Both the position numbers and the translations under genes were made by a program. A stretch of 64,000 nt of DNA from an uncultured virus (IMG/VR IMGVR_UViG_3300031133_000403) (lineage: Duplodnaviria > Heunggongvirae > Uroviricota > Caudoviricetes). Positions within the stretch are counted from its first letter, which is position 1. Each line of letters begins with the position of its first letter. Below, piece after piece: positions 1-64,000 of the stretch. The notes below the pieces were generated by a model that was not told the origin of the DNA, searched no databases, and saw only the letters and a list, made by a program, of their open reading frames with translations. The DNA lies in IMG/VR virus record IMGVR_UViG_3300031133_000403, one strand, 5' to 3'.

Positions 1-552
1 TCAGTCGGCGAACGGATCGATCGGCAGGCCCTCGTATTCCGTGGCGTCGACCGTCGACCGTCGTCCCGCCGTCTCGCGCCGCACTTCCGTCAGGCAGCGC
101 CGCGCGACCTCAAGGGCCCGCCTGCTGCCGCGAAGACTGAGTGCATCGATCCGCCTGCCTGCGCGGTTCAGCTGCAGCGAGTACGATGCGGCGAAGTCCC
201 CCAGTGCGGCTTCGGGCAGGCTGAACGCGACGCCCCGTCTGCCGAACAGCTCCAGGCCGATCGCGGGGCCGCCCGAATAGCGTCGACCGTTCATGGTCAG
301 CGAGACGCCTTCGTAGGTCTCGCCCTCCTTGGCCGTCCACCGCGCGTTGACGTCCGCCAGGATCGGCGGGCCCTGGTCGTTGAGCGCCAGCACCAGCATG
401 CTCGAGCCGGGACCCCGGTATTCGTTGGTCATGAGGCAGAAGGCGTCGCCCTGCGTGATGCGCCATCCGCGCGTGGTCGGCCATTCTCGCGCGTTCGCCG
501 TGCCGGCCGTCGCAGCCAGTGCGACGAGCGTCGTGATCGCTGTCTTCAGCAT
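1..552 (-). CDS. Secreted hypothetical protein
   Basis: MLKTAITTLVALAATAGTANA resembles a Sec signal peptide with an AxA cleavage site; start could also be 570. Confidence 0.7.
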   Translation of the reverse strand: MLKTAITTLVALAATAGTANAREWPTTRGWRITQGDAFCLMTNEYRGPGSSMLVLALNDQGPPILADVNARWTAKEGETYEGVSLTMNGRRYSGGPAIGLELFGRRGVAFSLPEAALGDFAASYSLQLNRAGRRIDALSLRGSRRALEVARRCLTEVRRETAGRRSTVDATEYEGLPIDPFAD

Positions 553-566
553 GGTGGTCCCCTGTC

Positions 567-731
567 TCATACGGCCTTGCCGTGAATGCGGTTGTCGTTG
601 GCCATGCGGATGGCGCGCGTGCGTCGCGCTTCCTCCATCCTGAGGCCAGCGAACGCCGAGCGCTTCGCCGCCGCCGCTCTGCTGGCGATCATCCTGTCGA
701 GCGTCGCGCGCCCGGCTCCGGTCTTTTCCAT
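567..731 (-). CDS. Small hypothetical protein (54 aa)
   Basis: GGAG upstream of ATG 731; fills the gap between co-oriented genes. Confidence 0.4.
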   Translation of the reverse strand: MEKTGAGRATLDRMIASRAAAAKRSAFAGLRMEEARRTRAIRMANDNRIHGKAV

Positions 732-774
732 TCCATGTCTCCTTCGGACCCGCCGTCTTCCGGTCGGGAAATCC

Positions 775-2142
775 TCATGCCGCTCGGGCGGCATTTCCCA
801 TCGCATGGCCGATCGGCTGCATCGTCGGCGTGACGCGCAGCGTGAGGCGCGGCTTCCTGTTGCACTGGTCCATCGCGGCGTGCCTCACGACGCCGGCGTC
901 GAGCAGTTCGGGGCTGGCGACCACGTCGGTCAACGCCCGTCCCCTCACGCCGTTCAGCATGGTGTCGGGAAGCGTGATGCCCATGGCCTGCAGCGTTTCA
1001 CCGCGCCAGACGACGCCCGGTGCGATCTCGACGTCGCCGAGGATGCGGGATCCGGAGACGCGCAGCTTGAAGCCCTCGTCCACGCGCACCGAGCCTTCCT
1101 CCAGGCATTGCTCGAGCAGATCCTCGGCATCTCGCTGCTGCGCGAGGCGTCGCGCCGACACCGTGTCGATCGTCCAGTCGACGACGGCGGCGCCGGGAAC
1201 CGGTCCGTAGGCCTTGTGACGCTTGCGCTGCGACCTGATGGTGTCGGCCACCTCCTCCGCCAGACGCTTTGGTTCGCATACCGACTGCGTGATCGTCCTG
1301 ACGGTCTCCACGCGGCGGCGGCCCGAGGGACCGTAGCCTTCGACGACCAGCCATGCCGTCGGTTCCGGATGTCCTCCCGGATGCGTCCGCACGTCGAAGC
1401 CGATTGGAAGGCCCGAATCCGAGGCCACCTTGTCCAGCATTCGCTTCAGATCGTTCGTCACGGACTTCAGACGGTGCAGATCCCTCCGCCCGGCGACGAG
1501 CGCCTTCGGCGCCGTCGCGACCCGCTTCATCAGGTCCCCGTGCGACAGGTGGGCCAGTTCGAACCCGGTCCAGGACGCCGCGGTCCACCACAGCCCGTCC
1601 TCGTGCACCTGCACTTCGCGGCTTTGCCACGCCCTGGTGATCTCGCGTGATCTGGCTCTGATCGGCGTGCCCGGGTCCAGCGTGCGCTCGAGCAGATGCA
1701 GCGCGGCCGCGACGATGGCGTCGCCCGCCGCGTTGGCGGACGGCATCAGCGAGGGATGCGCCTTGCGCGGAGCGGTGGGATGCTCCTGCGCGATCGACGG
1801 TATCATGTAGCGGGTGTCGTTGCCCTGGATGCCGTTGATGCACGCGAACACCTGTCCGTGGCTCCAGTGCACGTCGTGATCGGCGATGAACTCCAGGCGA
1901 TCGCCCCTCCAGTTCTCGCTCTGCAGATTGTCCCAGAAGCGGTGTACGATCTCCCGCGCGACCCGCACGAGCTGATCCATCGTTTCGGCATCCGGCTCCC
2001 CGCCCCGCAGCGCGGCGTCGGCGAGATGCGCGACGATCATCCGTGCGGTGGTCCGGTATGGAGGATTCGCCCCTTCCGGCACGCCGGCCTGGGCCAGTCG
2101 CCGTTCGATCGCCGCACCGCGGTCCCTGGGTGTCTTTGGCAT
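775..2142 (-). CDS. PET-GR motif family protein (455 aa)
   Basis: C-terminal LPDTMLNGVRGRALTDVVASP; AGGAG RBS. Confidence 0.8.
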   Translation of the reverse strand: MPKTPRDRGAAIERRLAQAGVPEGANPPYRTTARMIVAHLADAALRGGEPDAETMDQLVRVAREIVHRFWDNLQSENWRGDRLEFIADHDVHWSHGQVFACINGIQGNDTRYMIPSIAQEHPTAPRKAHPSLMPSANAAGDAIVAAALHLLERTLDPGTPIRARSREITRAWQSREVQVHEDGLWWTAASWTGFELAHLSHGDLMKRVATAPKALVAGRRDLHRLKSVTNDLKRMLDKVASDSGLPIGFDVRTHPGGHPEPTAWLVVEGYGPSGRRRVETVRTITQSVCEPKRLAEEVADTIRSQRKRHKAYGPVPGAAVVDWTIDTVSARRLAQQRDAEDLLEQCLEEGSVRVDEGFKLRVSGSRILGDVEIAPGVVWRGETLQAMGITLPDTMLNGVRGRALTDVVASPELLDAGVVRHAAMDQCNRKPRLTLRVTPTMQPIGHAMGNAARAA

Positions 2143-2161
2143 GGAGGTCTCCTGCGTTCCG

Positions 2162-2662
2162 TCAGTCTGCCATGCGGGCGATGGCGTCTTCGATCATGCG
2201 CGCGTTCTCGGCCGAGGTCCGCGACCGGATGACCTGCCCGACGTGACCGTCGAGTCCTTCGGCGACCTGCGCCGAGACGCGGTCCTCGCCGATGTCCGAA
2301 GTCAGTGCCAGGATCGCGCACGGCGCATTCCCGAGCCGCCGCTGGATGATGGTGCACATCGCCGCCACCACGCAGTTGTCCGCCAGATCCGCCTCCTTCA
2401 GCACGAACAGCACCGGTCGCCCGGTGGCCGTGGCCGGTTCGACCCGGTCGTACGCCACCAGGTTGAGGGCGCCCGGATGATATTCGATGCCGGCCATGTC
2501 GATGACGAGCGTCTCCATGCCGATGGAGCGGCCGACGTCGGCGGCGATGCGCGCGGCGTCGTCGTGCAGTCCGTGCGTGAGCACACCGGCGACGAGTGGC
2601 GTTCCGCTTTGCGCCAGAGTGACCACCGCGTGCGCGATGGATGCCGAGTTCTCGAGTGTCAT
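2162..2662 (-). CDS. Hypothetical protein
   Basis: AAAGGG RBS before MTLENSA; protein-like composition. Confidence 0.65.
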   Translation of the reverse strand: MTLENSASIAHAVVTLAQSGTPLVAGVLTHGLHDDAARIAADVGRSIGMETLVIDMAGIEYHPGALNLVAYDRVEPATATGRPVLFVLKEADLADNCVVAAMCTIIQRRLGNAPCAILALTSDIGEDRVSAQVAEGLDGHVGQVIRSRTSAENARMIEDAIARMAD

Positions 2663-2682
2663 CGTCGTTCCCTTTTTCGGTT

Positions 2683-3744
2683 TCAGTCGTTTTCGCGGAT
2701 CCGTCGCCACGTCCATGCGATGAGCGTGGCGCGTGCCCGTTCGATCAGCGTGAGATGCCGCTGCAGAAGCGCGGCCTCGCGGTCGAGGTCGTCGATCAGC
2801 GCCGCGTGCATCCGCACCGCCCTGGCGGTCGCTCCGACGCCTGCGGCTCCCAGCGCCATGGCCGCGACGGCGGAGCCGAACGGCAGCATGGCGAGCGCGG
2901 CCAGCAGGCACACCAGCCCGCCTGCGCCCGTCGCCTGGTGGGGCAGCGCGTCGCGGCGCTTCCGCCGTTCGCCTCGCGTCGGATCGTATGCGGTGGACAC
3001 CTGTTCGCGCCCCGATGCGGGCAGACTGATCATGGCCGGCTGCCGGTCGTATCCACCCGGCGTCTTGCGCAGCAGCGCGTGCACCAGCGTACCGGCCTTC
3101 GCGCCTTCCAGCACGTCCATCATTCGGAACGCCACGCGTCGACCGGCATGGTCGTGCATGACGTCTTCTGTTTTGGTGTGGCCCGCGTAGATGCCTTCGA
3201 CGAGCGTCCATCCTGCGTTCTCGTCCAGGGTGAAGTCCTTCAATCTCGCATGTATGCCGGCGCGTCCCAGAGGAGCCAAGTCCCTGCGCATCGCGGCTTC
3301 GAGTTCGTTCGGCATCGTCGGACACGGCGCGCTTCGCCAGGCCCATCGCGAGGTGGTCGCGTTGTAGCATGCGAACCCCGTCCGGTCGCCGTGCGTCAGA
3401 ACGACGAGATACGCCCTGTCCCCGGGCTTCGCCTTCGTCGCGAGCTCCTCGTGTCCGGTGCTGCGTTCCCCGCTGTCGAAGACGATCGTCGCCGCCTCGA
3501 CCTCCTGCTCGTAGGACTCGTCGTCGTACACCGTGACTGGAACGTCGCGCCATTCGTACACCGGCGTGATCGCCGACACGCGTCTTCCATCCACCTCGTG
3601 GAACCGGTCGCCGACGTGCTGCCATTCGCTCCGCATCGTCGTGCGCGCAACGGACCGCGTTCGGGGCACCTTGCACGTGAACGGCTTCTGCACCCAGCCG
3701 CCGATCACCGTGATGCGCAGCGGCGCGCTCACCGTCCTCGCCAT
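2683..3744 (-). CDS. Hypothetical protein with C-terminal hydrophobic segments
   Basis: GAGGA RBS before MARTVSA; hydrophobic GLVCLLAALAMLPFGSAVAAMALGA. Confidence 0.7.
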   Translation of the reverse strand: MARTVSAPLRITVIGGWVQKPFTCKVPRTRSVARTTMRSEWQHVGDRFHEVDGRRVSAITPVYEWRDVPVTVYDDESYEQEVEAATIVFDSGERSTGHEELATKAKPGDRAYLVVLTHGDRTGFACYNATTSRWAWRSAPCPTMPNELEAAMRRDLAPLGRAGIHARLKDFTLDENAGWTLVEGIYAGHTKTEDVMHDHAGRRVAFRMMDVLEGAKAGTLVHALLRKTPGGYDRQPAMISLPASGREQVSTAYDPTRGERRKRRDALPHQATGAGGLVCLLAALAMLPFGSAVAAMALGAAGVGATARAVRMHAALIDDLDREAALLQRHLTLIERARATLIAWTWRRIREND

Positions 3745-3801
3745 GGCGTTTTCCTCTCTGAAACGGTATCTTCCATCACCCGCACCCGCCCAACAACCAC
3801 G

Positions 3802-3830
3802 TTTCAGGATGGATTGCCGCATGCTATGCT
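3802..3830 (+). promoter_or_regulatory. Candidate promoter TTTCAG-N17-TATGCT containing the recurrent TTTCAGGAT motif
   Basis: 17-nt spacing, 27 nt upstream of ATG 3858, in a divergent intergenic region. Confidence 0.4.
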
Positions 3831-3857
3831 CGGGCATTGGCAAAGGATTCATGAACG

Positions 3858-4856
3858 ATGGCTATCTTCGACGGACTGAGAAGGGCTGCGGGCCTCACCA
3901 CCGACGCCGACCGCGAGGAGGCGCGCAGGAAGTTCGACTCCCTGACGCACGCCCAGGACGAACGCGGTGCCTTCGTGCGCAAGGTCGTCCAGGGCTTCGA
4001 AGGGGCCGGCGACGATCTCGTGCGGCGCGCGCTTCCGCAGACCGGTGCGGCGACCTCTCCCAGTCGGGGAACTCCGCGTCGCATCTCACGCGACCCGGAC
4101 GTCAGGCGCGCGCAGATCGCCCAGGGGGCCGATCACGAGTTCAGCCGCTTCGTCATCGATTCCTCGAATTTCGGCGTCGGCACCGAACTGGGCGCCGTCG
4201 TCCGCAAGACCGCGATCGACCAGCTGACCGCGCATCCCGCTCTGCAGCAGCTCGTTCCGCATTCCTCGAGTCCTTCGCGAAGGGCGTCCAGCCTCGCGAC
4301 CGTCCTCCACGAGCAGGGCGTCGCGAACGCGAAGATGGTCCGGACGTACCTCGAGGCGGGTCCCGCCAGCGAGGCCGCGGTGACCAGGTCCGCCCAGAAG
4401 CTCGCGATGGATGACCATTCCGCCGATCGCGCCGTCACCCTGAAGGCGGCGGCCGGTCCATCGGGCGTGGCTCCTTCCGACATGCGCGAAGCCGCCTCGC
4501 TGGCTCTGGCCAAGGCCCGCGCCGGCGTGCTGCCTCCGGAGACCGTCGTCAAGCTGGCGCTCCTGCCCTCGAACGTCCTGTCGCGCGTGGGTCCAGAAGC
4601 GGGTCTCGCCAGGGCCTGGCCCGAGCCTAAGCGCATCATGCCCAACTATCACATCGCCGCCCTCACGGAGCGCGACCCGGACGCCCGGCAGGCCCTCGTC
4701 GACAGCTTCCGCACGACCCCCGACAAGCCGCTCCCGACCCGGTTCGTGCTCCCCGCTCCGGATGTGACGACGGCGCCCAAGGAGGCCCGTGAGAGGAAGC
4801 CGCAGGTGAACGCCGCCGCGATCGTCGCGATCTCCCATGGTCTGGGGAGGGGCTGA
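3858..4856 (+). CDS. Hypothetical protein (332 aa)
   Basis: AAAGGA upstream; fills a region with no credible minus-strand gene; followed by hairpins. Confidence 0.75.
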   Translation: MAIFDGLRRAAGLTTDADREEARRKFDSLTHAQDERGAFVRKVVQGFEGAGDDLVRRALPQTGAATSPSRGTPRRISRDPDVRRAQIAQGADHEFSRFVIDSSNFGVGTELGAVVRKTAIDQLTAHPALQQLVPHSSSPSRRASSLATVLHEQGVANAKMVRTYLEAGPASEAAVTRSAQKLAMDDHSADRAVTLKAAAGPSGVAPSDMREAASLALAKARAGVLPPETVVKLALLPSNVLSRVGPEAGLARAWPEPKRIMPNYHIAALTERDPDARQALVDSFRTTPDKPLPTRFVLPAPDVTTAPKEARERKPQVNAAAIVAISHGLGRG

Positions 4857-4880
4857 CGCCTGGCGGACGTCCCTCCTCCT

Positions 4881-4997
4881 CGATGTCGCAAAGGCCGCAA
4901 TCCCGACGGTCTTGCGACATCGGGCGGGCCGGGGTGGCCGGACGGGGACGTGCCGACCCTCTCCGGCCGAGACCGGTCGACACGTCCCCGTCCGGCC
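4881..4997. terminator. Two tandem hairpins between convergent genes
   Basis: CGATGTCGCAA...TTGCGACATCG (4881-4922) and a perfect 17-bp stem at 4936-4952/4981-4997. Confidence 0.55.
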
Positions 4998-5000
4998 GGC

Positions 5001-5126
5001 TCAGATGACCCGCGTCACCAGCATGACCATGGCGCCCACGACGCCCCAGGATCCGGTCGTCAGACCAACCAGCACCAGCGCCCGGCGGCGTGGGCTCATG
5101 TATTGGGTATCGGGTTCTTTCTCCAT
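5001..5126 (-). CDS. Small membrane protein (41 aa)
   Basis: Manually translated: MEKEPDTQYMSPRRRALVLVGLTTGSWGVVGAMVMLVTRVI. Confidence 0.4.
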   Translation of the reverse strand: MEKEPDTQYMSPRRRALVLVGLTTGSWGVVGAMVMLVTRVI

Positions 5127-5195
5127 GCGGGGAGTCTATCCTGAAAACCAGTCGACCGTCAATCCGGACGCCGCGGTTCCGAAGAACGGGTACGG

Positions 5196-5690
5196 TCACC
5201 GTCGATGCGGACGGCTCCGCATGGATAGCGCCCTGAACGGGGCGCTCAGGATCATGGGGTCGGCATCGGACGCCACGTCCGCAAGCGTTCCGACGATCGC
5301 CGGTATGGTTCTCCGCCCCGCCGTTATGGAACCTCCGGTACGGTGCCAGCCGTCCCAGATCTGAACCCGGTCCGGTTCGATCGTGACGACGATCGGTTCG
5401 AGGATCTCCTCCGTCGCCAGGACGTCCCATTCGCGCACGCCGTCCAGCTCCCGGGCGATCTCGTCGCACTCGATCCGGAACCACCGCGCCCAGGACTGCT
5501 CGAGCGTCTCGATCACGGGTTTGCGCTCGCCCTGCCCGATGCACCCGATGACGACGGCCAGATCGAGATCGGGCACCAGGCGCCAGTTCAGGGCCGCCGC
5601 GTCCAGATCGCCGTCGTCGCACATGCCCTGATGCATCGCGGCGATGTCCCGCAGCTGCCGAGGCGTTCGGGTGGCGTAGAAGTCGTCCAT
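5196..5690 (-). CDS. ParB/sulfiredoxin-like N-terminal domain protein
   Basis: PIVV...IWDGWHR...GRRTIPAIV matches the ParB/Srx DGxHR signature. Confidence 0.7.
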   Translation of the reverse strand: MDDFYATRTPRQLRDIAAMHQGMCDDGDLDAAALNWRLVPDLDLAVVIGCIGQGERKPVIETLEQSWARWFRIECDEIARELDGVREWDVLATEEILEPIVVTIEPDRVQIWDGWHRTGGSITAGRRTIPAIVGTLADVASDADPMILSAPFRALSMRSRPHRR

Positions 5691-5938
5691 GTCTTTTCCC
5701 CTCACGTCGGCATTTCGATCGAGTGTTGCAGGATGGTCTGGACATTGCAGCCTTGGCGAGTCAGAAAGGCGTCCAAGGCGTCCAGATGCGTACGCCGGTC
5801 GTCCACCATGACGAACGCCCCTTCAGGCGAACGCTGCTGCGAATCTTCGAACCTTGGAAACGTCTCTGGACCCTTTGCGCCCCGAGCTTTCCGCGAGTGG
5901 ACGGCGGGCCGGCTTCAGCGGGCGCGATGAGGATCTGG

Positions 5939-7381
5939 ATGATGACGAAGGACGTTCCCGTTCGGCGCGCGAAGCAGCGTGCCAAGAAGATCGCCGCCCA
6001 GGGCGGCTCCCACCAGAAGGCGCTGGACGACATCGCGCGCGCCGGCGGTCACGCCCACTGGTCCGCCAGGCTCGACGCGGCCGGCGCACCCGCGACGTTC
6101 GACGCCGACAGGCATGCGGCCGACGCTGCGGTCGTGTTCACCCGCACCTGGCTCCTCCACGACCCGGTGCGCCATGACGCCTGCGTGTCGTTCGTGGTGT
6201 CGTGTCTTTCGCACGAGGCGAAGCCCAAGGTGACGAGTCTCGTCGCCAAGATGTTCGTCGGCATGTGGCTGCGCAGGCATCCCTCCACCATGGGCGCCGA
6301 GACGGTGTCCGACGCCGTCGCTTCCCTCATGGTGGCGTCGTTCGACATGCTGGAGGAGGCACGGACGCAGGCCTCGAGGACGGGTTCCTCCTTCACCGAT
6401 CGCCAGGGTCATTTCCTGAACAGGATGATTCTGGAGTCCACGGGCGACATTACCCTCGCGGAATCGTCTCTTCTGAAGCAGTCCGATGGTCTGGACATCG
6501 AACACGCCGCCGCCTGCATCGCCCACCGCTGCCGCGTCATCGCCAACTCCCCGGTGGACGCGATGATCGACGTGGATTCGTCACGTCTTCCGCTCGACGT
6601 CGTCGCGGCGATGGTCGCCTCGAAGGCCGATGGTGCCATGCTCGATGCGCGGCAGCGTGACGCGATCGACCGTCTCGTGTCCCTCAGTCCCCCGTCCACG
6701 CCGTTCGCCGGCGACATTTCGTGGGGTCTGAGGGACATCGCGTCCGCGCTCGGTGACGAGGTCGAACGCATGCGCCTCGCCCTCTGCGTCCGCGGCATGA
6801 CGTGCGGCGTGGTCTCGCTGCTGCTTGACCGGCTTCCTCTCCGCGACGGCGCAAGAGGCATGGTCGAGACCTACGGGTCCGCGCTCGGCGCCGGATCCTC
6901 GGACTGTCTCACCTCGTCATGGCTGCTCGATTCCTTCGAGAAGATCGACGCCGGCGCGCGGCCCTTCAGCTACAACCCCCTCGCCGGCGCCATGTCCCAT
7001 GGCATGACGAGGTCCGCTGACGCGGACCTGCTCGTCGCGATCTCGCCCCTCCCGCTGACGACGGGACGATCCGATGGCGAGGCCTCCGCCAAGGCCGTTC
7101 GCCTCATCGCCGACCTGGCCTGGACGCTTCGGGGCGCGGGGTCGAGAAAGAATGAACTGGGCGTCGACGATGCACCCATATCCCTGCCGATGATCAGCAC
7201 GGTGATCGACCGCTGGGTGCCCAACCCCGCTCAGATCGCTCTCTTCGCGTCCCTGAACGGCATGGACCGGGATCTCGTCGCCAGACTGCGCTCGTCGCTC
7301 CTCGATGCGTCGACCATGTCCCTGGTGCGCGATTCCCTGCTCGCCTTCCGCAACGAGGCTCTGGCCCGGGCCGCGTCGTGA
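5939..7381 (+). CDS. Hypothetical protein with N-terminal glyoxalase-superfamily (Glyoxalase_8-like) helical domain
   Basis: AKQRAKKIA...SHQKALDDIARAGGHAHW pattern; GAGGA RBS at 5929. Confidence 0.65.
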   Translation: MMTKDVPVRRAKQRAKKIAAQGGSHQKALDDIARAGGHAHWSARLDAAGAPATFDADRHAADAAVVFTRTWLLHDPVRHDACVSFVVSCLSHEAKPKVTSLVAKMFVGMWLRRHPSTMGAETVSDAVASLMVASFDMLEEARTQASRTGSSFTDRQGHFLNRMILESTGDITLAESSLLKQSDGLDIEHAAACIAHRCRVIANSPVDAMIDVDSSRLPLDVVAAMVASKADGAMLDARQRDAIDRLVSLSPPSTPFAGDISWGLRDIASALGDEVERMRLALCVRGMTCGVVSLLLDRLPLRDGARGMVETYGSALGAGSSDCLTSSWLLDSFEKIDAGARPFSYNPLAGAMSHGMTRSADADLLVAISPLPLTTGRSDGEASAKAVRLIADLAWTLRGAGSRKNELGVDDAPISLPMISTVIDRWVPNPAQIALFASLNGMDRDLVARLRSSLLDASTMSLVRDSLLAFRNEALARAAS

Positions 7382-7384
7382 GGT

Positions 7385-7419
7385 ACGAAGGGCGCGTCCC
7401 TCCGGGATGCGCCCTTCGT
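7385..7419. terminator. Hairpin between convergent genes
   Basis: ACGAAGGGCGCGTCCC-TCC-GGGATGCGCCCTTCGT: 16-bp stem with one G-U pair, directly after stop 7381. Confidence 0.65.
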
Positions 7420-7591
7420 CTCCGAAACCACCGCCGCGCCGCCGGGGACCGTGTGGTCGATCCACGCGGTTCGCGCCACGTGGATCGTTTCCATTCAACG
7501 AAGCGGATCGCCGCTCGTTGCCTTCGTCACGTACGCCGCGTCGCGCCAGGACCTCGGTCCGTCGCTCGGTTCGGTCCGCGATCCGCCGGCA

Positions 7592-7891
7592 TCACGCCCA
7601 CAGCGCCCAGGTGGTGGCGCAGGTCACGCTCACCACGGCCGCCAGCACGCACGACCACAGATGCAGGGTCGCCAGATCGCGCGCCGCCTCGGTCGTCTTG
7701 GGCCTGCGTGCCGAGCGTCGTCTGACCGTCCATTCCAGGCTGGCCGTCAGCAGCGTGGCGATCGCGAGCGGCATGGTGGTCCAGCCGTCTCCGAACGCGC
7801 CCAGCGCCGATGCGTTGGTGGCGGTCGTCAGGATGGCCAGCGTCACCACGTGGACGATGATCGGATCGGGTCTCGGGCGCGTCTGCATCAT
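7592..7891 (-). CDS. Small membrane protein
   Basis: Three hydrophobic segments. Confidence 0.5.
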   Translation of the reverse strand: MMQTRPRPDPIIVHVVTLAILTTATNASALGAFGDGWTTMPLAIATLLTASLEWTVRRRSARRPKTTEAARDLATLHLWSCVLAAVVSVTCATTWALWA

Positions 7892-7935
7892 GGGTCGGAC
7901 ATGGCGTCGTCGGACGTCCGTTTCCAGCGAGCCCG

Positions 7936-8433
7936 CTACTTCGCCTGGTCCCACGACGTGTAGCCGCCGCTCCCGTTGTCAGGCGTGCGCGCCGCGCCGT
8001 CGGGCGCCTGCCGCCATTCCTCGCGCCCCGTCGCGCCGGCCTTCATGCGGCCAAGCGTGTGCTCGACGTCTCCGGTGGGCATGCTGACGCGCGGAGGATT
8101 CACCACGGCCATCGTCACGCCCAGCACGGCGAGCAGTCCGGCGATCAGGTAGTGGATCGGTTTGGACGTGATCGGGCGGCGGAACGTGTGCTCCGATCCC
8201 TTCACGAGGAGGGCCAGCACGGCCACCACGAGCAGCACCAGGGCAGCGATGCGGATCCACGGCATGAAGGTGGTCGTCGCCGACATCCACACGCTGTCCG
8301 CCGAATGGGCGTAGATGTCGCCTGAACCGGTCGCGCGTTTGGGCGACAGCTGCGTGATCACCAGCGTCGGCAACGGACTCGCGAACAGCAGGGACAGCAG
8401 TCCCAGCACGATCGCCTGCATCTGTGAACGCAT
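7936..8433 (-). CDS. Membrane protein
   Basis: Three hydrophobic segments; purine-rich RBS. Confidence 0.65.
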   Translation of the reverse strand: MRSQMQAIVLGLLSLLFASPLPTLVITQLSPKRATGSGDIYAHSADSVWMSATTTFMPWIRIAALVLLVVAVLALLVKGSEHTFRRPITSKPIHYLIAGLLAVLGVTMAVVNPPRVSMPTGDVEHTLGRMKAGATGREEWRQAPDGAARTPDNGSGGYTSWDQAK

Positions 8434-8520
8434 CTCTTTTCCCCCCTTGGAACCAACCCCGGCCGTCGTTGCGGCTGGTCGGGTTCTAGGCGGGTGCGTC
8501 GTCCGTGCATAGCGGACGCG

Positions 8521-10170
8521 TCAGGCGGCCTTGGCGCGGCCCCGCTCGAGATGCATCCGCGCCGCGTCCTTCACCTTGCGGCGGACGGCTCCGTAGACGA
8601 TGTGGCACGACGCCTCGTAGCGGCTCATGTTCGAGATGCGCACGGGATCGATGCGCATGCGGCGCAGCGCGGAGAGCTGGCCATCCGTTGGAAGGTTGTC
8701 CAGCCAGCGCCTGTTGCCGACTGCCTGGTCGCTCTTCTCGATCGTCCTGATCCAGTCGGAGGCGGCGGCGAAGGCGTGGGCGCGCGCACCGTGATGCACG
8801 ATGTGCATGGGGCCGTCCTTCTCCTGGCCGAGTGCCATCCACTCCTCGCCCGCCTTGAAGACGGTCGCGTATCCGCACATGCCCGAGGCGAGAAGCGTCC
8901 GTCCGTCGCCGTGGATGTCGGTCCACCGGAACTGCGATCGCGACAGGTCCACCTCGTGCAGCGTGGGTGCGAAGTCCTCGATCTCCTCGTCGTCGTTGGC
9001 GGGCATCAGAGCGCCCTGTCCGTCGCTCTCGCGCTCCTTCAGATCGTCGACCGTGATCATGTGCGGGCTGATCGTCGTGCGTTCGTCTAGCTCCGCGTGA
9101 CGCGCGGCGGCGCCTGCGAAGTCCAGGCATACGCCGTCGTGCTTGATGACGCCGGGGAAGCGTTCGGCGTCCACGACCCGCAGCATGCGTCCCAGCGCCT
9201 GTATGAAGGTCGAGACGTGGATCATGGCCCGCAGCACGATGACGCATCCGGTGGGCTGGTGATCGAACCCTTCCGTCAGCAGCAGGCAGTTGGTGACGAC
9301 GTCGAGTTCGCCGGCCTTGTACTTGGCGAGGATCGAGCGCCGCCCCTCCTTGTCCGCGTAGTCGATGGCCTCCGCGCGCACGCCCGCCTCCCGAAAGGCT
9401 TCGGCGACGTCCTTGGCGTGCTGCACGGTGGAACAGAACGCGACGGTGGGCCGGCCCTTCGCCCTCGCCATCCACTGCGCGACCACGGCCTTGTTGTAGG
9501 CCGGCGTGTTGAGGATCTCCGCGACCTTCGACTGGTCGCCTTCGCCCATGCTCGACTTCGACAGCTTGCCGATCCGCTCCTGCGAGTCGCCCAGGCTCAC
9601 CGAGAAGGCGCGTGGCGGCACGAGGTGGCCGAGATCGATGAGGTCCTGGATGAAGACCTTGTAGACGATCTTGCCCAGCTCCTTGGGGAGCGGCTTGCCG
9701 TCGCCGCGTTCCGGCGTGGCCGACAGGCCCAGCGTGCGCAGCTTCTGGTTGCGCACGCGCGCCTTGGTCAGGATGCGGTTCCAGCCGTCGGCCGCCGAAT
9801 GGTGGCACTCGTCGACGATCATGTTGCTGACCGCCGGCATGCGTTCCAGACGCGCCGGGCGCGCCAGCGTCGGCACGGAGACGAACACGACCGTGCCCGT
9901 CCAGTCCTCCTCCATGCCCTTGACGACCGTGCAGCGCAGACCCGTGACGGCCTCGACGGTCGCCTTGTTCTGCTCGATCAGCTCCTCGGTGTGCTGGAGG
10001 AAGATGAAGGTGGCGTCGGGATTGCGCTTCAGCACGTCGAGGATGTGCAGCGCTCCGACCAGCGTCTTGCCCGCGCCCGTCGGCAGCACCACGATGCACG
10101 CCCGCTTCGAAAGGTGGTGCCCGTCGACGACGACGAGTGCCTCCTTCTGGTACGGGCGCGCGATGGTCAC
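8521..10170 (-). CDS. SF2 DExH helicase (IRC3/RadD-like)
   Basis: ARPYQ, LPTGAGKT, DECHH, SAT, LTEGFD, QALGRMLR motifs. Confidence 0.92.
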   Translation of the reverse strand: MTIARPYQKEALVVVDGHHLSKRACIVVLPTGAGKTLVGALHILDVLKRNPDATFIFLQHTEELIEQNKATVEAVTGLRCTVVKGMEEDWTGTVVFVSVPTLARPARLERMPAVSNMIVDECHHSAADGWNRILTKARVRNQKLRTLGLSATPERGDGKPLPKELGKIVYKVFIQDLIDLGHLVPPRAFSVSLGDSQERIGKLSKSSMGEGDQSKVAEILNTPAYNKAVVAQWMARAKGRPTVAFCSTVQHAKDVAEAFREAGVRAEAIDYADKEGRRSILAKYKAGELDVVTNCLLLTEGFDHQPTGCVIVLRAMIHVSTFIQALGRMLRVVDAERFPGVIKHDGVCLDFAGAAARHAELDERTTISPHMITVDDLKERESDGQGALMPANDDEEIEDFAPTLHEVDLSRSQFRWTDIHGDGRTLLASGMCGYATVFKAGEEWMALGQEKDGPMHIVHHGARAHAFAAASDWIRTIEKSDQAVGNRRWLDNLPTDGQLSALRRMRIDPVRISNMSRYEASCHIVYGAVRRKVKDAARMHLERGRAKAA

Positions 10171-10225
10171 GCGTCGCTTCCGTTGCGGGATTGTGTGCCG
10201 GGACCACGCATATGTGCGGATCCTA

Positions 10226-10558
10226 TCATCGTATTTCCGCGGAGTCCCGTTGTTTCAGGATGGAGTCCACCTTCATGGACGCCGATCGCCGTTCCTTCGA
10301 TCTGATCCACTCGACCGCCAGCATCGTCGCCGCGTAGAGGATCGTGCACGAGATCGTCACCGGCAGCGCCGCGCACAGCGAGACGGTCAGAAGGACGAGG
10401 GGAGCCAGGGCCAATCCGGGAAGGTCCATGGATGGTGCGGCGAGCAGGAGGACGACGGGCAGGGCGACCAGCGCAGCCCCCGCCGCCACCGGCCACAGCG
10501 GCAGACGGTCGTCGCCGGACGCCGTGCGGCAGATGGGCCTGGCCTCGTTCCACGTCAT
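10226..10558 (-). CDS. Small membrane protein
   Basis: Hydrophobic segments. Confidence 0.5.
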   Translation of the reverse strand: MTWNEARPICRTASGDDRLPLWPVAAGAALVALPVVLLLAAPSMDLPGLALAPLVLLTVSLCAALPVTISCTILYAATMLAVEWIRSKERRSASMKVDSILKQRDSAEIR

Positions 10559-10706
10559 GCCGCGGCCCCCGTCGTCATCTCGTCGTCCCCCGGCCGGTCG
10601 CAGGCGCCCCTTGCGTCTTTGAGGATGGATAGCAGTCGTCGCCCCGGTCGGCAATCCCGTCGTCTCGTCCTCCGCCTCGTGCCTCCCAGGAAAACGACGT
10701 GAAGGA

Positions 10707-11387
10707 TCACGCCGCCAGAGCGACGTGATCCCTGTTGCTGCTGTCGACGTTCCGCACCTCGGCGCGGTCGTGCATCGTCCAGGCGTAGTCGAACAGGTGG
10801 TTGTGGCTGTTCATCTTCAGATTGAAGCGGTGGCGCGAGACCGAGATCTTGACGAAGGTGCGCATGCCCGACTGGATGTCGGGATTGACACGGTGCACGA
10901 TGCTCTCGTCGAGGCGCAGCAGATGGCCGTCGGGATAGACGACGATCCGCGTCGGATCGATCTGCGCCTCCATCGCCTGCATCGAGGCGAAGTCGTCGTC
11001 GGGGACGTCGTGGAACGGCTGCACCGCGAACTGCGTCGGGTTCATATCGTGCCAGATGTAGTTGAGATCGCCGCCCGAGCCGTAGCCGTCCGCGTGCCAG
11101 CCCGGCCGGTTGCCCGAGAAGCCGGGCTCGACCCACAGCGTCTTGGCGGTCAGGTAGACGTAGTGCTGGTCGAGATCGAGCGTCCGTGCGGCGTCCGTCA
11201 TGGCGCCCTCCACCAGTGCGTCGAGGAACCGCAGACGCTCCGGAACCCGCGTGCCGTGGTGCCCAGCGCCCTCGCTCCGCGCCATTCTGATCGGCAGGTA
11301 CAGATAGACCAGCATCTCGGTCGGGTCGAGCGGCATGTGGCCAAGGTCGGCGGGTGCGCCGCCATATGGGATGGTCGAGATGCGCAT
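10707..11387 (-). CDS. Putative 2OG-Fe(II) oxygenase-like protein
   Basis: GWHADG (HxD), distal VHR, then RTFVK: typical spacing of Fe/2OG ligands. Confidence 0.6.
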   Translation of the reverse strand: MRISTIPYGGAPADLGHMPLDPTEMLVYLYLPIRMARSEGAGHHGTRVPERLRFLDALVEGAMTDAARTLDLDQHYVYLTAKTLWVEPGFSGNRPGWHADGYGSGGDLNYIWHDMNPTQFAVQPFHDVPDDDFASMQAMEAQIDPTRIVVYPDGHLLRLDESIVHRVNPDIQSGMRTFVKISVSRHRFNLKMNSHNHLFDYAWTMHDRAEVRNVDSSNRDHVALAA

Positions 11388-11427
11388 GGCGTTTTCCTCT
11401 CCGTGGGATCGATTCACGTCCCTTCCG

Positions 11428-12420
11428 TCACCCCGCGGTCTCCAATCGGCCGATGGCGGCCTCCACCGCCTGTTCGGCTTCCACCTGCGAGAGCGGCACC
11501 AGATGCGGCTCGTAGTCGATCGCGACGCCGTCCGGCCAGGGTTTGACCCTGGTCATTCTCGGATCGTGATGGTCGAACGGCAGATTGGCCATCGCCGACA
11601 CGGGACGTCCCACCAGCGACAACGCCACGGTTTCCGGGATCGTCGCGTCCATCACCGCGAGGCAGTCCGTCAGGTGCTGCACGCGGCCCCGCGCCGCATT
11701 GCATCTGATCACGCCGTCCTGGCAGCTGAGTTCGACGACGCCGTTGTCGGCCGAGGTCCGCAGATCGCTTCTGACGGGTCTGCCGTCCACCATGACGATC
11801 CTCTCCGGATCGCTGGTGGCGCCGAGCACGGTCGCCTTCGGTCCGATGACCGCACGCACGTGCGCGGCCGTCACGCCGTGGGAGGCGAGCACCGCCATCG
11901 TCATCCGGTCCACGAGGGGATCCGGATGCATCATGATTCCGATCCTGCCGCTATGCGACTGCCTGAACGTCATCGCCGAACCCACCGGGAATGCGGCGGC
12001 GACCGCGGCGTTCATCGCCCCGAACGGCGTCTGTCCGTCCCCCGACACGTCGAAGACGCCGGGGCCGCCCGGAAGGGCCAGCGTCACCGTGCCGGGACCG
12101 TGGCCGAGCACCTCGAGGGTCCGCCATTCCGAGGAATCCGGAACGTACGCCCCCATCACCACCTCCTCCAGTCGCATCCGGCCGCGGACGGTGTCGCAAT
12201 AGGGGCCGTCCTCGTCGATCTCCACGACGCCCGTCTCGTTGAGCACCGTCTCGTTGATCGCCGTCTTGACGTCGTTGTCCGTCATTCCCTCGGGGTGCGA
12301 CGTCACGACGTACCTCTCGGGTGAGGCGTCGGCGTCCATGTCCACCGCCACGACGACCCGCTCGCGCGAGACGTGCGCGACCTCGATGGTGAGCGGGAAG
12401 TACTTGGGATCGTGCATCAT
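11428..12420 (-). CDS. PET-GR motif family protein
   Basis: IPETVALSLVGRPVSAMANLP. Confidence 0.75.
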   Translation of the reverse strand: MMHDPKYFPLTIEVAHVSRERVVVAVDMDADASPERYVVTSHPEGMTDNDVKTAINETVLNETGVVEIDEDGPYCDTVRGRMRLEEVVMGAYVPDSSEWRTLEVLGHGPGTVTLALPGGPGVFDVSGDGQTPFGAMNAAVAAAFPVGSAMTFRQSHSGRIGIMMHPDPLVDRMTMAVLASHGVTAAHVRAVIGPKATVLGATSDPERIVMVDGRPVRSDLRTSADNGVVELSCQDGVIRCNAARGRVQHLTDCLAVMDATIPETVALSLVGRPVSAMANLPFDHHDPRMTRVKPWPDGVAIDYEPHLVPLSQVEAEQAVEAAIGRLETAG

Positions 12421-12445
12421 GCGCCGTCCTCCTCGTTGCGTGTGG

Positions 12446-13420
12446 TCAATCGTTCAGACCGGACAGCCACGACCCCATCATCCTGTTGCCCGTCGTCGTG
12501 CCGCGGAACAGGTGATCTAGGTCGTCGCGCTCCTCGAGCATCGCGATCGCATCCTCGTGGTCCCTGGCCTCCTTGCGCTCGACCGTGGCGATGAAGGCGT
12601 CGTCGTCGCCGTGCGAGTCGTACGGAATGCCGACGTTGGCGTACACGCGTCCGCTCTTCGTCGTCGACACGAAGCCGATCACCGCGTCGACCAGATGTCC
12701 GTGCCTGTACGCGTGCATCACCGGATCCGAGGGATCGATGCGCCGGAGATCCGTTCCGTCCTCTCGCTTCCACTTGGCCGTGGCGGCGTCGAACGTGGCG
12801 GTGCGCTCGTCGCCGTCGCGGTGGAACCTGACCGTCGTGCCGTCCGCGATCAGCATGCCGTCGAGGGCCAGCAGGGCGCGGTAGGCCTTGCCGAAGGTCG
12901 TGGCGTCCTTCAGACGTCGCGGCTCGTCGTCGCCGGGGCACGTCGCATCGGTGACCACGGGGCTTGGGCCCGGGGTCACGCCCTCGGTGCCGTACCGCAG
13001 CATGAACAGGTCGTCCTGCACGCGCGTCTCTATCAGGGGGTGGCGTCGCACGTAGGCCGTGAAGGTCCCGACCTCCCCCGCCGCCGCCATCGCCTCCTTC
13101 ACGCCCAGTCCGATCGCCACCGGAGCCACGTCGGAAAGGTTGTACCACCCCTCCTCGATGAAGCGGTGCTCCGCGACCAGCCGCAGGGACTCCGAGAGGA
13201 TCTCGTCCATGCCGAGCCTGAGGGGCTCCAGCGGCGTGGACGACGCCACGCGGTCCCCCTGCCGCACGAGGCCGTCGGGCAGATCGTCGAGGCGGTGGCG
13301 TTCGACCCGGCGGTCGATGATGTTCCATGCGCTCATCATTCTGCCGATGGGCGCGGTCCCGTCGTCCTCGACGGCCAGCCTGAACGCCGTGGCGGCGCTG
13401 GTCGACAATGGTATGGTCAT
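12446..13420 (-). CDS. Hypothetical protein
   Basis: AGGAG RBS; long ORF with protein-like composition. Confidence 0.7.
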   Translation of the reverse strand: MTIPLSTSAATAFRLAVEDDGTAPIGRMMSAWNIIDRRVERHRLDDLPDGLVRQGDRVASSTPLEPLRLGMDEILSESLRLVAEHRFIEEGWYNLSDVAPVAIGLGVKEAMAAAGEVGTFTAYVRRHPLIETRVQDDLFMLRYGTEGVTPGPSPVVTDATCPGDDEPRRLKDATTFGKAYRALLALDGMLIADGTTVRFHRDGDERTATFDAATAKWKREDGTDLRRIDPSDPVMHAYRHGHLVDAVIGFVSTTKSGRVYANVGIPYDSHGDDDAFIATVERKEARDHEDAIAMLEERDDLDHLFRGTTTGNRMMGSWLSGLND

Positions 13421-13500
13421 GATGATCTCCTGGTCGGGCGTGTGCGGGCGTGCACGGTTCACGCCCGCCGTCGGGGTTTTCCCCTGTCAGCCCCTGGGCG

Positions 13501-13965
13501 TCATCCAGCTCTTCCGTTGAACTCCATGGACAGCGTCCTGCCGGTCGTCGCGTCGATCTCGATGCCGAAGAACGTCCGTCCGCCGTCGCACACCACGGTC
13601 GCGTGCGGCGAGGCGGTCTTCTGCCCCTCCTGCAGCGACAGGGGATAGTAGTTGCCGTAGACCGTGCGCTCGCGACCCCGGACGATGCCGACGACCTCGA
13701 CCGCGTACTTCCGACGCACCTGGGCGACGGTCCGCAGACCCGTGCCTCGACCCCTTCGCGGCGCGATCGTCGCCGCGCGGTCCAGCATCGCGATCTGCGC
13801 CGCGGTCGGCTTGAACCGGCCCGTTCCCTTGAGGGGTGATGGGCGCGAGCACTGCTGCAGCGCCTCGGCCGCCGCCGTGCCCGTCAGGATCGTCACCCGC
13901 CGCGGCACGGCGGCATGCGCCGTGGTCGCCATCGCCATGCCGATCAGCATCGTCGCGATCTTCAC
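13501..13965 (-). CDS. Secreted hypothetical protein
   Basis: [18 protein letters not shown] signal peptide; GTGA overlap with dcd. Confidence 0.7.
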
Positions 13966-14525
13966 AGTTTAGGCACCGTCACGCCACGTTGCCCCATGTA
14001 TTTGCCGCCGCGATCCGCATAGCTCGTCTCGCAGGCGCGGTCACCGCGAAGGAAAAGGAATTGACATGCTCCTTCGTTTGCGTAGATCTTGGCGGGCAGC
14101 GGAGTTGTGTTGGAGAACTCCAGCGTGACGTGACCTTCCCATTCCGGTTCGAGAGGGGTTACGTTCACGATGATGCCGCATCGTGCGTAAGTTGACTTAC
14201 CCAGGCAGATGGTAAGGACATCGCGCGGAATCTTGAAGTATTCGACAGTTCTCGCAAGTGCGAAAGAATTCGGTGGAATGATGCAGACGTCCGTCTTTCG
14301 ATCGACGAACGTGTTCGCCGTGAAGTCCTTTGGATCGACGATCGCGCTGTCTACGTTGGTGAAGATCTTGAATTCGTCGCTCACGCGCGCATCGTAGCCG
14401 TAGCTCGACAGCCCGTAGCTGATGCAGCCCTCGCGGCGCTGGGCTTCGACGAAGGGTTCGATCATGTCGTGGTTGCGTGCGAGATCGCGGATCGTGATGT
14501 CCGACAGGATGCCTGGAAGGTTCAT
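13962..14525 (-). CDS. dcd: dCTP deaminase
   Basis: [34 protein letters not shown] motifs. Confidence 0.97.
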
Positions 14526-14597
14526 GTTCGTCCTCTTGGTGCGTTGTTTGGGCATTATGCGCCTGGTGATGGCGCGGTGGTAGTGTCGCCGGCAGGT

Positions 14598-15428
14598 CTA
14601 GTCGTCCACGGCCTTGGCCTCCCCGGTTTCCTCGGTCTCCTCCGCCGCGATGACCCAGGGCATGGTCGCCCGGCGCAGGTCGATCGCGGTCGTGGCTTCG
14701 CTCAGGGGGATGCGGTCGCTCTCCACCTCGAAGCAGGTCCTCGTCGAGTGCTGGTCGCTCGAGTCCCATGCCTTGGCTATGACCAGATCCGACGATGCGA
14801 GCGCCGGCACGTCGATGACGTCCTCGAGAAGGCGACCGGTCACGCCCTGCAGCATCGACAGCGGCAGTTTGATCGCCACCCGGGGCGTGAAGGTCACGTC
14901 GGTGAAGCGGAAACCGCGGCAGCGCAGCCGAACGGCGGGCGTCCGGTCGGCGCGCGGCTGCAGCGTCAGGCCCGACATGATCATCTGCGCACCCCGGCCG
15001 ATCGTGATCTGCGGATGGTTCTTCCTGACGATGGCGGTGCTGCCGCTGACGAAGTTCCGCACTGCGGCCTTGAACTCGCGCCCCTCCATGCGCGTCGCGG
15101 CCAGCACGGCGCCCGCCCGTTCTATCATGATCTCCTCGGCGGACCTCGTCGCCGCATCCGCGAACAGCGCCTGCTGATCGGGCATCGCGTACCACGAATG
15201 GTAGCATTCCGCCCGGAACGCGGGCGAACTGGTCCGGTCGGCGTTCATCTGGCAGAGCGTCTCGTGGTCCTCGTGGCGCACGTCGAGACGCAACTGGTTG
15301 CGGTGCAGGAGATTGCCCGTGACGCTGGCGACCTTGAAGTCCGACGGGATCGCGGCCGCGAAGGCGGTCGTCCACTCCTCCACCCATGCCGAACCGGCGG
15401 CCTGTGGTGGTATGATGATCTCGGTCAT
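14598..15428 (-). CDS. PET-GR motif family protein
   Basis: LPLSMLQGVTGRLLEDVIDVP. Confidence 0.75.
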   Translation of the reverse strand: MTEIIIPPQAAGSAWVEEWTTAFAAAIPSDFKVASVTGNLLHRNQLRLDVRHEDHETLCQMNADRTSSPAFRAECYHSWYAMPDQQALFADAATRSAEEIMIERAGAVLAATRMEGREFKAAVRNFVSGSTAIVRKNHPQITIGRGAQMIMSGLTLQPRADRTPAVRLRCRGFRFTDVTFTPRVAIKLPLSMLQGVTGRLLEDVIDVPALASSDLVIAKAWDSSDQHSTRTCFEVESDRIPLSEATTAIDLRRATMPWVIAAEETEETGEAKAVDD

Positions 15429-16402
15429 GCGGCCATTTCCTCCATGATCCCCATTTCGGCAACCCTCACGTCGCCCGACACGATGTACCGCGCGTCGGCG
15501 CCCGTCGTGCCGCCGGTGCCGTCCATCCTGTGCAGCAGCGGCAGTCCGGGGAGGGCGAAACCCAGAAGCCTGCGCGGCTCGATCGTCGGACCGAAGTCGC
15601 GCCGCGTCGTGACGGCCCATTTGCCGATCGCGAAGCCCATGCCGCCGCCCTGGTCGACCAGATCGGCGAGCACGTGCACCGTGTCGTCCTCGATCCGCAG
15701 ACGCACGCGTCCGATCGGCGTGGCGTCGCTCCAGGTCGTGGCAGTCGATGCGAGATGCTCGGGCAGCCCGCCCGTCGCGAACGTCGACCACGGCATGCCG
15801 CAGTCGAGTTCGTCGCGCGAGCAGGCCTCCTGCAGCCAGGCGACCGCGTGCATCGCCTGCGCGCGCGTCATGGTGCGCAGGACGTGAGCGGCCATCGGAC
15901 CCGCCTTCATGGCACCCACGTCGCGAGGCCTGGTTTCGTCGGGGGCTGGCCGCACGTCGGCGAGGTCCACGGGAACCTGCCTGGTGCGGCAGGTCAGTCT
16001 CACCCGTGCTCCGCTGTTGACCGCGCCATCGATGACCGCGTCCTGGACCATGGTGCCACCCGCCACTTCGTGCAGCCGTCGTCCGACCATCGCCGACAGG
16101 ATGGAATCGGGCATGCGTCCGCACGGCAGCAGGAACGTGCCGTTGCGCCAGCGCGTGTCGTCGTCCAGCCATAGTTCGCAGTTAACGGACTTCCGTTCAG
16201 GCGCCGGCCCGTTGACGCTCAGCACCAGGGCTGCCACCCCGGAGCCGGCGGCGAAGTCCACCGGGTGGAAGACCTGCCCGGTTCCGTCTCCGGTCTCGCG
16301 CGCGGTCGCCACGAAGCGGTCCAGCCTCTCGCGTGCGGACGCCGTCATCAGCCTCAGGAACGGCATCACGGGCGCGTCGATCAGGATGGCGTCTTCGTGC
16401 AT
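15425..16402 (-). CDS. PET-GR motif family protein (subfamily A)
   Basis: FHPVDF...WRNGTFLLPCGRMPDSILSAMVGRRLHEV. Confidence 0.8.
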   Translation of the reverse strand: MHEDAILIDAPVMPFLRLMTASARERLDRFVATARETGDGTGQVFHPVDFAAGSGVAALVLSVNGPAPERKSVNCELWLDDDTRWRNGTFLLPCGRMPDSILSAMVGRRLHEVAGGTMVQDAVIDGAVNSGARVRLTCRTRQVPVDLADVRPAPDETRPRDVGAMKAGPMAAHVLRTMTRAQAMHAVAWLQEACSRDELDCGMPWSTFATGGLPEHLASTATTWSDATPIGRVRLRIEDDTVHVLADLVDQGGGMGFAIGKWAVTTRRDFGPTIEPRRLLGFALPGLPLLHRMDGTGGTTGADARYIVSGDVRVAEMGIMEEMAA

Positions 16403-16440
16403 TGCGACGCTCCTTTTCTGCTTCGCGTTGGATCGCGTGT

Positions 16441-16980
16441 TCAGGCTTGCGGTCGGGCGGGATCGAGTGGGGTCGGGATCGTCGGCAGCTCGACGCCGAA
16501 GCCGGTCCATCGGCCCGTGCTGCCGTTGATGTGCGCCGAACGCACCATCAGGTCGGGATGCTCCAACGCCGGGTGGTCGACGACGTCCCGGACATGTCGT
16601 CCGGCCAGCGCCTCGATGACGGAGTGCGGCGGCACCGTGCCCCTCATCGTCAGGATCGCCGGGAAGTGCACGCGGGTGGATCCGACGTCGTCGCTGCCCA
16701 TGCCCGCATGGCTGTACAGGCGATCGTTCGCCGACTTGTACGTCGCCGCGTCGCCGATGTGCAGACCCGTCACCCCGATGCGTGTCGCGCCGTCGCGCCG
16801 GTCGTAGTGGAATGCGGGCTGCTCGTGCGGGAACGCCGTCCCGATGTCGACCGCGAGGCGTCCCCTGAGATCCGGTCTGGACTGCTCATCCGCCGCCCTT
16901 GCCACCCGGTGCCGGTCATCATCGGACAGGCAGGCGGCGGCGACCACGTCGATGGTCCAATCTTGTCGGTCTCCGGACAT
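16441..16980 (-). CDS. PET-GR motif family protein
   Basis: PPHSVIEALAGRHVRDVVDHP. Confidence 0.75.
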   Translation of the reverse strand: MSGDRQDWTIDVVAAACLSDDDRHRVARAADEQSRPDLRGRLAVDIGTAFPHEQPAFHYDRRDGATRIGVTGLHIGDAATYKSANDRLYSHAGMGSDDVGSTRVHFPAILTMRGTVPPHSVIEALAGRHVRDVVDHPALEHPDLMVRSAHINGSTGRWTGFGVELPTIPTPLDPARPQA

Positions 16981-17024
16981 TTTCGCTCCCTCGCGTTCTC
17001 GCGTCTTTCCATCCCCCAGTCGGG

Positions 17025-17744
17025 TCACCGCCTTCTCGTGCCGGCGAACGGCGCCTGCACGGCGATCGCCAGCCATCTCATGTCCGTGCCCGGTGGCGGA
17101 TCTCCGACCGTCGTCCACCGCGTCTCGAACAGAAGCTTGCCCCTCAGCGCGGCGAGGATCACGGTGTCGCCCGCCTCGGTCCCGCGCGCGATGCCCGGCA
17201 TGTCGACGACCTCGTGCAGCCGCTTGCCGACCATGGCGGCCAGCATCGTCTCGGGAAGATCCGGTATCGCCATGCTGTCCCTGCCCGCCAGATCCTGCCG
17301 TCCGACGGGTGCCTCTACCATCAGGTCGATCACCCAGTTCGGGATGCCCGCCAGATCCGTCACCGTCAGCTTGTGAGGCGTGTCCATGTGGTTGAACGTG
17401 CGTCTCTGCGCGTTCAGCATGTCGTCCTCGTCGTGCCCGTGCAGGAGCGCGACCGACTTGGCCACCGCGGGCACCACATGCGCCCAGTCGGGAAGGACGC
17501 GTCCGAACTGGCGTCGCTGCAGCGCCTCCGCCACCTCCGTCGCCCAGTGCACGCGGACGTCGCGTTCGATGTTCCTAGTCTCCAGCCAGTCGGCGTATGG
17601 ACCCGGCTTGATGATGGTCGTGCCCCGGCGTTCGTCGATCTGCAGGCGGTCCTCCAGTCGACGGTCGCGGTCGAGCAGCCACGGATCCAGGCCGTGGTCC
17701 TCCAGCATTCCCGCCACGAGCCGACGGATCGATGGTCTAAGCAT
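17025..17744 (-). CDS. PET-GR motif family protein
   Basis: LPETMLAAMVGKRLHEVVDMP. Confidence 0.8.
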   Translation of the reverse strand: MLRPSIRRLVAGMLEDHGLDPWLLDRDRRLEDRLQIDERRGTTIIKPGPYADWLETRNIERDVRVHWATEVAEALQRRQFGRVLPDWAHVVPAVAKSVALLHGHDEDDMLNAQRRTFNHMDTPHKLTVTDLAGIPNWVIDLMVEAPVGRQDLAGRDSMAIPDLPETMLAAMVGKRLHEVVDMPGIARGTEAGDTVILAALRGKLLFETRWTTVGDPPPGTDMRWLAIAVQAPFAGTRRR

Positions 17745-18696
17745 GCCCTGCCTCCTCGTGGTTGGTCGCGTCGTCCTGGTTCTTCGATGCCCGCTCCAGC
17801 CGGTGCAGGATCAGGTCGAACGGCACGATGCGCGCCATGACGTACCGATGCACGTCGTCGACGGACGCGACGCGCCTGATGCGCGTCTCGATGCCGTTGG
17901 CCGCCGGATCGAAGCCGAGCAGGGTCGACGCCTTCGGCCTTGGGCCCAGTGCGGCGGTCGACGTGACGACGGGTCCTTCCACGCGCAGGTGGCCGACGTC
18001 GCCGTCTCCGTCCGTCGTGCACCTGGTATGGATCTCCATGCCGTAGGTCGGTCGGACGAGCACGATCGGCGACTGGGTGTTGCGGGGCGCGAACCCGGCG
18101 ACGTCCCTCCACCGCAGCGTCGTCGGGTACTTCTCGTTCCAGTTGTCACCGCCGAGCCACGCCAGGGCGTGCAGTGCCTGGTTCGCCGGCATGGCGAGCA
18201 GCACGCTGGCCGTGACGGGATCGGTCTTCCGGCCTTCCCATCTGCGGGCAGCCGCACGGACCGCTCCGGTGTCGACTGGTTTGGCTGCAAGTTCGAGCGG
18301 ATCGAAGTCCTCGCGATCGAGGACGCAGTGCAGCCTGACCCCCGCCGTGCCATCGGTCGCGTTTCTGATGATCAGTGCGCTTGCGAGGTGACCGCGCACG
18401 ACGTCCGACACCGTCCTTCCCGACAGCGCGGTTATGGCCGTTTCAGGGAGGCGCTCAGGGATGGTGAGCATGCTGTACCGCCAGTCGGTTCCGTCCGCGA
18501 ACTCGATCTCGCTGTAGGGGTTGCCGGCCGGCATGTTGTTCAGCGTCATCGAGACTATGCCGCTTCCCGGATCGAAGTCCACCGCCTGGAAGGCGATGTC
18601 GGGTTCGTGCCTCGTCTCCATCTGCCGCCTGAGACGTTCCACGGCGTGATCGTTCAGAAGCGCCAGTGCGGCGAGGGTCGTGCGGTCCAGCTTCAT
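17737..18696 (-). CDS. PET-GR motif family protein (subfamily A)
   Basis: FQAVDF...WRYSMLTIPERLPETAITALSGRTVSDVV. Confidence 0.8.
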   Translation of the reverse strand: MKLDRTTLAALALLNDHAVERLRRQMETRHEPDIAFQAVDFDPGSGIVSMTLNNMPAGNPYSEIEFADGTDWRYSMLTIPERLPETAITALSGRTVSDVVRGHLASALIIRNATDGTAGVRLHCVLDREDFDPLELAAKPVDTGAVRAAARRWEGRKTDPVTASVLLAMPANQALHALAWLGGDNWNEKYPTTLRWRDVAGFAPRNTQSPIVLVRPTYGMEIHTRCTTDGDGDVGHLRVEGPVVTSTAALGPRPKASTLLGFDPAANGIETRIRRVASVDDVHRYVMARIVPFDLILHRLERASKNQDDATNHEEAGHA

Positions 18697-18746
18697 CGCA
18701 CGACTCCTCTCATGTGCGTCCGGAGCGTCTGCGCGCTCCGGTTGGT

Positions 18747-19211
18747 TCAGGCGAGCATCGCCTTGACGCGCGCGCTCGTGGTCTTGGCGTCGAACTTGCC
18801 CTTGAAGCCCTCGTTGAGATGCTTCATCACCGCGCCCATCGCCTTGGGGCCGCGCTCGAGGCCCTCGAGCGCCTTCTCGATCTCGGCATCGACCTCTGCA
18901 TCGCTCATCTGCGAGGGCAGGTACGCGTTCACGATCGAGAGTTCGTAGTCCTGTTCGTCGGTCGCACGATCGAGCTTCACGAGCGCGTCGCGCATCTCGA
19001 CCACTTCCTTGCGGTAGCGGTTCACGCCGTCGATGACGTCGTTGCGGCCGTCCTTGACGTCGGGGCCGTCCTCGCGGATCGCGCGGTTGCCGTCGTCCTT
19101 GGCGAGCAGCTGGATCTTGCTCATCAGCAGCGTGAGCACCTTCAGCCGGCGGGCGTCGCGCTCGCGCCGCGCCACGTTGATGTCGTTCTCGATCTTGGGA
19201 AGCATGGTCAT
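18747..19211 (-). CDS. GatB/YqeY domain protein
   Basis: ELSIVNAYLPSQMSDAEV...KAMGAVMK...VKAML is typical of YqeY. Confidence 0.85.
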   Translation of the reverse strand: MTMLPKIENDINVARRERDARRLKVLTLLMSKIQLLAKDDGNRAIREDGPDVKDGRNDVIDGVNRYRKEVVEMRDALVKLDRATDEQDYELSIVNAYLPSQMSDAEVDAEIEKALEGLERGPKAMGAVMKHLNEGFKGKFDAKTTSARVKAMLA

Positions 19212-19247
19212 CGTGTTCGTCCTCGTGTCATGGTTTTTCGGATTCGT

Positions 19248-20261
19248 TCAGGCGGCCGGCGTCAGCGCTTCGCCGATGGTGCGCACCGGCAGGAGGTCCC
19301 GGCTCGTGAGCGACCCGTACACCCACTTGGTCTTGGTCGCGAAGGAGATGCCCGGCACGTCGAAGCCGAGACGCTCCAGGCATCCGGCATCCGCCGGAAT
19401 CCCCCCTTCGCCCTCGTATCCGTGCGTCATGCCGTTCTCGATGAACGCCGCCAGATCCGCACCGCCGATCTTCTCGGCCGGAACGACGGCGTACGCGTCG
19501 ATCTGGTATCCCGCCTTGCTTCGCTTGAGATGCAGGATGTCCGGCTGGACGTTCGGATCGTCTTTCGTGCCAGTGCCCTTGAACCGCGCCGGCGCGTCCT
19601 TCGACAGGACCTCCGAATACTTCAGCGGCAACCGCACCAGGAGCCCCGAGCGGGCCTGTTCGGCGCACCGCACGATCGCGATGAGCGCCTCGCGCCGAGG
19701 CAGAAGGCCGAGGATGTGCGCCGCGACCGGGTCGACGCGCTCTTCCACGTGAGCGGATGCCAGCCGTTCGAGGTCCTCCAGGCTGCGCATGGGCGCCGCC
19801 TCGACGTCGACCGCGATCTCGGCGACCTTCTCGGCCGTGCAGCGGATACGCAGACTGCCGTCCGCACCGGTGCCGTCCTGGACCGCTCCGTTGACCTCGA
19901 AGCCGGTGAAGGGCGGATTTCCGACGATCTCCTCGATCAGCCTGCCCTTGACGGACTCGCGCAGCGTGTCCGGCAGCTCGACGCCCGGGATGCGCAGCTG
20001 CCCCCGCCGCCAGATCGCGCCGTTGGCGAGCTTCACCGTCGACAGGATCTTGCGGTCGCGCCCGATCTTCCGATCGAGCTTCATCTCCGTCACGTCCGGT
20101 CGGCCGACGAAGTCGACGGCCGTGAACGTGATGGCGGCGCTGGGGTTGTTCGTGCGCAGCGCGTCGCATTCCTCGAGGAACGCGGCCAGCCGGATGGCTG
20201 CCGACCTGTCGAGGAACGTGATCAGCTGGAGCGTGCCCAGATCGGTCAGGAAGGGTTCCAT
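19248..20261 (-). CDS. PET-GR motif family protein (subfamily A)
   Basis: FTAVDF...WRRGQLRIPGVELPDTLRESVKGRLIEEIVGNP. Confidence 0.8.
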   Translation of the reverse strand: MEPFLTDLGTLQLITFLDRSAAIRLAAFLEECDALRTNNPSAAITFTAVDFVGRPDVTEMKLDRKIGRDRKILSTVKLANGAIWRRGQLRIPGVELPDTLRESVKGRLIEEIVGNPPFTGFEVNGAVQDGTGADGSLRIRCTAEKVAEIAVDVEAAPMRSLEDLERLASAHVEERVDPVAAHILGLLPRREALIAIVRCAEQARSGLLVRLPLKYSEVLSKDAPARFKGTGTKDDPNVQPDILHLKRSKAGYQIDAYAVVPAEKIGGADLAAFIENGMTHGYEGEGGIPADAGCLERLGFDVPGISFATKTKWVYGSLTSRDLLPVRTIGEALTPAA

Positions 20262-20278
20262 GGTCGTCTTCTCCTGGT

Positions 20279-22852
20279 TCATGCCGCTTGCGCGAAGGCG
20301 CGCAGGACGTCGGCCGCGGCCGTGCCCTCCAGCGCCATGCGCTTGTCGTCGTCGGCCATCGCCGCCTCGAGCATCCGGCGCACCGTCTCCGGACGCGCAC
20401 GCCCGGCTTCGATGTTGGCCGCCATGCCCTCGAGCGCGCGGACGTAGTTGCTCATGTCGCGCACCTTGAGCTTGGCGTCGGGACGGATGCCCATGCCCTC
20501 GGCCTCCGTGCGGTCGCCGAGATAGGTCTTGTGGAGCGCGATGATGCCCATGCCGAGCGCCTCGTCGGGGAGCGTGCGCGCCCAGTCGAGGAAGGGCAGC
20601 CACTCCGGCATGTCCTCGTAGCGTTCGCGGTCGAAGTCGGTCTCCTTGCGGCGGCACAGCGCGATGCGCTCCACGGCCGAACGGCACCGCTTCAGATGCG
20701 CGTAGAACCAGGCCTTCGACTTCCACTGGCGGTCCGAGCGCCCGGGCAGGGTGCCGGCCGAATCCTGGAAGACGATGCCCTCAGTGGGATTGTCGCGACG
20801 CCACTTCGGATCGGTCTCGACCCGCTCCATGATGGCGCGCAGCGCGCGCCAGTCGCGGATCTGCGGGAACAGCCGCTCCTTGACCTCGCAGCCGAGCCAC
20901 TTGCCGATCGCCAGCAGGGTGTCGTAGTCGACCTGCTCGAACTTCTCGGAACGGCGCACGCATCCGATGAGCACCAGACGGTCCTCGGGATAGTCGATGA
21001 TGTGCGGATCGTTCTCCATGTCGACCGCTTCGAACACGAGGCTCGCGACCTGGTCGCGGTTGAAGCGCAGCAGCTTCTCGGTGCCGGCGACGCCGAGCTT
21101 GCGGTGCACCAGATCCTGCGCGTATCCTGCGAACGTGCCCTCGACCCGGCTCTTCGACGCGATGATGAGTTCCTGCGTGCGTTCGGAGTATCCGGTGATG
21201 CACAGGAAGCCGTTCAGCTTGTCGAAGCCGTCGACCGGAAATACAATCGAGTGTTCGAGCTGCTCATCCTGGGTTTCGCGCCTTTCGCCGTGATTCCAGA
21301 ACTTCTCGTATGATCGGGCGACGGGCGTGTGATCGATGTTGTCGATGAATAGACCGCGTGCGATCGTCGTGTAGTCGTCCCAGGTCTTGGAATAGAACGC
21401 CTGCTTGGTGAAATTCACGGACGATACGTGCGGCATGCTTTCCGACGGATTCACCGAGACCATGCCGTGGTTCTCGAAGGCGGCCATGGTCTCCGCCGAA
21501 AGCGGTTCGACCTTGTCGTCGCCGCGCGCCGCCCAGGGGGTGATCGGCGCCTGGTCGTCGAAGGACTTGCGTCCCGCCGCGTCGTCGATCGCGCGTGCCT
21601 GCTGCATGGTGCGGTACTCACTTGAACGGATTTGAACGGTGTGCCAGCCTTGGGCGTCGAGGATCGCGAAGCGCATCCACCCGCCGAACTCGACCTGGCC
21701 TTCGAGATTGAACGACTTCGCCGAACCGGCTTCGGCCGCGAGGACGGGCAGGACGCGCGAGTTCCTGTGACCGTGCACCTGCACGAGCCCGGAATCCTTT
21801 TCCGCCTCCACCCACATCGCATCGATGCCGTGTCCGTAGTGCCCGTTGCCGCGACGCAGGATGGTCTCGGGGATCAGGTGCGGATGGCTCGGCCAGCGCG
21901 ACAGGCCGCCGTGCGTCACCAGCACCTGCTGGTCGTGCCAGCGGTACATGTAGAGCGGCACCGTGTCGGCCGCGACGCGCACGAGGTCGTCCCGCGTGAT
22001 GCCGGCCTCCTCGAGCTGGGGCGCCGTGCGGTCCCGGTACTCGCGGCTGACCGCGGGCCGGCCGGCGGCCGCGATCTCGATGTGGTCCTCGTGGTTGCCC
22101 GCCACGAAGACCACGTTGTGCCGACCGAGCGCATGGTCGATGTACCAGCGCAGCACCTTCCCGTTCTCGACGCCGCGGTCGAGGAGATCGCCGCAGAAGA
22201 TGTACAGGACGTCGTCCTCCAGCCCGTTCGCCAGCGGCGAGGCGGGATCCAGAAGCGGGTGCAGCGTCCCCTGCAGATCGCCGATGTGCACCACTTGCCG
22301 GTATGCCGAGGCGTCGCGCAGCTGCGTGTCGCGCGTCAGGAACGCCATGGTCTCGGCCAGCGGCTGCTCGAGCGCGTCCATGTCGCCGACGCGCACGGTT
22401 GCGAGGCCCGCCGCGAGCGCCTGGTGCGACGCCTGCTCGTAGCAGCGCTGCACCGCGAAGTCGGGCACGCGCAGGCGTTCCGGGCGCGCGCGGTTGGCGA
22501 CCAGCGCCTGCGCGGTCGGCACGTCGTAGAAATCGACGACCAGCACGCGGTACCGGTGCTCGTCCGCCAGATCCAGGATGGTCTGCACGTCGCGCTGCAT
22601 GGGCATGGTGGCCTCGAAGGCGATCGTCTCGCCGTCCTTCATCCGTCGGGCGAGGGATTCCAGCGTGACCGCGCGCACCAGCTGGTTGTGCTGCTGCGGA
22701 ATGGTCATCTCGCCGCTGATCGCGACGGTGTCCCCCGACACGATCTCGCGCACCTTGTCGAACGACAGGTGGTGGCCCTCGAGGCCCAGACGCCGCACGA
22801 AGCCGCTCTTGCCGGTGCCCTGCGGGCCCCGGACGATGATGATGTTGCGCAT
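20279..22852 (-). CDS. RNA repair enzyme: polynucleotide kinase + metallophosphoesterase + RNA ligase
   Basis: P-loop GPQGTGKS; phosphoesterase GDLQG, GDLLDRG, GNHE, THGG, VHGH; ligase KLNG, EGIVF, KSK. Confidence 0.9.
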   Translation of the reverse strand: MRNIIIVRGPQGTGKSGFVRRLGLEGHHLSFDKVREIVSGDTVAISGEMTIPQQHNQLVRAVTLESLARRMKDGETIAFEATMPMQRDVQTILDLADEHRYRVLVVDFYDVPTAQALVANRARPERLRVPDFAVQRCYEQASHQALAAGLATVRVGDMDALEQPLAETMAFLTRDTQLRDASAYRQVVHIGDLQGTLHPLLDPASPLANGLEDDVLYIFCGDLLDRGVENGKVLRWYIDHALGRHNVVFVAGNHEDHIEIAAAGRPAVSREYRDRTAPQLEEAGITRDDLVRVAADTVPLYMYRWHDQQVLVTHGGLSRWPSHPHLIPETILRRGNGHYGHGIDAMWVEAEKDSGLVQVHGHRNSRVLPVLAAEAGSAKSFNLEGQVEFGGWMRFAILDAQGWHTVQIRSSEYRTMQQARAIDDAAGRKSFDDQAPITPWAARGDDKVEPLSAETMAAFENHGMVSVNPSESMPHVSSVNFTKQAFYSKTWDDYTTIARGLFIDNIDHTPVARSYEKFWNHGERRETQDEQLEHSIVFPVDGFDKLNGFLCITGYSERTQELIIASKSRVEGTFAGYAQDLVHRKLGVAGTEKLLRFNRDQVASLVFEAVDMENDPHIIDYPEDRLVLIGCVRRSEKFEQVDYDTLLAIGKWLGCEVKERLFPQIRDWRALRAIMERVETDPKWRRDNPTEGIVFQDSAGTLPGRSDRQWKSKAWFYAHLKRCRSAVERIALCRRKETDFDRERYEDMPEWLPFLDWARTLPDEALGMGIIALHKTYLGDRTEAEGMGIRPDAKLKVRDMSNYVRALEGMAANIEAGRARPETVRRMLEAAMADDDKRMALEGTAAADVLRAFAQAA

Positions 22853-22946
22853 GGCGCATTTTCCCCTTCAGGACGTGATTCAAGGAAAGCCGTTCAAACC
22901 AAGCCGGCCCTCCGGCATTGCCCGATCCACTGCCATATTCGTCGTA

Positions 22947-22965
22947 ATAGTGCAATATGCACTAT
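22947..22965. promoter_or_regulatory. Perfect palindrome, candidate operator
   Basis: ATAGTGCA-ATA-TGCACTAT in an AT-rich patch about 95 nt upstream of the RNA-repair gene. Confidence 0.55.
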
Positions 22966-23081
22966 CTTATGATTGAGACGGTCAGGCGCGCGTGTTCCCG
23001 CCTCGCGGACCGGCCAGTCGTTCCGCGAGGCGGGATGCTCCAGGCGTGCACGTGTCGGACGTCGTCGTCCGGGAGCCGTCG

Positions 23082-23528
23082 CTAGACTTCGTCTCCGAAC
23101 GGGCCTTCGAGTAGAGCCTCCCGCCTCCATGCGTCGTACTTCGCGAAGTCGGTTATGACGCCGCCGCCGTCGACGTACTCCTGATGGCAGCGGCTCCAGT
23201 ACTCCAGCACCGCGACAGGTTCGGAGTTCATGGTCGGACCGGCGGGGCAGCAGCCCGCGTTCGGAGGATCGCCGTAGTGCAGCGTGCCGGCGCGTATGCG
23301 GTCGGCGAGACCCTCCCCCTGGTACTGCTCGATCTGGCCCGCGTCGAATACGACCTTGAAGCGCGCGTCGCAGGCCTGGCATGCGATCTCGACCAGCGCC
23401 ACCTCGCGTGCGTATATCGAGGCGCTGCGACCCGGGTGGAACGTGCCGTAGCGCGGCACGCCGCCCTTCTGCCACCAGGACGGCTTCTCGGCGATGCGGC
23501 TGGTTATGTCGTCATATCTGGGATGCAT
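23082..23528 (-). CDS. Hypothetical protein, possibly Zn-binding
   Basis: CQAC plus LHYGDPP..CC; GGAGG RBS. Confidence 0.7.
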   Translation of the reverse strand: MHPRYDDITSRIAEKPSWWQKGGVPRYGTFHPGRSASIYAREVALVEIACQACDARFKVVFDAGQIEQYQGEGLADRIRAGTLHYGDPPNAGCCPAGPTMNSEPVAVLEYWSRCHQEYVDGGGVITDFAKYDAWRREALLEGPFGDEV

Positions 23529-24264
23529 CGTCGACCTCCCTGGTCACCGTGATGTTCTCGAGCGCGACCAGGTCGGTCGCGTAGTGCATGGTCGTCCCGA
23601 CCCAGTCGCTGCTGCCGGTTATCCGCAGATCGTACGGGTCGAGCACCGGGTGCGACACCACGTCGCGCAGCGGTCGCCCCTTGCACAGCGCCAGAATGGT
23701 CTGGGGAACGTCCTCGTACAGGACCACGCCGCCGTCCTTGGTGTCGATCATCCCCATGCCGTCGGGATGCAGCAGGGCCGAGACGAGACATGTCGGCTGT
23801 CCCTCGCGCGTGCCCACCCGCTCGGCTTCGATGTGCGTCCTGACGCCGCCGAGCCGCATCCTCCAGGTGCCGTGCCGGCATGCGGCCATGAACCCGAATG
23901 CGCGCGGATCGATGCCGTTGGCCGCCAGCATCCGCGCCAGGAGTTCCGGCATCAGCGTGGTCCCCATCGGCGCAGCCACCGGCGATCCCGTTCCGACGAC
24001 GTCGTGCGTGGTCCTGCTCAGCAGGGCTTCGATTCCGACCGGGTCGTGCAGCCACGCGTCGATTCGCGCGCGCATCTCGGGCCATCCGCGGCTTCCGGTC
24101 GGATCTTCTCCCTGCTTTCCCATGCCGATCCCCCCTCCGACTTCGGGAATGTCGGCGAGCATGGTGAAGGCGCTGTCCTTGCCGTACCCGTCTCCTCCCG
24201 GCGTCGACTTCGCCGATACGCGAACCGTGAGGTACCGCGCGCCGGCCCGTGATTCCTCCCCCAT
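23512..24264 (-). CDS. PET-GR motif family protein
   Basis: VPQTILALCKGRPLRDVVSHP. Confidence 0.75.
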   Translation of the reverse strand: MGEESRAGARYLTVRVSAKSTPGGDGYGKDSAFTMLADIPEVGGGIGMGKQGEDPTGSRGWPEMRARIDAWLHDPVGIEALLSRTTHDVVGTGSPVAAPMGTTLMPELLARMLAANGIDPRAFGFMAACRHGTWRMRLGGVRTHIEAERVGTREGQPTCLVSALLHPDGMGMIDTKDGGVVLYEDVPQTILALCKGRPLRDVVSHPVLDPYDLRITGSSDWVGTTMHYATDLVALENITVTREVDDASQI

Positions 24265-24295
24265 TTTCCCGTTCCTTGGATTCGATCCCTCCGCC

Positions 24296-25729
24296 TCACC
24301 GGTCGAATGGAATGCCCACCGTCGACACGACTAGGCTGTGCGCGCCGTTCCTCGTCCGGCGTGCGGCCTTCACGATCAGGCGCTCGTCCAGCCACGGATG
24401 GTCGACGACCCGCGTGACCGGCATGCCGATCATGGCCTGCAGCGCGGTCTCGGGAAGGGACACGCCGCGCATCGTCAGCCTGCCCCTGTTCCACGAGATG
24501 CCCTTCGCCAGATCTATCCTCCCCTGCAGCCGTCCCCGCCGGACATCCAGATCCTGGATCGCCTCCGGCAGGTCGTCGGGCATCGACGCGCGACCCATGA
24601 TGGGAGCCTGCCGTGCGTAGCGCTCGTCGTGCAGGTGCACGTCGTTCATGACGGCGTCGAGCACGGCCGCCGGATCGCGCCCCGCCAAAGCGTTCAGCAG
24701 CACGCTGTCGACCGTGCAGCCGCCGCGTCTGGCGATGGTCGCGTTGGCGTGCGCCGACTTCGCCATCTTGTCGATCATGTCGAGCATGGGCTGCAGCAGC
24801 GTGGACGGCGGGTCGTCGCGGGTGACGCGCCCCGCATGCACAAGTCGACGCATGTCGGCGGGTGCCAGATCGTCGCCGAGGACCCGGCACCGGATCTCCC
24901 ACGCGCCGATCTTGTGGCGCATGTCGTCGGCGCAAGCCCCGTCCTCGGGCTTGACGATGTATATGCTCCAGTCGGGGCTGTCCGGATCGTAGGGGATCAC
25001 GTGCGCCAGTCGGACCGATTCGACCGTCAACGTCACGCGCGCGTGGCGTCTGGCGTATTCCTTCACCGTCGCGGCAGTCTTCTCGATGTCGACCGCCCAT
25101 CCGTGCATGGTCTTCACCGTGCCGACGATGTCGGCGACCACGAACCCCGGGTCCATCATGCCCGGCATGCCGTGATGTTCTATGCGGATGGTCCGCGCCG
25201 TCGATCCGTCGGCCACCCCGGATACGGACACGTGCTTCGAGTCGAAGGCGATCGCGTCGAAATGCGCGCCTCCACGCCTCAGGGCTTCCTCCAGAAGCAG
25301 CCGGGCGCGTCTCTCCAGAATGCGCCCCTGTTCGGAGTGGTCGCCGTCACCCCATGGGCCGCCCATCCGGACGATGCGTCCGCCGACCTCGTCGAGCAGG
25401 TAGACGCCCCTGGACGTCCGCATCGTGCGTCCATCCATGTGGGTGAACGGCTCCAGCAGCTTCTTCGGCCTTCCCCTTATGGACATCCAGCCCATCTCGT
25501 CGCGCAGATGCATCTCCACCTTGCGCGCGAGATCGCCCAGCGTCCGCTCGCGCGTGGCATGGGCGTCGAGACCGTCGGCGACGAGCAGCGCCGCGAGATC
25601 CCGAGGTGGAACCCTCACGTCGCGCTGGTCGCCGGCGTTCCATGCGCCGTCCTCGAGCAGCGATCGCACGAGTTGGAAGTCGGACCTTCCGGTTACGCCG
25701 TCGTCGGCATGCGTCGCGTCGTAGTCCAT
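24296..25729 (-). CDS. PET-GR motif family protein (477 aa)
   Basis: GISWNRGRLTMRGVSLPETALQAMIGMPVTRVVDHP; C-terminal part resembles 775..2142. Confidence 0.8.
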   Translation of the reverse strand: MDYDATHADDGVTGRSDFQLVRSLLEDGAWNAGDQRDVRVPPRDLAALLVADGLDAHATRERTLGDLARKVEMHLRDEMGWMSIRGRPKKLLEPFTHMDGRTMRTSRGVYLLDEVGGRIVRMGGPWGDGDHSEQGRILERRARLLLEEALRRGGAHFDAIAFDSKHVSVSGVADGSTARTIRIEHHGMPGMMDPGFVVADIVGTVKTMHGWAVDIEKTAATVKEYARRHARVTLTVESVRLAHVIPYDPDSPDWSIYIVKPEDGACADDMRHKIGAWEIRCRVLGDDLAPADMRRLVHAGRVTRDDPPSTLLQPMLDMIDKMAKSAHANATIARRGGCTVDSVLLNALAGRDPAAVLDAVMNDVHLHDERYARQAPIMGRASMPDDLPEAIQDLDVRRGRLQGRIDLAKGISWNRGRLTMRGVSLPETALQAMIGMPVTRVVDHPWLDERLIVKAARRTRNGAHSLVVSTVGIPFDR

Positions 25730-25769
25730 GACCGGTCTTCTAGGATCGCGTCCACCGCTTTGGAAAGCC

Positions 25770-26333
25770 TCAGGCGGCGCATGCCACCTGCAAGGGCCAC
25801 GAGGCCACCAGCTGCGAGGCGATCGACTTCTGGTCGCCGGCGTGGCTGATGCCGGGCCGCACGATCGTCATGCCGGCTATGCGCGCCTGGAATTCGCCGT
25901 GGCGCATCCATTCGCATTGCCCGTGCGCCGACCAGCCGTCGTCCGCTGCCTTCTTGCGACCGCCCTTGACCTCCGACGCCGCGGCCTTCGCCGCCGCCCT
26001 CGCCATGCGCCGTTCGGCCAGCACCCCGTGCGGCACGTCGAGGTGCACCATGTGGTTGCAGATGGTCGTGAACCCCGGGTAGTGGAAGAGCAGGAAGCCT
26101 TCGACGACGACGTGCTCGTGATGGTCGAGCGCCGACACGGCCTCGTCGAGCAGGGCCATGCCGTCGTACTGGTGGGGCTGTTCGAAGCTGGGGTGGCCGT
26201 TGACGAGCGGCCGTTCCGCATCCTCGATGAAGTGCCTGTCGAGATGGAGCGTCGGGGCGTCGAGCAATGCCGCGATCTCGCGCGCCAGCGTCGTCTTGCC
26301 CGAACAGCTGGGGCCTGAGATTCCGATCAGCAT
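25770..26333 (-). CDS. Nucleoside kinase (nicotinamide riboside/uridine kinase-like)
   Basis: IGISGPSCSGKTTLA, LHLDRHF, VVVEGFLLF. Confidence 0.8.
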   Translation of the reverse strand: MLIGISGPSCSGKTTLAREIAALLDAPTLHLDRHFIEDAERPLVNGHPSFEQPHQYDGMALLDEAVSALDHHEHVVVEGFLLFHYPGFTTICNHMVHLDVPHGVLAERRMARAAAKAAASEVKGGRKKAADDGWSAHGQCEWMRHGEFQARIAGMTIVRPGISHAGDQKSIASQLVASWPLQVACAA

Positions 26334-26408
26334 GGTCGTCCCTTTTTCCGATTGGGCGAATGGTACCCCTTCGGTCCACGGGATGACAACGATTTCCGTC
26401 GCGCAGGC

Positions 26409-27527
26409 TCAGCTCCGGTGGATTCCCGCCGTCCTCGCCTGGTGCGCCCCGATCTCCTGGACGCGGGTCCGCCCCTCCGCCTGCACGTCCAGAACCTCGT
26501 GGCCGAGCCTGGCGCGCACGACGGGCACGACGTCCTCGGTGCGCGCCACGCGGTCGTATATGTCGACCTGCACGGTCGCGTCGGCCTTGTCCGCCTGCCC
26601 CGCCGCGATCAGCCGGTCGTCGCCCGTCGAATGTCCGGTGGCGACCTTGCGTTGCGCCTCGAACACGATGATGCGCGTCTGCTCGATCCCCAGCGCGTGA
26701 CCCATCGCCGTGTCGCTCTCCGGGTGGTTGGCGAGCGATGCCGCGCGCGCCACGATGGCCGCGTCGTCCGTCGGGTCGGGGAAGGCGCGCGCGTGCGCCA
26801 CGACGGCCGTCTCGATGGCGTCGACGGGACGCGCGTTCCCGGCGGCCAGGGCGGCCGAGCGTTCCTTGTGGTCTCGACCGATGGGTGCGATCAGTCCTTC
26901 GGATTCGTAGGCCAGCACCGCCTTGTCCGCGCCCAGCATCCGTGCGACGTCCTCGGCCCGTGCCGCCTCGCGGCGCAGCGCGGGCGACATCATGCCCCCC
27001 GTCGACACCGTCTCGGCCAGATCGTCCTGCTGATCGGGCGTGAGCCTGTGGTACTCGCCCATCGCGCGTCTGCGCACGAGCTCCTCGAGATCGCCGCCGT
27101 CGCGCACGGATTCGACCAGGTTGCGGTCCGGAAGATCGAGCGCCTTGGCCCGGGCGGGGTCGCCCACGGCGGCCATCACCGCCTGCGCCTGGTTCTGCAC
27201 GGCCACGTCGGCCAGCAGGCGCGTCGCCATGCCCTCGCCCTGCGGGAACTGCTTCTCGCCGTCACCATCCGGTCCCAGCACCCGCGTCACCGCCGAGTGC
27301 ATGGTGCGCCATTCTGGCGTCCCTTCCGTCAGCGTGTCCGCGGCCGACGCGCCCCCGGACCGCTCCAGGGCGACCGACGCCCCCGCCACGATCTCGGCCA
27401 TCCGCATGATGCGCGAAGCATCGCCGTCCATCACGACCATCGCGCCGGCGCTCGCCCCCTTCAGGACCAGCGTCGCCACGCCTGCGGCGTATTGGGAAGT
27501 GGAATCGTAGATGTTGTCCTCAGCCAT
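26409..27527 (-). CDS. Hypothetical protein (372 aa)
   Basis: GGAGG RBS; Ala-rich, probably helical. Confidence 0.75.
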   Translation of the reverse strand: MAEDNIYDSTSQYAAGVATLVLKGASAGAMVVMDGDASRIMRMAEIVAGASVALERSGGASAADTLTEGTPEWRTMHSAVTRVLGPDGDGEKQFPQGEGMATRLLADVAVQNQAQAVMAAVGDPARAKALDLPDRNLVESVRDGGDLEELVRRRAMGEYHRLTPDQQDDLAETVSTGGMMSPALRREAARAEDVARMLGADKAVLAYESEGLIAPIGRDHKERSAALAAGNARPVDAIETAVVAHARAFPDPTDDAAIVARAASLANHPESDTAMGHALGIEQTRIIVFEAQRKVATGHSTGDDRLIAAGQADKADATVQVDIYDRVARTEDVVPVVRARLGHEVLDVQAEGRTRVQEIGAHQARTAGIHRS

Positions 27528-27910
27528 GTGCGTGCCTCCGCGCCACTACGCATTGGATAGCATCATCCTGAAAACGCCGCGACATTTTTATCGTCCACTA
27601 TGCTTTGTGATTAGAAGCCGTTGTCCCGCGAAACGGCGAATGACGATGAATCGTCGAAGAGTCGTCGGCCTTCGCCGATCATCCCTTCGTCGTCACTAGC
27701 ATCCGTTTCGTAGCCACGTCCATCCTGAAAGCATGGTTTCGGCGATTGATTTGCATTAAATCCGTCGTGCTGGCCATTGTGCGGCGTCATCCCTCAAGGC
27801 CATCCTTCGGCATCTGCGCCGCAGGAACGTGCAGAGAACTCCGGGAGATGCGGCCGCACTCCCGTTCTCCCCTCACGGGTCGAAACCCGGGAAGTCCGTG
27901 ATACTTCGGG

Positions 27911-28408
27911 TCAGCGACCGGCGCGGCGCAATCGTCGCACCAATCGTCCCAGCAGCGACCCCCGTCCCGTCCCCGGCACCTGCACCCACTCCATGCGGTC
28001 CAGCGACACCATGGGGTGCGCACGGCCCGTCGCCTGGTCCACGACGTCGTCGATCCTCGCGATCGTCAGTCCCGGCATGTCCAGGAGCTCGTGGGCGATC
28101 AGGTCGTTCACCGGCCTGCCCACGTACGCCGCACGCAGGGTGTGCGGTATGTCGACGTCGTGCAGTGTGATCCTGCTCGATTCCTCGTCCGGGCCGGTGA
28201 CGAAGTGCACGTTGTCGGACAGGCTCACGGTCATCAGGAGCCGGTCGCGCAGCACGCTCGAGTGGTGTCTCGCCATGCGCCGTCCTTCCAGCAGATCCGG
28301 TTGACGTTGCGAATCGTACGTCAGCACGTTTCGCACGATCTCGGCGTATCGTCCGGGGTTCACGCCGGCCTTCTCGATCATGAGCAGACCGACCGGATGT
28401 GTTCGCAT
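27911..28408 (-). CDS. PET-GR motif family protein; original RBS and first codon separated by an insertion
   Basis: IPHTLRAAYVGRPVNDLIAHE; original AAGGA-TC-ATG lies at 30105-30114, beyond the element. Confidence 0.75.
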   Translation of the reverse strand: MRTHPVGLLMIEKAGVNPGRYAEIVRNVLTYDSQRQPDLLEGRRMARHHSSVLRDRLLMTVSLSDNVHFVTGPDEESSRITLHDVDIPHTLRAAYVGRPVNDLIAHELLDMPGLTIARIDDVVDQATGRAHPMVSLDRMEWVQVPGTGRGSLLGRLVRRLRRAGR

Positions 28409-28411
28409 TTC

Positions 28412-30096
28412 GGCTTCCACGATTGTCAGGTTGATGGGCAGGAGCTCCAACCTGAAGCCCTGGTCTATGCGACGTGTCCGATCTGAGCGGCGGCCACCGT
28501 GAGGTGTCCGCTTTTCCTCGAACCCATTCGTCGCACCGCGTACCTCCTGCCCGTATGGTCGAAGGGCCCGGGATCCATCGCCTGGAGCGGTGGATGCGGG
28601 CGGCGCACGTCAATCTGCGCCGCTTTCACTGCCCGGTGGATCGACTTCCAGCATTCCGCCTGCGTCGTGGCCTTGGCCATGACGTCCGGCACCGCCCCAT
28701 CCTTCCATGGGAGTGGCTGCACCGTCCGCGGAACCACCGGAAGGCGGTCCTTGTCTCCACGTGACGTGGCAATGCCGCGTCGCGCGATCTCCGCTGCGGC
28801 CGCACAGGCGTCCGGCAGGTCGAAGAGCATGTTGCCGATGGTGGTGGAGTATCCACCCCAGATCGACGAAAGCGTAAGGCCGGACAATGCGCAACGGCGG
28901 GCGAGGCCACCGATCAGCGCATTCCGGCTCCAGAAGTTGATGGTCTGAGCTGCAGGCTCGCCGCGCGACTTCTTGGACCAGCGCAGCTTGCCGAGGCCAC
29001 CCTCGTGGAAGATGGTGGCGGCGTGCCACTTGCGGGCGAGGCTTGAGGCCATACGCGCGGCGCGCGCCATGTGCGTGGCCAGAGCCTCCGAGGATGAGCC
29101 GATCGGTACGTTCATCTGGATCAGTCGATGGTCGAGTATGCGCACTGCGCCCGCGTCGCGCGCGTCTGAGCGGTGATTTATCTCGATGACGGTCAGACCG
29201 ATCCACTGCGGGTTGAGATCCACGCCGACTGCGCGCGACGTCATCGTTCGGATGGCTGGACGCCATTCCGGATGCACTGGGCGGATGGCATGATCGACCG
29301 GTTTGATTCTGTATGCTGAGTCATGCGTATCAGGGTCGTTGCGGGGTCTACCTCGAGGCTTGTGGCCGAGCGCCTCGCGCTCGGCCTTCTGGACCTGCTC
29401 GAGAGTCGTGTCCGGCGGAAGCTTGCGCAGATCCATAGGATCGAAGGTGATGGTCACGCTCGAAGAGCCGAGCGTGAAGCCGATGCCGATCTCGCAGGCA
29501 TTGGTAAGCAGCGCGAGGGCTTTGACCAGATAGCCCGTCTTGCCGGACATCTGAGGCAGGTTGAGTGTCACGGCCTTGCCGAGGAACCCGACCGTTGCCT
29601 TAAGCCCGTCATGCGACAGTTTGAGGTGTCGGTTTCCATTACGCGTGCGGTCGCCAACAATCTCGATGGGTCTGGACTGACGGCATCGCCGCCAGTCCTC
29701 CCGACCGATGAGACCTTTTGCACGTCGTTCGAATTGCTTGCGCCCGCCGAAGATGATCTTTCCGGTAGGCTGCTGCTTGCGCATGCGCAGAGCTTCACGC
29801 GTGGCGCAATGGATCGCCCATGATCCCAGCGGATGCGTCGGGAACAGCTTCTTAAGGATGTTCCTGAGATCCTTCTCCGGCATGAGTCTGTCATTTGGCA
29901 GCCCTGCACGCGCATAACCTGTGCGCACGACGCATGCCTGAAGCCGCTGCCAATCCGCGATCAGCCTCTTGTCGTCGTCTGAAGCGACATACGGGATCGT
30001 GATCGTCTGCACGAGGAAGGATTAGCAACACTCAAGCTTCTGGGGAAGGATTATCGGGTTGGAGACACGGGGATCAACCCGATAATCCGGAGAATC
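28412..30096 (-). mobile_element. Non-autonomous 1685-bp element with TIRs and 8-bp target site duplication, carrying a TnpB-like gene
   Basis: CGCATTTC at 28404-28411 and 30097-30104; inverted ends GATTGTCAGGTTGAT / GATTATCGGGTTGAT, each starting 9 nt inside; excision restores a gene start. Confidence 0.85.
28465..30012 (-). CDS. tnpB: TnpB/Cas12-like RuvC nuclease (515 aa)
   Basis: RuvC-I AVGVDLNP, RuvC-II IFHEGGL, RuvC-III YSTTIGN...LPDACAAAAEIARRG; N-terminal IIFGGRK and GNRHLK; no Cys4 zinc finger. Confidence 0.8.
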   Translation of the reverse strand: MQTITIPYVASDDDKRLIADWQRLQACVVRTGYARAGLPNDRLMPEKDLRNILKKLFPTHPLGSWAIHCATREALRMRKQQPTGKIIFGGRKQFERRAKGLIGREDWRRCRQSRPIEIVGDRTRNGNRHLKLSHDGLKATVGFLGKAVTLNLPQMSGKTGYLVKALALLTNACEIGIGFTLGSSSVTITFDPMDLRKLPPDTTLEQVQKAEREALGHKPRGRPRNDPDTHDSAYRIKPVDHAIRPVHPEWRPAIRTMTSRAVGVDLNPQWIGLTVIEINHRSDARDAGAVRILDHRLIQMNVPIGSSSEALATHMARAARMASSLARKWHAATIFHEGGLGKLRWSKKSRGEPAAQTINFWSRNALIGGLARRCALSGLTLSSIWGGYSTTIGNMLFDLPDACAAAAEIARRGIATSRGDKDRLPVVPRTVQPLPWKDGAVPDVMAKATTQAECWKSIHRAVKAAQIDVRRPHPPLQAMDPGPFDHTGRRYAVRRMGSRKSGHLTVAAAQIGHVA

Positions 30097-30153
30097 CGCA
30101 TTTCCATGATCCTTGCGGCGCGCTCGGTGCGCCATTTCTGGTTTCGATCGTCC

Positions 30154-30990
30154 TCAGGTTCCGGACTTGGCTCGCCGGAACGAGGTCGGATGGTGGAATC
30201 CCGCCTTGGCGATTTTGATCGCGTTGTCGGTGATCTCCACCGGCCGCGCGCCTTCCGAAGGGAGCACCCCGCCCTGCCACATGGAGATCTCCTGGAACGC
30301 CGTGTAGGGGTCGACCGCTTTCGCGAACTGCATTTCCCCCAGCGTGTCCTGGTCGATGGCCCAGGGACGCACGGTGCCGTCCAGGCCGCGCATCGGCCGA
30401 TCGGTCGGATTGCGCGACGCGATCGTGATCCGTTCCGCGATCAGGGACTCCATCGCCCGCCCGGCCAGCCGCCGCGGCGTGAACCACGTGTCGAGGTCCT
30501 GCGTCTCGATGTCGATCTGTCGGCGGCTGATGCCCGGCGCCTGCAGATGGTCCCAGTGCTGCACGACGCCGTTCGAGCCCTCGATCACCTCGAGTCCGTG
30601 GTCGGTCGCGTACCCGCGCAGCGCCTGCGCCGTCCACAGCCAGCGTTCGTCGATGTTCCTGACGTAGCCACCCGTGGGCTGCGCCACGGCATGCACGCCG
30701 TGGTGCACCGTTCCGGCCAGGATCACGGTCGCCGTCCCGAATTCGTGCTGCACGCGGTCCTGCACGGCGTCGGCGAACTCGTCGGTCGGACGCAGCCATC
30801 CGATGGGGGACCGGCCCGAACGTCCCATGCCCTCCAGTCGCCCCGTGCACGCGACGCGCGGCAGATGGATCGTGGTCGCCATCTCGATGTCGGTCAGGCG
30901 CCGGTCGCCGTTGCGCAGGAAGATGACCGTCGCGTCCTGCCCCATGGCCAGGCCGCTGTCGTAGTAGTCGTGTCCGCCGATGATTCGCAT
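30154..30990 (-). CDS. Phage-type hypothetical protein
   Basis: MRII..HDYYD N-terminus and DPYTAFQEISMW...KIAKAGF C-terminus recall a phage protein family (recollection, not searched). Confidence 0.7.
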   Translation of the reverse strand: MRIIGGHDYYDSGLAMGQDATVIFLRNGDRRLTDIEMATTIHLPRVACTGRLEGMGRSGRSPIGWLRPTDEFADAVQDRVQHEFGTATVILAGTVHHGVHAVAQPTGGYVRNIDERWLWTAQALRGYATDHGLEVIEGSNGVVQHWDHLQAPGISRRQIDIETQDLDTWFTPRRLAGRAMESLIAERITIASRNPTDRPMRGLDGTVRPWAIDQDTLGEMQFAKAVDPYTAFQEISMWQGGVLPSEGARPVEITDNAIKIAKAGFHHPTSFRRAKSGT

Positions 30991-30999
30991 GAGCCGCCT

Positions 31000-31941
31000 C
31001 TAATCCCTTTTCAAGTTCCAGTCTGCATCCATCCACGACATGTCCACCCCTTCGGGTGGAGTCTCCAACGGCACGTAGGGCGCGTCCTCGACGCGTATCC
31101 GGTACACCGTGGCATTGTCGCGCCATAGACGCGCCGGCATGATCTCGATGCCGGCGATGGCGTCTCCGCCGCGGCTTCCTTCCGGCAGCCGGAATCCGTC
31201 GACGAGCGCCGCCAGGCCGCCCGCCTGTATCGCGACGAGCATCGTCTCGGGGAGTTGTCCTCCCATCCCGATGTCGATCCGCACACCGTCCGCGTCGCTC
31301 GACACGCCGCGCATGCCGAGCCCGGCCTTTCCGATCGTCAGGGTGTGACGGATTCGTATGCCGTCCACCGGCTTGCGGCTCACGCGCCAGTATTCGCGTT
31401 CGGGCCACGGCGTCGTATGCACCACCGCCCTCTGCGCATCGTGTCCCGACGCCGGATGCGCCAGATGCTCCGCGCCGATGCCGATCATGCGCGCCAGCGC
31501 CACGACCGCCGGGTGGCCCGAGTTCATCCATGGCGGCGTTCCGGCCAGTTCGACGGGTCTGGTCGATCCGTCGGCTCGACGGATCGTGCGCGTGTTGTGT
31601 CGGGCCAGCTCGCGCATCCCCACCGATCTGCGCAGCTCGTCGCGCAGCAGGTCGAGCACGGCATCCCTGTCCGACGTCCGGTCATCTCCCCATCGTCTCC
31701 GGTCGTCGCCGAGCTCCAGGGCGTCACGCAGCCTGCGCTGCACCGTGATCCCGAGGCCGCGGTCCCCGGACGTTTCGATCGTCACCTGGATCCGTGGCAG
31801 ACCCCGCCGGTCGATTTCCCTTCTCACGTCCTCCTCGAGGAGCACGGCGTAGCTTTCGGATTCGGACATGCCGCGACGTATGCCGATGCGCGCTTTCGCG
31901 CCGTGCAGCGCGGCTCCAAGCCGCGACGTCAACGCGCGCAT
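31000..31941 (-). CDS. PET-GR motif family protein (degenerate motif)
   Basis: LPETMLVAIQAGGLAALVDG. Confidence 0.7.
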   Translation of the reverse strand: MRALTSRLGAALHGAKARIGIRRGMSESESYAVLLEEDVRREIDRRGLPRIQVTIETSGDRGLGITVQRRLRDALELGDDRRRWGDDRTSDRDAVLDLLRDELRRSVGMRELARHNTRTIRRADGSTRPVELAGTPPWMNSGHPAVVALARMIGIGAEHLAHPASGHDAQRAVVHTTPWPEREYWRVSRKPVDGIRIRHTLTIGKAGLGMRGVSSDADGVRIDIGMGGQLPETMLVAIQAGGLAALVDGFRLPEGSRGGDAIAGIEIMPARLWRDNATVYRIRVEDAPYVPLETPPEGVDMSWMDADWNLKRD

Positions 31942-31943
31942 CG

Positions 31944-32321
31944 TCACGTCTGCGCGGCGGGCGCGTCGTGCCTCGCGTCGCCCAGCGGCACCGCGAGGCG
32001 TTCCAGGGGCGAGGGCCATCCCGTGGCGTACTCCAGATCCCGGATCGCGTTCTCGTCGGCCATTCTCTCCCAGAAGCCGGCGGCGTCGGGCACCACTTCC
32101 ACAACGTGGATGGGCAGTCCGTAGCCCGAGAGCCACTTCAGCATGTCGCGCCCGCGGATGTCGGCGTTCGACTGCATGGCCTGTATCACGATCCTGTCGT
32201 CGGATGTCCGCCAGAAGCCGATGTGGGCGTCGTCCCCCTCTTCGTCCTCGTCCCACATGGCCCACATCATGTGGGCGCACTGCATGCCGTCCCCCTCGAC
32301 GACGTCTGGTGCGCTGGTCAT
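31944..32321 (-). CDS. GNAT-like small protein
   Basis: RGRDMLKWL...EVVPDAAGFWERM resembles GNAT motifs A/B; paralog at 34185-34850. Confidence 0.65.
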   Translation of the reverse strand: MTSAPDVVEGDGMQCAHMMWAMWDEDEEGDDAHIGFWRTSDDRIVIQAMQSNADIRGRDMLKWLSGYGLPIHVVEVVPDAAGFWERMADENAIRDLEYATGWPSPLERLAVPLGDARHDAPAAQT

Positions 32322-33088
32322 GCTTCAGTCCCCTCGAGTATGCCGGTGCGTCGTGCGTCCAGGCGCTTGTGCCGCATGTCCCACAGACGGTCGTCCAGGC
32401 CTTCGTCGTCGCGTCCGTACCGGTAGGCACCGGCCACGATGGCGACCAGCGCCGTCGACACCGATGCTTCCGTGATCCGATCACTGAGGCATGCGATCAG
32501 CGCCCCTGCCGCGAGTATCGCCAGCAGACATGCGATGGTGCGCGGGGACATCCCCTCCACCGCGCCCGCGTCCAGGGCGTTTCGTCTGTGCTTCCACCAC
32601 AATTGGCATTTCACGACGGCGATGTCGTTGAGCGTGGCGGGAGCCTCGACCGCTATGCTCCGGCGCCGTGTCTTGATGTAGGCATGCGTCTCGCCATCGC
32701 AGGTGTGCAACCCCATGATCTTGGCATCTGCGGGCAGCAGGGGATGCTCCACCAGCCGGCTCAACGGTGCGCCCGTCAATGCCGTGATGGCCGTCGTCGG
32801 GATCTCGCCCTTCACGACCACCGTGGTGCTGGTGTGTCCGTTGCCGGTTCCCGACGCAGGTCTCTCCCTCAGTCTCACGCCCTGGGCGATGGCGGCGTTG
32901 TACGAGAGGTGGTCGTCGTCGGTGCTCAACTCGTTGCCGCCCAGAGCCAGCGCCATCTCGTAGAAGGCGTCCCCCAGTGGCAGACGTCCCTCGTCCCGTT
33001 CGGCCGCGGCTCGCAGCGTCGCGCCGATCTGCCGGCGCGTCATGCCTCTTGCGGCGAGTATGCGCGGCAGATTGGCGTCGATGTCCAT
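32318..33088 (-). CDS. PET-GR motif family protein with C-terminal TM hairpin
   Basis: IPTTAITALTGAPLSRLVEHP; full-length paralog of 34847..35668. Confidence 0.8.
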   Translation of the reverse strand: MDIDANLPRILAARGMTRRQIGATLRAAAERDEGRLPLGDAFYEMALALGGNELSTDDDHLSYNAAIAQGVRLRERPASGTGNGHTSTTVVVKGEIPTTAITALTGAPLSRLVEHPLLPADAKIMGLHTCDGETHAYIKTRRRSIAVEAPATLNDIAVVKCQLWWKHRRNALDAGAVEGMSPRTIACLLAILAAGALIACLSDRITEASVSTALVAIVAGAYRYGRDDEGLDDRLWDMRHKRLDARRTGILEGTEA

Positions 33089-33090
33089 GA

Positions 33091-34179
33091 TCAGGCCGCG
33101 AGCAGCTGGCGCAGACGCTGCTTGCCCGCCTCCTGGTCGTTCTGGCCCATCAGCACGTACAGGCCGTCCGCGGTGATCCGGTCGCTCGCCGGGGGACTGG
33201 TCACGACCTGGTTGTCGTTCCTGTAGGCGATGGGCATCCCGAGGCCGGCGTCCATCGAACGGCAGACCAGATCGCGCCACGTTCCCCGCTGCGCGCTTTC
33301 GCCCAGCGCCACGAACTCGCACTCGACGCCGCCGAAGGTGAAGATCTCCTCGATCACGCGCTCGGCGCCGGGCGCCACGATCGCGCGGCCCAGCATCTCG
33401 GGATAGGCGCGTGACGGACGCACGCACGAATCCATCGGACCCGCCGAAAGACGCGCGCGGTTGCGGTCGTCCTCGCACTCGGCGATGATCCGACCGGCGA
33501 AGCCCGCCGCGCGGACCCGGCTGACCACGTCGTAGACGAGCGCGTCGGCCTTGGGCGTGCGGTCGTCGCCGAGCACCACCACCATGTGCGCCGCGCCCGC
33601 GTTGCACAGAGTCATCTCCTCGTCGCTGTCGCCGTCGCCGCGTGCGTACACGACCTTGAGGTTCGCCAGACCGTCGGGAAGACCGTCGGCATCGAAGCCG
33701 TGCGTCATGATCTGGACCGGACGTTCGGCGAAGTGCGGATCCGCGCGCAGCTGCGCGACCAGCGCCGTCAGGTAGCGCGTCGACTCGGTCGCCGTGGTCG
33801 AAATGATCAGAATATGGTCTTGCATGCACCACCTCCAGTAGCCGTTTTTCTTGCGATCGCGCTTCTCGGCCGCCCGCTCGAAGAGCAGGGAGGCGAGTGC
33901 GGCGAGTACGAAGATCGTTCCGATGAACATGATCACGATGGTCGCGGCGCGACCGGGCACCGTCTTGGCGCTGACGTCGCCGTAGCCGACCGTGGTCGCC
34001 GTGACGAAGGTCACCCAGACCGCGTCCGAGAGCCCCATCTTCTCGATGGTCATCATCGCCACGACGTGCAGCGCCGCCATCAGGCCGAGCCATGCCGTGA
34101 AGATCTTGATGGCGTGCCCGCGATGCATCTCGATGCGCTGCTGCATCCGCTGGAACAGGTTCAACATCATGTAGTGCAT
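33091..34179 (-). CDS. Potassium channel with RCK (TrkA-N) domain
   Basis: Two TM helices around the TTVGYGD selectivity filter; C-terminal Rossmann-like RCK region. Confidence 0.92.
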   Translation of the reverse strand: MHYMMLNLFQRMQQRIEMHRGHAIKIFTAWLGLMAALHVVAMMTIEKMGLSDAVWVTFVTATTVGYGDVSAKTVPGRAATIVIMFIGTIFVLAALASLLFERAAEKRDRKKNGYWRWCMQDHILIISTTATESTRYLTALVAQLRADPHFAERPVQIMTHGFDADGLPDGLANLKVVYARGDGDSDEEMTLCNAGAAHMVVVLGDDRTPKADALVYDVVSRVRAAGFAGRIIAECEDDRNRARLSAGPMDSCVRPSRAYPEMLGRAIVAPGAERVIEEIFTFGGVECEFVALGESAQRGTWRDLVCRSMDAGLGMPIAYRNDNQVVTSPPASDRITADGLYVLMGQNDQEAGKQRLRQLLAA

Positions 34180-34184
34180 GGCCC

Positions 34185-34850
34185 CTATGCTCCCGAATAG
34201 CGTGGATGGTCCGCGCGAAGCCGGAAGGGATGGTCCCAGGTCGTGACGTATCCCGCCTTGCGCTCGCTCAGACCCATGGGAAGGTGCCTCGCCACGATCT
34301 CCTCCGGATCCAGCCATTCCGGATGACGCGTGTCGACCGGGTGGATCACGGCGCCGTAGCCCTTGGGTGCCGGCCCGGCGATCGCCTCGAGCTGCTCCTT
34401 GGTCCTCTTCATGCCTTTTCCCCTGTCCTGGACGATTTCGCCATTCTGCGTCCTGCGTCTCAAGTTGCTCCGCCCGGTGGGCCGCTCGACGTCCCGCGTG
34501 ACGACTTCCGGGTACGGCACCGCGATCCTTTCGAGCGCGTGGGGCCAGCCCGTGGCCGCCTCCCATCCCGCGACGAGTCGTTCGCCGAGCATCCGCCGCC
34601 AGAAGCCCGTGGCCTGCGGGATCACCTCTATGACCGTGATCGGCATGCCGAGCGTGGAGAGCCACGACGTCATGTCGCGTCCGCGCGTGTCGGCGTTCGA
34701 CTGTATGTCCTGCAGAACGAGCCTGTCGTCCGCCGTGCGCCAGAACGACATGTGCGCGACGTAGCCCTCGTCGTCGCGGCCCCATTCCGCTCTCAGCAGA
34801 TGCGGGCGGCGGCCGTCCCGCGCGTCGCGCACCTTGGGTCGAGCGGTCAC
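34185..34850 (-). CDS. GNAT-like protein running in frame into a probable second small gene (MKRTKEQ...)
   Basis: GTG start overlaps the upstream TGA; RGRDMTSWL...EVIPQATGFWRRM; purine-rich stretch before internal ATG 34412. Confidence 0.6.
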   Translation of the reverse strand: MTARPKVRDARDGRRPHLLRAEWGRDDEGYVAHMSFWRTADDRLVLQDIQSNADTRGRDMTSWLSTLGMPITVIEVIPQATGFWRRMLGERLVAGWEAATGWPHALERIAVPYPEVVTRDVERPTGRSNLRRRTQNGEIVQDRGKGMKRTKEQLEAIAGPAPKGYGAVIHPVDTRHPEWLDPEEIVARHLPMGLSERKAGYVTTWDHPFRLRADHPRYSGA

Positions 34851-35668
34851 GTCTCCTCCATCCCGGACAGGATCCTGTGCCGCCGTTCCTGTATCCGGTT
34901 CCAGCGCAGGTCGTTCAGTCGCGGCAGCAGGCCCGAGTCCTCCTTGTTCGCGGCTCGTCGCATGATCAGCAGCGCCCTGATCGTCGTGAAGGCCACGACA
35001 AGCAGCGCCTGCGCGATCGCGATCGTCGTCGTCACCCTCTCGTCCAGGGCGATGATCGCCGCCAGCGCCATCGTGATGGAGATGGAGGACGGTATCGCGA
35101 TGCGCCTCACCGCCTTGCGGACGATCTTGGGGCAGTATCCGTTCACCGCTTCCGCCTCGCGCACCTGGTCCCGCCGCAGCCTCTTCCATGCCCGCCTGGC
35201 CAGGGCGATGTCCGTCTGCGTCGCCGGCATGATCACCGCGAGCTCTTCGGGCACGACCATGATGTCGATCTCGGTCTCGTGCGTTCCGGCGCGTATGTCG
35301 CGTATCTCCGCATCCCCCGGCAGCAGCGGGTGGTCGACGAGATGGCGCAGCGTCTTCCCGTGCAACGCGCCCGCCACGCTGACGGGGAGCACGCGGTCTA
35401 TGACCACGGTCGTGCCGGTGGTGGTGCCCCTGACGCCGTACCTTCTTTCGACCAGCCTCACGCCCTTCGCTATCGCGATGTCGTACTTGTCCGCGTCGTA
35501 GTCCCCCTTGCCGTAGACCATGCTCCCCAGCGCTTCGCGGAGCACGTACTCGGCGTCGTCCTCGCTGCTGTAGCTCCCCTTCTCCTCCATGACCCTCAGC
35601 GCCGCCGCGGCGTCGCGCCTGCTCATGCCGCGCGCCCGCAGGATCGTGGGCAGCATGGGATCGATCAT
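34847..35668 (-). CDS. PET-GR motif family protein with C-terminal TM hairpin
   Basis: LPVSVAGALHGKTLRHLVDHP. Confidence 0.8.
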   Translation of the reverse strand: MIDPMLPTILRARGMSRRDAAAALRVMEEKGSYSSEDDAEYVLREALGSMVYGKGDYDADKYDIAIAKGVRLVERRYGVRGTTTGTTVVIDRVLPVSVAGALHGKTLRHLVDHPLLPGDAEIRDIRAGTHETEIDIMVVPEELAVIMPATQTDIALARRAWKRLRRDQVREAEAVNGYCPKIVRKAVRRIAIPSSISITMALAAIIALDERVTTTIAIAQALLVVAFTTIRALLIMRRAANKEDSGLLPRLNDLRWNRIQERRHRILSGMEET

Positions 35669-35678
35669 GTCGGCAATC

Positions 35679-36428
35679 CTATTCCTCGCGTCGGAACGTC
35701 CATTTGTCGTCGGTGCTCGAGCTCGCGTCGTGGACGTATCCGCCGACGTCGAAGCCCTTCATGTCCTCGATGCGCGTGATGCGGTTGACGATCATCCACC
35801 GCGCCATGATGCCGCGCGCCACCTTGGCGTGGAATGTCACGAACCTGTCGCCGGTCATGAATTCGACGTCGACCACGCGCACGTCCTCCGGCAGTCTTCC
35901 GTCGACGGCCGAGAAGTATTCGATGCTGGCGAGGTTCAGCACGTCACGCGATCCGCTCGCGTCGAGGTCCTCGACCAGCGCGTCCGCGATCCTGTCGCCC
36001 CACCAGTCGGTGACCTTGCCCAGACGCGGCGCCCACTTGGTCCCCATCTCCAGACGGTAGGGCCGCATGGCGTCCAGCGGCCGCAGCAGACCGTACATGC
36101 CGGACAGCACGCGCAGGTGATCCTGCGAGAAGACGATGGCCTCGGCGTCCAGGGATTTCGCGTCCAGACCGTCGTAGACGTCGCCGTCGAACGCCTGCAC
36201 CGCCGCGCGCGACGGCTGGGCGTCGAAGCCTCTGAAGCGCTCGGCGTTCAGTCGGGCGAGCGTTTCGGAGATGTGCATGATGCCGCCGAGACGCGACACG
36301 CTGAGCCTGGCCGCCGCCCTGGCGATCTCCGAGGCCTCCGCCTCGAAGCGCGGTGTCGTCGTATCGGGCAGATCGTCCCGCTGCGTCTCGTAGTCGAGCG
36401 TCTTGGCTGGTGAGAGTACGGCGATCAT
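35679..36428 (-). CDS. yaaA: Peroxide stress protein YaaA (DUF328)
   Basis: LSPAKTLD, FDGDVY, LSGMYGLLRPLD..PYRLEMG, NLASIEY, AKVARG. Confidence 0.95.
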   Translation of the reverse strand: MIAVLSPAKTLDYETQRDDLPDTTTPRFEAEASEIARAAARLSVSRLGGIMHISETLARLNAERFRGFDAQPSRAAVQAFDGDVYDGLDAKSLDAEAIVFSQDHLRVLSGMYGLLRPLDAMRPYRLEMGTKWAPRLGKVTDWWGDRIADALVEDLDASGSRDVLNLASIEYFSAVDGRLPEDVRVVDVEFMTGDRFVTFHAKVARGIMARWMIVNRITRIEDMKGFDVGGYVHDASSSTDDKWTFRREE

Positions 36429-36450
36429 GCCTTTTCCCCTGTTGTCGTTG

Positions 36451-36765
36451 TCATCCGATCATGACGCCCCGATAGTCGCGTCGTCCGTCCGCCTTCCACA
36501 CGGCGCCGACCGGCGGTTCCATGAGCCCCTTCAGGCGCACCGTTCCCTCCGCGTGCCAGTGCGTGACGGTTCCGTCGCCCAGCGGGATCCTCACGAGATC
36601 CGTGCCGTCGACGACGAACACCGCGATCGCCGTTCCCTCGCTCAGGCCGCCGTCGTCCATTCTGTTGCGTTCGCCGAATCCCCGCACCGCGCCCGGACGG
36701 TACACCTGCCCGTTGGTGCGCAGGTGCAGTCCTCCTTCGTCCTTGCGTATCTTGGGTTTTCCCAT
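36451..36765 (-). CDS. Hypothetical protein
   Basis: Fills the gap between co-oriented genes. Confidence 0.6.
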   Translation of the reverse strand: MGKPKIRKDEGGLHLRTNGQVYRPGAVRGFGERNRMDDGGLSEGTAIAVFVVDGTDLVRIPLGDGTVTHWHAEGTVRLKGLMEPPVGAVWKADGRRDYRGVMIG

Positions 36766-36769
36766 GCGG

Positions 36770-37915
36770 TCAGGCCTTGAAGCGGTGTGGAACCACGACG
36801 TCTACGCCTTCGCGGTCTTCGCGCACACCCATGCCGCACGGCTCGTCGCCGACGATCCAGACGTCCAGACGCGCACCGTTCGACGCCATGGGGACCATCG
36901 CCTGCAGGATCTCGCCCTCGGTGGCCTCCGCGTCCATGGCGGTGCCCGACGTGAAGCGACCGCCGACGACTTCGCCCCTGCGGGCGACCAGGCCGCCCGC
37001 ACCGAACTTCGGTCGCGCGATGACCGGCTGGTCCCAGCCGAACCCCGCGGCCGCGCCGTGCGTCTCCGCGAGCACCGGGTGGAACGGATACATGTCCCAC
37101 ATCGTCTGCATGACGGCGCGGTTGGTGAGCAGCAGCTTCCATGCCGGCTCGACGACCTCGATGCGTTCGCCGGCGCAGGCCTTGAGCAGGTCCGCGCCGA
37201 ACGGATCCTCGATCAGCCACTGCCAGGGGTGCGTCTTGAGCAGCACGCGGATCTCGTCCATCTCGCCGTCGACGAAGCGTCCGGTGTCATCCTCGCGGCC
37301 GATGTCGGGCAGCGCGATCATGCGCGTCTCGATGCCGGCCTCCTCGATGACCTTGGCGAGATAGCGCATCTGGCCTTCGCCCGCGACGTCGTCCGGCATG
37401 TACGCCAGATGCACGCCTTGCGCGCCGGTGCGTTTCATCCGCGTCGCCATCGCGTCGCCGACGCGTGCCACGAGTGTCTCGTGCAGGGTGTTGAACTGGT
37501 CCGACGACCCGTAGAGGGCCTCCTTCCACCACCACTGGCCGAGTGCCGCCTCGACCAGGCCGTCCGTGGAGTCCGCCTGGAAGCCGAGCAGCTTGGGCCC
37601 GTCCGCGCCGCCGTCCCAGCCGAACGTCGCACGCGTCAGGACGTCGATCTCCTGCGCACGGTTCTGCCAGGAGCGCGCGATTTCGCGTCCCGTGGTCTCG
37701 TCGATGCCGAACAGACCCCAGGTGCGCGTCGACACGATCCGCTCGACCGCCGCCAGCGCCAGCTGATAGCCCTCCTTGGCCACCTCGTAGAGCTTCTCGA
37801 TCTCGGCTTCGGAGAACTTCCAGTGGGCCGTCTCGTCCCAGCGGTCGGGGGAGATGCCGTCGGACGTGATCCGCGCCTCGAAGGCCGTGCGGGGTTGCGA
37901 TGCGTTGCGCTGCAT
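36770..37915 (-). CDS. Glutathionylspermidine synthase-family ATP-grasp protein, catalytically degenerate
   Basis: Aligns with 40771..42027 (KTHPWQW, EPAWKLLLTN, WIVGDEPCGMGVRE, VPH) but has RAT/GFQADS in place of RFD/EYNADT. Confidence 0.85.
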   Translation of the reverse strand: MQRNASQPRTAFEARITSDGISPDRWDETAHWKFSEAEIEKLYEVAKEGYQLALAAVERIVSTRTWGLFGIDETTGREIARSWQNRAQEIDVLTRATFGWDGGADGPKLLGFQADSTDGLVEAALGQWWWKEALYGSSDQFNTLHETLVARVGDAMATRMKRTGAQGVHLAYMPDDVAGEGQMRYLAKVIEEAGIETRMIALPDIGREDDTGRFVDGEMDEIRVLLKTHPWQWLIEDPFGADLLKACAGERIEVVEPAWKLLLTNRAVMQTMWDMYPFHPVLAETHGAAAGFGWDQPVIARPKFGAGGLVARRGEVVGGRFTSGTAMDAEATEGEILQAMVPMASNGARLDVWIVGDEPCGMGVREDREGVDVVVPHRFKA

Positions 37916-37965
37916 GTCTGTTCCTCGTGAAGATGCGTGATTGTCGTATGTCGGGACGTCCGTCG

Positions 37966-38913
37966 TCAGCCTGCCACGATGCGCAGCGTGACCGCCCGGT
38001 CCTCGCCGTTGATCACGCACAGGTTGTGCGCGAAGGTCGGGACGTCCGTCACCAGCATGCCGTCCACCAGCACCTGCCGGTACATCGAGCGTTCGTCTCC
38101 GTAGGAGGCGATGACCTCGTCGACGTGCCGTGCCGGGCCGCCGTCCACGCTGACGAGTCCCTTGTCGCCCAGCAGCGTCCTGAACGCCTTCGAGGCGCGT
38201 TCGGCCTCGGGGTTCCACGACCGCCGCGGCATTCGCCGCATGGACATCTCGTCCATCACGTGCGGGGCCCCCCAGGTTTCGGTGAGCACGGCGGCGTTCA
38301 GCGCGTCCATTCCGACGCACACCGGCTCCTCCTGCGGTGGCCCGTTGCGTTTGATGTCCGCGACGCGGTCCTCGTGCTCCTGTCCCGCCAGCGCGTCCCG
38401 GATGAGTTCGTACGACCTGCGCACCGCGCGCTGCAACCCCTGCGACACGCCGCCGCGGTGCGCGAGCGCCATCAGGATGTCGAGCGTCCCCATGATCGAG
38501 GTGGCGTCTCCGTGCGGAATGACGGCCCGGCTGATCTGTCGGATCCGGTCGTCCTCGTCCCTTCCTTCCAGCCGCAGGAGGTCATGGCCGGATTCGACCG
38601 GCTTCACGCGGGCGTATTCGCGGCTTTCCCTGCCCGGAACGGTCTCGGCGTGGTTGATGCTCGCGAGCTGTAGCTCGCCCGACGTCGGGTTGATCAGCAG
38701 CAGTTCGGTGTAGCCTCCTCCCCGGTCGGGATGCGCGCCGTCCCTGACCGACGCCTTGAGCACGTCCTGCACCGAGTCGCCGATCGACACCCGGCCGAAT
38801 TCGATCACGTAGCAGCCGTTCTCGGGCACCGGCAGCGCCTCGACGGTCTCGCGGGGGTTGTCGGCCATCAGGCTGATGACGGCGGGATGTTCGGTGTCGA
38901 TCGTGTGGCGCAT
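37966..38913 (-). CDS. Hypothetical protein
   Basis: GGGAG RBS before MRHTIDT. Confidence 0.7.
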   Translation of the reverse strand: MRHTIDTEHPAVISLMADNPRETVEALPVPENGCYVIEFGRVSIGDSVQDVLKASVRDGAHPDRGGGYTELLLINPTSGELQLASINHAETVPGRESREYARVKPVESGHDLLRLEGRDEDDRIRQISRAVIPHGDATSIMGTLDILMALAHRGGVSQGLQRAVRRSYELIRDALAGQEHEDRVADIKRNGPPQEEPVCVGMDALNAAVLTETWGAPHVMDEMSMRRMPRRSWNPEAERASKAFRTLLGDKGLVSVDGGPARHVDEVIASYGDERSMYRQVLVDGMLVTDVPTFAHNLCVINGEDRAVTLRIVAG

Positions 38914-39067
38914 GGTGGCTCCCGTGTCTCGTGTGCGGATTTCTGCGTGGAGGCGGTCTCCCGCGGGAGACCTGCGGCTACCGGACGCGCAGGATTCGTG
39001 TTTCGCGATGTCCGGCAGGAACGTCACGAAGAATGCCGGGGATGTCTCCATCCCCGGCATTTCGTCC

Positions 39068-39874
39068 TCAGCCCGCCGGCAGCGCCTTGGTGGCGCCGCG
39101 GCCCGACAGGGCGGCCAGACGATCCGACGGCGAACCCAGCATGGACGACATGCCGGTCGCGGCCAGAGCCGCCTTGATGTTCGGATCCTCGTCCGACGCG
39201 TTCTGCGGCGAGAGCACCTCGACCTTCATGCGCGCGGCCGCGGCCTTCGCGCGCGCTTCGTCCGCCTGGCGCTTCATCGCGTCGACGGCGCCGTTCAGGC
39301 CGCCGACCTCGTTGGTGCGCAGGCCCGCGATGCGGGCGCGGCTCTCGGCCATCTGCTCGGCGCGGTCGGCCTGGATGTGCGCGCGCTTGAGGTCGCCGGC
39401 GGCCTGCGTGAGCGCCTTCTTGGCCGCCATCAGGCCCTCGCCCTTCTCCTTGTAGATCTGCTCGGCTTCGGCCAGCAGCGCCTCGGCCTCGTCGGCTTCG
39501 CCGCATTCGGTCTCGACCGATGCCTTGGCCTCCTCGAGCTTGGTGACCAGCGTGCCGAGCGATGCGTTGAGCGACGCCTTGCGCGTTTCGTCCGTCACGG
39601 TCAGGAGCTGGCCGTTGAGGTTCTCGGCGGCGGCCAGCAGACGGTTGAAGCCCGCTTCCGCGTCGACCGCCTCGCGGCGTTCGCGCTGCGCGTCGACGCG
39701 CAGCTTGCCGATCTCCTTGCCGGCGCGGTCGAGATCCTGCTCCATGACCTCGAGCTGCGCGGCCGACGCCGTCGCCGGGTCCATCGCGATGATCTGGTCG
39801 GTGACGTCGCGGACCATCTTCTTGCCGTGGTTGCTGCCGAGTGCCTTCAGGAATGCGAACATGTTATTCTCCAT
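39068..39874 (-). CDS. PspA/IM30-like coiled-coil protein
   Basis: Long Ala/Glu/Lys coiled coil, amphipathic N-terminus, C-terminal DRLAAL; DUF350/DUF1190 context. Confidence 0.7.
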   Translation of the reverse strand: MENNMFAFLKALGSNHGKKMVRDVTDQIIAMDPATASAAQLEVMEQDLDRAGKEIGKLRVDAQRERREAVDAEAGFNRLLAAAENLNGQLLTVTDETRKASLNASLGTLVTKLEEAKASVETECGEADEAEALLAEAEQIYKEKGEGLMAAKKALTQAAGDLKRAHIQADRAEQMAESRARIAGLRTNEVGGLNGAVDAMKRQADEARAKAAAARMKVEVLSPQNASDEDPNIKAALAATGMSSMLGSPSDRLAALSGRGATKALPAG

Positions 39875-39947
39875 GGATGTGTGTCCGGGGGGATGTCTTC
39901 AATGACCGCGCACGCCCCGTGCGCAGGCGGTCTATCTCGTTATCTCG

Positions 39948-40253
39948 TCAGCGTCTTGAATACCCGTTGCAGATGGTGGAGTCGCCTTCGTCGTCCTGCA
40001 CCACCTGCGACGACGTGCATGCCCACTCCGACTTCAGCAGCTCGAAGGTCGGCCCGCTTTCGTAGCGGTACAGCATGACCGCGCCCAATTCGCAGGCGGT
40101 CAGGATCAACGCGAGTGCCACCAGGAGGCCGCCCATCATCCAACTGTCCGACAGGTCCTCCGTGAACAGTCTGGCGGCGCCGTACGCCGAAGCCAGCGCG
40201 CCGCCGATCAGGACGATGGACAGTATGATCATGATGGTCATTCCGAGCGTCAT
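39948..40253 (-). CDS. Small membrane protein
   Basis: Two TM helices followed by a Cys pair. Confidence 0.6.
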   Translation of the reverse strand: MTLGMTIMIILSIVLIGGALASAYGAARLFTEDLSDSWMMGGLLVALALILTACELGAVMLYRYESGPTFELLKSEWACTSSQVVQDDEGDSTICNGYSRR

Positions 40254-40304
40254 GTCGCCTCCCATGTCACGTGTCCGTCGGCGCGTCGCCGCGCCGACGC
40301 GGGT

Positions 40305-40706
40305 TCACGACGCCAGCGCGCCGGCGTTCAGGATGCCGGTGCCGATCGCCGTGAAGGCGATGATCAGACCGTAGGCGACGTTGTCCTTCTCGATCTCCTC
40401 CTTGAAGTTGCCGAGCAGGCGCGAGACGACGAAGAACACGATCACCTGCACGATGACGGCGACCAGGCCCCATGCGGCCAGTTCTAGGAGCACCCAGGTG
40501 CTCGAGCTCTGCGCGTTGATCGCGTAGGCGAGGCCCAGCAGCGTGCCGCCGAAGCCGATGGCCGCCGCGCGGTTGCCCTGCCGGATGAGTGCCATCTCCC
40601 GGTGCGGCGTCGCCCAGATGTACAGGATCATGCCGAGCACGACGAGCGCGATCGAGGTGCCGAGGAAGCCGAGGTAGAGCGGCAGTGTCGAGAACATGTG
40701 GTCCAT
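40305..40706 (-). CDS. DUF350 (YjfL-like) membrane protein
   Basis: TPHREMALIRQGNRAAA...WGLV...IEKDNVAYG...GILNA. Confidence 0.9.
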   Translation of the reverse strand: MDHMFSTLPLYLGFLGTSIALVVLGMILYIWATPHREMALIRQGNRAAAIGFGGTLLGLAYAINAQSSSTWVLLELAAWGLVAVIVQVIVFFVVSRLLGNFKEEIEKDNVAYGLIIAFTAIGTGILNAGALAS

Positions 40707-40770
40707 GGTGTTTTCCTTCACTTGATGACGAATGCTTAGGGGTCTTCTCTTCGGGCTTTCCGTTGCGGCC

Positions 40771-42027
40771 TCAGGCCACGTAGCGGTCCTCGGGGATGAG
40801 GACCGGTTCGCGCGTCGCGTCGGGTTCGAAGACGTGCGGCATGATCCGGCTGTTGTAGCCCGTGATCAGACCCGCGTGCGTGCGCACGACGATGCCGCAG
40901 GGGTCGCCTCCCATCTCGTGGACGGGGAGGCCCTCGTAGCGGGGGTTGGCGCCCGACACCCATGAACCGATGACGAGATGCTCGCCGTCGATCGACGGCA
41001 GCTCGGCGTACGCCTGCCAGATGCAGTCGCCGAGATACTCGCCGTCGCTCTCCTCCATGACCGCGCCGTCCGCCGCGATGATCGCGACGTTCTGCCCCTC
41101 CATCGAGAAGACCGGCTTGCGCACGCGCGCGACGCCGGCGAGCGGGGCCTCGTCGAAGTAGGCGGGAAGCAGGTTCGGGTGTCCCGGGTTCAGCTCCCAC
41201 AGGATGGGAAGCAGCGCCTTGTTGGACAGCAGCATCTTCCACACCGGCTCGATGAACAGCGTGTCGGCCCGGCCGATGAACTTCGAGAAGTCCTCGTTGG
41301 CCATCGCCTCCCACTCGTAGTGCTTGAACAGCGTGCGGATGGGCATGCCGGCCTTGTCGACGAACCAGCCCATCTTCTCGTTGTGGCCGATGTCGCGGAT
41401 GTCGCATCGGGCGACCTTCAGGCCGGCCTCGCGTGCGATCTCCATCATGTAGACCAGGTTCTGCTCGGCTTCGGCATTGTCGTCGCGCGTGGCGAACCAG
41501 ACCGTCTCGTCGGTCTTGAACCCTTCGTGCCGCGATGCCCGGCGCCATGCGTTGAGCATCGCGTCGTCGATCCCGTTGAAGTGGTCGGTGTCGGAGCCCA
41601 GCAGCCCGCGCTCGCGGTTCTGCTCCACCCAGTCCCAGGTGACGACCGAGCCTTCGATCGTGCCGGCCGGGGTGTCGGCGTTGTATTCGATCATCTTCGG
41701 CGCGCCCACGCCGTCGTAGGCCAGATCGAAGCGTCCGAACACGTATGGATCGCGACGCCTCCACGAAGTCTCGACCAGCGCCTGCATGTGGGCCGGGACC
41801 TTCATCCGGTCCAGCCATCCGTTGCGCACGATCGCGTCCACCGCGTCGAGGCACAGATGGTGCAGCGTCAGGGTGGCGGTCTCGATCCGTTCGATCTGGT
41901 CCTGCGTGAATTCGACGTAACGGTCCTCGGTCCAGTACGGCTGGCCGTCGTTGTCGATGTACGTGAGGCCGAGATCGACGACGCGACGGCGCCAGTCAGG
42001 ACGGGGTTCGATGCTGCGGATCTTCAA
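40771..42027 (-). CDS. Glutathionylspermidine synthase-family ATP-grasp ligase (YjfC/YgiC-like)
   Basis: RPDW, YWTE, GRFDLAYDG, KMIEYNADTP, EPVWKMLLSNKALL, RKPVFSMEG, PH. Confidence 0.93.
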   Translation of the reverse strand: MKIRSIEPRPDWRRRVVDLGLTYIDNDGQPYWTEDRYVEFTQDQIERIETATLTLHHLCLDAVDAIVRNGWLDRMKVPAHMQALVETSWRRRDPYVFGRFDLAYDGVGAPKMIEYNADTPAGTIEGSVVTWDWVEQNRERGLLGSDTDHFNGIDDAMLNAWRRASRHEGFKTDETVWFATRDDNAEAEQNLVYMMEIAREAGLKVARCDIRDIGHNEKMGWFVDKAGMPIRTLFKHYEWEAMANEDFSKFIGRADTLFIEPVWKMLLSNKALLPILWELNPGHPNLLPAYFDEAPLAGVARVRKPVFSMEGQNVAIIAADGAVMEESDGEYLGDCIWQAYAELPSIDGEHLVIGSWVSGANPRYEGLPVHEMGGDPCGIVVRTHAGLITGYNSRIMPHVFEPDATREPVLIPEDRYVA

Positions 42028-42108
42028 GGTCTTTTCCCCTCAGGGCAAGGTTGCAACCTGCATCTCCGGGATAACCGGGGCGTCAGCCCCGGCACTTCCG
42101 CCTGATCC

Positions 42109-42969
42109 TCAGCCGCCCGAGCGGCCGCCGCCGATGCCGCCGCCGCGGCTCGAGTGGCCGAACCCGCCGCGCGACACGCTGCCGCCGCCGTAGCTGCCCG
42201 AGTAGCTGCTGCCGCTGCCGCGCGATGCGACCGACGTGCTGCTCGACCAGCTCTTGGTCTTGGTCGTGCCCCATGCGCCCGAGCTCAGCGCCTTCGTGCT
42301 GGTCGACGTCGCGAGCTTGGCGACCGTGGTCTTCGAACCCGGCACGCCGCCCTTCTTGCGGAAGTTCTGGCCCAGACCCATCCGCGTGACGGTCGTCGGC
42401 GGCCTGCTGATCCGGTCGTATGCCTTCTGCCCCACGGGGTAGGTGCCGGTGCGGGGAACGCCCAGGCCCGAACCGTTGACGTACGAGCCGTCGCGCGTGT
42501 GGTAGATCGGCGAGTAGTGGCGGTTGTCGAGGCCGTCGAGCATGCGCGCGACCATGAAGCCCTGCATGAACGGTCCGAAGCCGCCGCCGCCGTGGTAGCG
42601 GTGGCTCGAGTCGTAGTAGCCGTTGCGCGGACGGCAGTCGTCGTAGTCCTGCTGGCAGTCGGCGACGCTGGCGTACTGCGGCGCCCACTCGTCGTTGGAC
42701 GAGAGCGACTGCTTCATCGCGTCGTTGCATTCCTGCTCCGTGAAGTCGCCCGACGCGACGCATTCCTTGACCGTGGTGAACGCGCTCGCCTGACCGACGG
42801 GATCGGTGGCGCCGAGCTGCTCCACGTAGCCCGCCTCCTCCTTCGGGACGGGCACGGTGTCCGCCTGGCAGCCCGCCAGGGTCATCGCGGCGCTGGCCAG
42901 CAGGACGCCGTTGAGCGCGGGACTGGCGTACGCACCCACGCGGATGCGGTTAGAAGAACGACGACTCAT
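42109..42969 (-). CDS. DUF1190 (YjfM/YgiB-like) lipoprotein
   Basis: LAGC lipobox, Cys pattern, APQY...CQQDY, PFMQGFM, SRGGFG tail. Confidence 0.88.
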   Translation of the reverse strand: MSRRSSNRIRVGAYASPALNGVLLASAAMTLAGCQADTVPVPKEEAGYVEQLGATDPVGQASAFTTVKECVASGDFTEQECNDAMKQSLSSNDEWAPQYASVADCQQDYDDCRPRNGYYDSSHRYHGGGGFGPFMQGFMVARMLDGLDNRHYSPIYHTRDGSYVNGSGLGVPRTGTYPVGQKAYDRISRPPTTVTRMGLGQNFRKKGGVPGSKTTVAKLATSTSTKALSSGAWGTTKTKSWSSSTSVASRGSGSSYSGSYGGGSVSRGGFGHSSRGGGIGGGRSGG

Positions 42970-43090
42970 GCTTTTTCCTCCCAATAAACTGTAATCCAAT
43001 GACGTGTCTCGTCCGCCGTCCGACCTCGTGGTCGTCGGCTCTCCTCAGGTTTGCCGAGGCAAACCTCCGCATTTTCCTTGCGTCCAGTCC

Positions 43091-43510
43091 TCAGACCGTC
43101 GCCGACTGTCCGGTCGCCGCGCGCACCAGCGTCATCACGGTCTGGATCTCCGTGAAGGTCTCGGTCTTCTCGATGACCCATGCCTCGGCCCCGGGAACGT
43201 CGATGACGCTCCTCATGCCCCGGCCTTCCAACGCCGCGGTCACCGTCTCCGGAAGCGCCGGCGTCGTCAGTCTGGTCGACCACCCTTCGCGACCCGGTTC
43301 CATGGTCCGCCATTGCTGGTGAAGCACGATCAGCTCGTCGCCGCTCGACCACGTGAGTTCGTGATCCAGCGATCGCAGTCTGATCGACGGCAGGTTGCGC
43401 ACGTCGTCAGGCGGGACGGTGAGCGAGTTCGCGAGGTCCGGTCGCCATTCCCTGCCGTGCGCGGCCAGCGCGGCGGCCAGGATCGGATCCCTGTCCCGAA
43501 TCTGATCCAT
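43091..43510 (-). CDS. PET-GR motif family protein (small)
   Basis: LPETVTAALEGRGMRSVIDVP; paralog of 44962..45363. Confidence 0.8.
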   Translation of the reverse strand: MDQIRDRDPILAAALAAHGREWRPDLANSLTVPPDDVRNLPSIRLRSLDHELTWSSGDELIVLHQQWRTMEPGREGWSTRLTTPALPETVTAALEGRGMRSVIDVPGAEAWVIEKTETFTEIQTVMTLVRAATGQSATV

Positions 43511-43540
43511 GGCGCTTCCCCTCGTGTCTCGTCCCACGGC

Positions 43541-43843
43541 TCAGGCGGCCTGTTCGCTCGACTTGCGGTCCTCGTCTCCGAACGCCTCCAGTTCGCGGAA
43601 TCGCGTCTCCGCGTCCGGATCGTGGAACAGGCATTCGATGCGGTGTTCGCCGATGTCGTATCGCCAGGCCGTCGCCACGTCGAGCGCCGCCCGCTGGTCG
43701 TCGTTCAGCGAGATGAGCGACGCGTCGATGACGATCAGCGCCGCCTGTTCCGCGATGAGCAGCCAGCGCTTGGCCATGTACGCCACGTCGTCCTCGTGCG
43801 TGATCGGATTCGCGGCTGGCGTGTCGCCGTAGTGGTAGGCCAT
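43541..43843 (-). CDS. Hypothetical protein
   Basis: AAGGAG RBS. Confidence 0.65.
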   Translation of the reverse strand: MAYHYGDTPAANPITHEDDVAYMAKRWLLIAEQAALIVIDASLISLNDDQRAALDVATAWRYDIGEHRIECLFHDPDAETRFRELEAFGDEDRKSSEQAA

Positions 43844-43860
43844 GCTTGTCTCCTTTTTCG

Positions 43861-44250
43861 TCATCGATGTCCGGGCCAGGGCCCGTCGTGTTCAAGTCGT
43901 CGGTCCGGAGCTATGGCGATCAGCGCCCCGCGTTCCACGGGCCTGACGTGCGTGATTTCCAGATCCGCCATGCGGTTCAGGGTGTCGCCACCCAGGTCGC
44001 ATCCCCGTCTGGAGCAGTTGCCCCTGAAGGGCGGAATGGTGATGATCTCGTGCACGCGTCTGCCGATCATGCCGGCCAGCACCGTCTCCGGCAGCGTGCC
44101 GCGTACGATCACCCGGTACATGTCGAGCTCGCCGTCGCGTGGCAGGAGGTCGTTTTCCGATGTCCCACCCTGCGCGAAGCGTTCCCCCGCATGCTCGGCC
44201 CCTCTCGATCCCGGGCGCAGCACGATCGTGTCCGTGTCTCTGGCGTACAT
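43861..44250 (-). CDS. PET-GR motif family protein (small)
   Basis: LPETVLAGMIGRRVHEIITIP. Confidence 0.75.
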   Translation of the reverse strand: MYARDTDTIVLRPGSRGAEHAGERFAQGGTSENDLLPRDGELDMYRVIVRGTLPETVLAGMIGRRVHEIITIPPFRGNCSRRGCDLGGDTLNRMADLEITHVRPVERGALIAIAPDRRLEHDGPWPGHR

Positions 44251-44260
44251 CTCTTTCCCT

Positions 44261-44590
44261 TCAGCGGCCCTGAACGCCGAGCGCTGCGAACTGCGGCTGG
44301 CACCGGGCCATCAATGTCGCCGCGCCGATCGATATCGCCGCCATCAGCAGCCATCCGGTCCGCGTCAGGTTCGTCCCGTCGGTCGTCCTGTATTCGATGC
44401 GGCCGCCGCCAACGAGCAGGAATGCGCCCAGCACGATCAACGTCGGCACCGTCGCGTAGAGACCGATGTCGTAGTCGCCTCCGTGCCCGCCCGTCGAATG
44501 CAGGGGCTTCCACAGGCCGAACCATCCGAGCGTCGCTCCGGCGATTGTCGTCGCCGCGCCGCACAGGCGCGTCGGCAGCGTGGATCTCAT
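44261..44590 (-). CDS. Small membrane protein
   Basis: Three hydrophobic segments; ATGA coupling. Confidence 0.6.
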   Translation of the reverse strand: MRSTLPTRLCGAATTIAGATLGWFGLWKPLHSTGGHGGDYDIGLYATVPTLIVLGAFLLVGGGRIEYRTTDGTNLTRTGWLLMAAISIGAATLMARCQPQFAALGVQGR

Positions 44591-44910
44591 GGTCCGGGCG
44601 TCCTCGAGCCGCGTCGCAGACAGTATTCCGCGGTGGGTATGGTCGTCAGCAGGGACATGCCCGACATCAGGATCATTCCCAGCAGGCCCATCGCCGGCCA
44701 GTCGCTGGTCGGGTGCGCCCGCACGTCGATGTTGAACATCACGATGCCGTACGTCATGGCCGCCGCTGGAACCAGCAGGCCGGTCACCAGACGGGCGATC
44801 GCCGGATGCCGCCTCGCGATCCTCACGCCGATCGTCGCACCGAACGCCCAGGTGACCGCGGTCGAAACGATCAGCGTCCCCGCGATGATGGCCGGTCCCT
44901 GCATGTCCAT
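44587..44910 (-). CDS. Small membrane protein
   Basis: Three hydrophobic segments. Confidence 0.6.
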   Translation of the reverse strand: MDMQGPAIIAGTLIVSTAVTWAFGATIGVRIARRHPAIARLVTGLLVPAAAMTYGIVMFNIDVRAHPTSDWPAMGLLGMILMSGMSLLTTIPTAEYCLRRGSRTPGP

Positions 44911-44961
44911 TCGTCGATCCTGCTCTCTTGTTCGATTGGTACGTGTCTCGCGTCGGTGATC

Positions 44962-45363
44962 CTACGCCGTCGTCCTGGAACGCCGCAGCATGTAGTGCGT
45001 CTCGCCGCCGAAGTCGGACGCACCCTCGATCGTCCAGGCTGCCGCCTTCGGCAGATCCACGACGTCGGCGAGCGGTCTTCCCTGGAGCATCGTGACCACG
45101 GACTGGGGAAGTTCCCTCGTCATCACGAGCGTCGCGCACCACCGCCTGGTGGTCGAGTCCCAGGAGGCGTTGATGGTGACCGTGTCGGTCGGCGTACGCC
45201 ACCTGAGGGAGTGCGACAGCGTCTGGATGACGACCGCCGGCAGCCCGTCTTCGTTTCCGTCCAGCATCGTCTCCACGCCGGCGATCCATTCGTGCCCGTG
45301 AAGCGATACGGCGTGCGCCAGCATCGGATCGCGTCTCTCGAGCATGTCCTGGCCGCGGCTCAT
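44962..45363 (-). CDS. PET-GR motif family protein (small)
   Basis: LPQSVVTMLQGRPLADVVDLP. Confidence 0.8.
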   Translation of the reverse strand: MSRGQDMLERRDPMLAHAVSLHGHEWIAGVETMLDGNEDGLPAVVIQTLSHSLRWRTPTDTVTINASWDSTTRRWCATLVMTRELPQSVVTMLQGRPLADVVDLPKAAAWTIEGASDFGGETHYMLRRSRTTA

Positions 45364-46190
45364 TCCGGATCCCTCTCGGCGCACGTCCTGGTGACTTTCC
45401 TGGCGTTCTTGTAGTCCAGGTTGATGACGTCTCCCAGTTTCATCGTCCGCGGTTCCAGCAGCACCACGGTCTCGTCGTCGCGCACAGTGACATGCGAGAT
45501 GGTCCGCTTCGCGAGCAGCGGGTCGCTCTCCATGAGTTCCTCCAGGCGACGCCCGACCGCCTGCACGGCCGCCGTTTCGGGAATGGCCCGTGGAACCGTG
45601 AGGAGTGGCCCTCGCAGTGTGCAGCGGTCCTCGCCCACCTTCATGCTGGCGACGGGGCACGTCGCGCCGATCAGGGGCTTCTCGGAGAGATCGCTCATGA
45701 ACGCCTTCTTGTCTCCTACGCGTCTGGCCTTTCCGTCGGCCATCCCCTGGTGCAGCTTCTTCAGCGGGATCAGCAGAGCCTGCAGGATGATCTCCATCGG
45801 ACTGCGCACGCCATCCGCGCGGTTCCTCATGAGCAGCGCCAGCTGGGACGCGTCGGCGTGCAGATGCTCGTGCGCCATCAGCGACCCGGTGTGCATCGCA
45901 TACGGCAGAGCCGTCCCGATCTGGATTCCGGCCCTCGCTCTCGTCTCCTGCAGGTCGAGCATCTCCTTCATGAGGCCGATCAGCGTCGGCGCGTCGGCCT
46001 TGGCCGAGGATTCCAGCGTCCATGCCATCCTGAACGAATGCAGGCTCGGAGACCATCCGATCACGTCGAGCATCAGATCGCCGGGTCTGCCGTTCGCACG
46101 TGGGCTCCATCCAGTGGTCGCCATTCTGCAGCCCGGAATCGAGCCGATGCGCGAATGCAGAGCGGCCTCCACGGAGGGTGTCATCATCAT
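45360..46190 (-). CDS. PET-GR motif family protein
   Basis: IPETAAVQAVGRRLEELMESDP. Confidence 0.78.
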   Translation of the reverse strand: MMMTPSVEAALHSRIGSIPGCRMATTGWSPRANGRPGDLMLDVIGWSPSLHSFRMAWTLESSAKADAPTLIGLMKEMLDLQETRARAGIQIGTALPYAMHTGSLMAHEHLHADASQLALLMRNRADGVRSPMEIILQALLIPLKKLHQGMADGKARRVGDKKAFMSDLSEKPLIGATCPVASMKVGEDRCTLRGPLLTVPRAIPETAAVQAVGRRLEELMESDPLLAKRTISHVTVRDDETVVLLEPRTMKLGDVINLDYKNARKVTRTCAERDPE

Positions 46191-47044
46191 GGTGCCTCCC
46201 CCGCCTGCGTGTTTTCCATGCGCACCGTCTCCCACCGTCGGTCGAAGCCCTCCGGAACGTCGCCGAACGCCCTCACCTCGCCGGCAAGGTCGAGCTTGAG
46301 ATCCGTGAGGTCGCCGCGGGCCACGCTCTGCGCCGAGACGATCGTCGTTCCGGGACAGCCCGGTCCGATCTTCACCAGGTCGTCCAGCGGGCGGCCGACC
46401 AGTGCCGCCAATGCCGTGTCCGGCAGATCCTGGTCTCGTATCGTGATGGTGTGCGGATGGCTCCTGAGGCGCGCGCCCGGTCCCTCGCCGTATCCGCCGA
46501 TCGTCTCGACCATGCCGTTGAGGAGGGCGTCGTGGAGCTTGAGATCCGCGATCGCGCCGTTCCGGTATCTGGTGGCCTTGGCGATGCGGTCCGTGATCAT
46601 GCCCGCGTCGAAGTTCCTGGGATGCACGTCGATCGACGCCAGCAGGGCCATGTGGGTCTCGTGGATCAGCAGGCTCCACGTCGGCTCGGCCGCCATGGCC
46701 GGCCATCCGTGGGCCAGCAGCGCGCGTCGCCTCAGCGCCATCGCCGCGTGTCGCAGCGTCGCCTGCCTGAGCACTTCGCGCGAATGTCGTTCGACCTCCC
46801 CTTGCGCGTGGTCGATGATGGTGGTGCCCACGCATCGTCCATCGACATCCGCCCAATCCACCTGGATCTTCTCGCGATTCGTTCCCCCGACGGCCACCCG
46901 CTGCACGTGCAGGTGCAGTGGAACGTCCGCCCATCTGGCGAACACGTTGTTGATCGTCCGCAGCGCGTCCTCGACCGCCTCCGGCTGTCCGCGTCGGGCA
47001 CGCAACGGGACGAATCCCTTCGATTTGCGGAGAAATCCGAGCAT
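46187..47044 (-). CDS. PET-GR motif family protein
   Basis: LPDTALAALVGRPLDDLVKI. Confidence 0.8.
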   Translation of the reverse strand: MLGFLRKSKGFVPLRARRGQPEAVEDALRTINNVFARWADVPLHLHVQRVAVGGTNREKIQVDWADVDGRCVGTTIIDHAQGEVERHSREVLRQATLRHAAMALRRRALLAHGWPAMAAEPTWSLLIHETHMALLASIDVHPRNFDAGMITDRIAKATRYRNGAIADLKLHDALLNGMVETIGGYGEGPGARLRSHPHTITIRDQDLPDTALAALVGRPLDDLVKIGPGCPGTTIVSAQSVARGDLTDLKLDLAGEVRAFGDVPEGFDRRWETVRMENTQAGEAP

Positions 47045-47083
47045 GGTCTTCTCCTTTCGCTGTATCGTCTTGCACCGTGCGTT

Positions 47084-47971
47084 TCATTCCTGGCGCAGAG
47101 CGTCCAGCCAAGCGGTGTCGGCGTGTTCCGGCACCGGCGTCAGCGTGTCCCACCCGACGCCTTCAAGCCGCAGCCACACGTCTTCGTCCATCTGTTCAGC
47201 ATGCACGACGAACGTATCGCAGACGCCCTCGCCCAGCAGCACCACGTCGTCCAGTCTGCGTCCGGCGAGCGTGACCAGCACGCTTTCCGGCATGCTCGTC
47301 TCATACAGCACCAGGCTGTTCCCGCCGTCTCCGTGCTGCGATTGACCGACGATGCCCCAGCTGCCCGTGCTTCTCCGCTTGTCGGTCCGCATGTTGCCGT
47401 TGATCCTGTACTGGTCCATCCACAGCGAACAGCTTCCGCCCTTGCGTCCGACAAGGTGCGAGATCAATCCACCGGTCCATTCCCGTCCGAACGTAGTCGG
47501 ATCGGCGTGCTCCGGAAACTCGGACGCGTCCACGCCCAGATGCCGCAGCGTCTGCTGATGCGTCCTGGGGATGACGTATGCCCATGTCGGCATCGCCTTC
47601 GTGGCATCCCATCCCGCAGCCCGGACGGCACGCAGACGTAGCGCGCCGGCGGCGATCGCGCATGCCTCGCGTCTGGCGGCCTCCGTACCGCTCGCATCCA
47701 ACCCGCCTGCCCGTGCGTGCACCGTTCCGATGCGCGACATCGACGGGATCCCTCCTGGTGCAGAGGCGATCGTGATCTGCGTGCCCTCCGTCGCGAGGCT
47801 GGTCACCGTCGCTTCGAGGTCCTCCTCGGGCCATTGTGCGAACACCGCCCTCATGACCTCCGCCAGCTGTCTCACGGCCGCGGGCGCTCCGCGCATGTCG
47901 CCGAATCCGGTGGGACGCCTATGGATGCCCTGCGTCAGTCGACCCAGCAGATGGTCCAATGCCGGCCGCAT
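47084..47971 (-). CDS. PET-GR motif family protein
   Basis: MPESVLVTLAGRRLDDVVLL; resembles neighbour 46187..47044 (VFAxW, GW...PTW). Confidence 0.8.
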   Translation of the reverse strand: MRPALDHLLGRLTQGIHRRPTGFGDMRGAPAAVRQLAEVMRAVFAQWPEEDLEATVTSLATEGTQITIASAPGGIPSMSRIGTVHARAGGLDASGTEAARREACAIAAGALRLRAVRAAGWDATKAMPTWAYVIPRTHQQTLRHLGVDASEFPEHADPTTFGREWTGGLISHLVGRKGGSCSLWMDQYRINGNMRTDKRRSTGSWGIVGQSQHGDGGNSLVLYETSMPESVLVTLAGRRLDDVVLLGEGVCDTFVVHAEQMDEDVWLRLEGVGWDTLTPVPEHADTAWLDALRQE

Positions 47972-48315
47972 CAGGAGCGGAACCCGCGCGGCGCCGGCGT
48001 CGTCCAGTCGTGGAATCGCACGGCGGCCCGCTTGAACCCGCACCAGGCGAGGATCTGAACCAGCGGGTGTGCGGCGAGGTTGTGAAAAGCCCACGCATGC
48101 GGGCGCCATCTCAGGCGCAGTCCCTCGACCGCGCTGGGCTTCATCGCCATGACGGTCTCGACGGCGTCGAATCCATGCGCCTCGTGGGAGCTTCCGTCCT
48201 TCATGTGGATGGTGACCACGCCGTGTTCGAGCTTCGCGATGTCGGCGCGGGCCACGTCGGCGAACGGCAGCAGCTGGTCTCCAGCCTTCAGGCAGAGTGG
48301 CGGTTTCGCGTCCAT
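47971..48315 (-). CDS. Hypothetical protein
   Basis: Protein-like composition; abuts the next gene. Confidence 0.65.
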   Translation of the reverse strand: MDAKPPLCLKAGDQLLPFADVARADIAKLEHGVVTIHMKDGSSHEAHGFDAVETVMAMKPSAVEGLRLRWRPHAWAFHNLAAHPLVQILAWCGFKRAAVRFHDWTTPAPRGFRS

Positions 48316-48316
48316 G

Positions 48317-48502
48317 TCATGCCCTTTCCGTCTTCCTGGCGGTGTCGCGGCCGGCGCGCCATGCGGCGTGGGCGGCCTGCTGCGACCTCTCCGGCGGAAG
48401 GATCTCCAGGAGGCCGCGTCTGTAGTGGTTGTGCAGATGGCTGCTGCGACCGGCTTCGGGATCCGTCATGTAGAGGTCGTAGATCGTCTTGACGTCGATC
48501 AT
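48317..48502 (-). CDS. Small hypothetical protein
   Basis: MIDVKTIYDLY...; ATGA coupling. Confidence 0.5.
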   Translation of the reverse strand: MIDVKTIYDLYMTDPEAGRSSHLHNHYRRGLLEILPPERSQQAAHAAWRAGRDTARKTERA

Positions 48503-48693
48503 GTGCGCATCGCCCTCGGGCGTCCGACACCCGCTCGTGCCGCCGCCAACCGCATTCGGGCCGTGCGTTCGGCATGCTGCATGAATGCCATCGCGCCCAG
48601 GCCGGATGCCGCCAGCACCGCGCATCCCACCGGGATCACTGCGTCGCCCATGTTTTTTTCTCCGATTCCAGTCCAGCGCAACACACCACCCCG

Positions 48694-49152
48694 TCAATAG
48701 GCGTCGATCGCGTACCTCCTGTCTTCGATCTTCGGCATGCCCTTGCAGGCCTGCAGCGCCTCCTGCCTCGTCGGCCACAGGTGGCACCCGGCCTTCTCGG
48801 TCGACCAGGTGAATCCGCCTGCCTCATCGCCGTGCGCGTACAGGCTGCCTTCTTCGTTCGTGGCGACCCGGTAGTCGACCACGAAGTGACCTTCGCGCTT
48901 CAGGTCGTCGTCCGCCACCTCTTCGGTGCGGTTCGTCCATCCGCGGTGGCGCTCGAGCGCCAGCTGCTGCGAGGAACGCTCGCTGTTCCAGAACGCCCGC
49001 GAATGCCTCCCGTAGCGCTGGTTCGCCGCGCCCATGGCCACCTCGACCGTGTCGAACCGCGTCGCCTGGTCGCGCAGCGTTGTCATCGGTCCGTAGGTGT
49101 CGTAGAATTCGTCGCCGCCCGGCGACACGAGGATGCAGAGATGCTTGCTCAT
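48694..49152 (-). CDS. Hypothetical protein
   Basis: GGAG RBS. Confidence 0.65.
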   Translation of the reverse strand: MSKHLCILVSPGGDEFYDTYGPMTTLRDQATRFDTVEVAMGAANQRYGRHSRAFWNSERSSQQLALERHRGWTNRTEEVADDDLKREGHFVVDYRVATNEEGSLYAHGDEAGGFTWSTEKAGCHLWPTRQEALQACKGMPKIEDRRYAIDAY

Positions 49153-49198
49153 GGTGTTCGTCTCCGTGTCGTGTGGATCGTCGTCGCGTACGACGTCG

Positions 49199-49525
49199 TC
49201 AGATCGTTTCGCGGTGCATGCCGCTCATGCGCGTTCCGTGGAACGCCAGCACGAGCATGTCCAAGGGCGCCGACGTGTCGACCCCGTCCTCCAGCGGCAC
49301 CGTGGCGCTGCACGAGCTCGGCTCGTCGCGCGGCAGAACCACGTCGATCGAGGCGTACTTCGTCGATGCGTACGCCATGACGAATAGCGACAGCACGGTG
49401 TCGTCCTTCGTCTTCTGGTCGGTCCCGACCGGCACCAGCGTGATCTCCACGTCCAGTTCGCCAGGGCGGGCGCCCGTGCGGCGCAGCGTCACGTTGCGGC
49501 CTATCGTCTCGTCTTCGTATGCCAT
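49199..49525 (-). CDS. Hypothetical protein
   Basis: Protein-like ORF with RBS. Confidence 0.55.
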   Translation of the reverse strand: MAYEDETIGRNVTLRRTGARPGELDVEITLVPVGTDQKTKDDTVLSLFVMAYASTKYASIDVVLPRDEPSSCSATVPLEDGVDTSAPLDMLVLAFHGTRMSGMHRETI

Positions 49526-49543
49526 CGGTCATCCCCCTCTGCG

Positions 49544-49759
49544 TCATGCGCCCTGTGGTGCCAGGCGTTGGATCCATGCGGACGGCAGGCTCGCCGCCGG
49601 CACCGCCACCGTCGCACCGCAGGCGCCGCACTTGGCGGAGAATTCGGGCATCCGGGGATTGGCATCGTCGTACGCGATGTCTTTCTCGTGCACGCCGATG
49701 CGCGACGAGCAGCGCGTGCACCTGCACTCGACGTATGTGCCGTTCTCGATGACGATCAT
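49544..49759 (-). CDS. Small Zn-ribbon protein
   Basis: CTRC...CGAC; ATGA coupling. Confidence 0.55.
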   Translation of the reverse strand: MIVIENGTYVECRCTRCSSRIGVHEKDIAYDDANPRMPEFSAKCGACGATVAVPAASLPSAWIQRLAPQGA

Positions 49760-50223
49760 CCGGCGTCCCTCCATTCGAGCATCCGGGCGTGCGACCAGGC
49801 GGGTCTGGAATTCCATGCCCTGAGGCCCGCCGCCGTCATGGCCGCCGCCCTGCAGAACCCGCTCGAATGGTCGCTCCAACCCGCATCCGTCTCGGTCGCG
49901 ACCGATGGCTTCTTGCCGATGGGCGACCACAGCACGTGTCCCACGTCGATCAGGATGGTGGCCGCGGCATCGGTCGACGCCGTGAACCGCGGCACCCGCC
50001 AGTTGCGGGCGACGCCCTCCACGTCTTCGGGATACTTCTCGAACGCCGAGCCGAACCACCGGCCCTGCACGATCTCGCCGGGCCGGATCGGTTGGTCGCC
50101 GTTCAGCTCGAACGCCCTTCCCACCTGCTCGCCGACGATCAGCCATGTCAGGCAGTCGAGGCGACGGTCGGGAGCGGTCGCGCGCTCCACCTCGTCCGCC
50201 ACCTGCGCGATGTCGACGTTCAT
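49756..50223 (-). CDS. Hypothetical protein
   Basis: ATGA coupling to the upstream gene; DRRLD...VPRFTASTDAA. Confidence 0.65.
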   Translation of the reverse strand: MNVDIAQVADEVERATAPDRRLDCLTWLIVGEQVGRAFELNGDQPIRPGEIVQGRWFGSAFEKYPEDVEGVARNWRVPRFTASTDAAATILIDVGHVLWSPIGKKPSVATETDAGWSDHSSGFCRAAAMTAAGLRAWNSRPAWSHARMLEWRDAG

Positions 50224-51503
50224 GCCGGCACCAGTCCGCCGGTCTTGGCCGTCAGGTCGAAGTTGCGTTCGATGAATGCGATGACGGCATCCGGATCGGC
50301 GTCCTTCGGAAAGACGATGTTGGGACCGTGGCTGTCCAGCATGACCGCATGGATGCCGCCGCCGATGGGCTTCAGTCCGCGCGAGGTGGCCTGGCCGCAC
50401 TGCGCGCTGCCGCACTCGTTGCGCCACTGCTCCGCCGTGCCGATCGCCAGCGCGTCGGGTGCGTCGTCGCGCATGGGGCAGTGGAAGTGCACGATCGCGT
50501 CGAGATCGGCGTGTTCGGTGAAGACGATGCGTTGCGACTGCCCGCCGACCGACGGCTTCGCGCCATGGGCGATCACCTTGTCCAGACCGTCGTAGTCGAC
50601 CTGCACCAGCCCGATCTCGGGCAGGCGGTTGAAGTCCTGCTTGCGCTTCGATGTCAGGATCGTGCCGTCGGTCACGCGTACAGCGAAGTGTCCCGCCGTG
50701 ACGCCGTTGACGGGCTTGTAGGCGCCGCGCGCGATGCAGTGGTCGACCACCTTGCGCAGACTGTCGGGCACGCGGGGATCGTTCCAGGCCACCGAGGGCG
50801 CGTCGATCACGGTCGAACGCGTGAACGTGTTGGTGAGGCGCGACATCAGCATGCTGCACAGCGAGCGCAGCATGAGGTTCCGGTCGCCGGTCTCGGCGTA
50901 GCGCGTCTCCTCCGGAGCCACGATCATGTTGTTGCGCGTGACCGTGTCGTTGGCCACCATGAGGTTCAGCGAGTCCCGCTTCAGCGCCTTCAGCGCGGTT
51001 GCGTACTGCTCGTCGGAAGTCGCGCCCGTCGTGGTCTTGAAGCCGACGACGTAGATGTCCTTGCGCGTGCGCCGGATGCGGCCGATCAGCTTCTCGGCAG
51101 GCGTCAGGTGCAGTACGCGGTCGCCGTCCGCGGTCTTGAACCTGTCGCCGTGGAAGTCGCCGCGACGGCCGTCGACCACCGCGTCGTAGTCGCACAGCGC
51201 CACGTTCATGACGATGCAGCGGGTGTCCGGATCGGCGATGAGCGTCTCGATGTGGGCCGCCACGTCGTCGTTCGTGACCAGCGCGCTTTCGCGATCCGCC
51301 ATCCTGGTCAGGGTCGTGACGACCTCGCAGTCGATGTCGGATGCCTGACGGAAGACGTGTTCGCCTTCGAGCACGTCGTAGAAGCCGGTGCGCAGCTGCT
51401 GCGCCAGGTACCGCGCCGTCGTGCCGAACGCAGGCGCGCTCAGCGCCATGTGGTTCGCCACCGGCGAGAAGGTGCCGCCGCCGAGGATGTGGATCTTCTT
51501 CAT
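50220..51503 (-). CDS. CoaB/DFP-like domain fused to class II aldolase/adducin domain
   Basis: GGT...ALCDY...VGFKTT...VAND (CoaB-like); TAGHFAVR, SKRK, PS, IVHFH, CGS, HG (aldolase II metal site). Confidence 0.75.
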   Translation of the reverse strand: MKKIHILGGGTFSPVANHMALSAPAFGTTARYLAQQLRTGFYDVLEGEHVFRQASDIDCEVVTTLTRMADRESALVTNDDVAAHIETLIADPDTRCIVMNVALCDYDAVVDGRRGDFHGDRFKTADGDRVLHLTPAEKLIGRIRRTRKDIYVVGFKTTTGATSDEQYATALKALKRDSLNLMVANDTVTRNNMIVAPEETRYAETGDRNLMLRSLCSMLMSRLTNTFTRSTVIDAPSVAWNDPRVPDSLRKVVDHCIARGAYKPVNGVTAGHFAVRVTDGTILTSKRKQDFNRLPEIGLVQVDYDGLDKVIAHGAKPSVGGQSQRIVFTEHADLDAIVHFHCPMRDDAPDALAIGTAEQWRNECGSAQCGQATSRGLKPIGGGIHAVMLDSHGPNIVFPKDADPDAVIAFIERNFDLTAKTGGLVPA

Positions 51504-51554
51504 GTCTTTTCTCCAGCCTGTTTCAACCGCATGCCGATGACCCACCCGTCGGGA

Positions 51555-51713
51555 TCAGCTTCTGCGTGACGCCTGTTCCGAGCGCCGCTCGCGTCGCTCC
51601 TGCCGATTCAGGCAGTACATGTGGACCCAGCCGCCCGCCATCTGGATGCGCGGTCCGACCGCGCCGCAGCGCATGCAGTGCCGGGACTCGTGTCCCCATG
51701 CCGGCCTGGTCAT
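51555..51713 (-). CDS. Small Cys/His protein
   Basis: CMRC...HMYC. Confidence 0.45.
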   Translation of the reverse strand: MTRPAWGHESRHCMRCGAVGPRIQMAGGWVHMYCLNRQERRERRSEQASRRS

Positions 51714-51717
51714 GTCT

Positions 51718-52137
51718 TCACGATCCGCAGCTGAGCGTACCGCGCCACGTGCGCAGGCGTCCCGCCTCCTGCACGGAGAGCGTCGCCGGGGTCTCCATCG
51801 CCTCCGTTCCGACCCGCCTGGTCGGGCCGGTCTCCCTGATGGAGATCGTGACCCGGCCATCGGTCCACTTGTCGAAGGTGAAGGGGAACATCTCCTTGGC
51901 GTCCTTCGCAGGCCCCAGCGTCCGCAGACGTCCACCGATCTTCACGCCCGCGCGTCCTTCCGCCATCGAGATGCGCCACGTCTCGCGCTTGCGGTCCGCC
52001 GGCGTCTTCCAGGTGCATCCGGTGCCGAGCGTTCCCGTCGTTCCGCCCTCGTCGTACGTCATGAGCTGCAGGGGCAGCGTGGCGGGAGCGGCATGGGCTG
52101 CCGAAGCCATGGTCAGCGCGAGGAGAATGGTGTTCAT
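51718..52137 (-). CDS. Secreted hypothetical protein
   Basis: MNTILLALTMASAAHA signal peptide. Confidence 0.7.
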   Translation of the reverse strand: MNTILLALTMASAAHAAPATLPLQLMTYDEGGTTGTLGTGCTWKTPADRKRETWRISMAEGRAGVKIGGRLRTLGPAKDAKEMFPFTFDKWTDGRVTISIRETGPTRRVGTEAMETPATLSVQEAGRLRTWRGTLSCGS

Positions 52138-52184
52138 GGTTCTGCCTGTTCGTCTTTCGTCGTTTGAATGGTGGCGGTCTTGCC

Positions 52185-53120
52185 TCAGAGGAACTTGTCG
52201 GCGAGATCGCGTCGCCCGATAGGGTCGATGAAGGTCGTCCTGTCGCTCCTGGGATGATGGAAGCCCGACACGTATAGGTCGTGGTCGCCGATCTCCACGC
52301 TGATGGAGAGTTCCTTTCCGTCGCCCCACGTGTCCCTGACGGATGCCTTGCAGGTCTCTCCATGCATCTCGAATTCGAACTTGTCGGAAGCCCCGTCCCA
52401 TCTGGTCGCAGCGGCTTCTATGAGCGTGCGGCTTACGGCGTCGCGCTTCTTCTTGGACAGCATGTCCAGCGACCATTCCTTGACGGGTCCGAACATCCCG
52501 CCTGCGTTCATCGCCTCGTGGATGCGACGCATGTGGAGACCGGTGTTCTGGTTGACGAAGAGCGAGGAACGCGACCCGTGGGGCCATCCGAGCAGATGCG
52601 ACCGCATGGTCCACCACGTCTCGCCGACCTCCGCCGTGTCGGCTGATGCCGCCGCCTGCCGCGTGAACCACGTCAATGCGTCGCGTCCCCTGATCGTGCC
52701 GTCGGCCTCGAGCTCCACGTCTTCGGCGCTCACCAGCACCGGGAAGGCGTTGTCCGCGTACAACGCGTCATCCAGCCTTCTCGCCTGCAGACCCGCCACG
52801 CCGTTCACCCTGTCGACCAGCGCATCCGCCGTCTTGTCGGAATACGGACACGTCAGGAACCCCCTCACGAAGGACTGGGTGTGGTCCATCCCCTCGTAGG
52901 CCTCGATCCGCATGATGTCTGAAGGCTGATCGCGATTCCCGCGCGGCGGCGCCGTCAGGATCGGGTGCCAGGAGGGATGCCTCCCGACCGCGTTGCCCAT
53001 CTCCGTCAGAACCTCGGCCATGATCGCACGGCCCTTCTCCACGTCGACCAGATCCTTCGTGAACCGTTCGACGGCCTTGGCGTTCTGCTGCGCGGCGACG
53101 GAGGGGGATCTGAATTCCAT
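52185..53120 (-). CDS. Hypothetical protein (about 311 aa)
   Basis: Long ORF with its own AT-rich upstream region; start uncertain (53120-53129). Confidence 0.75.
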   Translation of the reverse strand: MEFRSPSVAAQQNAKAVERFTKDLVDVEKGRAIMAEVLTEMGNAVGRHPSWHPILTAPPRGNRDQPSDIMRIEAYEGMDHTQSFVRGFLTCPYSDKTADALVDRVNGVAGLQARRLDDALYADNAFPVLVSAEDVELEADGTIRGRDALTWFTRQAAASADTAEVGETWWTMRSHLLGWPHGSRSSLFVNQNTGLHMRRIHEAMNAGGMFGPVKEWSLDMLSKKKRDAVSRTLIEAAATRWDGASDKFEFEMHGETCKASVRDTWGDGKELSISVEIGDHDLYVSGFHHPRSDRTTFIDPIGRRDLADKFL

Positions 53121-53128
53121 GTGCATCA

Positions 53129-53161
53129 ATACCTACGTGATATGTCGAATCACGTAGGTAT
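53129..53161. promoter_or_regulatory. Perfect 13-7-13 inverted repeat
   Basis: ATACCTACGTGAT-ATGTCGA-ATCACGTAGGTAT; extra half-site TACGTGAT at 53169-53176. Confidence 0.6.
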
Positions 53162-53246
53162 GGCATGTTACGTGATGTTAGCGCAACGTGTTTGTATGTG
53201 TGGGGATTGGAATCGGCTCGGCGTTCGCCGTGCCGTATAGTGTTGA

Positions 53247-53322
53247 TGGTGCCCCCGGCGCGATTCGAACGCGCGACGCACGACTTAGAAGGTCGATGCT
53301 CTATCCGCTGAGCTACGGGGGC
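53247..53322 (-). tRNA. tRNA-Arg(TCT)
   Basis: GCCCCCG acceptor stem, TAGCTCAG..GGATAGAGC D arm, CT-TCT-AA loop, GTTCGAAT T loop, encoded CCA. Confidence 0.93.
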
Positions 53323-53331
53323 ATGGAGGGG

Positions 53332-53568
53332 TCAGGCGATGGAGGCGGCGCTTCTTGCCGGACGGCCGCATGCCGCCACGCAGAACTGCCTGAACCTGGT
53401 GTCGGGATCGAGGCATGCGCAGTACAGGTCGTCGCCTGCGATCCGCGCGTCGACCGGACGGATCTCGGCGCGCACGCCTTCTGAAAGGATCGTCTTGCCG
53501 TCCGTACCGCGGGCGAAACCGAACGTGCGCACGTTGCGACGGACTTCGGGCTTGGTGGTCTCGAGCAT
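53332..53568 (-). CDS. Small hypothetical protein between the tRNAs
   Basis: GGAG RBS before MLETTKPE. Confidence 0.55.
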   Translation of the reverse strand: MLETTKPEVRRNVRTFGFARGTDGKTILSEGVRAEIRPVDARIAGDDLYCACLDPDTRFRQFCVAACGRPARSAASIA

Positions 53569-53594
53569 GTCTTTTTCTCCGCTGAACTTCGTCG

Positions 53595-53670
53595 TGGTGC
53601 CCGCCACAGGAATCGAACCTGCGACCTTCGCGTTACAAATGCGCTGCTCTACCGGCTGAGCTAGGCGGGC
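53595..53670 (-). tRNA. tRNA-Thr(TGT)
   Basis: GCCCGCC acceptor stem, TT-TGT-AA loop, GGTTCGATT T loop, encoded CCA; anticodon stem imperfect. Confidence 0.9.
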
Positions 53671-53676
53671 GTCCCG

Positions 53677-53946
53677 TCACTCCCCTTGCGGGATCCTGTT
53701 GTCGGCACGCCGCTTGCTGCGTCTCTTCGAGACCTTCAGCGCCGCGCGCATGTTGCGCTGGTTGCCGTACCTGTTGCCGCTCTTCTCGGGTGTGGCGCTG
53801 CCGTAGCGCGCGTCGCTCATCATCGCGACCGCTTCGAGGCGCGTCATGTCCCGCCCCTTGGCTGGCCGCCCGATCAGCTCCTCGGCCAGTTTCCGCGTGC
53901 GTTCGCTCGCCTTCCGGTGGCGCGACGTCTTGTCGGTGCGGCTCAT
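53677..53946 (-). CDS. Small basic protein (MSRTDK...)
   Basis: Arg/Lys rich; ATGA coupling. Confidence 0.7.
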   Translation of the reverse strand: MSRTDKTSRHRKASERTRKLAEELIGRPAKGRDMTRLEAVAMMSDARYGSATPEKSGNRYGNQRNMRAALKVSKRRSKRRADNRIPQGE

Positions 53947-54200
53947 GCATCCTCTCCCGTCAAGCGGTTGGCTTCATGGCGTTCGGCGCGCCGTCCCAGC
54001 ACCTTCATCGCCGCGAAGTGGCTGCGGTTGTTACCGTGGCGTACGCCGCCGTCGTCCACGCGCACCTGTCCGCGCAGCAGCCCCGAGAGCTTCACGTGCG
54101 AATGATGGCGTTTCGGCTTGCGGTCGGTTTCGCCCGTCTTGCGTGCGATGTCGGGCGCATGGATGGCCCGGGCGCGGTCGGTCTTGCGGGTCCGGCTCAT
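53943..54200 (-). CDS. Small basic protein (MSRTRK...)
   Basis: Arg/Lys rich; ATGA coupling; resembles its neighbour. Confidence 0.7.
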   Translation of the reverse strand: MSRTRKTDRARAIHAPDIARKTGETDRKPKRHHSHVKLSGLLRGQVRVDDGGVRHGNNRSHFAAMKVLGRRAERHEANRLTGEDA

Positions 54201-54367
54201 CGCGCGTCTCCGTCGACCATGAGGTCGTGACGGTGCTTGGGGCGGGCGGCGCGGTCACGCGCCTTCTGCAGCGCGCTCGGCACGCGCTTGGGCTGGTAGG
54301 CTCCGTGCGCGAGCTGCGCCGCGAGAGGGTTGCGCTTCCTGGGCGCTCGATGTGCATTGGTCTTCAC
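54197..54367 (-). CDS. Small basic protein, ArfA-like pattern (56 aa; not in ORF track)
   Basis: AGGAG RBS + GTG; MKTNAHRAPRKRNPLAAQLAHGAYQPKRVPSALQKARDRAARPKHRHDLMVDGDAR. Confidence 0.6.
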   Translation of the reverse strand: MKTNAHRAPRKRNPLAAQLAHGAYQPKRVPSALQKARDRAARPKHRHDLMVDGDAR

Positions 54368-54371
54368 GTGT

Positions 54372-54489
54372 CGTCTCCTATGCGCGCCGCGGTGCGGTGC
54401 GTGTCATGGGAGACGTGCGAAGCGTCTCCCGGCTATGGCTGGGTTCTTGTCATGCGGATGAGGATATCCGGTTGGAGGGATGAAGGCAA
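54372..54489 (-). promoter_or_regulatory. Sigma70-type promoter, leaderless uORF and alternative hairpins (candidate attenuator)
   Basis: TTGCCT-N17-TATCCT-N7-ATG ACA AGA ACC CAG CCA TAG; GGGAGACG / CGTCTCCC / GGAGACG arms. Confidence 0.65.
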
Positions 54490-54511
54490 GCACGACGTTG
54501 CAGCGTCGAAG

Positions 54512-54985
54512 CTATGGAAGCGCGATGCGTTCGAACCCGCGCTTCGTCAGGTCCCGGGCGACGCCTTCGACCATGTCGGCCTGGAGCGCGTAGCGGTTGT
54601 CGCCGCAGTCGTCGCCGCACAGTTCGACGGGAATTCCCGGGATCCCCCGCTCGTAGTGCGCGTAGTCGTCGATGCTCGCGATCGCACCCGTGCGGTGCCA
54701 TTGCGCCATGGGCACGAAGCTGATGAACGTGCGACCTTCCTCGTGCCCGATGCCGAAGCCGATCGGGCCCGTCTCCCAGATGCACGCCTCGTCGAAGTCG
54801 CAATCCTCCTCGTCGACCGTCACGGCATGCGCGGCGAGATTCGCGGAGGCGTTGTCGAACGTGCGCACGACGTAGTCGCCGACCATGGTCTTCGCGCGCC
54901 GCTTCCAGTCCGCCGGACGGGTGTCGACGCCCTGTGCCAGGAAGTGCGCGACCAGCGTGCGCTTGATGTCGTCCGAGGCGCTCAT
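54512..54985 (-). CDS. Hypothetical protein
   Basis: GGGAG RBS; acidic. Confidence 0.65.
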   Translation of the reverse strand: MSASDDIKRTLVAHFLAQGVDTRPADWKRRAKTMVGDYVVRTFDNASANLAAHAVTVDEEDCDFDEACIWETGPIGFGIGHEEGRTFISFVPMAQWHRTGAIASIDDYAHYERGIPGIPVELCGDDCGDNRYALQADMVEGVARDLTKRGFERIALP

Positions 54986-55188
54986 GGCCTTTTCTCCCAT
55001 CGTTCGTTGTTCGTGGCCGCACCGGACGACGCGGGCGTGTCCCAGTGGTCCTCGTCGCGCGGTTCCTCCGCCGTCAACAGACCGCATCTGATGCATATGA
55101 TCGCGTTTGCGTCGGTGCCCGTGTCGATGCCCTCGGCATCCGTCCACTCGTGTTCGTGACCGTCGTCGGGGTCGTTCGGATATTCCAT
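54982..55188 (-). CDS. Small acidic protein with CxxC
   Basis: GGAGG RBS; HEHEW...CIRC. Confidence 0.55.
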   Translation of the reverse strand: MEYPNDPDDGHEHEWTDAEGIDTGTDANAIICIRCGLLTAEEPRDEDHWDTPASSGAATNNERWEKRP

Positions 55189-55202
55189 GTGCAGACCCCC
55201 TC

Positions 55203-55706
55203 CTAACCCACGAACCCGTCGTCCACGGCGTCCTTGTCGGCGATCACGCCGCGGATCACGGGCACCACGCGCAGGCTGCCCGCCGTGCTGCTGGAGATCG
55301 CCGTGTTGAACGTGAAGTCGGCGCCCTCGCCCGCTGCGACCTCCTTCCGGTATGACTGCTTGTCGAGACGCAGCTTGGAACAGTCGGAGACGGGCGACGT
55401 GGTGCTCGGGCAGTCGTAGAGGCGGAAGGCCACGTCGATGCGTTGTACCGTATAGTCGCTTCGGTTCACGAAACGGATGTCCTTGAATACCGCACTGGTC
55501 GAAGGTTGAACCGACGGGTTGTCCACCATGGTGAACTCGTACTGCGACGGCGCCAGCTTCGTCTCCGTACTCGAGTCCCACATCCAGGCGGCCGCGCCCG
55601 CCGCCATCGCGGCGTAGACCAGCCACCGGATCGGACGGTACTGCAGAAGCATGAGCACCAGGACCAGAGTTCCGGGCGAATTGGTGTGTCTGATGGTCGT
55701 CGCCAT
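55203..55706 (-). CDS. Membrane-anchored protein
   Basis: N-terminal TM; SQY...VNRSD...YDCP...C; paralog of the next gene. Confidence 0.7.
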   Translation of the reverse strand: MATTIRHTNSPGTLVLVLMLLQYRPIRWLVYAAMAAGAAAWMWDSSTETKLAPSQYEFTMVDNPSVQPSTSAVFKDIRFVNRSDYTVQRIDVAFRLYDCPSTTSPVSDCSKLRLDKQSYRKEVAAGEGADFTFNTAISSSTAGSLRVVPVIRGVIADKDAVDDGFVG

Positions 55707-55709
55707 GTC

Positions 55710-56219
55710 TCAGGCCTCCTTGTCCGCGTCGCCCTCGACGGCGATCAGCTTGTTCTGCACCCGCAGCGTCTCGGTCCCCACGGTGCCCGGAAGCATGAGC
55801 CGCGCGCCGGTGTCGTGGGTCGCCGATTCCCCCGGAGCGAGCTGCACGTCGATGAACATCGGCTTCTGTTCGACCTTGTTGCACCGCGACAGGTCGCTGC
55901 TTCCCGCCGGGCACGTGTAGGTCCGGCGTTCGAGCCGGACCCTGGTGAGCGTCACGTCGGATCTGTTCACGATGCGCACCGGCTGCTCGTAGGTCATCGT
56001 CTCGACGCCTGTGAAACGCGCCGTCGCCGGGTTGATTGTCAGCTGGTACTGCGACGCGTCCAGGGTCCGGCCCGAGAACCAGTCCTGCACCACCAGGAAG
56101 CCGATCCATCCAATGAAGCCGAGAATGATCAGCGAGAAGCCGGCGTGCACCGACAGCAGACCGAGGAACTGCCCTCCCGTGACGTCGTGCTGATGGTGGA
56201 TCGTTACGCGTCGTCCCAT
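55710..56219 (-). CDS. Membrane-anchored protein
   Basis: N-terminal TM; SQY...VNRSD...YTCP...C. Confidence 0.7.
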   Translation of the reverse strand: MGRRVTIHHQHDVTGGQFLGLLSVHAGFSLIILGFIGWIGFLVVQDWFSGRTLDASQYQLTINPATARFTGVETMTYEQPVRIVNRSDVTLTRVRLERRTYTCPAGSSDLSRCNKVEQKPMFIDVQLAPGESATHDTGARLMLPGTVGTETLRVQNKLIAVEGDADKEA

Positions 56220-56235
56220 CTCGCGGGCTCCTCTG

Positions 56236-56937
56236 CTAGTCGTTGAAATCGGGAAGGGTCGTCATCGGCCATGAATGCCGCTCCCGCAGATCAGCGAAGG
56301 CGATCGATCGGTCCGCCTCCGCGCGGTGCGGATAGTCCGTGTGCATCAGGTATCCGTCCCCGCCGTTGTCATCGACGTCCTCGATGACGAGGCGCAGGGG
56401 ATCCAATGCCGGATGGGAGAAGAGGTGCGCCAGCGGGCGCCCGACGCATGCCGCCAGCGTCGTCTCCGGAACCGTGATCTGCAGATCGAGACGTCCTTCG
56501 CCGATCCAATGGCACCAGTCGCCCAGATGGACGTCGGTGTCGGCGATTCCCGCCACGCCCGGTGCGTCGTCGCCCTCGCGCGAGACGATAGTGCGTCCAC
56601 CCATCGGGCCCGGCAGGTTCATGGTCGACACGTGAGCGCTCAGCACGATCCAGGCGAACACGTCGCAGCGGGCGTGCGCCAGCAGGTTCGCCAGTGCCGT
56701 CGACAGACGTTTGTCCATCGCGTTGACGCTTGCGATGCAGCGCTTGCGCCAGCGCGCGTCGGAACCAGTCAGCGCCGCTTCGAACCGGTCCATGACCTCC
56801 TGTTCCGGATCGGACGACCCCTTGAGCAACCTGCGCGTCAGACCCAGCTCCGGTATCTTTCCTCTACCGAGCAGTATGTGCTCCGCCAGGTTGCACGCCT
56901 GCATGTTGTCGATCGACGGCGTCGCGATCATGTGCAT
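56236..56937 (-). CDS. PET-GR motif family protein
   Basis: VPETTLAACVGRPLAHLFSHP. Confidence 0.8.
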   Translation of the reverse strand: MHMIATPSIDNMQACNLAEHILLGRGKIPELGLTRRLLKGSSDPEQEVMDRFEAALTGSDARWRKRCIASVNAMDKRLSTALANLLAHARCDVFAWIVLSAHVSTMNLPGPMGGRTIVSREGDDAPGVAGIADTDVHLGDWCHWIGEGRLDLQITVPETTLAACVGRPLAHLFSHPALDPLRLVIEDVDDNGGDGYLMHTDYPHRAEADRSIAFADLRERHSWPMTTLPDFND

Positions 56938-56976
56938 CCCGTTCGTCCTTCCCGAGTGGTCGTGCGGTCTCGGCCG

Positions 56977-57345
56977 CTATGCCGAGCGCGCCACGAAGCG
57001 CGTCGACGGATACGGCCGGTTCAGTCGGCGCGCGTGGTCCTGCGCCGCGTGGCAGTCCTCGAACGACTCGTCGTCCTCGCGCCCGTGCAGATCGACGACC
57101 TTCGCCGCGCCTTCGAACCACATCTCGATCCGTCCCGCCCTGTCGCCGCTGCTGAAGCTGCCGGTCGCCAGGGGGCCGCACCCGCTCTTGGGCGTGAAGC
57201 CGCAGATGCGCTCCATGTGGATGTAGCCGTCGATGTCGGTCTCGCGCTCGCCGCCGTCGCCGTCCGTGACGAAGTACCGGTCGCGGCTCCGGTCGATGAC
57301 GGGCACCCGCACGCCGTTCTCGTTCATCTGCATCTGCATCCGCAT
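56977..57345 (-). CDS. Hypothetical protein
   Basis: GGAGG RBS. Confidence 0.6.
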   Translation of the reverse strand: MRMQMQMNENGVRVPVIDRSRDRYFVTDGDGGERETDIDGYIHMERICGFTPKSGCGPLATGSFSSGDRAGRIEMWFEGAAKVVDLHGREDDESFEDCHAAQDHARRLNRPYPSTRFVARSA

Positions 57346-57638
57346 TTGCGTCGTCCTCCATTCCGTTGAGCGTTTCCCGGACGTCTCGGCGACGACCCGT
57401 GGTGGCGTGGCTTCACTATCGTTCGCGGGTTCCGCGACTCGTCGCGCGCGCGTGGATGTCCTCGATGGTGCGCGGAAGCGGGTCCCGGCCTGAGGGTCGT
57501 CCCCGCCTGTCCAGCGTGCGGTCGAACAGCTCTCGGTGCGTCGTGGGCAGCGCGTCCGCGTCACCGTGGTTCTTCGTCGCGTTCATCCCTTTTTCTCCTT
57601 CCCGCATGCCTTCGTCCCGCTCTCTCCCATCGGGCCGC

Positions 57639-59720
57639 CTAGTCATGGCAGTCCGGGCAGTCCATGTGCCGGTGCCCCGCCGGAAGCGTCGTTCCGCAGG
57701 AGCGGCAGCTTCGTTTGAGACCGCCCTTGGCGAGCATCCGTCCGAGCATCTCGGAGGTCTCGTCGCGTCGCCGTCTGGCGGTCTCTCCGTGCGGGTACGC
57801 GTCCGGGAATTTGCGTGCCAGCCAGGCATAGGCGCCGCACTGCGTGGTGAGGATCTCGAGACGCTGAAGCTGTCCCGCGTCCGCCGTCACGCCCGACCTG
57901 AGTAGTGGGTCGTCCGGCACGTGCGCGGCGAGGCCCCTGCTCGTGGCCGTCAGCCATGCCGAGAGCGCGCGCCTGTTCTCCTTGGTCCTCATGGACAGGG
58001 GCAGACCCATGTACCTGAACTGCTCGGGTGCCTGCACGCCGGCCTCCTCGAGCGTCAGGAGCAGCATCCGGTCGTCCTCCGTCATCCGGTACGACAGCAG
58101 GGCATGGTCGGATACGGCTTCTGCCACGCGGTCGAGCGTCTGGAGAAGCGTGTCTTCGGGGTTGTCCGCCATGATGCGCCGGACGCCGGTCCACGTCGGC
58201 GCGATGTGCACCGTGCGGGGCAGCGTCGTGCCGCTCGACATGGCGTCGTACAGCCAGCCGGGTCTTCCGTCGCAACCCGTCATCGCCCCGACGACGCCTT
58301 CGGCATGATGGCCGTATCGCCCGGCCCGCCCTGCGATCTGGCGTACCGCCGTCGGTGCGATCTGTCGCTTCTGCTTTCCGTCGAACTTCGTCGCGGTCGT
58401 GAACACGACCCTGCGGATCGGCAGGTTCAGCCCCATGCCGATGGCATCGGTCGCCACCAGCACGTCGGCCGCGCCCGACCTGAACCGGGCGGCCTCGGCT
58501 CGGCGCACGTCCGGGCCGAGCGCACCGTAGATGACGGCCGACGTCATGCCGCGTTCGTCGAGCGTCTCCTTCCACGCCAGCACGTCGCGCCTCGTGAAGG
58601 CTATGACCGCATCGCCGGCGCGCAGATCCCGCGGCGCGATCGCGCTGCTCTCCACCCGCAGCTCGCTCTTGCGCTCGAACCGCCGCACTTCGACCTCGTC
58701 GCCGGTGATGCGCGCGATTCCCCGGATCAGGGGCAGCGAGTCCTCCGAGCCCGCCACGACGACGGTCCCCGCGTCGACCGACAGCAGCGCCCTCGTCCAC
58801 GCCCATCCGCGTCCCTCGTCGGCGAGCATCTGTATCTCGTCGATCAGCACCACGTCGTAGCGCCGGCCCAGGTCGAGCATCTCGATGGTCGACGACACGT
58901 GCGTCGCGCCGGGCGTCGTCACGAACTCCTCGCCGGTCACGAGATCGCAGGCGATGCCGCGTGCGTTCAGGGATTCGTGATTCTCCATGGCGAGCAGACG
59001 CAGGGGTGCCAGGTACGCGCCCGTTTCGGCTCGTTCGAGCATTCCCAGACCCTCGTGCGTCTTGCCGGAGTTGGTCGGGCCCATGAGCGCGACGATCCTG
59101 CGTGGCGGCAGCGGTTGCTCGCGGTGCAGGAGACGAAGGTCGGAGAATCCCAGCGCGTCCAGGCGCCGCTCGGTCATGATCCTGTCGCGTCGTTCGGCTC
59201 CCAGCCGGCGCCCTTCGGCGAGCGCGGTCTCCACGCTCATCGGCCACGCCGCCGTCACGACGCCCTCCGCGGGGCCCTCGCACGTCTTCGCCCAGCCGCG
59301 CTGCACGTCCTGGGCGCGATCCGGGAGCCGTCTGGCGATGTCCGCCGTCGTGTCCTCGTGCCAGGTCCGCAGCATGTCGGTCGTGACGGCGGGCGGATCG
59401 GCGGCCACCTGGAGCGACACGAGGGAGGCCAGCTTGAACGTCACGCCGTCCGTCCGCACTTCGTGCAGGGCGCCGGACGCGTCGGCGGCGATGCCGGCGG
59501 TCTCGAGCGCCGCCAGAAGCACGGCGCGATCCTCGACCGTCGGCGTGCGCATCACGTGCGAGGGAAGGCCGTTGCCCTCGCGGATGGCGTTGACGGGGTC
59601 CGTGCTTCCGGTCTCCATCGCGCGCGTCAGTTCCGTCGTCGAAAGGTGGATCATCCGTTCGCGTGCGACCTCGACGATCCTGTGCCGCCGCTTCTTCTTG
59701 CCCGTGGCGGTATGCGCCAT
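57639..59720 (-). CDS. Suv3-like SF2 helicase with C-terminal Zn ribbon
   Basis: GPTNSGKT, YLAPLRLLA, STIEM, IDEIQM, RGWAW, ATDAIGMGLNL, QIAGRAGR; CRSC...CPDC. Confidence 0.93.
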   Translation of the reverse strand: MAHTATGKKKRRHRIVEVARERMIHLSTTELTRAMETGSTDPVNAIREGNGLPSHVMRTPTVEDRAVLLAALETAGIAADASGALHEVRTDGVTFKLASLVSLQVAADPPAVTTDMLRTWHEDTTADIARRLPDRAQDVQRGWAKTCEGPAEGVVTAAWPMSVETALAEGRRLGAERRDRIMTERRLDALGFSDLRLLHREQPLPPRRIVALMGPTNSGKTHEGLGMLERAETGAYLAPLRLLAMENHESLNARGIACDLVTGEEFVTTPGATHVSSTIEMLDLGRRYDVVLIDEIQMLADEGRGWAWTRALLSVDAGTVVVAGSEDSLPLIRGIARITGDEVEVRRFERKSELRVESSAIAPRDLRAGDAVIAFTRRDVLAWKETLDERGMTSAVIYGALGPDVRRAEAARFRSGAADVLVATDAIGMGLNLPIRRVVFTTATKFDGKQKRQIAPTAVRQIAGRAGRYGHHAEGVVGAMTGCDGRPGWLYDAMSSGTTLPRTVHIAPTWTGVRRIMADNPEDTLLQTLDRVAEAVSDHALLSYRMTEDDRMLLLTLEEAGVQAPEQFRYMGLPLSMRTKENRRALSAWLTATSRGLAAHVPDDPLLRSGVTADAGQLQRLEILTTQCGAYAWLARKFPDAYPHGETARRRRDETSEMLGRMLAKGGLKRSCRSCGTTLPAGHRHMDCPDCHD

Positions 59721-59774
59721 CCGATTACCTCCCGCCGTCGTTCGTCCCGCGTTCTCGCCTCCCGTCGCCCGGGG

Positions 59775-60311
59775 TCAGTCGTCGGTCCACATGCCCTGAT
59801 TCGGGCAGTCCGATGCCGCCGGCAGCCGATCGTAGTCCGCCTTCGGGTTGAAGCTGAACTTCAGGGGGCGATCGATGTGGAATTGACGCTCGATCAGCAG
59901 GCCCTGGGCGACCATCTCGTTTCCGCTCAGCCCTCCGAACGCGGCGATCGGCACGTCGTACGTGAAGGGATGGATCGTGATCTCGGGGTCGATGATGTCC
60001 GCGCCCCGATGGAAGATCTGGTGCTTCGTGCCGTCTGCCACGAGTTCGTAGTACCCCGACTCGTATGCGCAGCCGGCCATGCGCATCGTGTCCTCGTCCA
60101 TGCCCAGGCGTCTGTCCTCGGGCAGGTTCATTTCCGCCAGGTGCACGAAGGCGTCCTTGCCGCCGAAGACGCCGTAGCCTTCGTACGCCTGCTCCTCGTA
60201 GGGCGCTTCGCCGCCTGGCCGCAGCATGTACGCCGTGCGCACCGTCGCGCCCGAATGCACGTTCATGATGGACTTGTCGGTGTCCGAGGTCTTCCAGCTG
60301 AAGAAACCCAT
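59775..60311 (-). CDS. Phage-type hypothetical protein
   Basis: MGFFSWKTSDT...YEGYGVFGGKD...CPNQG; AGGAG RBS. Confidence 0.75.
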   Translation of the reverse strand: MGFFSWKTSDTDKSIMNVHSGATVRTAYMLRPGGEAPYEEQAYEGYGVFGGKDAFVHLAEMNLPEDRRLGMDEDTMRMAGCAYESGYYELVADGTKHQIFHRGADIIDPEITIHPFTYDVPIAAFGGLSGNEMVAQGLLIERQFHIDRPLKFSFNPKADYDRLPAASDCPNQGMWTDD

Positions 60312-60351
60312 CTTCGTTCTCCTGTTCGTCGTCGTGGTTGGGAGTTGGTCG

Positions 60352-62022
60352 TCAGGCCGCCTTGGCCAGATAGCCCCGCTGGCGGAACGCGCTCTTGAGC
60401 AGGGGTCGTCCGTGCGCCATCGCCAGGAAGCATTCCGCGTCGTAGCGGCTGTTCTTGGCCTGTGGATCGTCGATGAGGTACTTGCGCAGCTCCTTCTCCT
60501 GGCTGAAGGTCGGCGGCTGGTGCTCGAAGTTCCGACGCGGCACGCCGAAGGAGAGCAGGAACCTGTCTGCCATCGCCATCGCCTCGCTTCCGGTGTCGCA
60601 GGACGAGATGTGCACGTCCTGGGTGCCGACGCGCGTGGCGCAGTGCCACATGCCCTCGATGCACAGGACCGACGCCCACCCGTCCCGCGCCACGGCGACC
60701 ATGGCGGGCTGCTGGCCCGGCACCTCGACGAAGCGCGGCTTGGACTGGCGCATGATGTCGATCTCGCGCATGGAGAACTCGCGGATGACCTCCTGCGGCT
60801 TGCGCTCGATGGCGAAGCAGTCGTTGTCGTTCGCCGGATGCGCATGCGTCTCCGCGCGCACCCGCGCCTCGCGTTCCACCAGCACGCGCGTCTCGATCGA
60901 TCCGTGCCGCTGCGCCGCGCCGGCGAAGTCCAGCAGCAGGCAGTCCGTCTTGCCCTCGAAGGCCCGCATGCCGCGGCCGACCGCCTGCAGGAAGGTGAGT
61001 TCGGCCACCATCATGCGCAGGTTGATGATGCAGTCGGTGACCGGGCTGTCCCACCCCTCGAGCAGCATGGCGCACGACAGAAGCACCTGATGCCGTCCCG
61101 CCTCGTATTCCTCGAGGATCGTCTCGACCTGTTCATCGCTCATGTCGCCGTGGATGTGCGCCGCGTTGACGCCGTTGGCCCTGAAGGTCGCCGCCAGCGC
61201 CTCGGCGTGCGCCACGTTCGGGCAGAAGCCGACGGTGCGCGCGCGTTCGGCGCCGCCTTCGGCGCGCCAGTGGTCGACGACCGACTGGTGGTGGATCTGC
61301 TTGTTGAGCAGCGCCCCCAGCGTGTCGTCGTCGTGATGATCGTCGTTGGCCGCGGTCTTCGTGCCGATGCGCTCGAAGTCCTTGCGCAGACCCATGTCGA
61401 TGGTCCTGGTGGTGACGGGCACCAGATGGCCGATGTCGATGAGCTCGGCGTAGGTGATCTGGAAGGCGATGTCCTCGGGCGTCGCGATCGGCTCGCCGTC
61501 GGCCCGGTTCGGCGTCGCGGTGAACAGGATGACCTTGACCCAGGGATTCGCCTTGCGTGCCGCCCTGATGATCCGCTTGTAGCTGGCCGAGCCGGCGTGG
61601 TGCGCCTCGTCGACGATGATGTGGGTCAGGACCGGCATCTGCGCCAGACGCCCCGGACGCGTCACGCTCGCCGCCGACCCGAACACGATGTCGCCGGACC
61701 AGTCGTTGGACCGCGCCATGACCACGGTCGTCTTCGCGCCGATCGCCGTCGTCGCCTCGGACAGCGTCCGGCGGTTCTGCTTCAGGATCTTGCGCGCCGA
61801 CTGCAGCACCAGCACCTTCGGGAACGCCGTCACCGGCATCTGCTCGGCGAGGTAGAATCCCATCGTCCAGGTCTTGCCGGCACCGGGCGGCATGACCACG
61901 AGCGCGAGCGGATCGCGGCCCTCCTGATCCAGCTTGGTGGCCAGCGCCGCGATGCAGTTCGTCTGGTGCAGTCGGGGGTCGCGCACGACGGCGAGTCCGG
62001 TCGGCATCATGGCTTTCTCCAT
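60352..62022 (-). CDS. SF2 DExH helicase, paralog of 8521..10170
   Basis: MPPGAGKT, DEAHH, TATPNRADG, LLEGWD, QAVGRGMR, DFAGAA. Confidence 0.92.
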   Translation of the reverse strand: MEKAMMPTGLAVVRDPRLHQTNCIAALATKLDQEGRDPLALVVMPPGAGKTWTMGFYLAEQMPVTAFPKVLVLQSARKILKQNRRTLSEATTAIGAKTTVVMARSNDWSGDIVFGSAASVTRPGRLAQMPVLTHIIVDEAHHAGSASYKRIIRAARKANPWVKVILFTATPNRADGEPIATPEDIAFQITYAELIDIGHLVPVTTRTIDMGLRKDFERIGTKTAANDDHHDDDTLGALLNKQIHHQSVVDHWRAEGGAERARTVGFCPNVAHAEALAATFRANGVNAAHIHGDMSDEQVETILEEYEAGRHQVLLSCAMLLEGWDSPVTDCIINLRMMVAELTFLQAVGRGMRAFEGKTDCLLLDFAGAAQRHGSIETRVLVEREARVRAETHAHPANDNDCFAIERKPQEVIREFSMREIDIMRQSKPRFVEVPGQQPAMVAVARDGWASVLCIEGMWHCATRVGTQDVHISSCDTGSEAMAMADRFLLSFGVPRRNFEHQPPTFSQEKELRKYLIDDPQAKNSRYDAECFLAMAHGRPLLKSAFRQRGYLAKAA

Positions 62023-62059
62023 CTCTTTTCCCCTCTGTCCGAGGGATCGGACCACCGTC

Positions 62060-62659
62060 TCATCGGATCTCCACGAGTTCTCCGGGATCCACCACGAGCA
62101 TGACGTGCCCCGTCATGTCCCGCACCTGCCTGATGACGGGGTCGTCCGGGAGCCCGTGCCCGATCACGGCCGACAATCGCTTGCCGACGAGAGTCGCCTT
62201 GACGCTCTCGGGCAGATCGTGGACCTTGGCGTCCAGCACGTAGTGGAGGTACAGAGGCTCGGTCGCGTCGTATCGGATTCCCGACGCCATCGGCGTGACG
62301 CCCGTGAGACGTGGAGCCCGATCGTCCTTCAGGGTCGTGCGCTCGGTCCACCTGTCGCCGTGCACCAGGTCCACGCCGAATCCCAGGCCCAGCTGCGACG
62401 CGTGGACGAGACGACGGACGTCCGCGCCGTGCATCCGCAGGATGGCGAGGTGGTTGCGCTCCATCGCGAGCTTCCGGTTGGGCGGACCTTGGCCATCGAC
62501 GCCTCGCACATAGGCCTCGATGGTCGCCGCCGTGGAATGGAGCGGCTCCATGCCGAGCGTGCCCGCGACCAGCTGGTTCGTCTCCTGCGTGAACGCGTCC
62601 GAACGCGCGCCGGTCAGCTTGGCGTTCCAGCGGCGCAGCGTCACGAGGCTCTCCCGCAT
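62060..62659 (-). CDS. PET-GR motif family protein
   Basis: LPESVKATLVGKRLSAVIGH. Confidence 0.75.
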   Translation of the reverse strand: MRESLVTLRRWNAKLTGARSDAFTQETNQLVAGTLGMEPLHSTAATIEAYVRGVDGQGPPNRKLAMERNHLAILRMHGADVRRLVHASQLGLGFGVDLVHGDRWTERTTLKDDRAPRLTGVTPMASGIRYDATEPLYLHYVLDAKVHDLPESVKATLVGKRLSAVIGHGLPDDPVIRQVRDMTGHVMLVVDPGELVEIR

Positions 62660-62732
62660 CCGTCCCGATCCGGGATCGCAATCGTTAATTCGGCGCTTAC
62701 CATTCGCCTTTTCCCCATCCTACAATCACGTC

Positions 62733-62939
62733 ATGCGATGGATCGGCCTCTTCAACGTGTGCTACGGTGGGTTGGGCCTGGCGGCCGCCCTCTATCTGGG
62801 TCGCCCCGAGGGCGTGGTCCTGTGCGCATGGGTCATGTCCGTCGGCATCGCGATGCGCTTCGCATCGCCGCTCCTGGCGCGATTCAGGTCCGCGCGACGT
62901 CGACGTCGCATAGTGTCGAGAGCGCGCGCCGCCTACTGA
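62733..62939 (+). CDS. Small membrane protein, possibly leaderless
   Basis: TACAAT 6 nt before ATG; two hydrophobic segments and a basic tail. Confidence 0.5.
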   Translation: MRWIGLFNVCYGGLGLAAALYLGRPEGVVLCAWVMSVGIAMRFASPLLARFRSARRRRRIVSRARAAY

Positions 62940-63208
62940 GGGGCCGTCGCGCGCAGCCGCTTCGGCATGTGCCCTTCCGGAACGACGACGCCGTGCAGAT
63001 CGCGCATTCCCCGCGTGAACGTCTCCCAGTCCGAGACCGTCGTCATGCCGTGCGTGCAAAGCAGGCACTCGCCCAGACCGGCGATCTGGTCCGTCATGCT
63101 GCGATGGATGTCGATGCCCATCATGCCGAATCGACCGATGCAGCTGCCGTCGACCGCCTCGGCCACCCACACGGTGCGCCCGTCGCTTTCGATGCCCGCG
63201 GTCTTCAT
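62933..63208 (-). CDS. Hypothetical protein
   Basis: IGRFG..GIDIH...CLLCTH; ATGA coupling. Confidence 0.65.
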   Translation of the reverse strand: MKTAGIESDGRTVWVAEAVDGSCIGRFGMMGIDIHRSMTDQIAGLGECLLCTHGMTTVSDWETFTRGMRDLHGVVVPEGHMPKRLRATAPQ

Positions 63209-63402
63209 GCGCGACCACCCGTGTACAGCCGCGCCGCATGTCCCATGCATCGTCGGACGTCCGCCTCGGCGGCGTCGGGATGCGATCTCCAGACGACGTC
63301 GGCGATGTCGCAGGCCCGCGTGTCTTCGTCCGCCGCCCGCAAAGCGCGCACCACCGTCTCGGTCATGGCGAGATCGTCGCCCGGCACGTCACGCGCGTTC
63401 AT
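63205..63402 (-). CDS. Small hypothetical protein
   Basis: ATGA coupling on both sides. Confidence 0.5.
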   Translation of the reverse strand: MNARDVPGDDLAMTETVVRALRAADEDTRACDIADVVWRSHPDAAEADVRRCMGHAARLYTGGRA

Positions 63403-63953
63403 CCCGCCGATTTCGGCACGGGGCCCGTTCCTTGCGTCCATTGGGCGAGTTCCTCGACTGTGAAGTAGCCATGATTGTTGCGTCGGCCGTCGACGGGATT
63501 GAGCCAGAAGATCACGGGATGCACCGTGTCGGAGCGTCTGTCCTGCGGGGTCCACCGCGGCGACAGCGCCATGTAGGGCCTGATCGACATGTGCGCGACG
63601 CGCATTTCCGCCAGCTTCAGCTCGATGCCGGTCTCCAGCGCGGCGTTCGTCAGGGCCCGTCTGTCGGCCTGCGCCGCGTCGAACGTCGCGATGAGCGGGG
63701 CCGGCACCAGCGACGGCCGCGCGATGACGAGTCCACCTCGCGCGAAGGGGTTCGGGTTCGATCCCATCCAGATGGCGATGTCCCGATCGCGCACGCCTTG
63801 GTGGATCGTCTCGATGTGCCTGGCGGCATCGCCGTAGCCTACGACCGCCAGGGCGTCCGGGCCCCAGGCGCCGATCAGCGAGGTTTCCGCGTCGTACCTG
63901 TGCAGCAGGCCGTCGACATGGCCCGCTCCCTCCTCGTCCATGATCATGGCCAT
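63399..63953 (-). CDS. Hypothetical protein
   Basis: Protein-like (FWLNP...GYFTVEEL..W); start may lie further upstream. Confidence 0.7.
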   Translation of the reverse strand: MAMIMDEEGAGHVDGLLHRYDAETSLIGAWGPDALAVVGYGDAARHIETIHQGVRDRDIAIWMGSNPNPFARGGLVIARPSLVPAPLIATFDAAQADRRALTNAALETGIELKLAEMRVAHMSIRPYMALSPRWTPQDRRSDTVHPVIFWLNPVDGRRNNHGYFTVEELAQWTQGTGPVPKSAG

Positions 63954-64000
63954 TCCGTCGTCGACGACTTTGCGGCGGCCCTCGCGTCGCTCGCTGCGGT

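What the first reader, a model, noticed from the sequence alone, without database searches (positions are those of the whole stretch)
28404..30114. TnpB/Cas12-like nuclease inside an element with terminal inverted repeats and an exact 8-bp target duplication
Seen: CGCATTTC is directly repeated at 28404-28411 and 30097-30104. Exactly 9 nt inside each copy start the inverted sequences GATTGTCAGGTTGAT-N9-CTCCAACCTGA (plus strand, from 28421) and GATTATCGGGTTGAT-N8-CTCCAACCCGA (minus strand, from 30087). Deleting 28412-30096 plus one repeat gives AAGGA-TC-ATG GAA ATG CGA ACA CAT CCG (RBS + MEMRTHPVG...), in frame with the gene ending at 27911. The only cargo is a 515-aa protein with all three RuvC acidic residues and no transposase. 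Established: prokaryotic TnpB normally travels with IS200/IS605 (Y1 HUH) or IS607 (serine) elements, which lack TIRs and do not make 8-bp TSDs. TIRs plus 8-9 bp TSDs typify DDE families such as IS1, IS6, IS256 and IS1595. Inference: a TnpB lineage moved by a different machinery in trans, reminiscent of Fanzor capture by eukaryotic transposons.
Basis: partly seen in the sequence, partly recalled or inferred. Interest (0 to 1): 0.87.

Follow-up and report, generated by a model that had tools for sequence, protein, structure and literature searches.

The report
TnpB-like nuclease riding ISL3-type transposon ends
A 1.7-kb jumping element has split a phage-like gene; it has the ends and 8-bp footprint of an ISL3-type insertion sequence, but its only gene encodes a zinc-finger-less relative of the RNA-guided nuclease TnpB instead of a transposase.

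Summary
A 1,685-bp element (28412-30096) lies between exact 8-bp repeats. Contigs in 4 of 4 public runs laid on the region carry the empty site with exactly the predicted junction.

The 515-aa product matches no Pfam, NCBIfam or PHROG family. It folds like Cas12f/TnpB (Z 14.4 and 13.8). D265, E337 and D401 are invariant, and there is no zinc finger.

Its clade always sits alone between about 24-bp inverted repeats:
- 15 of 22 elements with both ends have exact 8-bp duplications, all different.
- One Acetobacter persici plasmid holds 5 copies at 97-100% identity plus deletion derivatives down to 45 bp.

The ends match published ISL3-family inverted repeats, which also give 8-bp duplications. 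The sister clade rides IS607 serine-recombinase elements.

Best reading (0.55): an ISL3-type non-autonomous element in which a TnpB-like gene replaces the DDE transposase, moved in trans.

No partner was found:
- No ISL3 transposase in the window, on the Acetobacter plasmid, or in 7 of 10 host genomes.
- Insertion is oriented to an asymmetric (G)AAA target motif (24 of 31 sites).

TnpB genes inside DDE elements with inverted repeats are already published (PNAS 2023). This is therefore a new variant, not a new kind.

The parts
28404..28411 (.). 8-bp target-site duplication, copy next to the right end (GAAATGCG in gene orientation)
   Evidence: The empty-site contigs keep one copy only.
28412..28435 (-). 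Right-end terminal inverted repeat. It reads GGCTTCCACGATTGTCAGGTTGAT from the tip inward and has an ISL3-like tip.
   Evidence: Compared with ISL3 repeats.
28417..28463 (-). Right-end hairpin: the inner part of the repeat (28426-28433) pairs with an internal inverted copy (28448-28455). A possible 3' stem of a guide-RNA scaffold, or a second transposase-binding site.
   Evidence: Folds of 18 right ends: about 14 pair the repeat with an upstream copy. No Rfam match.
28465..30012 (-). Gene for a 515-aa TnpB/Cas12f-fold protein. WED/REC part about residues 1-195, RuvC about 257-420 with D265, E337 and D401. No zinc finger. C-terminal extension 420-515.
   Evidence: dN/dS is 0.17 against the copy in L028.
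30013..30072 (-). 5' leader between the left repeat and the GTG start. Contains the second arm (30048-30061) of the left-end hairpin.
30073..30096 (-). Left-end terminal inverted repeat (GATTCTCCGGATTATCGGGTTGAT)
   Evidence: The copy in L028 starts GGTTCTCCGG.
30097..30104 (.). 8-bp target-site duplication, copy next to the left end
27911..28408 (-). Body of the interrupted host gene (MRTHPVG...). Its original start codon ATG lies at 30108-30106.
   Evidence: The joint restores ATG GAA ATG CGA.

Best explanation
This is a 1,685-bp non-autonomous insertion element with ISL3-family ends. It has imperfect inverted repeats of about 24 bp whose tips read GGYTMTYCG, and it makes an 8-bp target duplication. 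The usual DDE transposase gene is replaced by a single gene for a zinc-finger-less TnpB/Cas12f-fold RuvC nuclease. It inserted into codons 2-4 of a gene in a phage-like region. Shown: the boundaries, the duplication, the empty allele, the mobility of the family, the fold and catalytic triad of the protein, and the likeness of the ends to ISL3 repeats. Inferred: (1) An ISL3-family DDE transposase made elsewhere in the cell binds the repeats and moves the element, probably by copy-out-paste-in through a circle. (2) The TnpB-like protein is not the transposase. It is an RNA-guided nuclease whose guide RNA is read from the 3' end of the gene through the right-end hairpin into the flank. (3) It favours the element by cutting unoccupied alleles on sister replicons, or by steering insertion to the (G)AAA motif.
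For: - Boundaries and duplication: exact 8-bp repeats. Empty-site contigs with the predicted joint in 4 of 4 runs laid.
- Mobility of the family: 15 of 22 elements with both ends have exact, mutually different 8-bp duplications, and 1 more matches at 7 of 8.
- Recent activity: Acetobacter persici plasmid NZ_CP014688.1 holds 5 full copies at 97-100% protein identity, plus internally deleted copies of 842, 298 and 45 bp. It has 28 repeat matches against 1 for the control pattern.
- Action in trans on the repeats: the same ends bracket other cargo. One is a 706-bp element with a DUF29 gene and an exact duplication. Another is a 537-bp element on a Polaromonas plasmid with a 7-of-8 duplication.
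- ISL3 likeness from papers: ISArsp7 repeats are GGCTCTTCGCGTTTCGTGGTGAAT with an 8-bp duplication (PMC6305408 Table 3, passage). Microcystis ISL3 repeats start GGCTCTTCG with 8-nt duplications and move a MITE (PMC11448079, passage). Tn7546 has GGGTCTTCGGA and AAAATAAG (PMC9782665, passage).
- ISL3 likeness from loci: elements fetched here start GGTTCTTCGG and GGTTCTCCG. The relatives' repeat GGCTATTCGGATTTGCGTGTGGAAT agrees with the ISArsp7 right repeat at 19 of 25 aligned positions (my count by eye).
- Protein: AlphaFold2 pLDDT 82.3. Full-length matches to Cas12f 8dzj (Z 14.4, 301 residues), ISDra2 TnpB 8h1j (Z 13.8), Cas12k and Fanzor2. The triad is invariant in 36 of 36. dN/dS is 0.11-0.22 in 6 of 6 copy pairs.
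- Ancestry: 18 of 79 relatives in viral contigs have a MerR-resolvase (IS607-type) gene just upstream (3 of 3 tested by Pfam). All of these lie on the other side of a branch with 100% support from the clade studied here.
- Precedent: DDE-linked TnpB branches with inverted terminal repeats, and solo copies moved in trans (PMC10691335, section 9).
Against: - No partner was seen. PF01610 (ISL3 DDE) is absent from 5 of 5 host genomes and from the Acetobacter plasmid. It is present only as weak, dissimilar elements in 3 of 5 further hosts.
- tblastn with 6 ISL3 transposases finds nothing in the window or in the flanks of the 42 loci searched (L001-L028 and L145-L158).
- Scans for the repeat in 5 host genomes and in the plasmid found only TnpB-like elements, their deletion derivatives and remnants. 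None held another transposase.
- The target preference is one-sided and tied to orientation. The flank at the right end starts GAA or AAA at 24 of 31 sites. The mirror motif at the left end occurs at 1 of 22. That is unusual for a symmetric DDE transpososome.
- Purifying selection between copies within one replicon fits a protein needed for the spread of its own copy.
- No guide RNA is shown. Rfam gives nothing. RNAalifold finds no pairs on the MAFFT alignment. Fold z-scores of the right ends are modest, from -3.3 to +0.9.
Confidence: 0.55

Rival explanations
1. The element is autonomous. The TnpB-like RuvC protein is itself the transposase, or an obligatory subunit of it. It binds the inverted repeats, cuts, and joins the ends into a target with an 8-bp stagger. 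Its TAM-reading part chooses the (G)AAA motif and sets the orientation.
For: - The full-length element is the only complete unit found between these repeats, with the classic series of internal-deletion derivatives around it.
- No other transposase with these ends was found in 5 host genomes or on the plasmid.
- The ORF fills 1,548 of 1,685 bp.
- The repeats stay recognisable across proteins only 35-45% identical.
- The target motif is asymmetric and tied to orientation.
- dN/dS is 0.17-0.19 between copies on one plasmid.
- RuvC and DDE enzymes share the RNase H fold (established knowledge).
Against: - The ends and the 8-bp duplication are those of ISL3, a family with its own DDE enzyme.
- A related branch of the same zinc-finger-less family sits in quite different ends, with a 30-bp repeat starting GGAACTGTCC and 3-4-bp duplications. 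Other relatives ride IS607. The protein therefore changes vehicles.
- No TnpB or Cas12 is known to catalyse strand transfer (my knowledge).
- The chromosomes of the Acetobacter and Polaromonas hosts could not be searched.
Confidence: 0.12
2. The element is moved in trans by a transposase that is not of the ISL3 family, either unrecognised or from another DDE family that makes 8-bp duplications. The likeness of the repeat tips to ISL3 is then convergent.
For: - ISL3 transposases are missing from most hosts.
- They are rare in the sampled relatives: 7 of 121 genomes of the order and 14 of 301 of the class at E <= 1e-30. The latter tally includes one unpublished genome, G364, from which nothing else was used.
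Against: The likeness to ISL3 repeats covers the whole repeat of about 25 bp, not only the tip (19 of 25 positions to ISArsp7). It comes together with the same duplication length. No alternative candidate was seen.
Confidence: 0.1
3. The gene is a domesticated, immobile host or phage gene, for example a TnpB-derived regulator, and the repeats are chance or relics.
For: Copy number is low (1-2) in most Rhizobiales genomes. The family is rare: among 301 genomes of the class, only the starting genome G001 itself has it.
Against: - Insertion polymorphism with an exact empty site.
- 15 exact duplications at different sites.
- 5 near-identical copies plus derivatives on one plasmid.
- An intact catalytic triad.
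Confidence: 0.02

Closest known systems
DDE-transposase-associated TnpB branches (DDE-1 to DDE-6) and solo TnpBs between the same ends (Altae-Tran et al., PNAS 2023, PMC10691335)
   Same: A TnpB-type nuclease inside an element with inverted terminal repeats. Solo copies are presumed to be moved in trans. The TnpB 3' end lies close to a transposon end (section 9).
   Different: A 2026 review (PMC13565253, passage) names the DDE partners as ISL2, IS630 and IS1031, not ISL3. In this clade no member was seen with a DDE gene. The protein lacks the zinc finger yet keeps the RuvC-III aspartate, unlike the paper's zinc-finger-less clade RIIIr-4, where it is histidine. The paper's sequence tables were not available to me, so the clade may or may not be in its tree.
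ISL3-family insertion sequences and their MITEs (ISArsp7, Tn7546, Microcystis ISL3 and MITE)
   Same: Repeat tips GGCTCTTCG or GGGTCTTCGGA, repeats of about 24 bp, 8-bp duplications, non-autonomous derivatives, and passenger genes in some members.
   Different: No DDE_Tnp_ISL3 gene. The only ORF is TnpB-like. Insertion is oriented to an asymmetric target motif.
IS607-family TnpB (serine-recombinase elements)
   Same: Sister clade of the same zinc-finger-less protein family, sharing the motifs GIDLNPxxIG, AYSSxIGN and PDxxAAxxEIARRG. Of 79 viral loci, 18 carry a MerR-resolvase gene upstream.
   Different: This clade has no recombinase gene. It has inverted repeats and 8-bp duplications, which IS607 lacks (review passage).
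Fanzor nucleases captured by eukaryotic cut-and-paste transposons
   Same: A TnpB relative carried between inverted repeats with target duplications. The guide RNA is thought to run through the repeat (PMC10711439, passages). Fold match to Fanzor2 9b0l at Z 10.2.
   Different: Prokaryotic. Closer in fold to Cas12f and ISDra2 TnpB (Z 14.4 and 13.8).
ISDra2 TnpB and Cas12f (solved structures 8h1j, 8dzj)
   Same: The WED/REC plus split RuvC architecture over residues 1 to about 430.
   Different: About 10% identity. No zinc-finger/TNB insert between RuvC-II and RuvC-III. A conserved C-terminal extension of about 95 residues. No IS200/IS605 context.

Membership tests
TnpB/Cas12 (OMEGA) nuclease superfamily | N-terminal WED/REC module followed by a split RuvC fold | tested here: met
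   AlphaFold2 model at pLDDT 82.3. Cas12f 8dzj Z 14.4 (301 aligned, rmsd 4.2). TnpB 8h1j Z 13.8. Foldseek gives 40 matches at E <= 0.001, led by Cas12f and Cas12k.
TnpB/Cas12 (OMEGA) nuclease superfamily | RuvC catalytic D-E-D triad | tested here: met
   D265, E337 and D401 are invariant in 36 of 36 sequences and in 11 of 11 distant relatives.
TnpB/Cas12 (OMEGA) nuclease superfamily | C4 zinc finger (TNB domain) between RuvC-II and RuvC-III | tested here: not met
   AYSSxIGN is followed directly by PDxxAA, with no cysteine pairs. Pfam Cas12f1-like_TNB scores below its cut-off in only 2 of 28 relatives.
TnpB/Cas12 (OMEGA) nuclease superfamily | Match to curated sequence models (Pfam OrfB_IS605 or OrfB_Zn_ribbon, NCBIfam) | tested here: not met
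   0 families in Pfam, NCBIfam and PHROGs. The PDB profile search gives only TnpB 9nzp at E 1.1. JGI/IMG names 2 of 10 distant clusters 'IS605 OrfB family transposase'.
TnpB/Cas12 (OMEGA) nuclease superfamily | Guide RNA encoded at the 3' end of the gene, running into the flank | tested here: inconclusive
   The right end has a hairpin in about 14 of 18 elements. There is no Rfam match and no RNAalifold pairs. RNA-library contigs cannot show RNA ends.
ISL3 insertion-sequence family | Terminal inverted repeats of ISL3 type (tip GGCTCTTCG-like) | tested here: met
   Family repeat GGCTAWYCGGATTT...GTGGAA. L028 tip GGTTCTCCGG. Compared with ISArsp7, Tn7546 and Microcystis ISL3 from papers, and with ISL3 loci L118, L136, L163 and L164.
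ISL3 insertion-sequence family | 8-bp target duplication | tested here: met
   Exact in 15 of 22 elements, and 7 of 8 in 1 more. The empty site is confirmed.
ISL3 insertion-sequence family | Encodes a DDE_Tnp_ISL3 transposase | tested here: not met
   No Pfam match for the only ORF. No tblastn hit with 6 ISL3 transposases in the window or the loci. It is therefore an element with ISL3 ends, not an ISL3 insertion sequence.
IS200/IS605 | Y1 (HUH) TnpA, no inverted repeats, no duplication, insertion 3' of a short motif | tested here: not met
   Inverted repeats and 8-bp duplications are present. No recurrent Y1 gene stands next to any of the 107 loci clustered.
IS607 | MerR-serine recombinase TnpA, no duplication | tested here: not met
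   Absent from all 28 loci of this clade. Present only in the sister clade, at 18 of 79 viral loci.
DDE-associated TnpB branches of Altae-Tran 2023 | Placement in one of the named branches of that tree | not testable with these tools
   Only the supplementary PDF text was readable. The sequence tables and the tree were not.

The most novel reading that the evidence does not exclude
The TnpB-like protein is needed for the element's own movement. Either it is the transposase acting on ISL3-like ends, or it is a TAM- or RNA-reading targeting subunit that places the right end next to (G)AAA in one orientation. Either way, a Cas12 ancestor would be taking a direct part in transposition without any DDE gene in the element.
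Probability: 0.13. Interest if true: 0.9.

Novelty: new variant of a known kind. Interest (0 to 1): 0.6.

Why it matters
TnpB is the ancestor of Cas12, and how it changes vehicles is the prokaryotic counterpart of Fanzor capture in eukaryotes. This clade stands out in several ways:
- Pfam and NCBIfam do not see it.
- It lacks the zinc finger but keeps the catalytic triad.
- It has left IS607 elements for ISL3-type ends.
- One plasmid shows a fresh burst of copies with no visible transposase partner.
- Insertion is oriented to an asymmetric motif.

That gives a compact, testable system for two open questions. What does a TnpB nuclease do for a copy-out-paste-in DDE element, which leaves no empty donor site to repair? 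Can a TnpB-like protein take part in target choice or in transposition itself? It also adds a new scaffold to the set of small candidate RNA-guided nucleases.

Tried and rejected
- No whole genome is held for the window, so copies in the same genome could not be counted.
- Earlier findings of this scan: nothing for this protein.
- Metagenome scan with the protein gave one locus only, L028.
- A viral-contig scan with the interrupted gene's product found no relative, so no empty allele by that route. The empty allele came from laid contigs instead.
- Rfam: no match at E <= 1 over 28200-30300.
- RNAalifold on 18 right ends gave 0 pairs. The MAFFT alignment is poor, and one of my ranges (L028) ran into the flank.
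- Left ends show no common hairpin.
- Solo repeats in five host genomes proved to be remnants, not other elements.
- ISL3 loci fetched from Alphaproteobacteria gave no clean duplications, so ISL3's own target preference could not be compared.
- BLAST of a 40-nt repeat against plasmids gave only short hits. One led to the Polaromonas 537-bp element.
- The Acetobacter element occurs in only 2 plasmid records.
- tblastn with an ISL3 transposase against plasmids hit 2,682 records, but the listing does not say whether any is from Acetobacter.
- Relatives of the plasmid record could not be searched, because a W handle has no relatives.
- RNA library X8 holds contigs over the 3' part of the gene, the right end and 27 nt of the L028-type flank. 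It also holds the flanking genes at like depth. Contigs show neither transcription nor RNA ends.
- I considered IS200/IS605-style subterminal hairpins and dropped the idea: duplications are present and no Y1 gene is.
- I considered clade RIIIr-4 of the 2023 paper and dropped it: that clade has histidine at RuvC-III.
Full report
**1. The observation.**

CGCATTTC occurs at 28404-28411 and at 30097-30104. The two inverted 15-mers lie at 28421 (+) and 30087 (-). The degenerate pattern has 3 matches in the 64-kb window against 0.22 expected, and 0 of 100 shuffles reach 3. The repeat finder adds a perfect 14-bp hairpin at the left end, 30048-30061 with 30075-30088. The single long ORF between the repeats is 30012..28465 on the minus strand, 515 aa with a GTG start.

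The decisive check came from public runs. When window:27700-30800 was laid against contigs of four runs, all four held a contig that joins 28403 to 30097. The joint skips 1,693 bases, and 8 letters fit either side. Three of the runs are DNA (phyllosphere metagenomes) and one is an RNA library. This is exactly the element plus one copy of the repeat, and it restores ATG GAA ATG CGA at the start of the downstream gene. The empty-site contigs differ from the window by about 3-10%. They therefore come from related strains that never had the insertion, or lost it long ago, not from excision in the same strain.

The same runs also hold the right end joined to another flank, the one seen in metagenome locus L028 (loose ends at 28408).

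**2. The protein.**

Pfam, NCBIfam and PHROGs give no family. A word-indexed search found 96 relatives, all unnamed or 'hypothetical' and none with a precomputed Pfam domain.

In an alignment of 36 relatives the invariant columns include:
- D265, in GxDLNP
- E337, in HEdGLGKL
- D401, in PDACAAAAEIARRG

There is no cysteine cluster between the last two.

A profile search of PDB sequences gives only a TnpB chain (9nzp) at E 1.1. The AlphaFold2 model (pLDDT 82.3, pTM 0.79) settles the fold:
- Foldseek finds 40 chains at E <= 0.001, led by Cas12f and Cas12k over the full length.
- The Foldseek-independent search ranks Cas12f 8dzj at Z 14.4 (301 residues, rmsd 4.2).
- ISDra2 TnpB 8h1j scores Z 13.8, Cas12k 8bd5 Z 13.5 and Fanzor2 9b0l Z 10.2.
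- Bacterial RuvC 4ld0 scores Z 10.4 on residues 259-423.

So this is a TnpB/Cas12f-fold protein with an intact RuvC triad but without the zinc-finger (TNB) insert.

A full HMMER scan of 1.84 billion representatives finds 1,258 clusters at E <= 0.001. Most are about 430 aa long. They share the same zinc-finger-less motifs. JGI/IMG of 10 clusters looked up 'IS605 OrfB family transposase'. Pfam's Cas12f1-like_TNB model touches 2 of 28 relatives below its cut-off.

**3. The element family.**

Relatives at 32-46% identity (one short fragment at 70%) occur at 27 loci in Rhizobiales genomes. One copy at 91% identity sits at a different site in a metagenome contig (L028).

Comparing copies within genomes fixes the boundaries. 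The left end reads GGCTAWYCGGATTTnnnnGTGGAA, and the right end is its inverted copy ending ...TAGCC. The window's ends are diverged versions of the same repeat.

A tblastn of the plasmid collection led to Acetobacter persici plasmid NZ_CP014688.1. It has:
- 5 full copies at 97-100% protein identity (one of them, L150, with an internal TAG stop), plus truncated and internally deleted copies
- 28 matches to the repeat pattern, against 1 for the reversed control
- derivatives of 842, 298 and even 45 bp, the last being repeat joined to repeat

Over all elements with both ends, 15 of 22 have exact 8-bp duplications, all different. One more matches at 7 of 8, three are near-matches shifted by an indel, and three show none. 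I dropped no rows; L011 was not tabulated because it is the same locus as L009 (98.5% identical).

The same ends also bracket other cargo:
- a 706-bp element with a DUF29 gene and an exact duplication in Bradyrhizobium
- a 537-bp element with a 153-aa ORF on a Polaromonas plasmid

The ORF is under purifying selection. dN/dS is 0.11-0.22 in 6 of 6 copy pairs, including copies on the same plasmid.

The family is rare. Among 301 sampled genomes of the class, the profile found it only in the starting genome G001.

**4. What kind of ends.**

Passages from three papers describe ISL3-family elements:
- ISArsp7 has repeats GGCTCTTCGCGGTTGGTGGTGAAT and GGCTCTTCGCGTTTCGTGGTGAAT with an 8-bp duplication (PMC6305408, Table 3).
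- Microcystis ISL3 repeats start GGCTCTTCG, give 8-nt duplications and mobilise a MITE (PMC11448079).
- Tn7546 has the repeat GGGTCTTCGGA and the duplication AAAATAAG (PMC9782665).

ISL3 elements that I fetched from Alphaproteobacteria start GGTTCTTCGG, GGTTCTCCG or GGCTCTTT. L118 is confirmed as DDE_Tnp_ISL3 by Pfam.

Against the ISArsp7 right repeat, the Rhizobiales repeat GGCTATTCGGATTTGCGTGTGGAAT agrees at 19 of 25 positions with one gap (my count by eye). L028's left tip GGTTCTCCGG equals the ISL3 tips seen here. Repeat sequence and duplication length thus both point to ISL3.

ISL3 is listed among families with circular intermediates, presumed to move by copy-out-paste-in (bioRxiv 10.1101/2023.06.07.543989, passage). 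It can carry passenger genes (ISPpu12a; PMC4133298, passage).

**5. Where the protein came from.**

A scan of viral contigs found 142 relatives, of which 79 loci were kept. Many lie in contigs of 100-500 kb, often several per contig.

I clustered all ORFs of 90 aa or more in 107 loci. One recurrent neighbour emerged: a protein of about 200 aa just upstream at 18 viral loci. Pfam finds Resolvase in 3 of 3 tested and MerR in 2 of those 3. That is the IS607 type of transposase.

In a quick maximum-likelihood tree of 100 rows, the 19 rows of this clade lie on one side of a branch with 100% SH-aLRT support. That side has 25 rows, 6 of them unlabelled representatives. All 17 rows with a serine recombinase lie on the other side, scattered among its 75 rows. 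The root is for drawing only, so this shows separation, not direction.

Another branch of the family (L106, L108, L112) sits alone between 30-bp repeats starting GGAACTGTCC, with 3-4-bp duplications. The protein family has thus changed vehicles more than once.

**6. What argues against simple movement in trans.**

- PF01610 is absent from 5 of 5 host genomes and from the Acetobacter plasmid.
- In 3 of 5 further hosts it occurs only as weak matches whose repeats are not close to those of the resident TnpB-like element.
- In the samples it occurs in 7 of 121 genomes of the order and 14 of 301 of the class at E <= 1e-30. The latter tally includes the unpublished genome G364, of which nothing else was used.
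- Six ISL3 transposases find nothing by tblastn in the window or in the flanks of the 42 loci searched, L001-L028 and L145-L158.
- Repeat scans of five host genomes and of the plasmid found no unit with another transposase.

The target is one-sided. In gene orientation, the flank next to the right end starts GAA or AAA at 24 of 31 sites (binomial tail about 7e-25 at a generous 5.4% per site). The mirror motif at the left end occurs at 1 of 22. On the Acetobacter plasmid 12 of 14 right flanks start AAA. Of the 12 left-end junctions read there, 9 have a G immediately before the 8-nt word. Such oriented insertion is not what a symmetric transpososome is expected to give.

The right end, but not the left, carries a long hairpin in which the repeat pairs with an internal inverted copy. 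This holds in about 14 of 18 elements, and the arms change together with the repeat. Fold z-scores are modest, from -3.3 to +0.9.

**7. Reading.**

Most likely (0.55), the element is an ISL3-type non-autonomous element whose DDE gene has been replaced by a TnpB-like gene. An ISL3 transposase elsewhere in the cell would move it. The nuclease would work with an RNA read through the right end into the flank.

Movement in trans, the RNA and the nuclease's role are inferences. The role could be homing into empty alleles of multicopy replicons, or steering insertion.

The bolder reading is that the protein itself is required for movement or for target choice. The evidence does not exclude it (0.13). 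The lack of any partner and the oriented target favour it. The ISL3 identity of the ends and the family's habit of changing vehicles count against it.

**8. Known or new.**

Altae-Tran et al. 2023 (PMC10691335; sections 5, 8 and 9 and passages read) already describe:
- six TnpB branches tied to DDE transposases, all with inverted terminal repeats
- solo TnpBs between the same ends, presumed to be moved in trans
- loss of the zinc finger in some branches

A 2026 review names the DDE partners as ISL2, IS630 and IS1031 (PMC13565253, passage).

I searched the paper library four times: for TnpB with terminal inverted repeats and target site duplication, and three times on ISL3 repeats and duplications. 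The listings I scanned and the passages I read showed no paper that links TnpB with ISL3-type ends. The supplementary sequence tables of the 2023 paper were not readable here. They may already contain this clade.

I therefore file it as a new variant of a known kind. Its interpretation is partly supported.

Noticed in passing
window 1-64000: The window is 67% G+C. Nearly all likely genes lie on the minus strand. Several match phage families: DNA helicases, an 862-aa RNA ligase/phosphatase, glutathionylspermidine synthase and a tRNA amidotransferase-like protein. It looks like part of a large phage or phage-like island. The element's gene has lower third-position G+C (0.75) than its neighbours (about 0.9).
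   Followed up: partly
window 28465-30012, protein residues about 196-255: The longer members carry an insert with a conserved RGRPR motif that resembles an AT-hook, in a low-confidence part of the model. The 481-aa Methylobacterium and Bradyrhizobium members lack this insert but still insert next to GAA.
   Followed up: no
window 28404-28420 and L028 4585-4612: Both close copies sit right at the start of a downstream gene, in the same orientation. The right repeat plus duplication leaves an ATG preceded by GGAAG. Several duplications contain AATG. The element may favour ribosome-binding-site and start-codon regions.
   Followed up: no
L029 2394-3099 (Bradyrhizobium genome G002): A 706-bp element with the same inverted repeats and an exact 8-bp duplication. 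It carries a DUF29 gene instead of the TnpB-like gene.
   Followed up: yes
L145 4000-4536 (Polaromonas naphthalenivorans CJ2 plasmid NC_008757.1): A 537-bp element with the same kind of repeats and a 7-of-8 duplication, holding a 153-aa ORF with no Pfam family. It sits on a betaproteobacterial plasmid where tblastn found no TnpB-like gene.
   Followed up: partly
L170 75-119 and L171 74-118 (A. persici plasmid): Two units of 45 bp that consist only of a left repeat fused to a right repeat. They are the smallest derivatives of the element.
   Followed up: partly
L106 2553-4475, L108 2482-4404, L112 2560-4476 (viral contigs): A distant branch of the same zinc-finger-less family sits alone between 30-bp repeats starting GGAACTGTCC, with 3-4-bp duplications (TTA, TATT). 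It may be a second, independent capture by a DDE-type element.
   Followed up: partly
L009 3140-4435: A canonical TnpB gene with cysteine pairs lies just upstream of the truncated TnpB-like copy in Methylobacterium alsaeris.
   Followed up: no
phage records LR756500.1 and Prevotella phage Lak-A1: Weak tblastn matches (24-28% identity) to the N-terminal half of the protein in huge phage genomes. This agrees with the many relatives found in large viral contigs.
   Followed up: partly

Follow-up and report, generated by a model that had tools for sequence, protein, structure and literature searches.

The spacer between an upstream gene and ORF56, in a 64,000-nt stretch of DNA from an uncultured virus (IMG/VR: IMGVR_UViG_3300031133_000403; this whole stretch is called the window below), folds into a stable hairpin that hides the Shine-Dalgarno sequence (SD) and the GTG start codon of ORF56. 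The element is most likely an ordinary SD-occluding leader, and we give a probability of roughly 0.4 to the explanation that it works as a cis-acting translational damper of ORF56. The structure is real and a promoter in front of it is probable. The switch that had been proposed from the sequence alone, in which the leader senses the tRNAs encoded downstream, does not toggle in silico in our folding models.

According to the damper explanation, the spacer would provide a sigma-70-like promoter together with a structured 5' leader, and the stable fold of this leader is an imperfect hairpin of about 61 nt. ORF56 heads three overlapping genes for small basic proteins, which lie on the same strand as the tRNA genes and directly ahead of them. 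The unit would be transcribed for its tRNAs, while its first cistron would be poorly translated. Translation of ORF56 would chiefly take place in a short co-transcriptional interval, in which an upstream SD-like segment (arm 1) transiently holds the anti-SD segment (arm 2); alternatively, something else may unfold the hairpin. Neither of the two mini-ORFs of the leader, uORF1 and the putative uORF2, is needed for this explanation. If it is true, the leader is one more SD-occluding leader and its interest lies mainly in the annotation of a phyllosphere-associated, jumbo-phage-like element, which links genes for three conserved small basic proteins with a pair of tRNA genes.

Gene order and small proteins

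The features of the leader and of the genes around it are listed in Table 1. All letters reported by the sequence-only reading were found on the minus strand where it had placed them.

Table 1. Features of the leader and of the neighbouring genes, in order of transcription on the minus strand.
Feature	Coordinates	Strand	Description
Upstream gene	54512..54985	-	157 aa; stop 54514-54512
Spacer		-	144 nt; from upstream-gene stop (54514-54512) to ORF56 start
Promoter-like site	54489-54484 and 54466-54461	-	TTGCCT, N17, TATCCT, then 7 nt to ATG 54453
uORF1	54433..54453	-	ATG ACA AGA ACC CAG CCA TAG, MTRTQP* (translation of the letters)
Arm 1	54423..54430	-	GGGAGACG; SD-like copy, 2 nt past uORF1 stop
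Dominant hairpin	54362..54422	-	61 nt, imperfect; buries SD 54380-54375 and GTG 54367
Arm 2	54408..54415	-	CGTCTCCC; anti-SD segment
uORF2	54378..54407	-	MTRTAPRRA*; putative
ORF56	54197..54367	-	56 aa; conserved small basic protein, first cistron
ORF85	53943..54200	-	small basic protein; ATGA overlaps ORF56 stop
ORF89	53677..53946	-	small basic protein; ATGA overlaps ORF85 stop
tRNA-Thr(UGU)	53595..53670	-	62.4 bits
78-aa ORF	53332..53568	-	between the tRNA genes; ATG 53568 behind GGAGAAAAAGAC
tRNA-Arg(UCU)	53247..53322	-	63.7 bits

The successive overlaps of ORF56, ORF85 and ORF89 are 4 nt long, and only 6 nt separate the ORF89 stop from tRNA-Thr. For ORF56, which has a GC3 of 0.82, the homologues found are P0008, P0009, P0015 and P0016. 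The M-K start is common to 4 out of 4 aligned homologues, which confirms GTG 54367 as the true start of the gene, as the sequence-only reading had assumed. The SD motif AGGAGA sits 6 nt upstream of this GTG. P0008 also has a 12-residue extension ahead of the shared M-K start, and its residues Q-E-T-T in front of the Met are compatible with the same SD string, GGAGACGAC.

ORF85 and ORF89 are paralogues with 34% identity (E-value 3e-7), and no further paralogues of the small proteins were found in the window. The N-terminus MSRT of ORF89 is invariant in its homologues P0005-P0007, and 6 of the 7 substitutions that the near-identical locus L001 carries in ORF85 are synonymous by codon reading. 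None of the small proteins has a Pfam match even at E <= 5, and the sole PHROG match is that of ORF56 to phrog_20887 (function unknown) with an E-value of 0.007. In the ESM Atlas the small proteins match unnamed viral clusters only, at 0.88-0.90. The AlphaFold model of ORF89 (pLDDT 64.6, pTM 0.33) is too poor for a fold search. The protein of the upstream gene, whose homologues P0001-P0004 all begin with MSASD, has no Pfam or PHROG match, and the ORF between the two tRNA genes matches no family. The window also encodes an RNA ligase/kinase-phosphatase-like gene.

The leader hairpin

The 11-nt arms 54405-54415 and 54372-54382 are complementary at 10 of 11 positions (91%). The dominant hairpin, in which arm 2 pairs with arm 3 in an extended form, comprises the helices CUUCGC/GUGAAG, CGUCUCC/GGAGACG and AUG/CAU plus a GC-rich apical stem. 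Its energy is -30.3 kcal/mol with a z-score of -4.81, and 0 of 200 shuffles were equally stable. In absolute terms this energy is ordinary, because such energies are common in DNA of 67% GC: 437 non-overlapping local structures of -26 kcal/mol or below were counted on the minus strand. The structure does exceed chance. The 99-nt leader has a z-score of -5.06, a stability reached by none of 200 shuffles, and a second run gave -4.64; just 2 of 256 sampled 99-nt minus-strand segments reach a z-score of -4 or below.

The minimum-free-energy and the centroid folds of the 99-nt and the 172-nt leader all contain the hairpin that occludes the SD and the start. The claim that arm 2 sequesters the SD and start of the GTG gene is thus borne out by the fold, with a pairing probability of arm 2 and arm 3 of at least 0.99 and an unpaired probability of the SD of 0.18. 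The SD/start accessibility of ORF56, 0.31, is only the 8th lowest among 53 gene starts, and this counts against the damper explanation, as does the commonness of such hairpin energies. Arm 1 had been described as an SD-like copy which can compete for arm 2, and this agrees with the predicted energy of the arm 1:arm 2 hairpin alone, -14.7 kcal/mol (z-score -4.38, 1 of 200 shuffles equally stable).

Rfam 15, which covers T-box and other curated RNA leader families, was used to scan positions 53000-54800 at E <= 1. Solely the two tRNAs scored above the gathering score, and the leader (54368-54511) had no match to an Rfam 15 covariance model at any score.

Instead of damping translation, the hairpin could act on RNA synthesis or processing, either as a terminator or attenuator that lacks a U-tract or depends on Rho, or as a double-strand RNase site in its helix of about 22 bp, which would separate or stabilise segments of the transcript. 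We consider this unlikely. Rho attenuators that depend on a uORF have a C-rich, G-poor and unstructured rut tract in their leader. The mRNA-sense C/G ratio is indeed high: it reaches 2.0-2.2 in 54520-54404, where the background has a mean of 0.96 and a 95th percentile of 1.41, and it stays at 1.1-1.5 through ORF56. However, the stretch richest in C coincides in part with the promoter and would be missing from a transcript starting at 54453. The transcribed part of the tract is strongly structured. GC-rich hairpins without T runs are found just past the stops in other intergenic gaps of the window, and the gene 5126-5001 ends in a hairpin of -61.4 kcal/mol without a T run, whereas the hairpins discussed here lie downstream of the promoter-like site and not between stop and promoter. 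No T run follows either of them and the terminator scan calls no terminator on the minus strand here. A cut in the 3' strand of the helix would furthermore sever the SD or the start from ORF56. One RNA-library contig, X8, stops at 54435, but the contigs X9 and X10 run through.

Promoter-like site and leaderless start

Judged by its letters, the spacer probably carries a sigma-70-like promoter. The promoter-like site agrees with the sigma-70 consensus at 8 of 12 positions and was for this reason not called by a 9-of-12 promoter scan; 24 sites with at least 8 of 12 matches were counted on the minus strand of the window. The full geometry TTGNNN-N16-18-TANNNT-N6-8-ATG, a pattern derived from this first instance, is present twice on the minus strand and not at all on the plus strand. 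Shuffled sequences contain it 0.04 times per strand on average, and 0 of 200 contain it at least twice. The second instance, at 5162, lies ahead of a 41-aa ORF without SD. If the ATG condition is dropped, all three minus-strand matches of TTGNNN-N16-18-TANNNT are located in intergenic gaps, and the four plus-strand matches are all located where minus-strand genes sit. Both hexamers are identical in L001 and in the contig X9, and positions 54491, 54492, 54495 and 54501 as well as position 54478 in the N17 spacer vary.

A leaderless mRNA was defined by a transcription start site (TSS) that coincides with the first letter of the start codon, a -10 element 6-8 nt upstream and no SD. The sequence part of this geometry is present at uORF1, which has no SD and so would need leaderless initiation. 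RNA-library contigs cross the candidate TSS. The leaderless promoter of the sequence-only reading is plausible in view of its geometry, its second instance and the low number expected by chance, and we infer a promoter and a TSS at this leader.

The proposed tRNA sensor

In the switch proposed for this leader, a leaderless uORF1 of six codons would report how much tRNA-Thr(UGU) and tRNA-Arg(UCU) is available. A ribosome at the uORF1 stop would mask arm 1, so that arm 2 closes the SD (OFF). If the ribosome stalled at ACA or AGA instead, arm 1 would stay unmasked and could capture arm 2, and the SD would be exposed (ON). If this were true, phages would gauge the amount of the tRNAs that they themselves provide, which would bear on why phages carry tRNAs and on their response to tRNA-cleaving defences. 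Phage tRNAs have been described as counter-measures to tRNA-targeting defences (eLife 2023, PMC10264068). In this context a phage could gain from sensing tRNA loss, and the RNA ligase/kinase-phosphatase-like gene of the window belongs to the same context, although the subject of that paper appears to be the tRNAs and not a cis-regulatory sensor. Among the papers listed by full-text literature searches, none dealt with a phage tRNA operon under the control of a uORF.

We folded the leaderless transcript in four ribosome states, once ribosome-free and once each with the ribosome placed on ACA, on AGA or on the stop, where the masks reach 54438 for ACA and 54435 for AGA. All four states gave the same result: p(2:3) is at least 0.99, p(1:2) is at most 0.002 and the exposure of the SD is 0.18. 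Arm 2 remains paired with the SD whichever of the three sites is masked, so the proposed switch failed the folding check with arm blocking that had been suggested together with it. A ribosome stalled at codons 2-3 of uORF1 masks none of the three arms, and the stall therefore equals the state without a ribosome. The 1:2 state lies about 9.5 kcal/mol above the minimum free energy and the barrier on the escape path is about 8.3 kcal/mol, so any ON state would be brief. Under an assumed prefactor of 1e6-1e7 per second, its lifetime would be in the range of sub-second to second.

A sensor at this leader would have to act kinetically during transcription: the progress of the ribosome would decide whether the arm 1 decoy or the real SD captures the anti-SD, and the operon would be switched on when the tRNAs are lost, for instance through a tRNA nuclease of the host. 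Such a sensor is very unlikely in our judgement. The position of the uORF1 stop relative to arm 1 fits it, the leaderless geometry recurs beyond chance expectation, the 1:2 hairpin is itself non-random, and the order of the rare codons ACA and AGA is that of the tRNA genes. Against it stand the equilibrium fold, which no ribosome state moves, the energy and barrier of the 1:2 state and the RNA-library contigs that span the proposed TSS. Moreover, control of ORF56 translation does not itself alter tRNA transcription: the model regulates the translation of a protein gene, while tRNA output needs transcription, and the link between the two is missing from the claimed control of the tRNAs.

The signal would also rest on two codons, since uORF1 has one ACA and one AGA, and uORF2 has one ACA. 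Both codons had been expected to be rare, which the codon usage of the 54 window genes (14,567 codons) confirms: ACA makes up 1.78 per 1000 codons and 2.8% of the Thr codons, AGA 3.98 per 1000 codons and 4.2% of the Arg codons. Yet both are generally enriched at gene 5' ends. ACA is 9-fold enriched in codons 2-6 of the element's genes (4/280 early vs 22/14,404 later) and AGA about 3-fold (3/280 early vs 56/14,404 later). This enrichment makes the match between uORF1 and the tRNAs less surprising, and A-rich codons at gene 5' ends are the simpler account of it. On the whole, the hairpin, the rare codons and the plausibility of the promoter geometry of the sequence-only reading are supported, and its switch logic and its control of the tRNAs are not.

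uORF2 and the origin of the leader

A different route to ORF56 could run through uORF2, which lies inside the occluding hairpin with its stop overlapping the ORF56 SD and with ACA as its codon 2. In an attenuation of the erm/cat style, a ribosome that has just begun uORF2, on AUG with ACA in the A site, would cover arm 2 and the 5' strand of the hairpin and free the SD; in a coupling, termination at the UAG inside the SD would be followed by re-initiation at the GTG 11 nt downstream. In the N-terminal extension of P0008, too, there is an ATG-Thr start, and the distances are much alike (36 nt vs 40 nt). However, no SD precedes uORF2, and the dominant fold holds its AUG in a helix. The equivalent stretch of P0008 is in frame with the ORF56 homologue and has no stop, which means that uORF2 is not conserved as a separate ORF. 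Control through uORF2 is therefore highly improbable.

It is also conceivable, if doubtful, that the leader consists of decayed gene-start copies of the small-protein paralogues, with the SD GGAGACG, an ATG and Ser/Thr-Arg-Thr. Arm 1 and both MTRT mini-ORFs would then be relics, and arm 2 would pair with any SD copy and have little or no regulatory role. A 13-nt repeat family links the starts of uORF1, uORF2 and ORF89, and the paralogues ORF85 and ORF89 both start with MSRT, an N-terminus that does not vary within the family. ORF56 and ORF85 have the same SD, GGAGACG, to which arm 1 is identical, and arm 2 with the loop is also 92% complementary to the SD region of ORF85. But at the nucleotide level the leader segments do not resemble the paralogue starts significantly (p 0.08-0.5, 500 shuffles), and the three frames differ. 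The z-score of the fold together with the invariance of the leader among strains argues for constraint and against such a by-product.

Comparison with known leaders

Leader hairpins that occlude the SD (translational operators) are known in phage and bacterial mRNAs, and the leader of the MS2 maturation gene allows translation only co-transcriptionally, while the RNA is nascent. Like translational operators, the hairpin described here is a local helix which pairs an anti-SD with the SD and start of the first cistron, and like the MS2-type nascent leaders it has an upstream competing segment that would permit a transient open state. In contrast to translational operators, two tRNA genes are part of the unit and an SD copy serves as the competing segment.

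In the translation attenuation of ermC, cat and cmlA, stalling on a leader peptide exposes a sequestered SD. The leader of ORF56 shares with them a short leader ORF upstream of a hairpin-held SD and alternative pairings. It differs in that in erm/cat the stalled ribosome covers a pairing segment, whereas a stall at codons 2-3 of uORF1 covers none. Moreover, uORF1 lacks an SD, and it would respond to the supply of tRNAs and not to a drug. trpL, hisL, thrL and pheM are leader-peptide transcription attenuators, in which, as in the proposed sensor, codons of a regulatory mini-ORF read the supply of the cognate tRNA and the helices are mutually exclusive. Unlike in these attenuators, the leader of ORF56 has no U-tract terminator and just two regulatory codons, control would fall on the initiation of translation, and the fold does not shift on masking.

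Relatives, strain variation and RNA libraries

At the DNA level, the leader was compared among near-identical sequences only, namely L001 and three RNA-library contigs. In these, the leader from the -35 hexamer to the GTG and ORF56 are invariant except for position 54478. L001 has 75 substitutions over 4657 nt elsewhere and zero in 54477-54169; this 309-nt stretch is just mildly unusual, because several other 200-nt bins are also unchanged.

The RNA-library contigs X10 (54283-54736) and X9 (54383-54722) bridge the promoter, and may be read-through transcripts or DNA in the libraries. The part that X8 leaves uncovered, 54436-54731, carries no evidential weight. These data consist of contigs only, so that transcript starts, strands and levels cannot be read from them.

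Searching phage and plasmid DNA gave matches only to the tRNAs and to one short unrelated stretch, and the upstream protein had no tblastn match in phages. No relative was found in the viral contigs searched with the upstream protein, ORF89, the alignments A1 and A2 and P0008, nor in the genome contigs searched with A1 and A2. The search of metagenome contigs with alignment A1 gave six loci. Synteny is confined to L001, which is about 98% identical. L002 and L004 have the N-terminal domain fused to proteins of 605-626 aa, and L003 and L005 match at the same place and are loci of the same kind. The contigs of L002-L005 have 52-55% GC and no tRNA in the flanks examined, and the contig of L006 ends within the gene. 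Protein relatives with 50-69% identity are P0003, P0004, P0006-P0009 and P0016. The Suv3-like helicase of the window has distant phage matches, with at most 31% identity.

Gene cluster behind the leader

Every sequence element reported in the sequence-only reading was found where it had been placed, so the observation itself is confirmed. Judged by its homologues, ORF56 is real and conserved, and the GTG is its start codon: a Met-Lys start at this position is common to all four aligned homologues, one of which (P0008) has a 12-residue extension ahead of it. ATGA overlaps join ORF56 to ORF85 and ORF85 to ORF89. The latter two are paralogues, and the relatives of ORF89 (53-54% identity) have an invariant MSRT N-terminus. 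PHROG and Pfam searches assigned ORF56, ORF85 and ORF89 to no known family.

Coordinates of the leader elements, the gene cluster and further genes of the element
Feature	Coordinates	Strand	Remarks
Upstream gene, 157 aa	54985-54512	-	start set by homologues
Spacer, 144 nt		-	between 157-aa gene and ORF56
uORF1	54453-54433	-	MTRTQP
Arm 1	54430-54423		SD-like copy
61-nt imperfect hairpin	54422-54362		pairs CUUCGC with GUGAAG (GTG start included), CGUCUCC with GGAGACG (the SD), AUG with CAU; GC-rich apical stem
Arm 2	54415-54408		anti-SD
uORF2	54407-54378	-	MTRTAPRRA
Arm 3	54382-54372		holds the ORF56 SD
ORF56	54367-54197	-	GTG start
ORF85	54200-53943	-
ORF89	53946-53677	-
tRNA-Thr(UGU)		-	6 nt past ORF89 stop
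78-aa ORF		-	between tRNA-Thr and tRNA-Arg
tRNA-Arg(UCU)		-	after 78-aa ORF; then 117-nt spacer, 49% GC
tRNA amidotransferase PHROG protein, 154 aa	18747-19211	-	phrog_1460
RNA ligase/kinase-phosphatase-like protein, 857 aa	20279-22852	-	phrog_8238 'RNA ligase', E 1.9e-126
Glutathionylspermidine synthase PHROG	40771-42027		PHROG match
Suv3-like helicase	57639-59720		PHROG/Pfam matches
Several helicases	in window		PHROG/Pfam matches

Structure of the leader RNA

The leader RNA is structured beyond chance. The 99-nt stretch from the ATG at 54453 folds with -36.3 kcal/mol (z -5.06; none of 200 shuffles was equally stable), just two of 256 windows of this length sampled in our own scan reached z <= -4, and the component hairpins are each non-random taken singly. 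The absolute energy is unremarkable in this GC-rich DNA, with 437 local structures at or below -26 kcal/mol. The 61-nt hairpin is the dominant fold, not the hairpin of arms 1 and 2. The accessibility of the ORF56 SD and start (0.31) is only the 8th lowest among 53 gene starts. We prefer, at a probability of about 0.4, an ordinary leader hairpin occluding the SD and start in front of a unit of small-protein and tRNA genes. That this structure is a termination or processing element is unlikely.

Among the sampled 99-nt windows of the minus strand, 6652-6750 ranks second in structure (z -5.19) and contains a local hairpin of -40.3 kcal/mol at 6740-6675.

Proposed promoter and transcript start

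The promoter proposed ahead of uORF1, from which a leaderless transcript would start, shares 8 of 12 positions with the sigma-70 consensus and is therefore missed by a 9-of-12 scan. The coding strand has two instances of the arrangement TTGNNN-N16-18-TANNNT-N6-8-ATG, and the opposite strand has none; the mean in shuffles is 0.04, and none of the 200 held two or more. Since the pattern was derived from the first instance, only the second, at 5162, is independent; it precedes an SD-less 41-aa hydrophobic ORF followed by a hairpin of -61.4 kcal/mol. Once the ATG is no longer required, all three minus-strand matches are intergenic and all four plus-strand matches lie where minus-strand genes sit. 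These counts and the intergenic placement make a promoter starting at or next to 54453 plausible and somewhat more probable than not.

The second instance belongs to a unit at 4935-5162 (minus strand) with TTGACG-N17-TAGACT 6 nt ahead of the ATG at 5126, the ORF at 5126-5001 and, 3 nt past its stop, a near-perfect 63-nt hairpin (4997-4935, z -6.77) with no T run. It looks like a compact, stand-alone leaderless gene for a small membrane protein with its own promoter and terminator.

Two RNA-library contigs, X10 (54283-54736) and X9 (54383-54722), span upstream gene, promoter and leader, and a third, X8, ends at 54435. At most, transcripts may read through the promoter; the contigs show neither starts nor strands and the libraries may contain DNA.

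The tRNA-sensor model

In the sequence-only reading, a ribosome stalled on ACA or AGA of uORF1 lets arm 1 trap arm 2, which frees the SD. Following the check suggested in that reading, we folded the RNA with ribosome footprints masked in four states (none, ACA in the A site, AGA in the A site, stop), and the proposed toggling did not appear. On the leaderless transcript arm 2 is paired with arm 3 in every state (p >= 0.99; arm 1 with arm 2, p <= 0.002). The SD is exposed to the same mean extent throughout (0.18). Masking is without effect because a ribosome at codons 2-3 overlies none of the three arms and the state with arms 1 and 2 paired (-26.8 kcal/mol) lies 9.5 kcal/mol above the minimum. 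The best-path barrier out of it is 8.3 kcal/mol, from which we infer, taking the prefactor to be 1e6-1e7 per second, a lifetime of less than a second to seconds. As the equilibrium fold is unmoved and this state unstable, the model could operate only through kinetic competition while the RNA is being made. Masking uORF1 does favour pairing of arms 1 and 2 (p about 0.6) on a longer read-through transcript, but on no other, via pairing of the SD with the C-rich upstream tract; SD exposure is still about 0.26 there.

The logic of the sensor also has a gap: the switch gates translation of ORF56, whereas tRNA output hangs on transcription. A polarity link between the two is conceivable, though unproven, because the mRNA-sense C/G ratio is 2.0-2.2 at 54520-54404, the 5' part of the spacer (1.1-1.5 through ORF56; window mean 0.96, 95th percentile 1.41). 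This strand is C-rich and G-poor over 54520-54170, and its most C-rich part overlaps the promoter.

ACA and AGA are indeed rare codons, as had been expected (1.78 and 3.98 per 1000), and their order in uORF1 is that of the tRNA genes. Codons 2-6 of 56 minus-strand genes are A-enriched (A fraction 0.285 versus 0.185), with ACA about 9-fold over-represented (4 of 280 early codons versus 22 of 14,404 later) and AGA at 3 of 280 versus 56 of 14,404. uORF1 and the ORF at 5126-5001 have the word AAGAACCC in common, in the latter close to the 5' end. The codon match is less remarkable than at first sight, since A-rich codons of unstructured 5' ends and phage tRNAs for A-ending codons draw on one small codon set. 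We regard the tRNA sensor as improbable.

Origin and conservation of the leader

uORF1, uORF2, ORF85 and ORF89 all start Met-(Thr/Ser)-Arg-Thr, three of these four starts have a 13-nt repeat in common, and arm 1 is identical to the SD string used by both ORF56 and ORF85, which suggests that the leader was assembled from duplicated gene-start modules. Nucleotide similarity of leader segments to the paralogue starts is not significant (p 0.08-0.5). We doubt that the leader is a duplication relic.

The P0008 extension, called by the gene caller as MTSAIPRDQETT, begins Met-Thr again, and its final residues are compatible with the same SD string. It lacks the uORF2 stop and stays in one frame with the gene, so that no independent uORF2 is conserved; attenuation or coupling based on it is a long shot.

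Between the metagenome locus L001 and the window 75 of 4657 positions differ: none in 54477-54169, one, 54478, within the promoter spacer, and four a short way 5' of the -35 hexamer; X8, X9 and X10 follow the same pattern. This invariant stretch is no more than mildly unusual, and such near-identical strains provide no readable covariation.

L001 lacks 2 nt near its position 3937/3938 (window 54661-54662), inside the 157-aa gene; the resulting frameshift is seen in its product, protein P0002, which reads on through the spacer. The loss could reflect misassembly or a genuine lesion. In L002 and L004 roughly the first 100-150 aa of the 157-aa protein (MSASD...) form the N-terminal domain of 605-626-aa proteins, and the matches in L003 and L005 fall at that same location (5001 onward in all four); these four loci come from metagenome contigs of 122-464 kb with 52-55% GC.

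Gene content and other inverted repeats

PHROG and Pfam matches point to a large phage-like element, with a GC content of 63-69% and nearly all coding-like frames on the minus strand. The 857-aa protein also matches, less strongly, PHROGs of polynucleotide kinases and phosphatases; its gene and the amidotransferase gene, both of RNA-repair type, lie on one element with the tRNAs. Phyllosphere metagenome and metatranscriptome runs contain near-identical sequence. Searches of phage and plasmid collections matched nothing but the tRNAs and, away from the leader/tRNA locus, one short stretch similar to Aeromonas plasmids.

Just downstream of tRNA-Arg, in the 49% GC spacer 53130-53246 and at the proposed TTG start of the next gene, lies a perfect 13-bp inverted repeat (53129-53161; ATACCTACGTGAT / ATCACGTAGGTAT, 7 nt between arms). 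A partial copy, ATCACGTAAC, is present upstream as a third instance, and the arrangement resembles an operator. At 30048-30088, in a 141-nt intergenic gap of 55% GC, there is a perfect inverted repeat of 14 bp (GGATTATCGGGTTG / CAACCCGATAATCC). In the 229-nt gap ahead of the RNA ligase/kinase-phosphatase-like gene (22853-23081) an AT-rich near-palindrome, ATAGTGCATATTGCACTAT, accompanies a 17-nt inverted repeat at 22996-23035 whose arms are 94% complementary.
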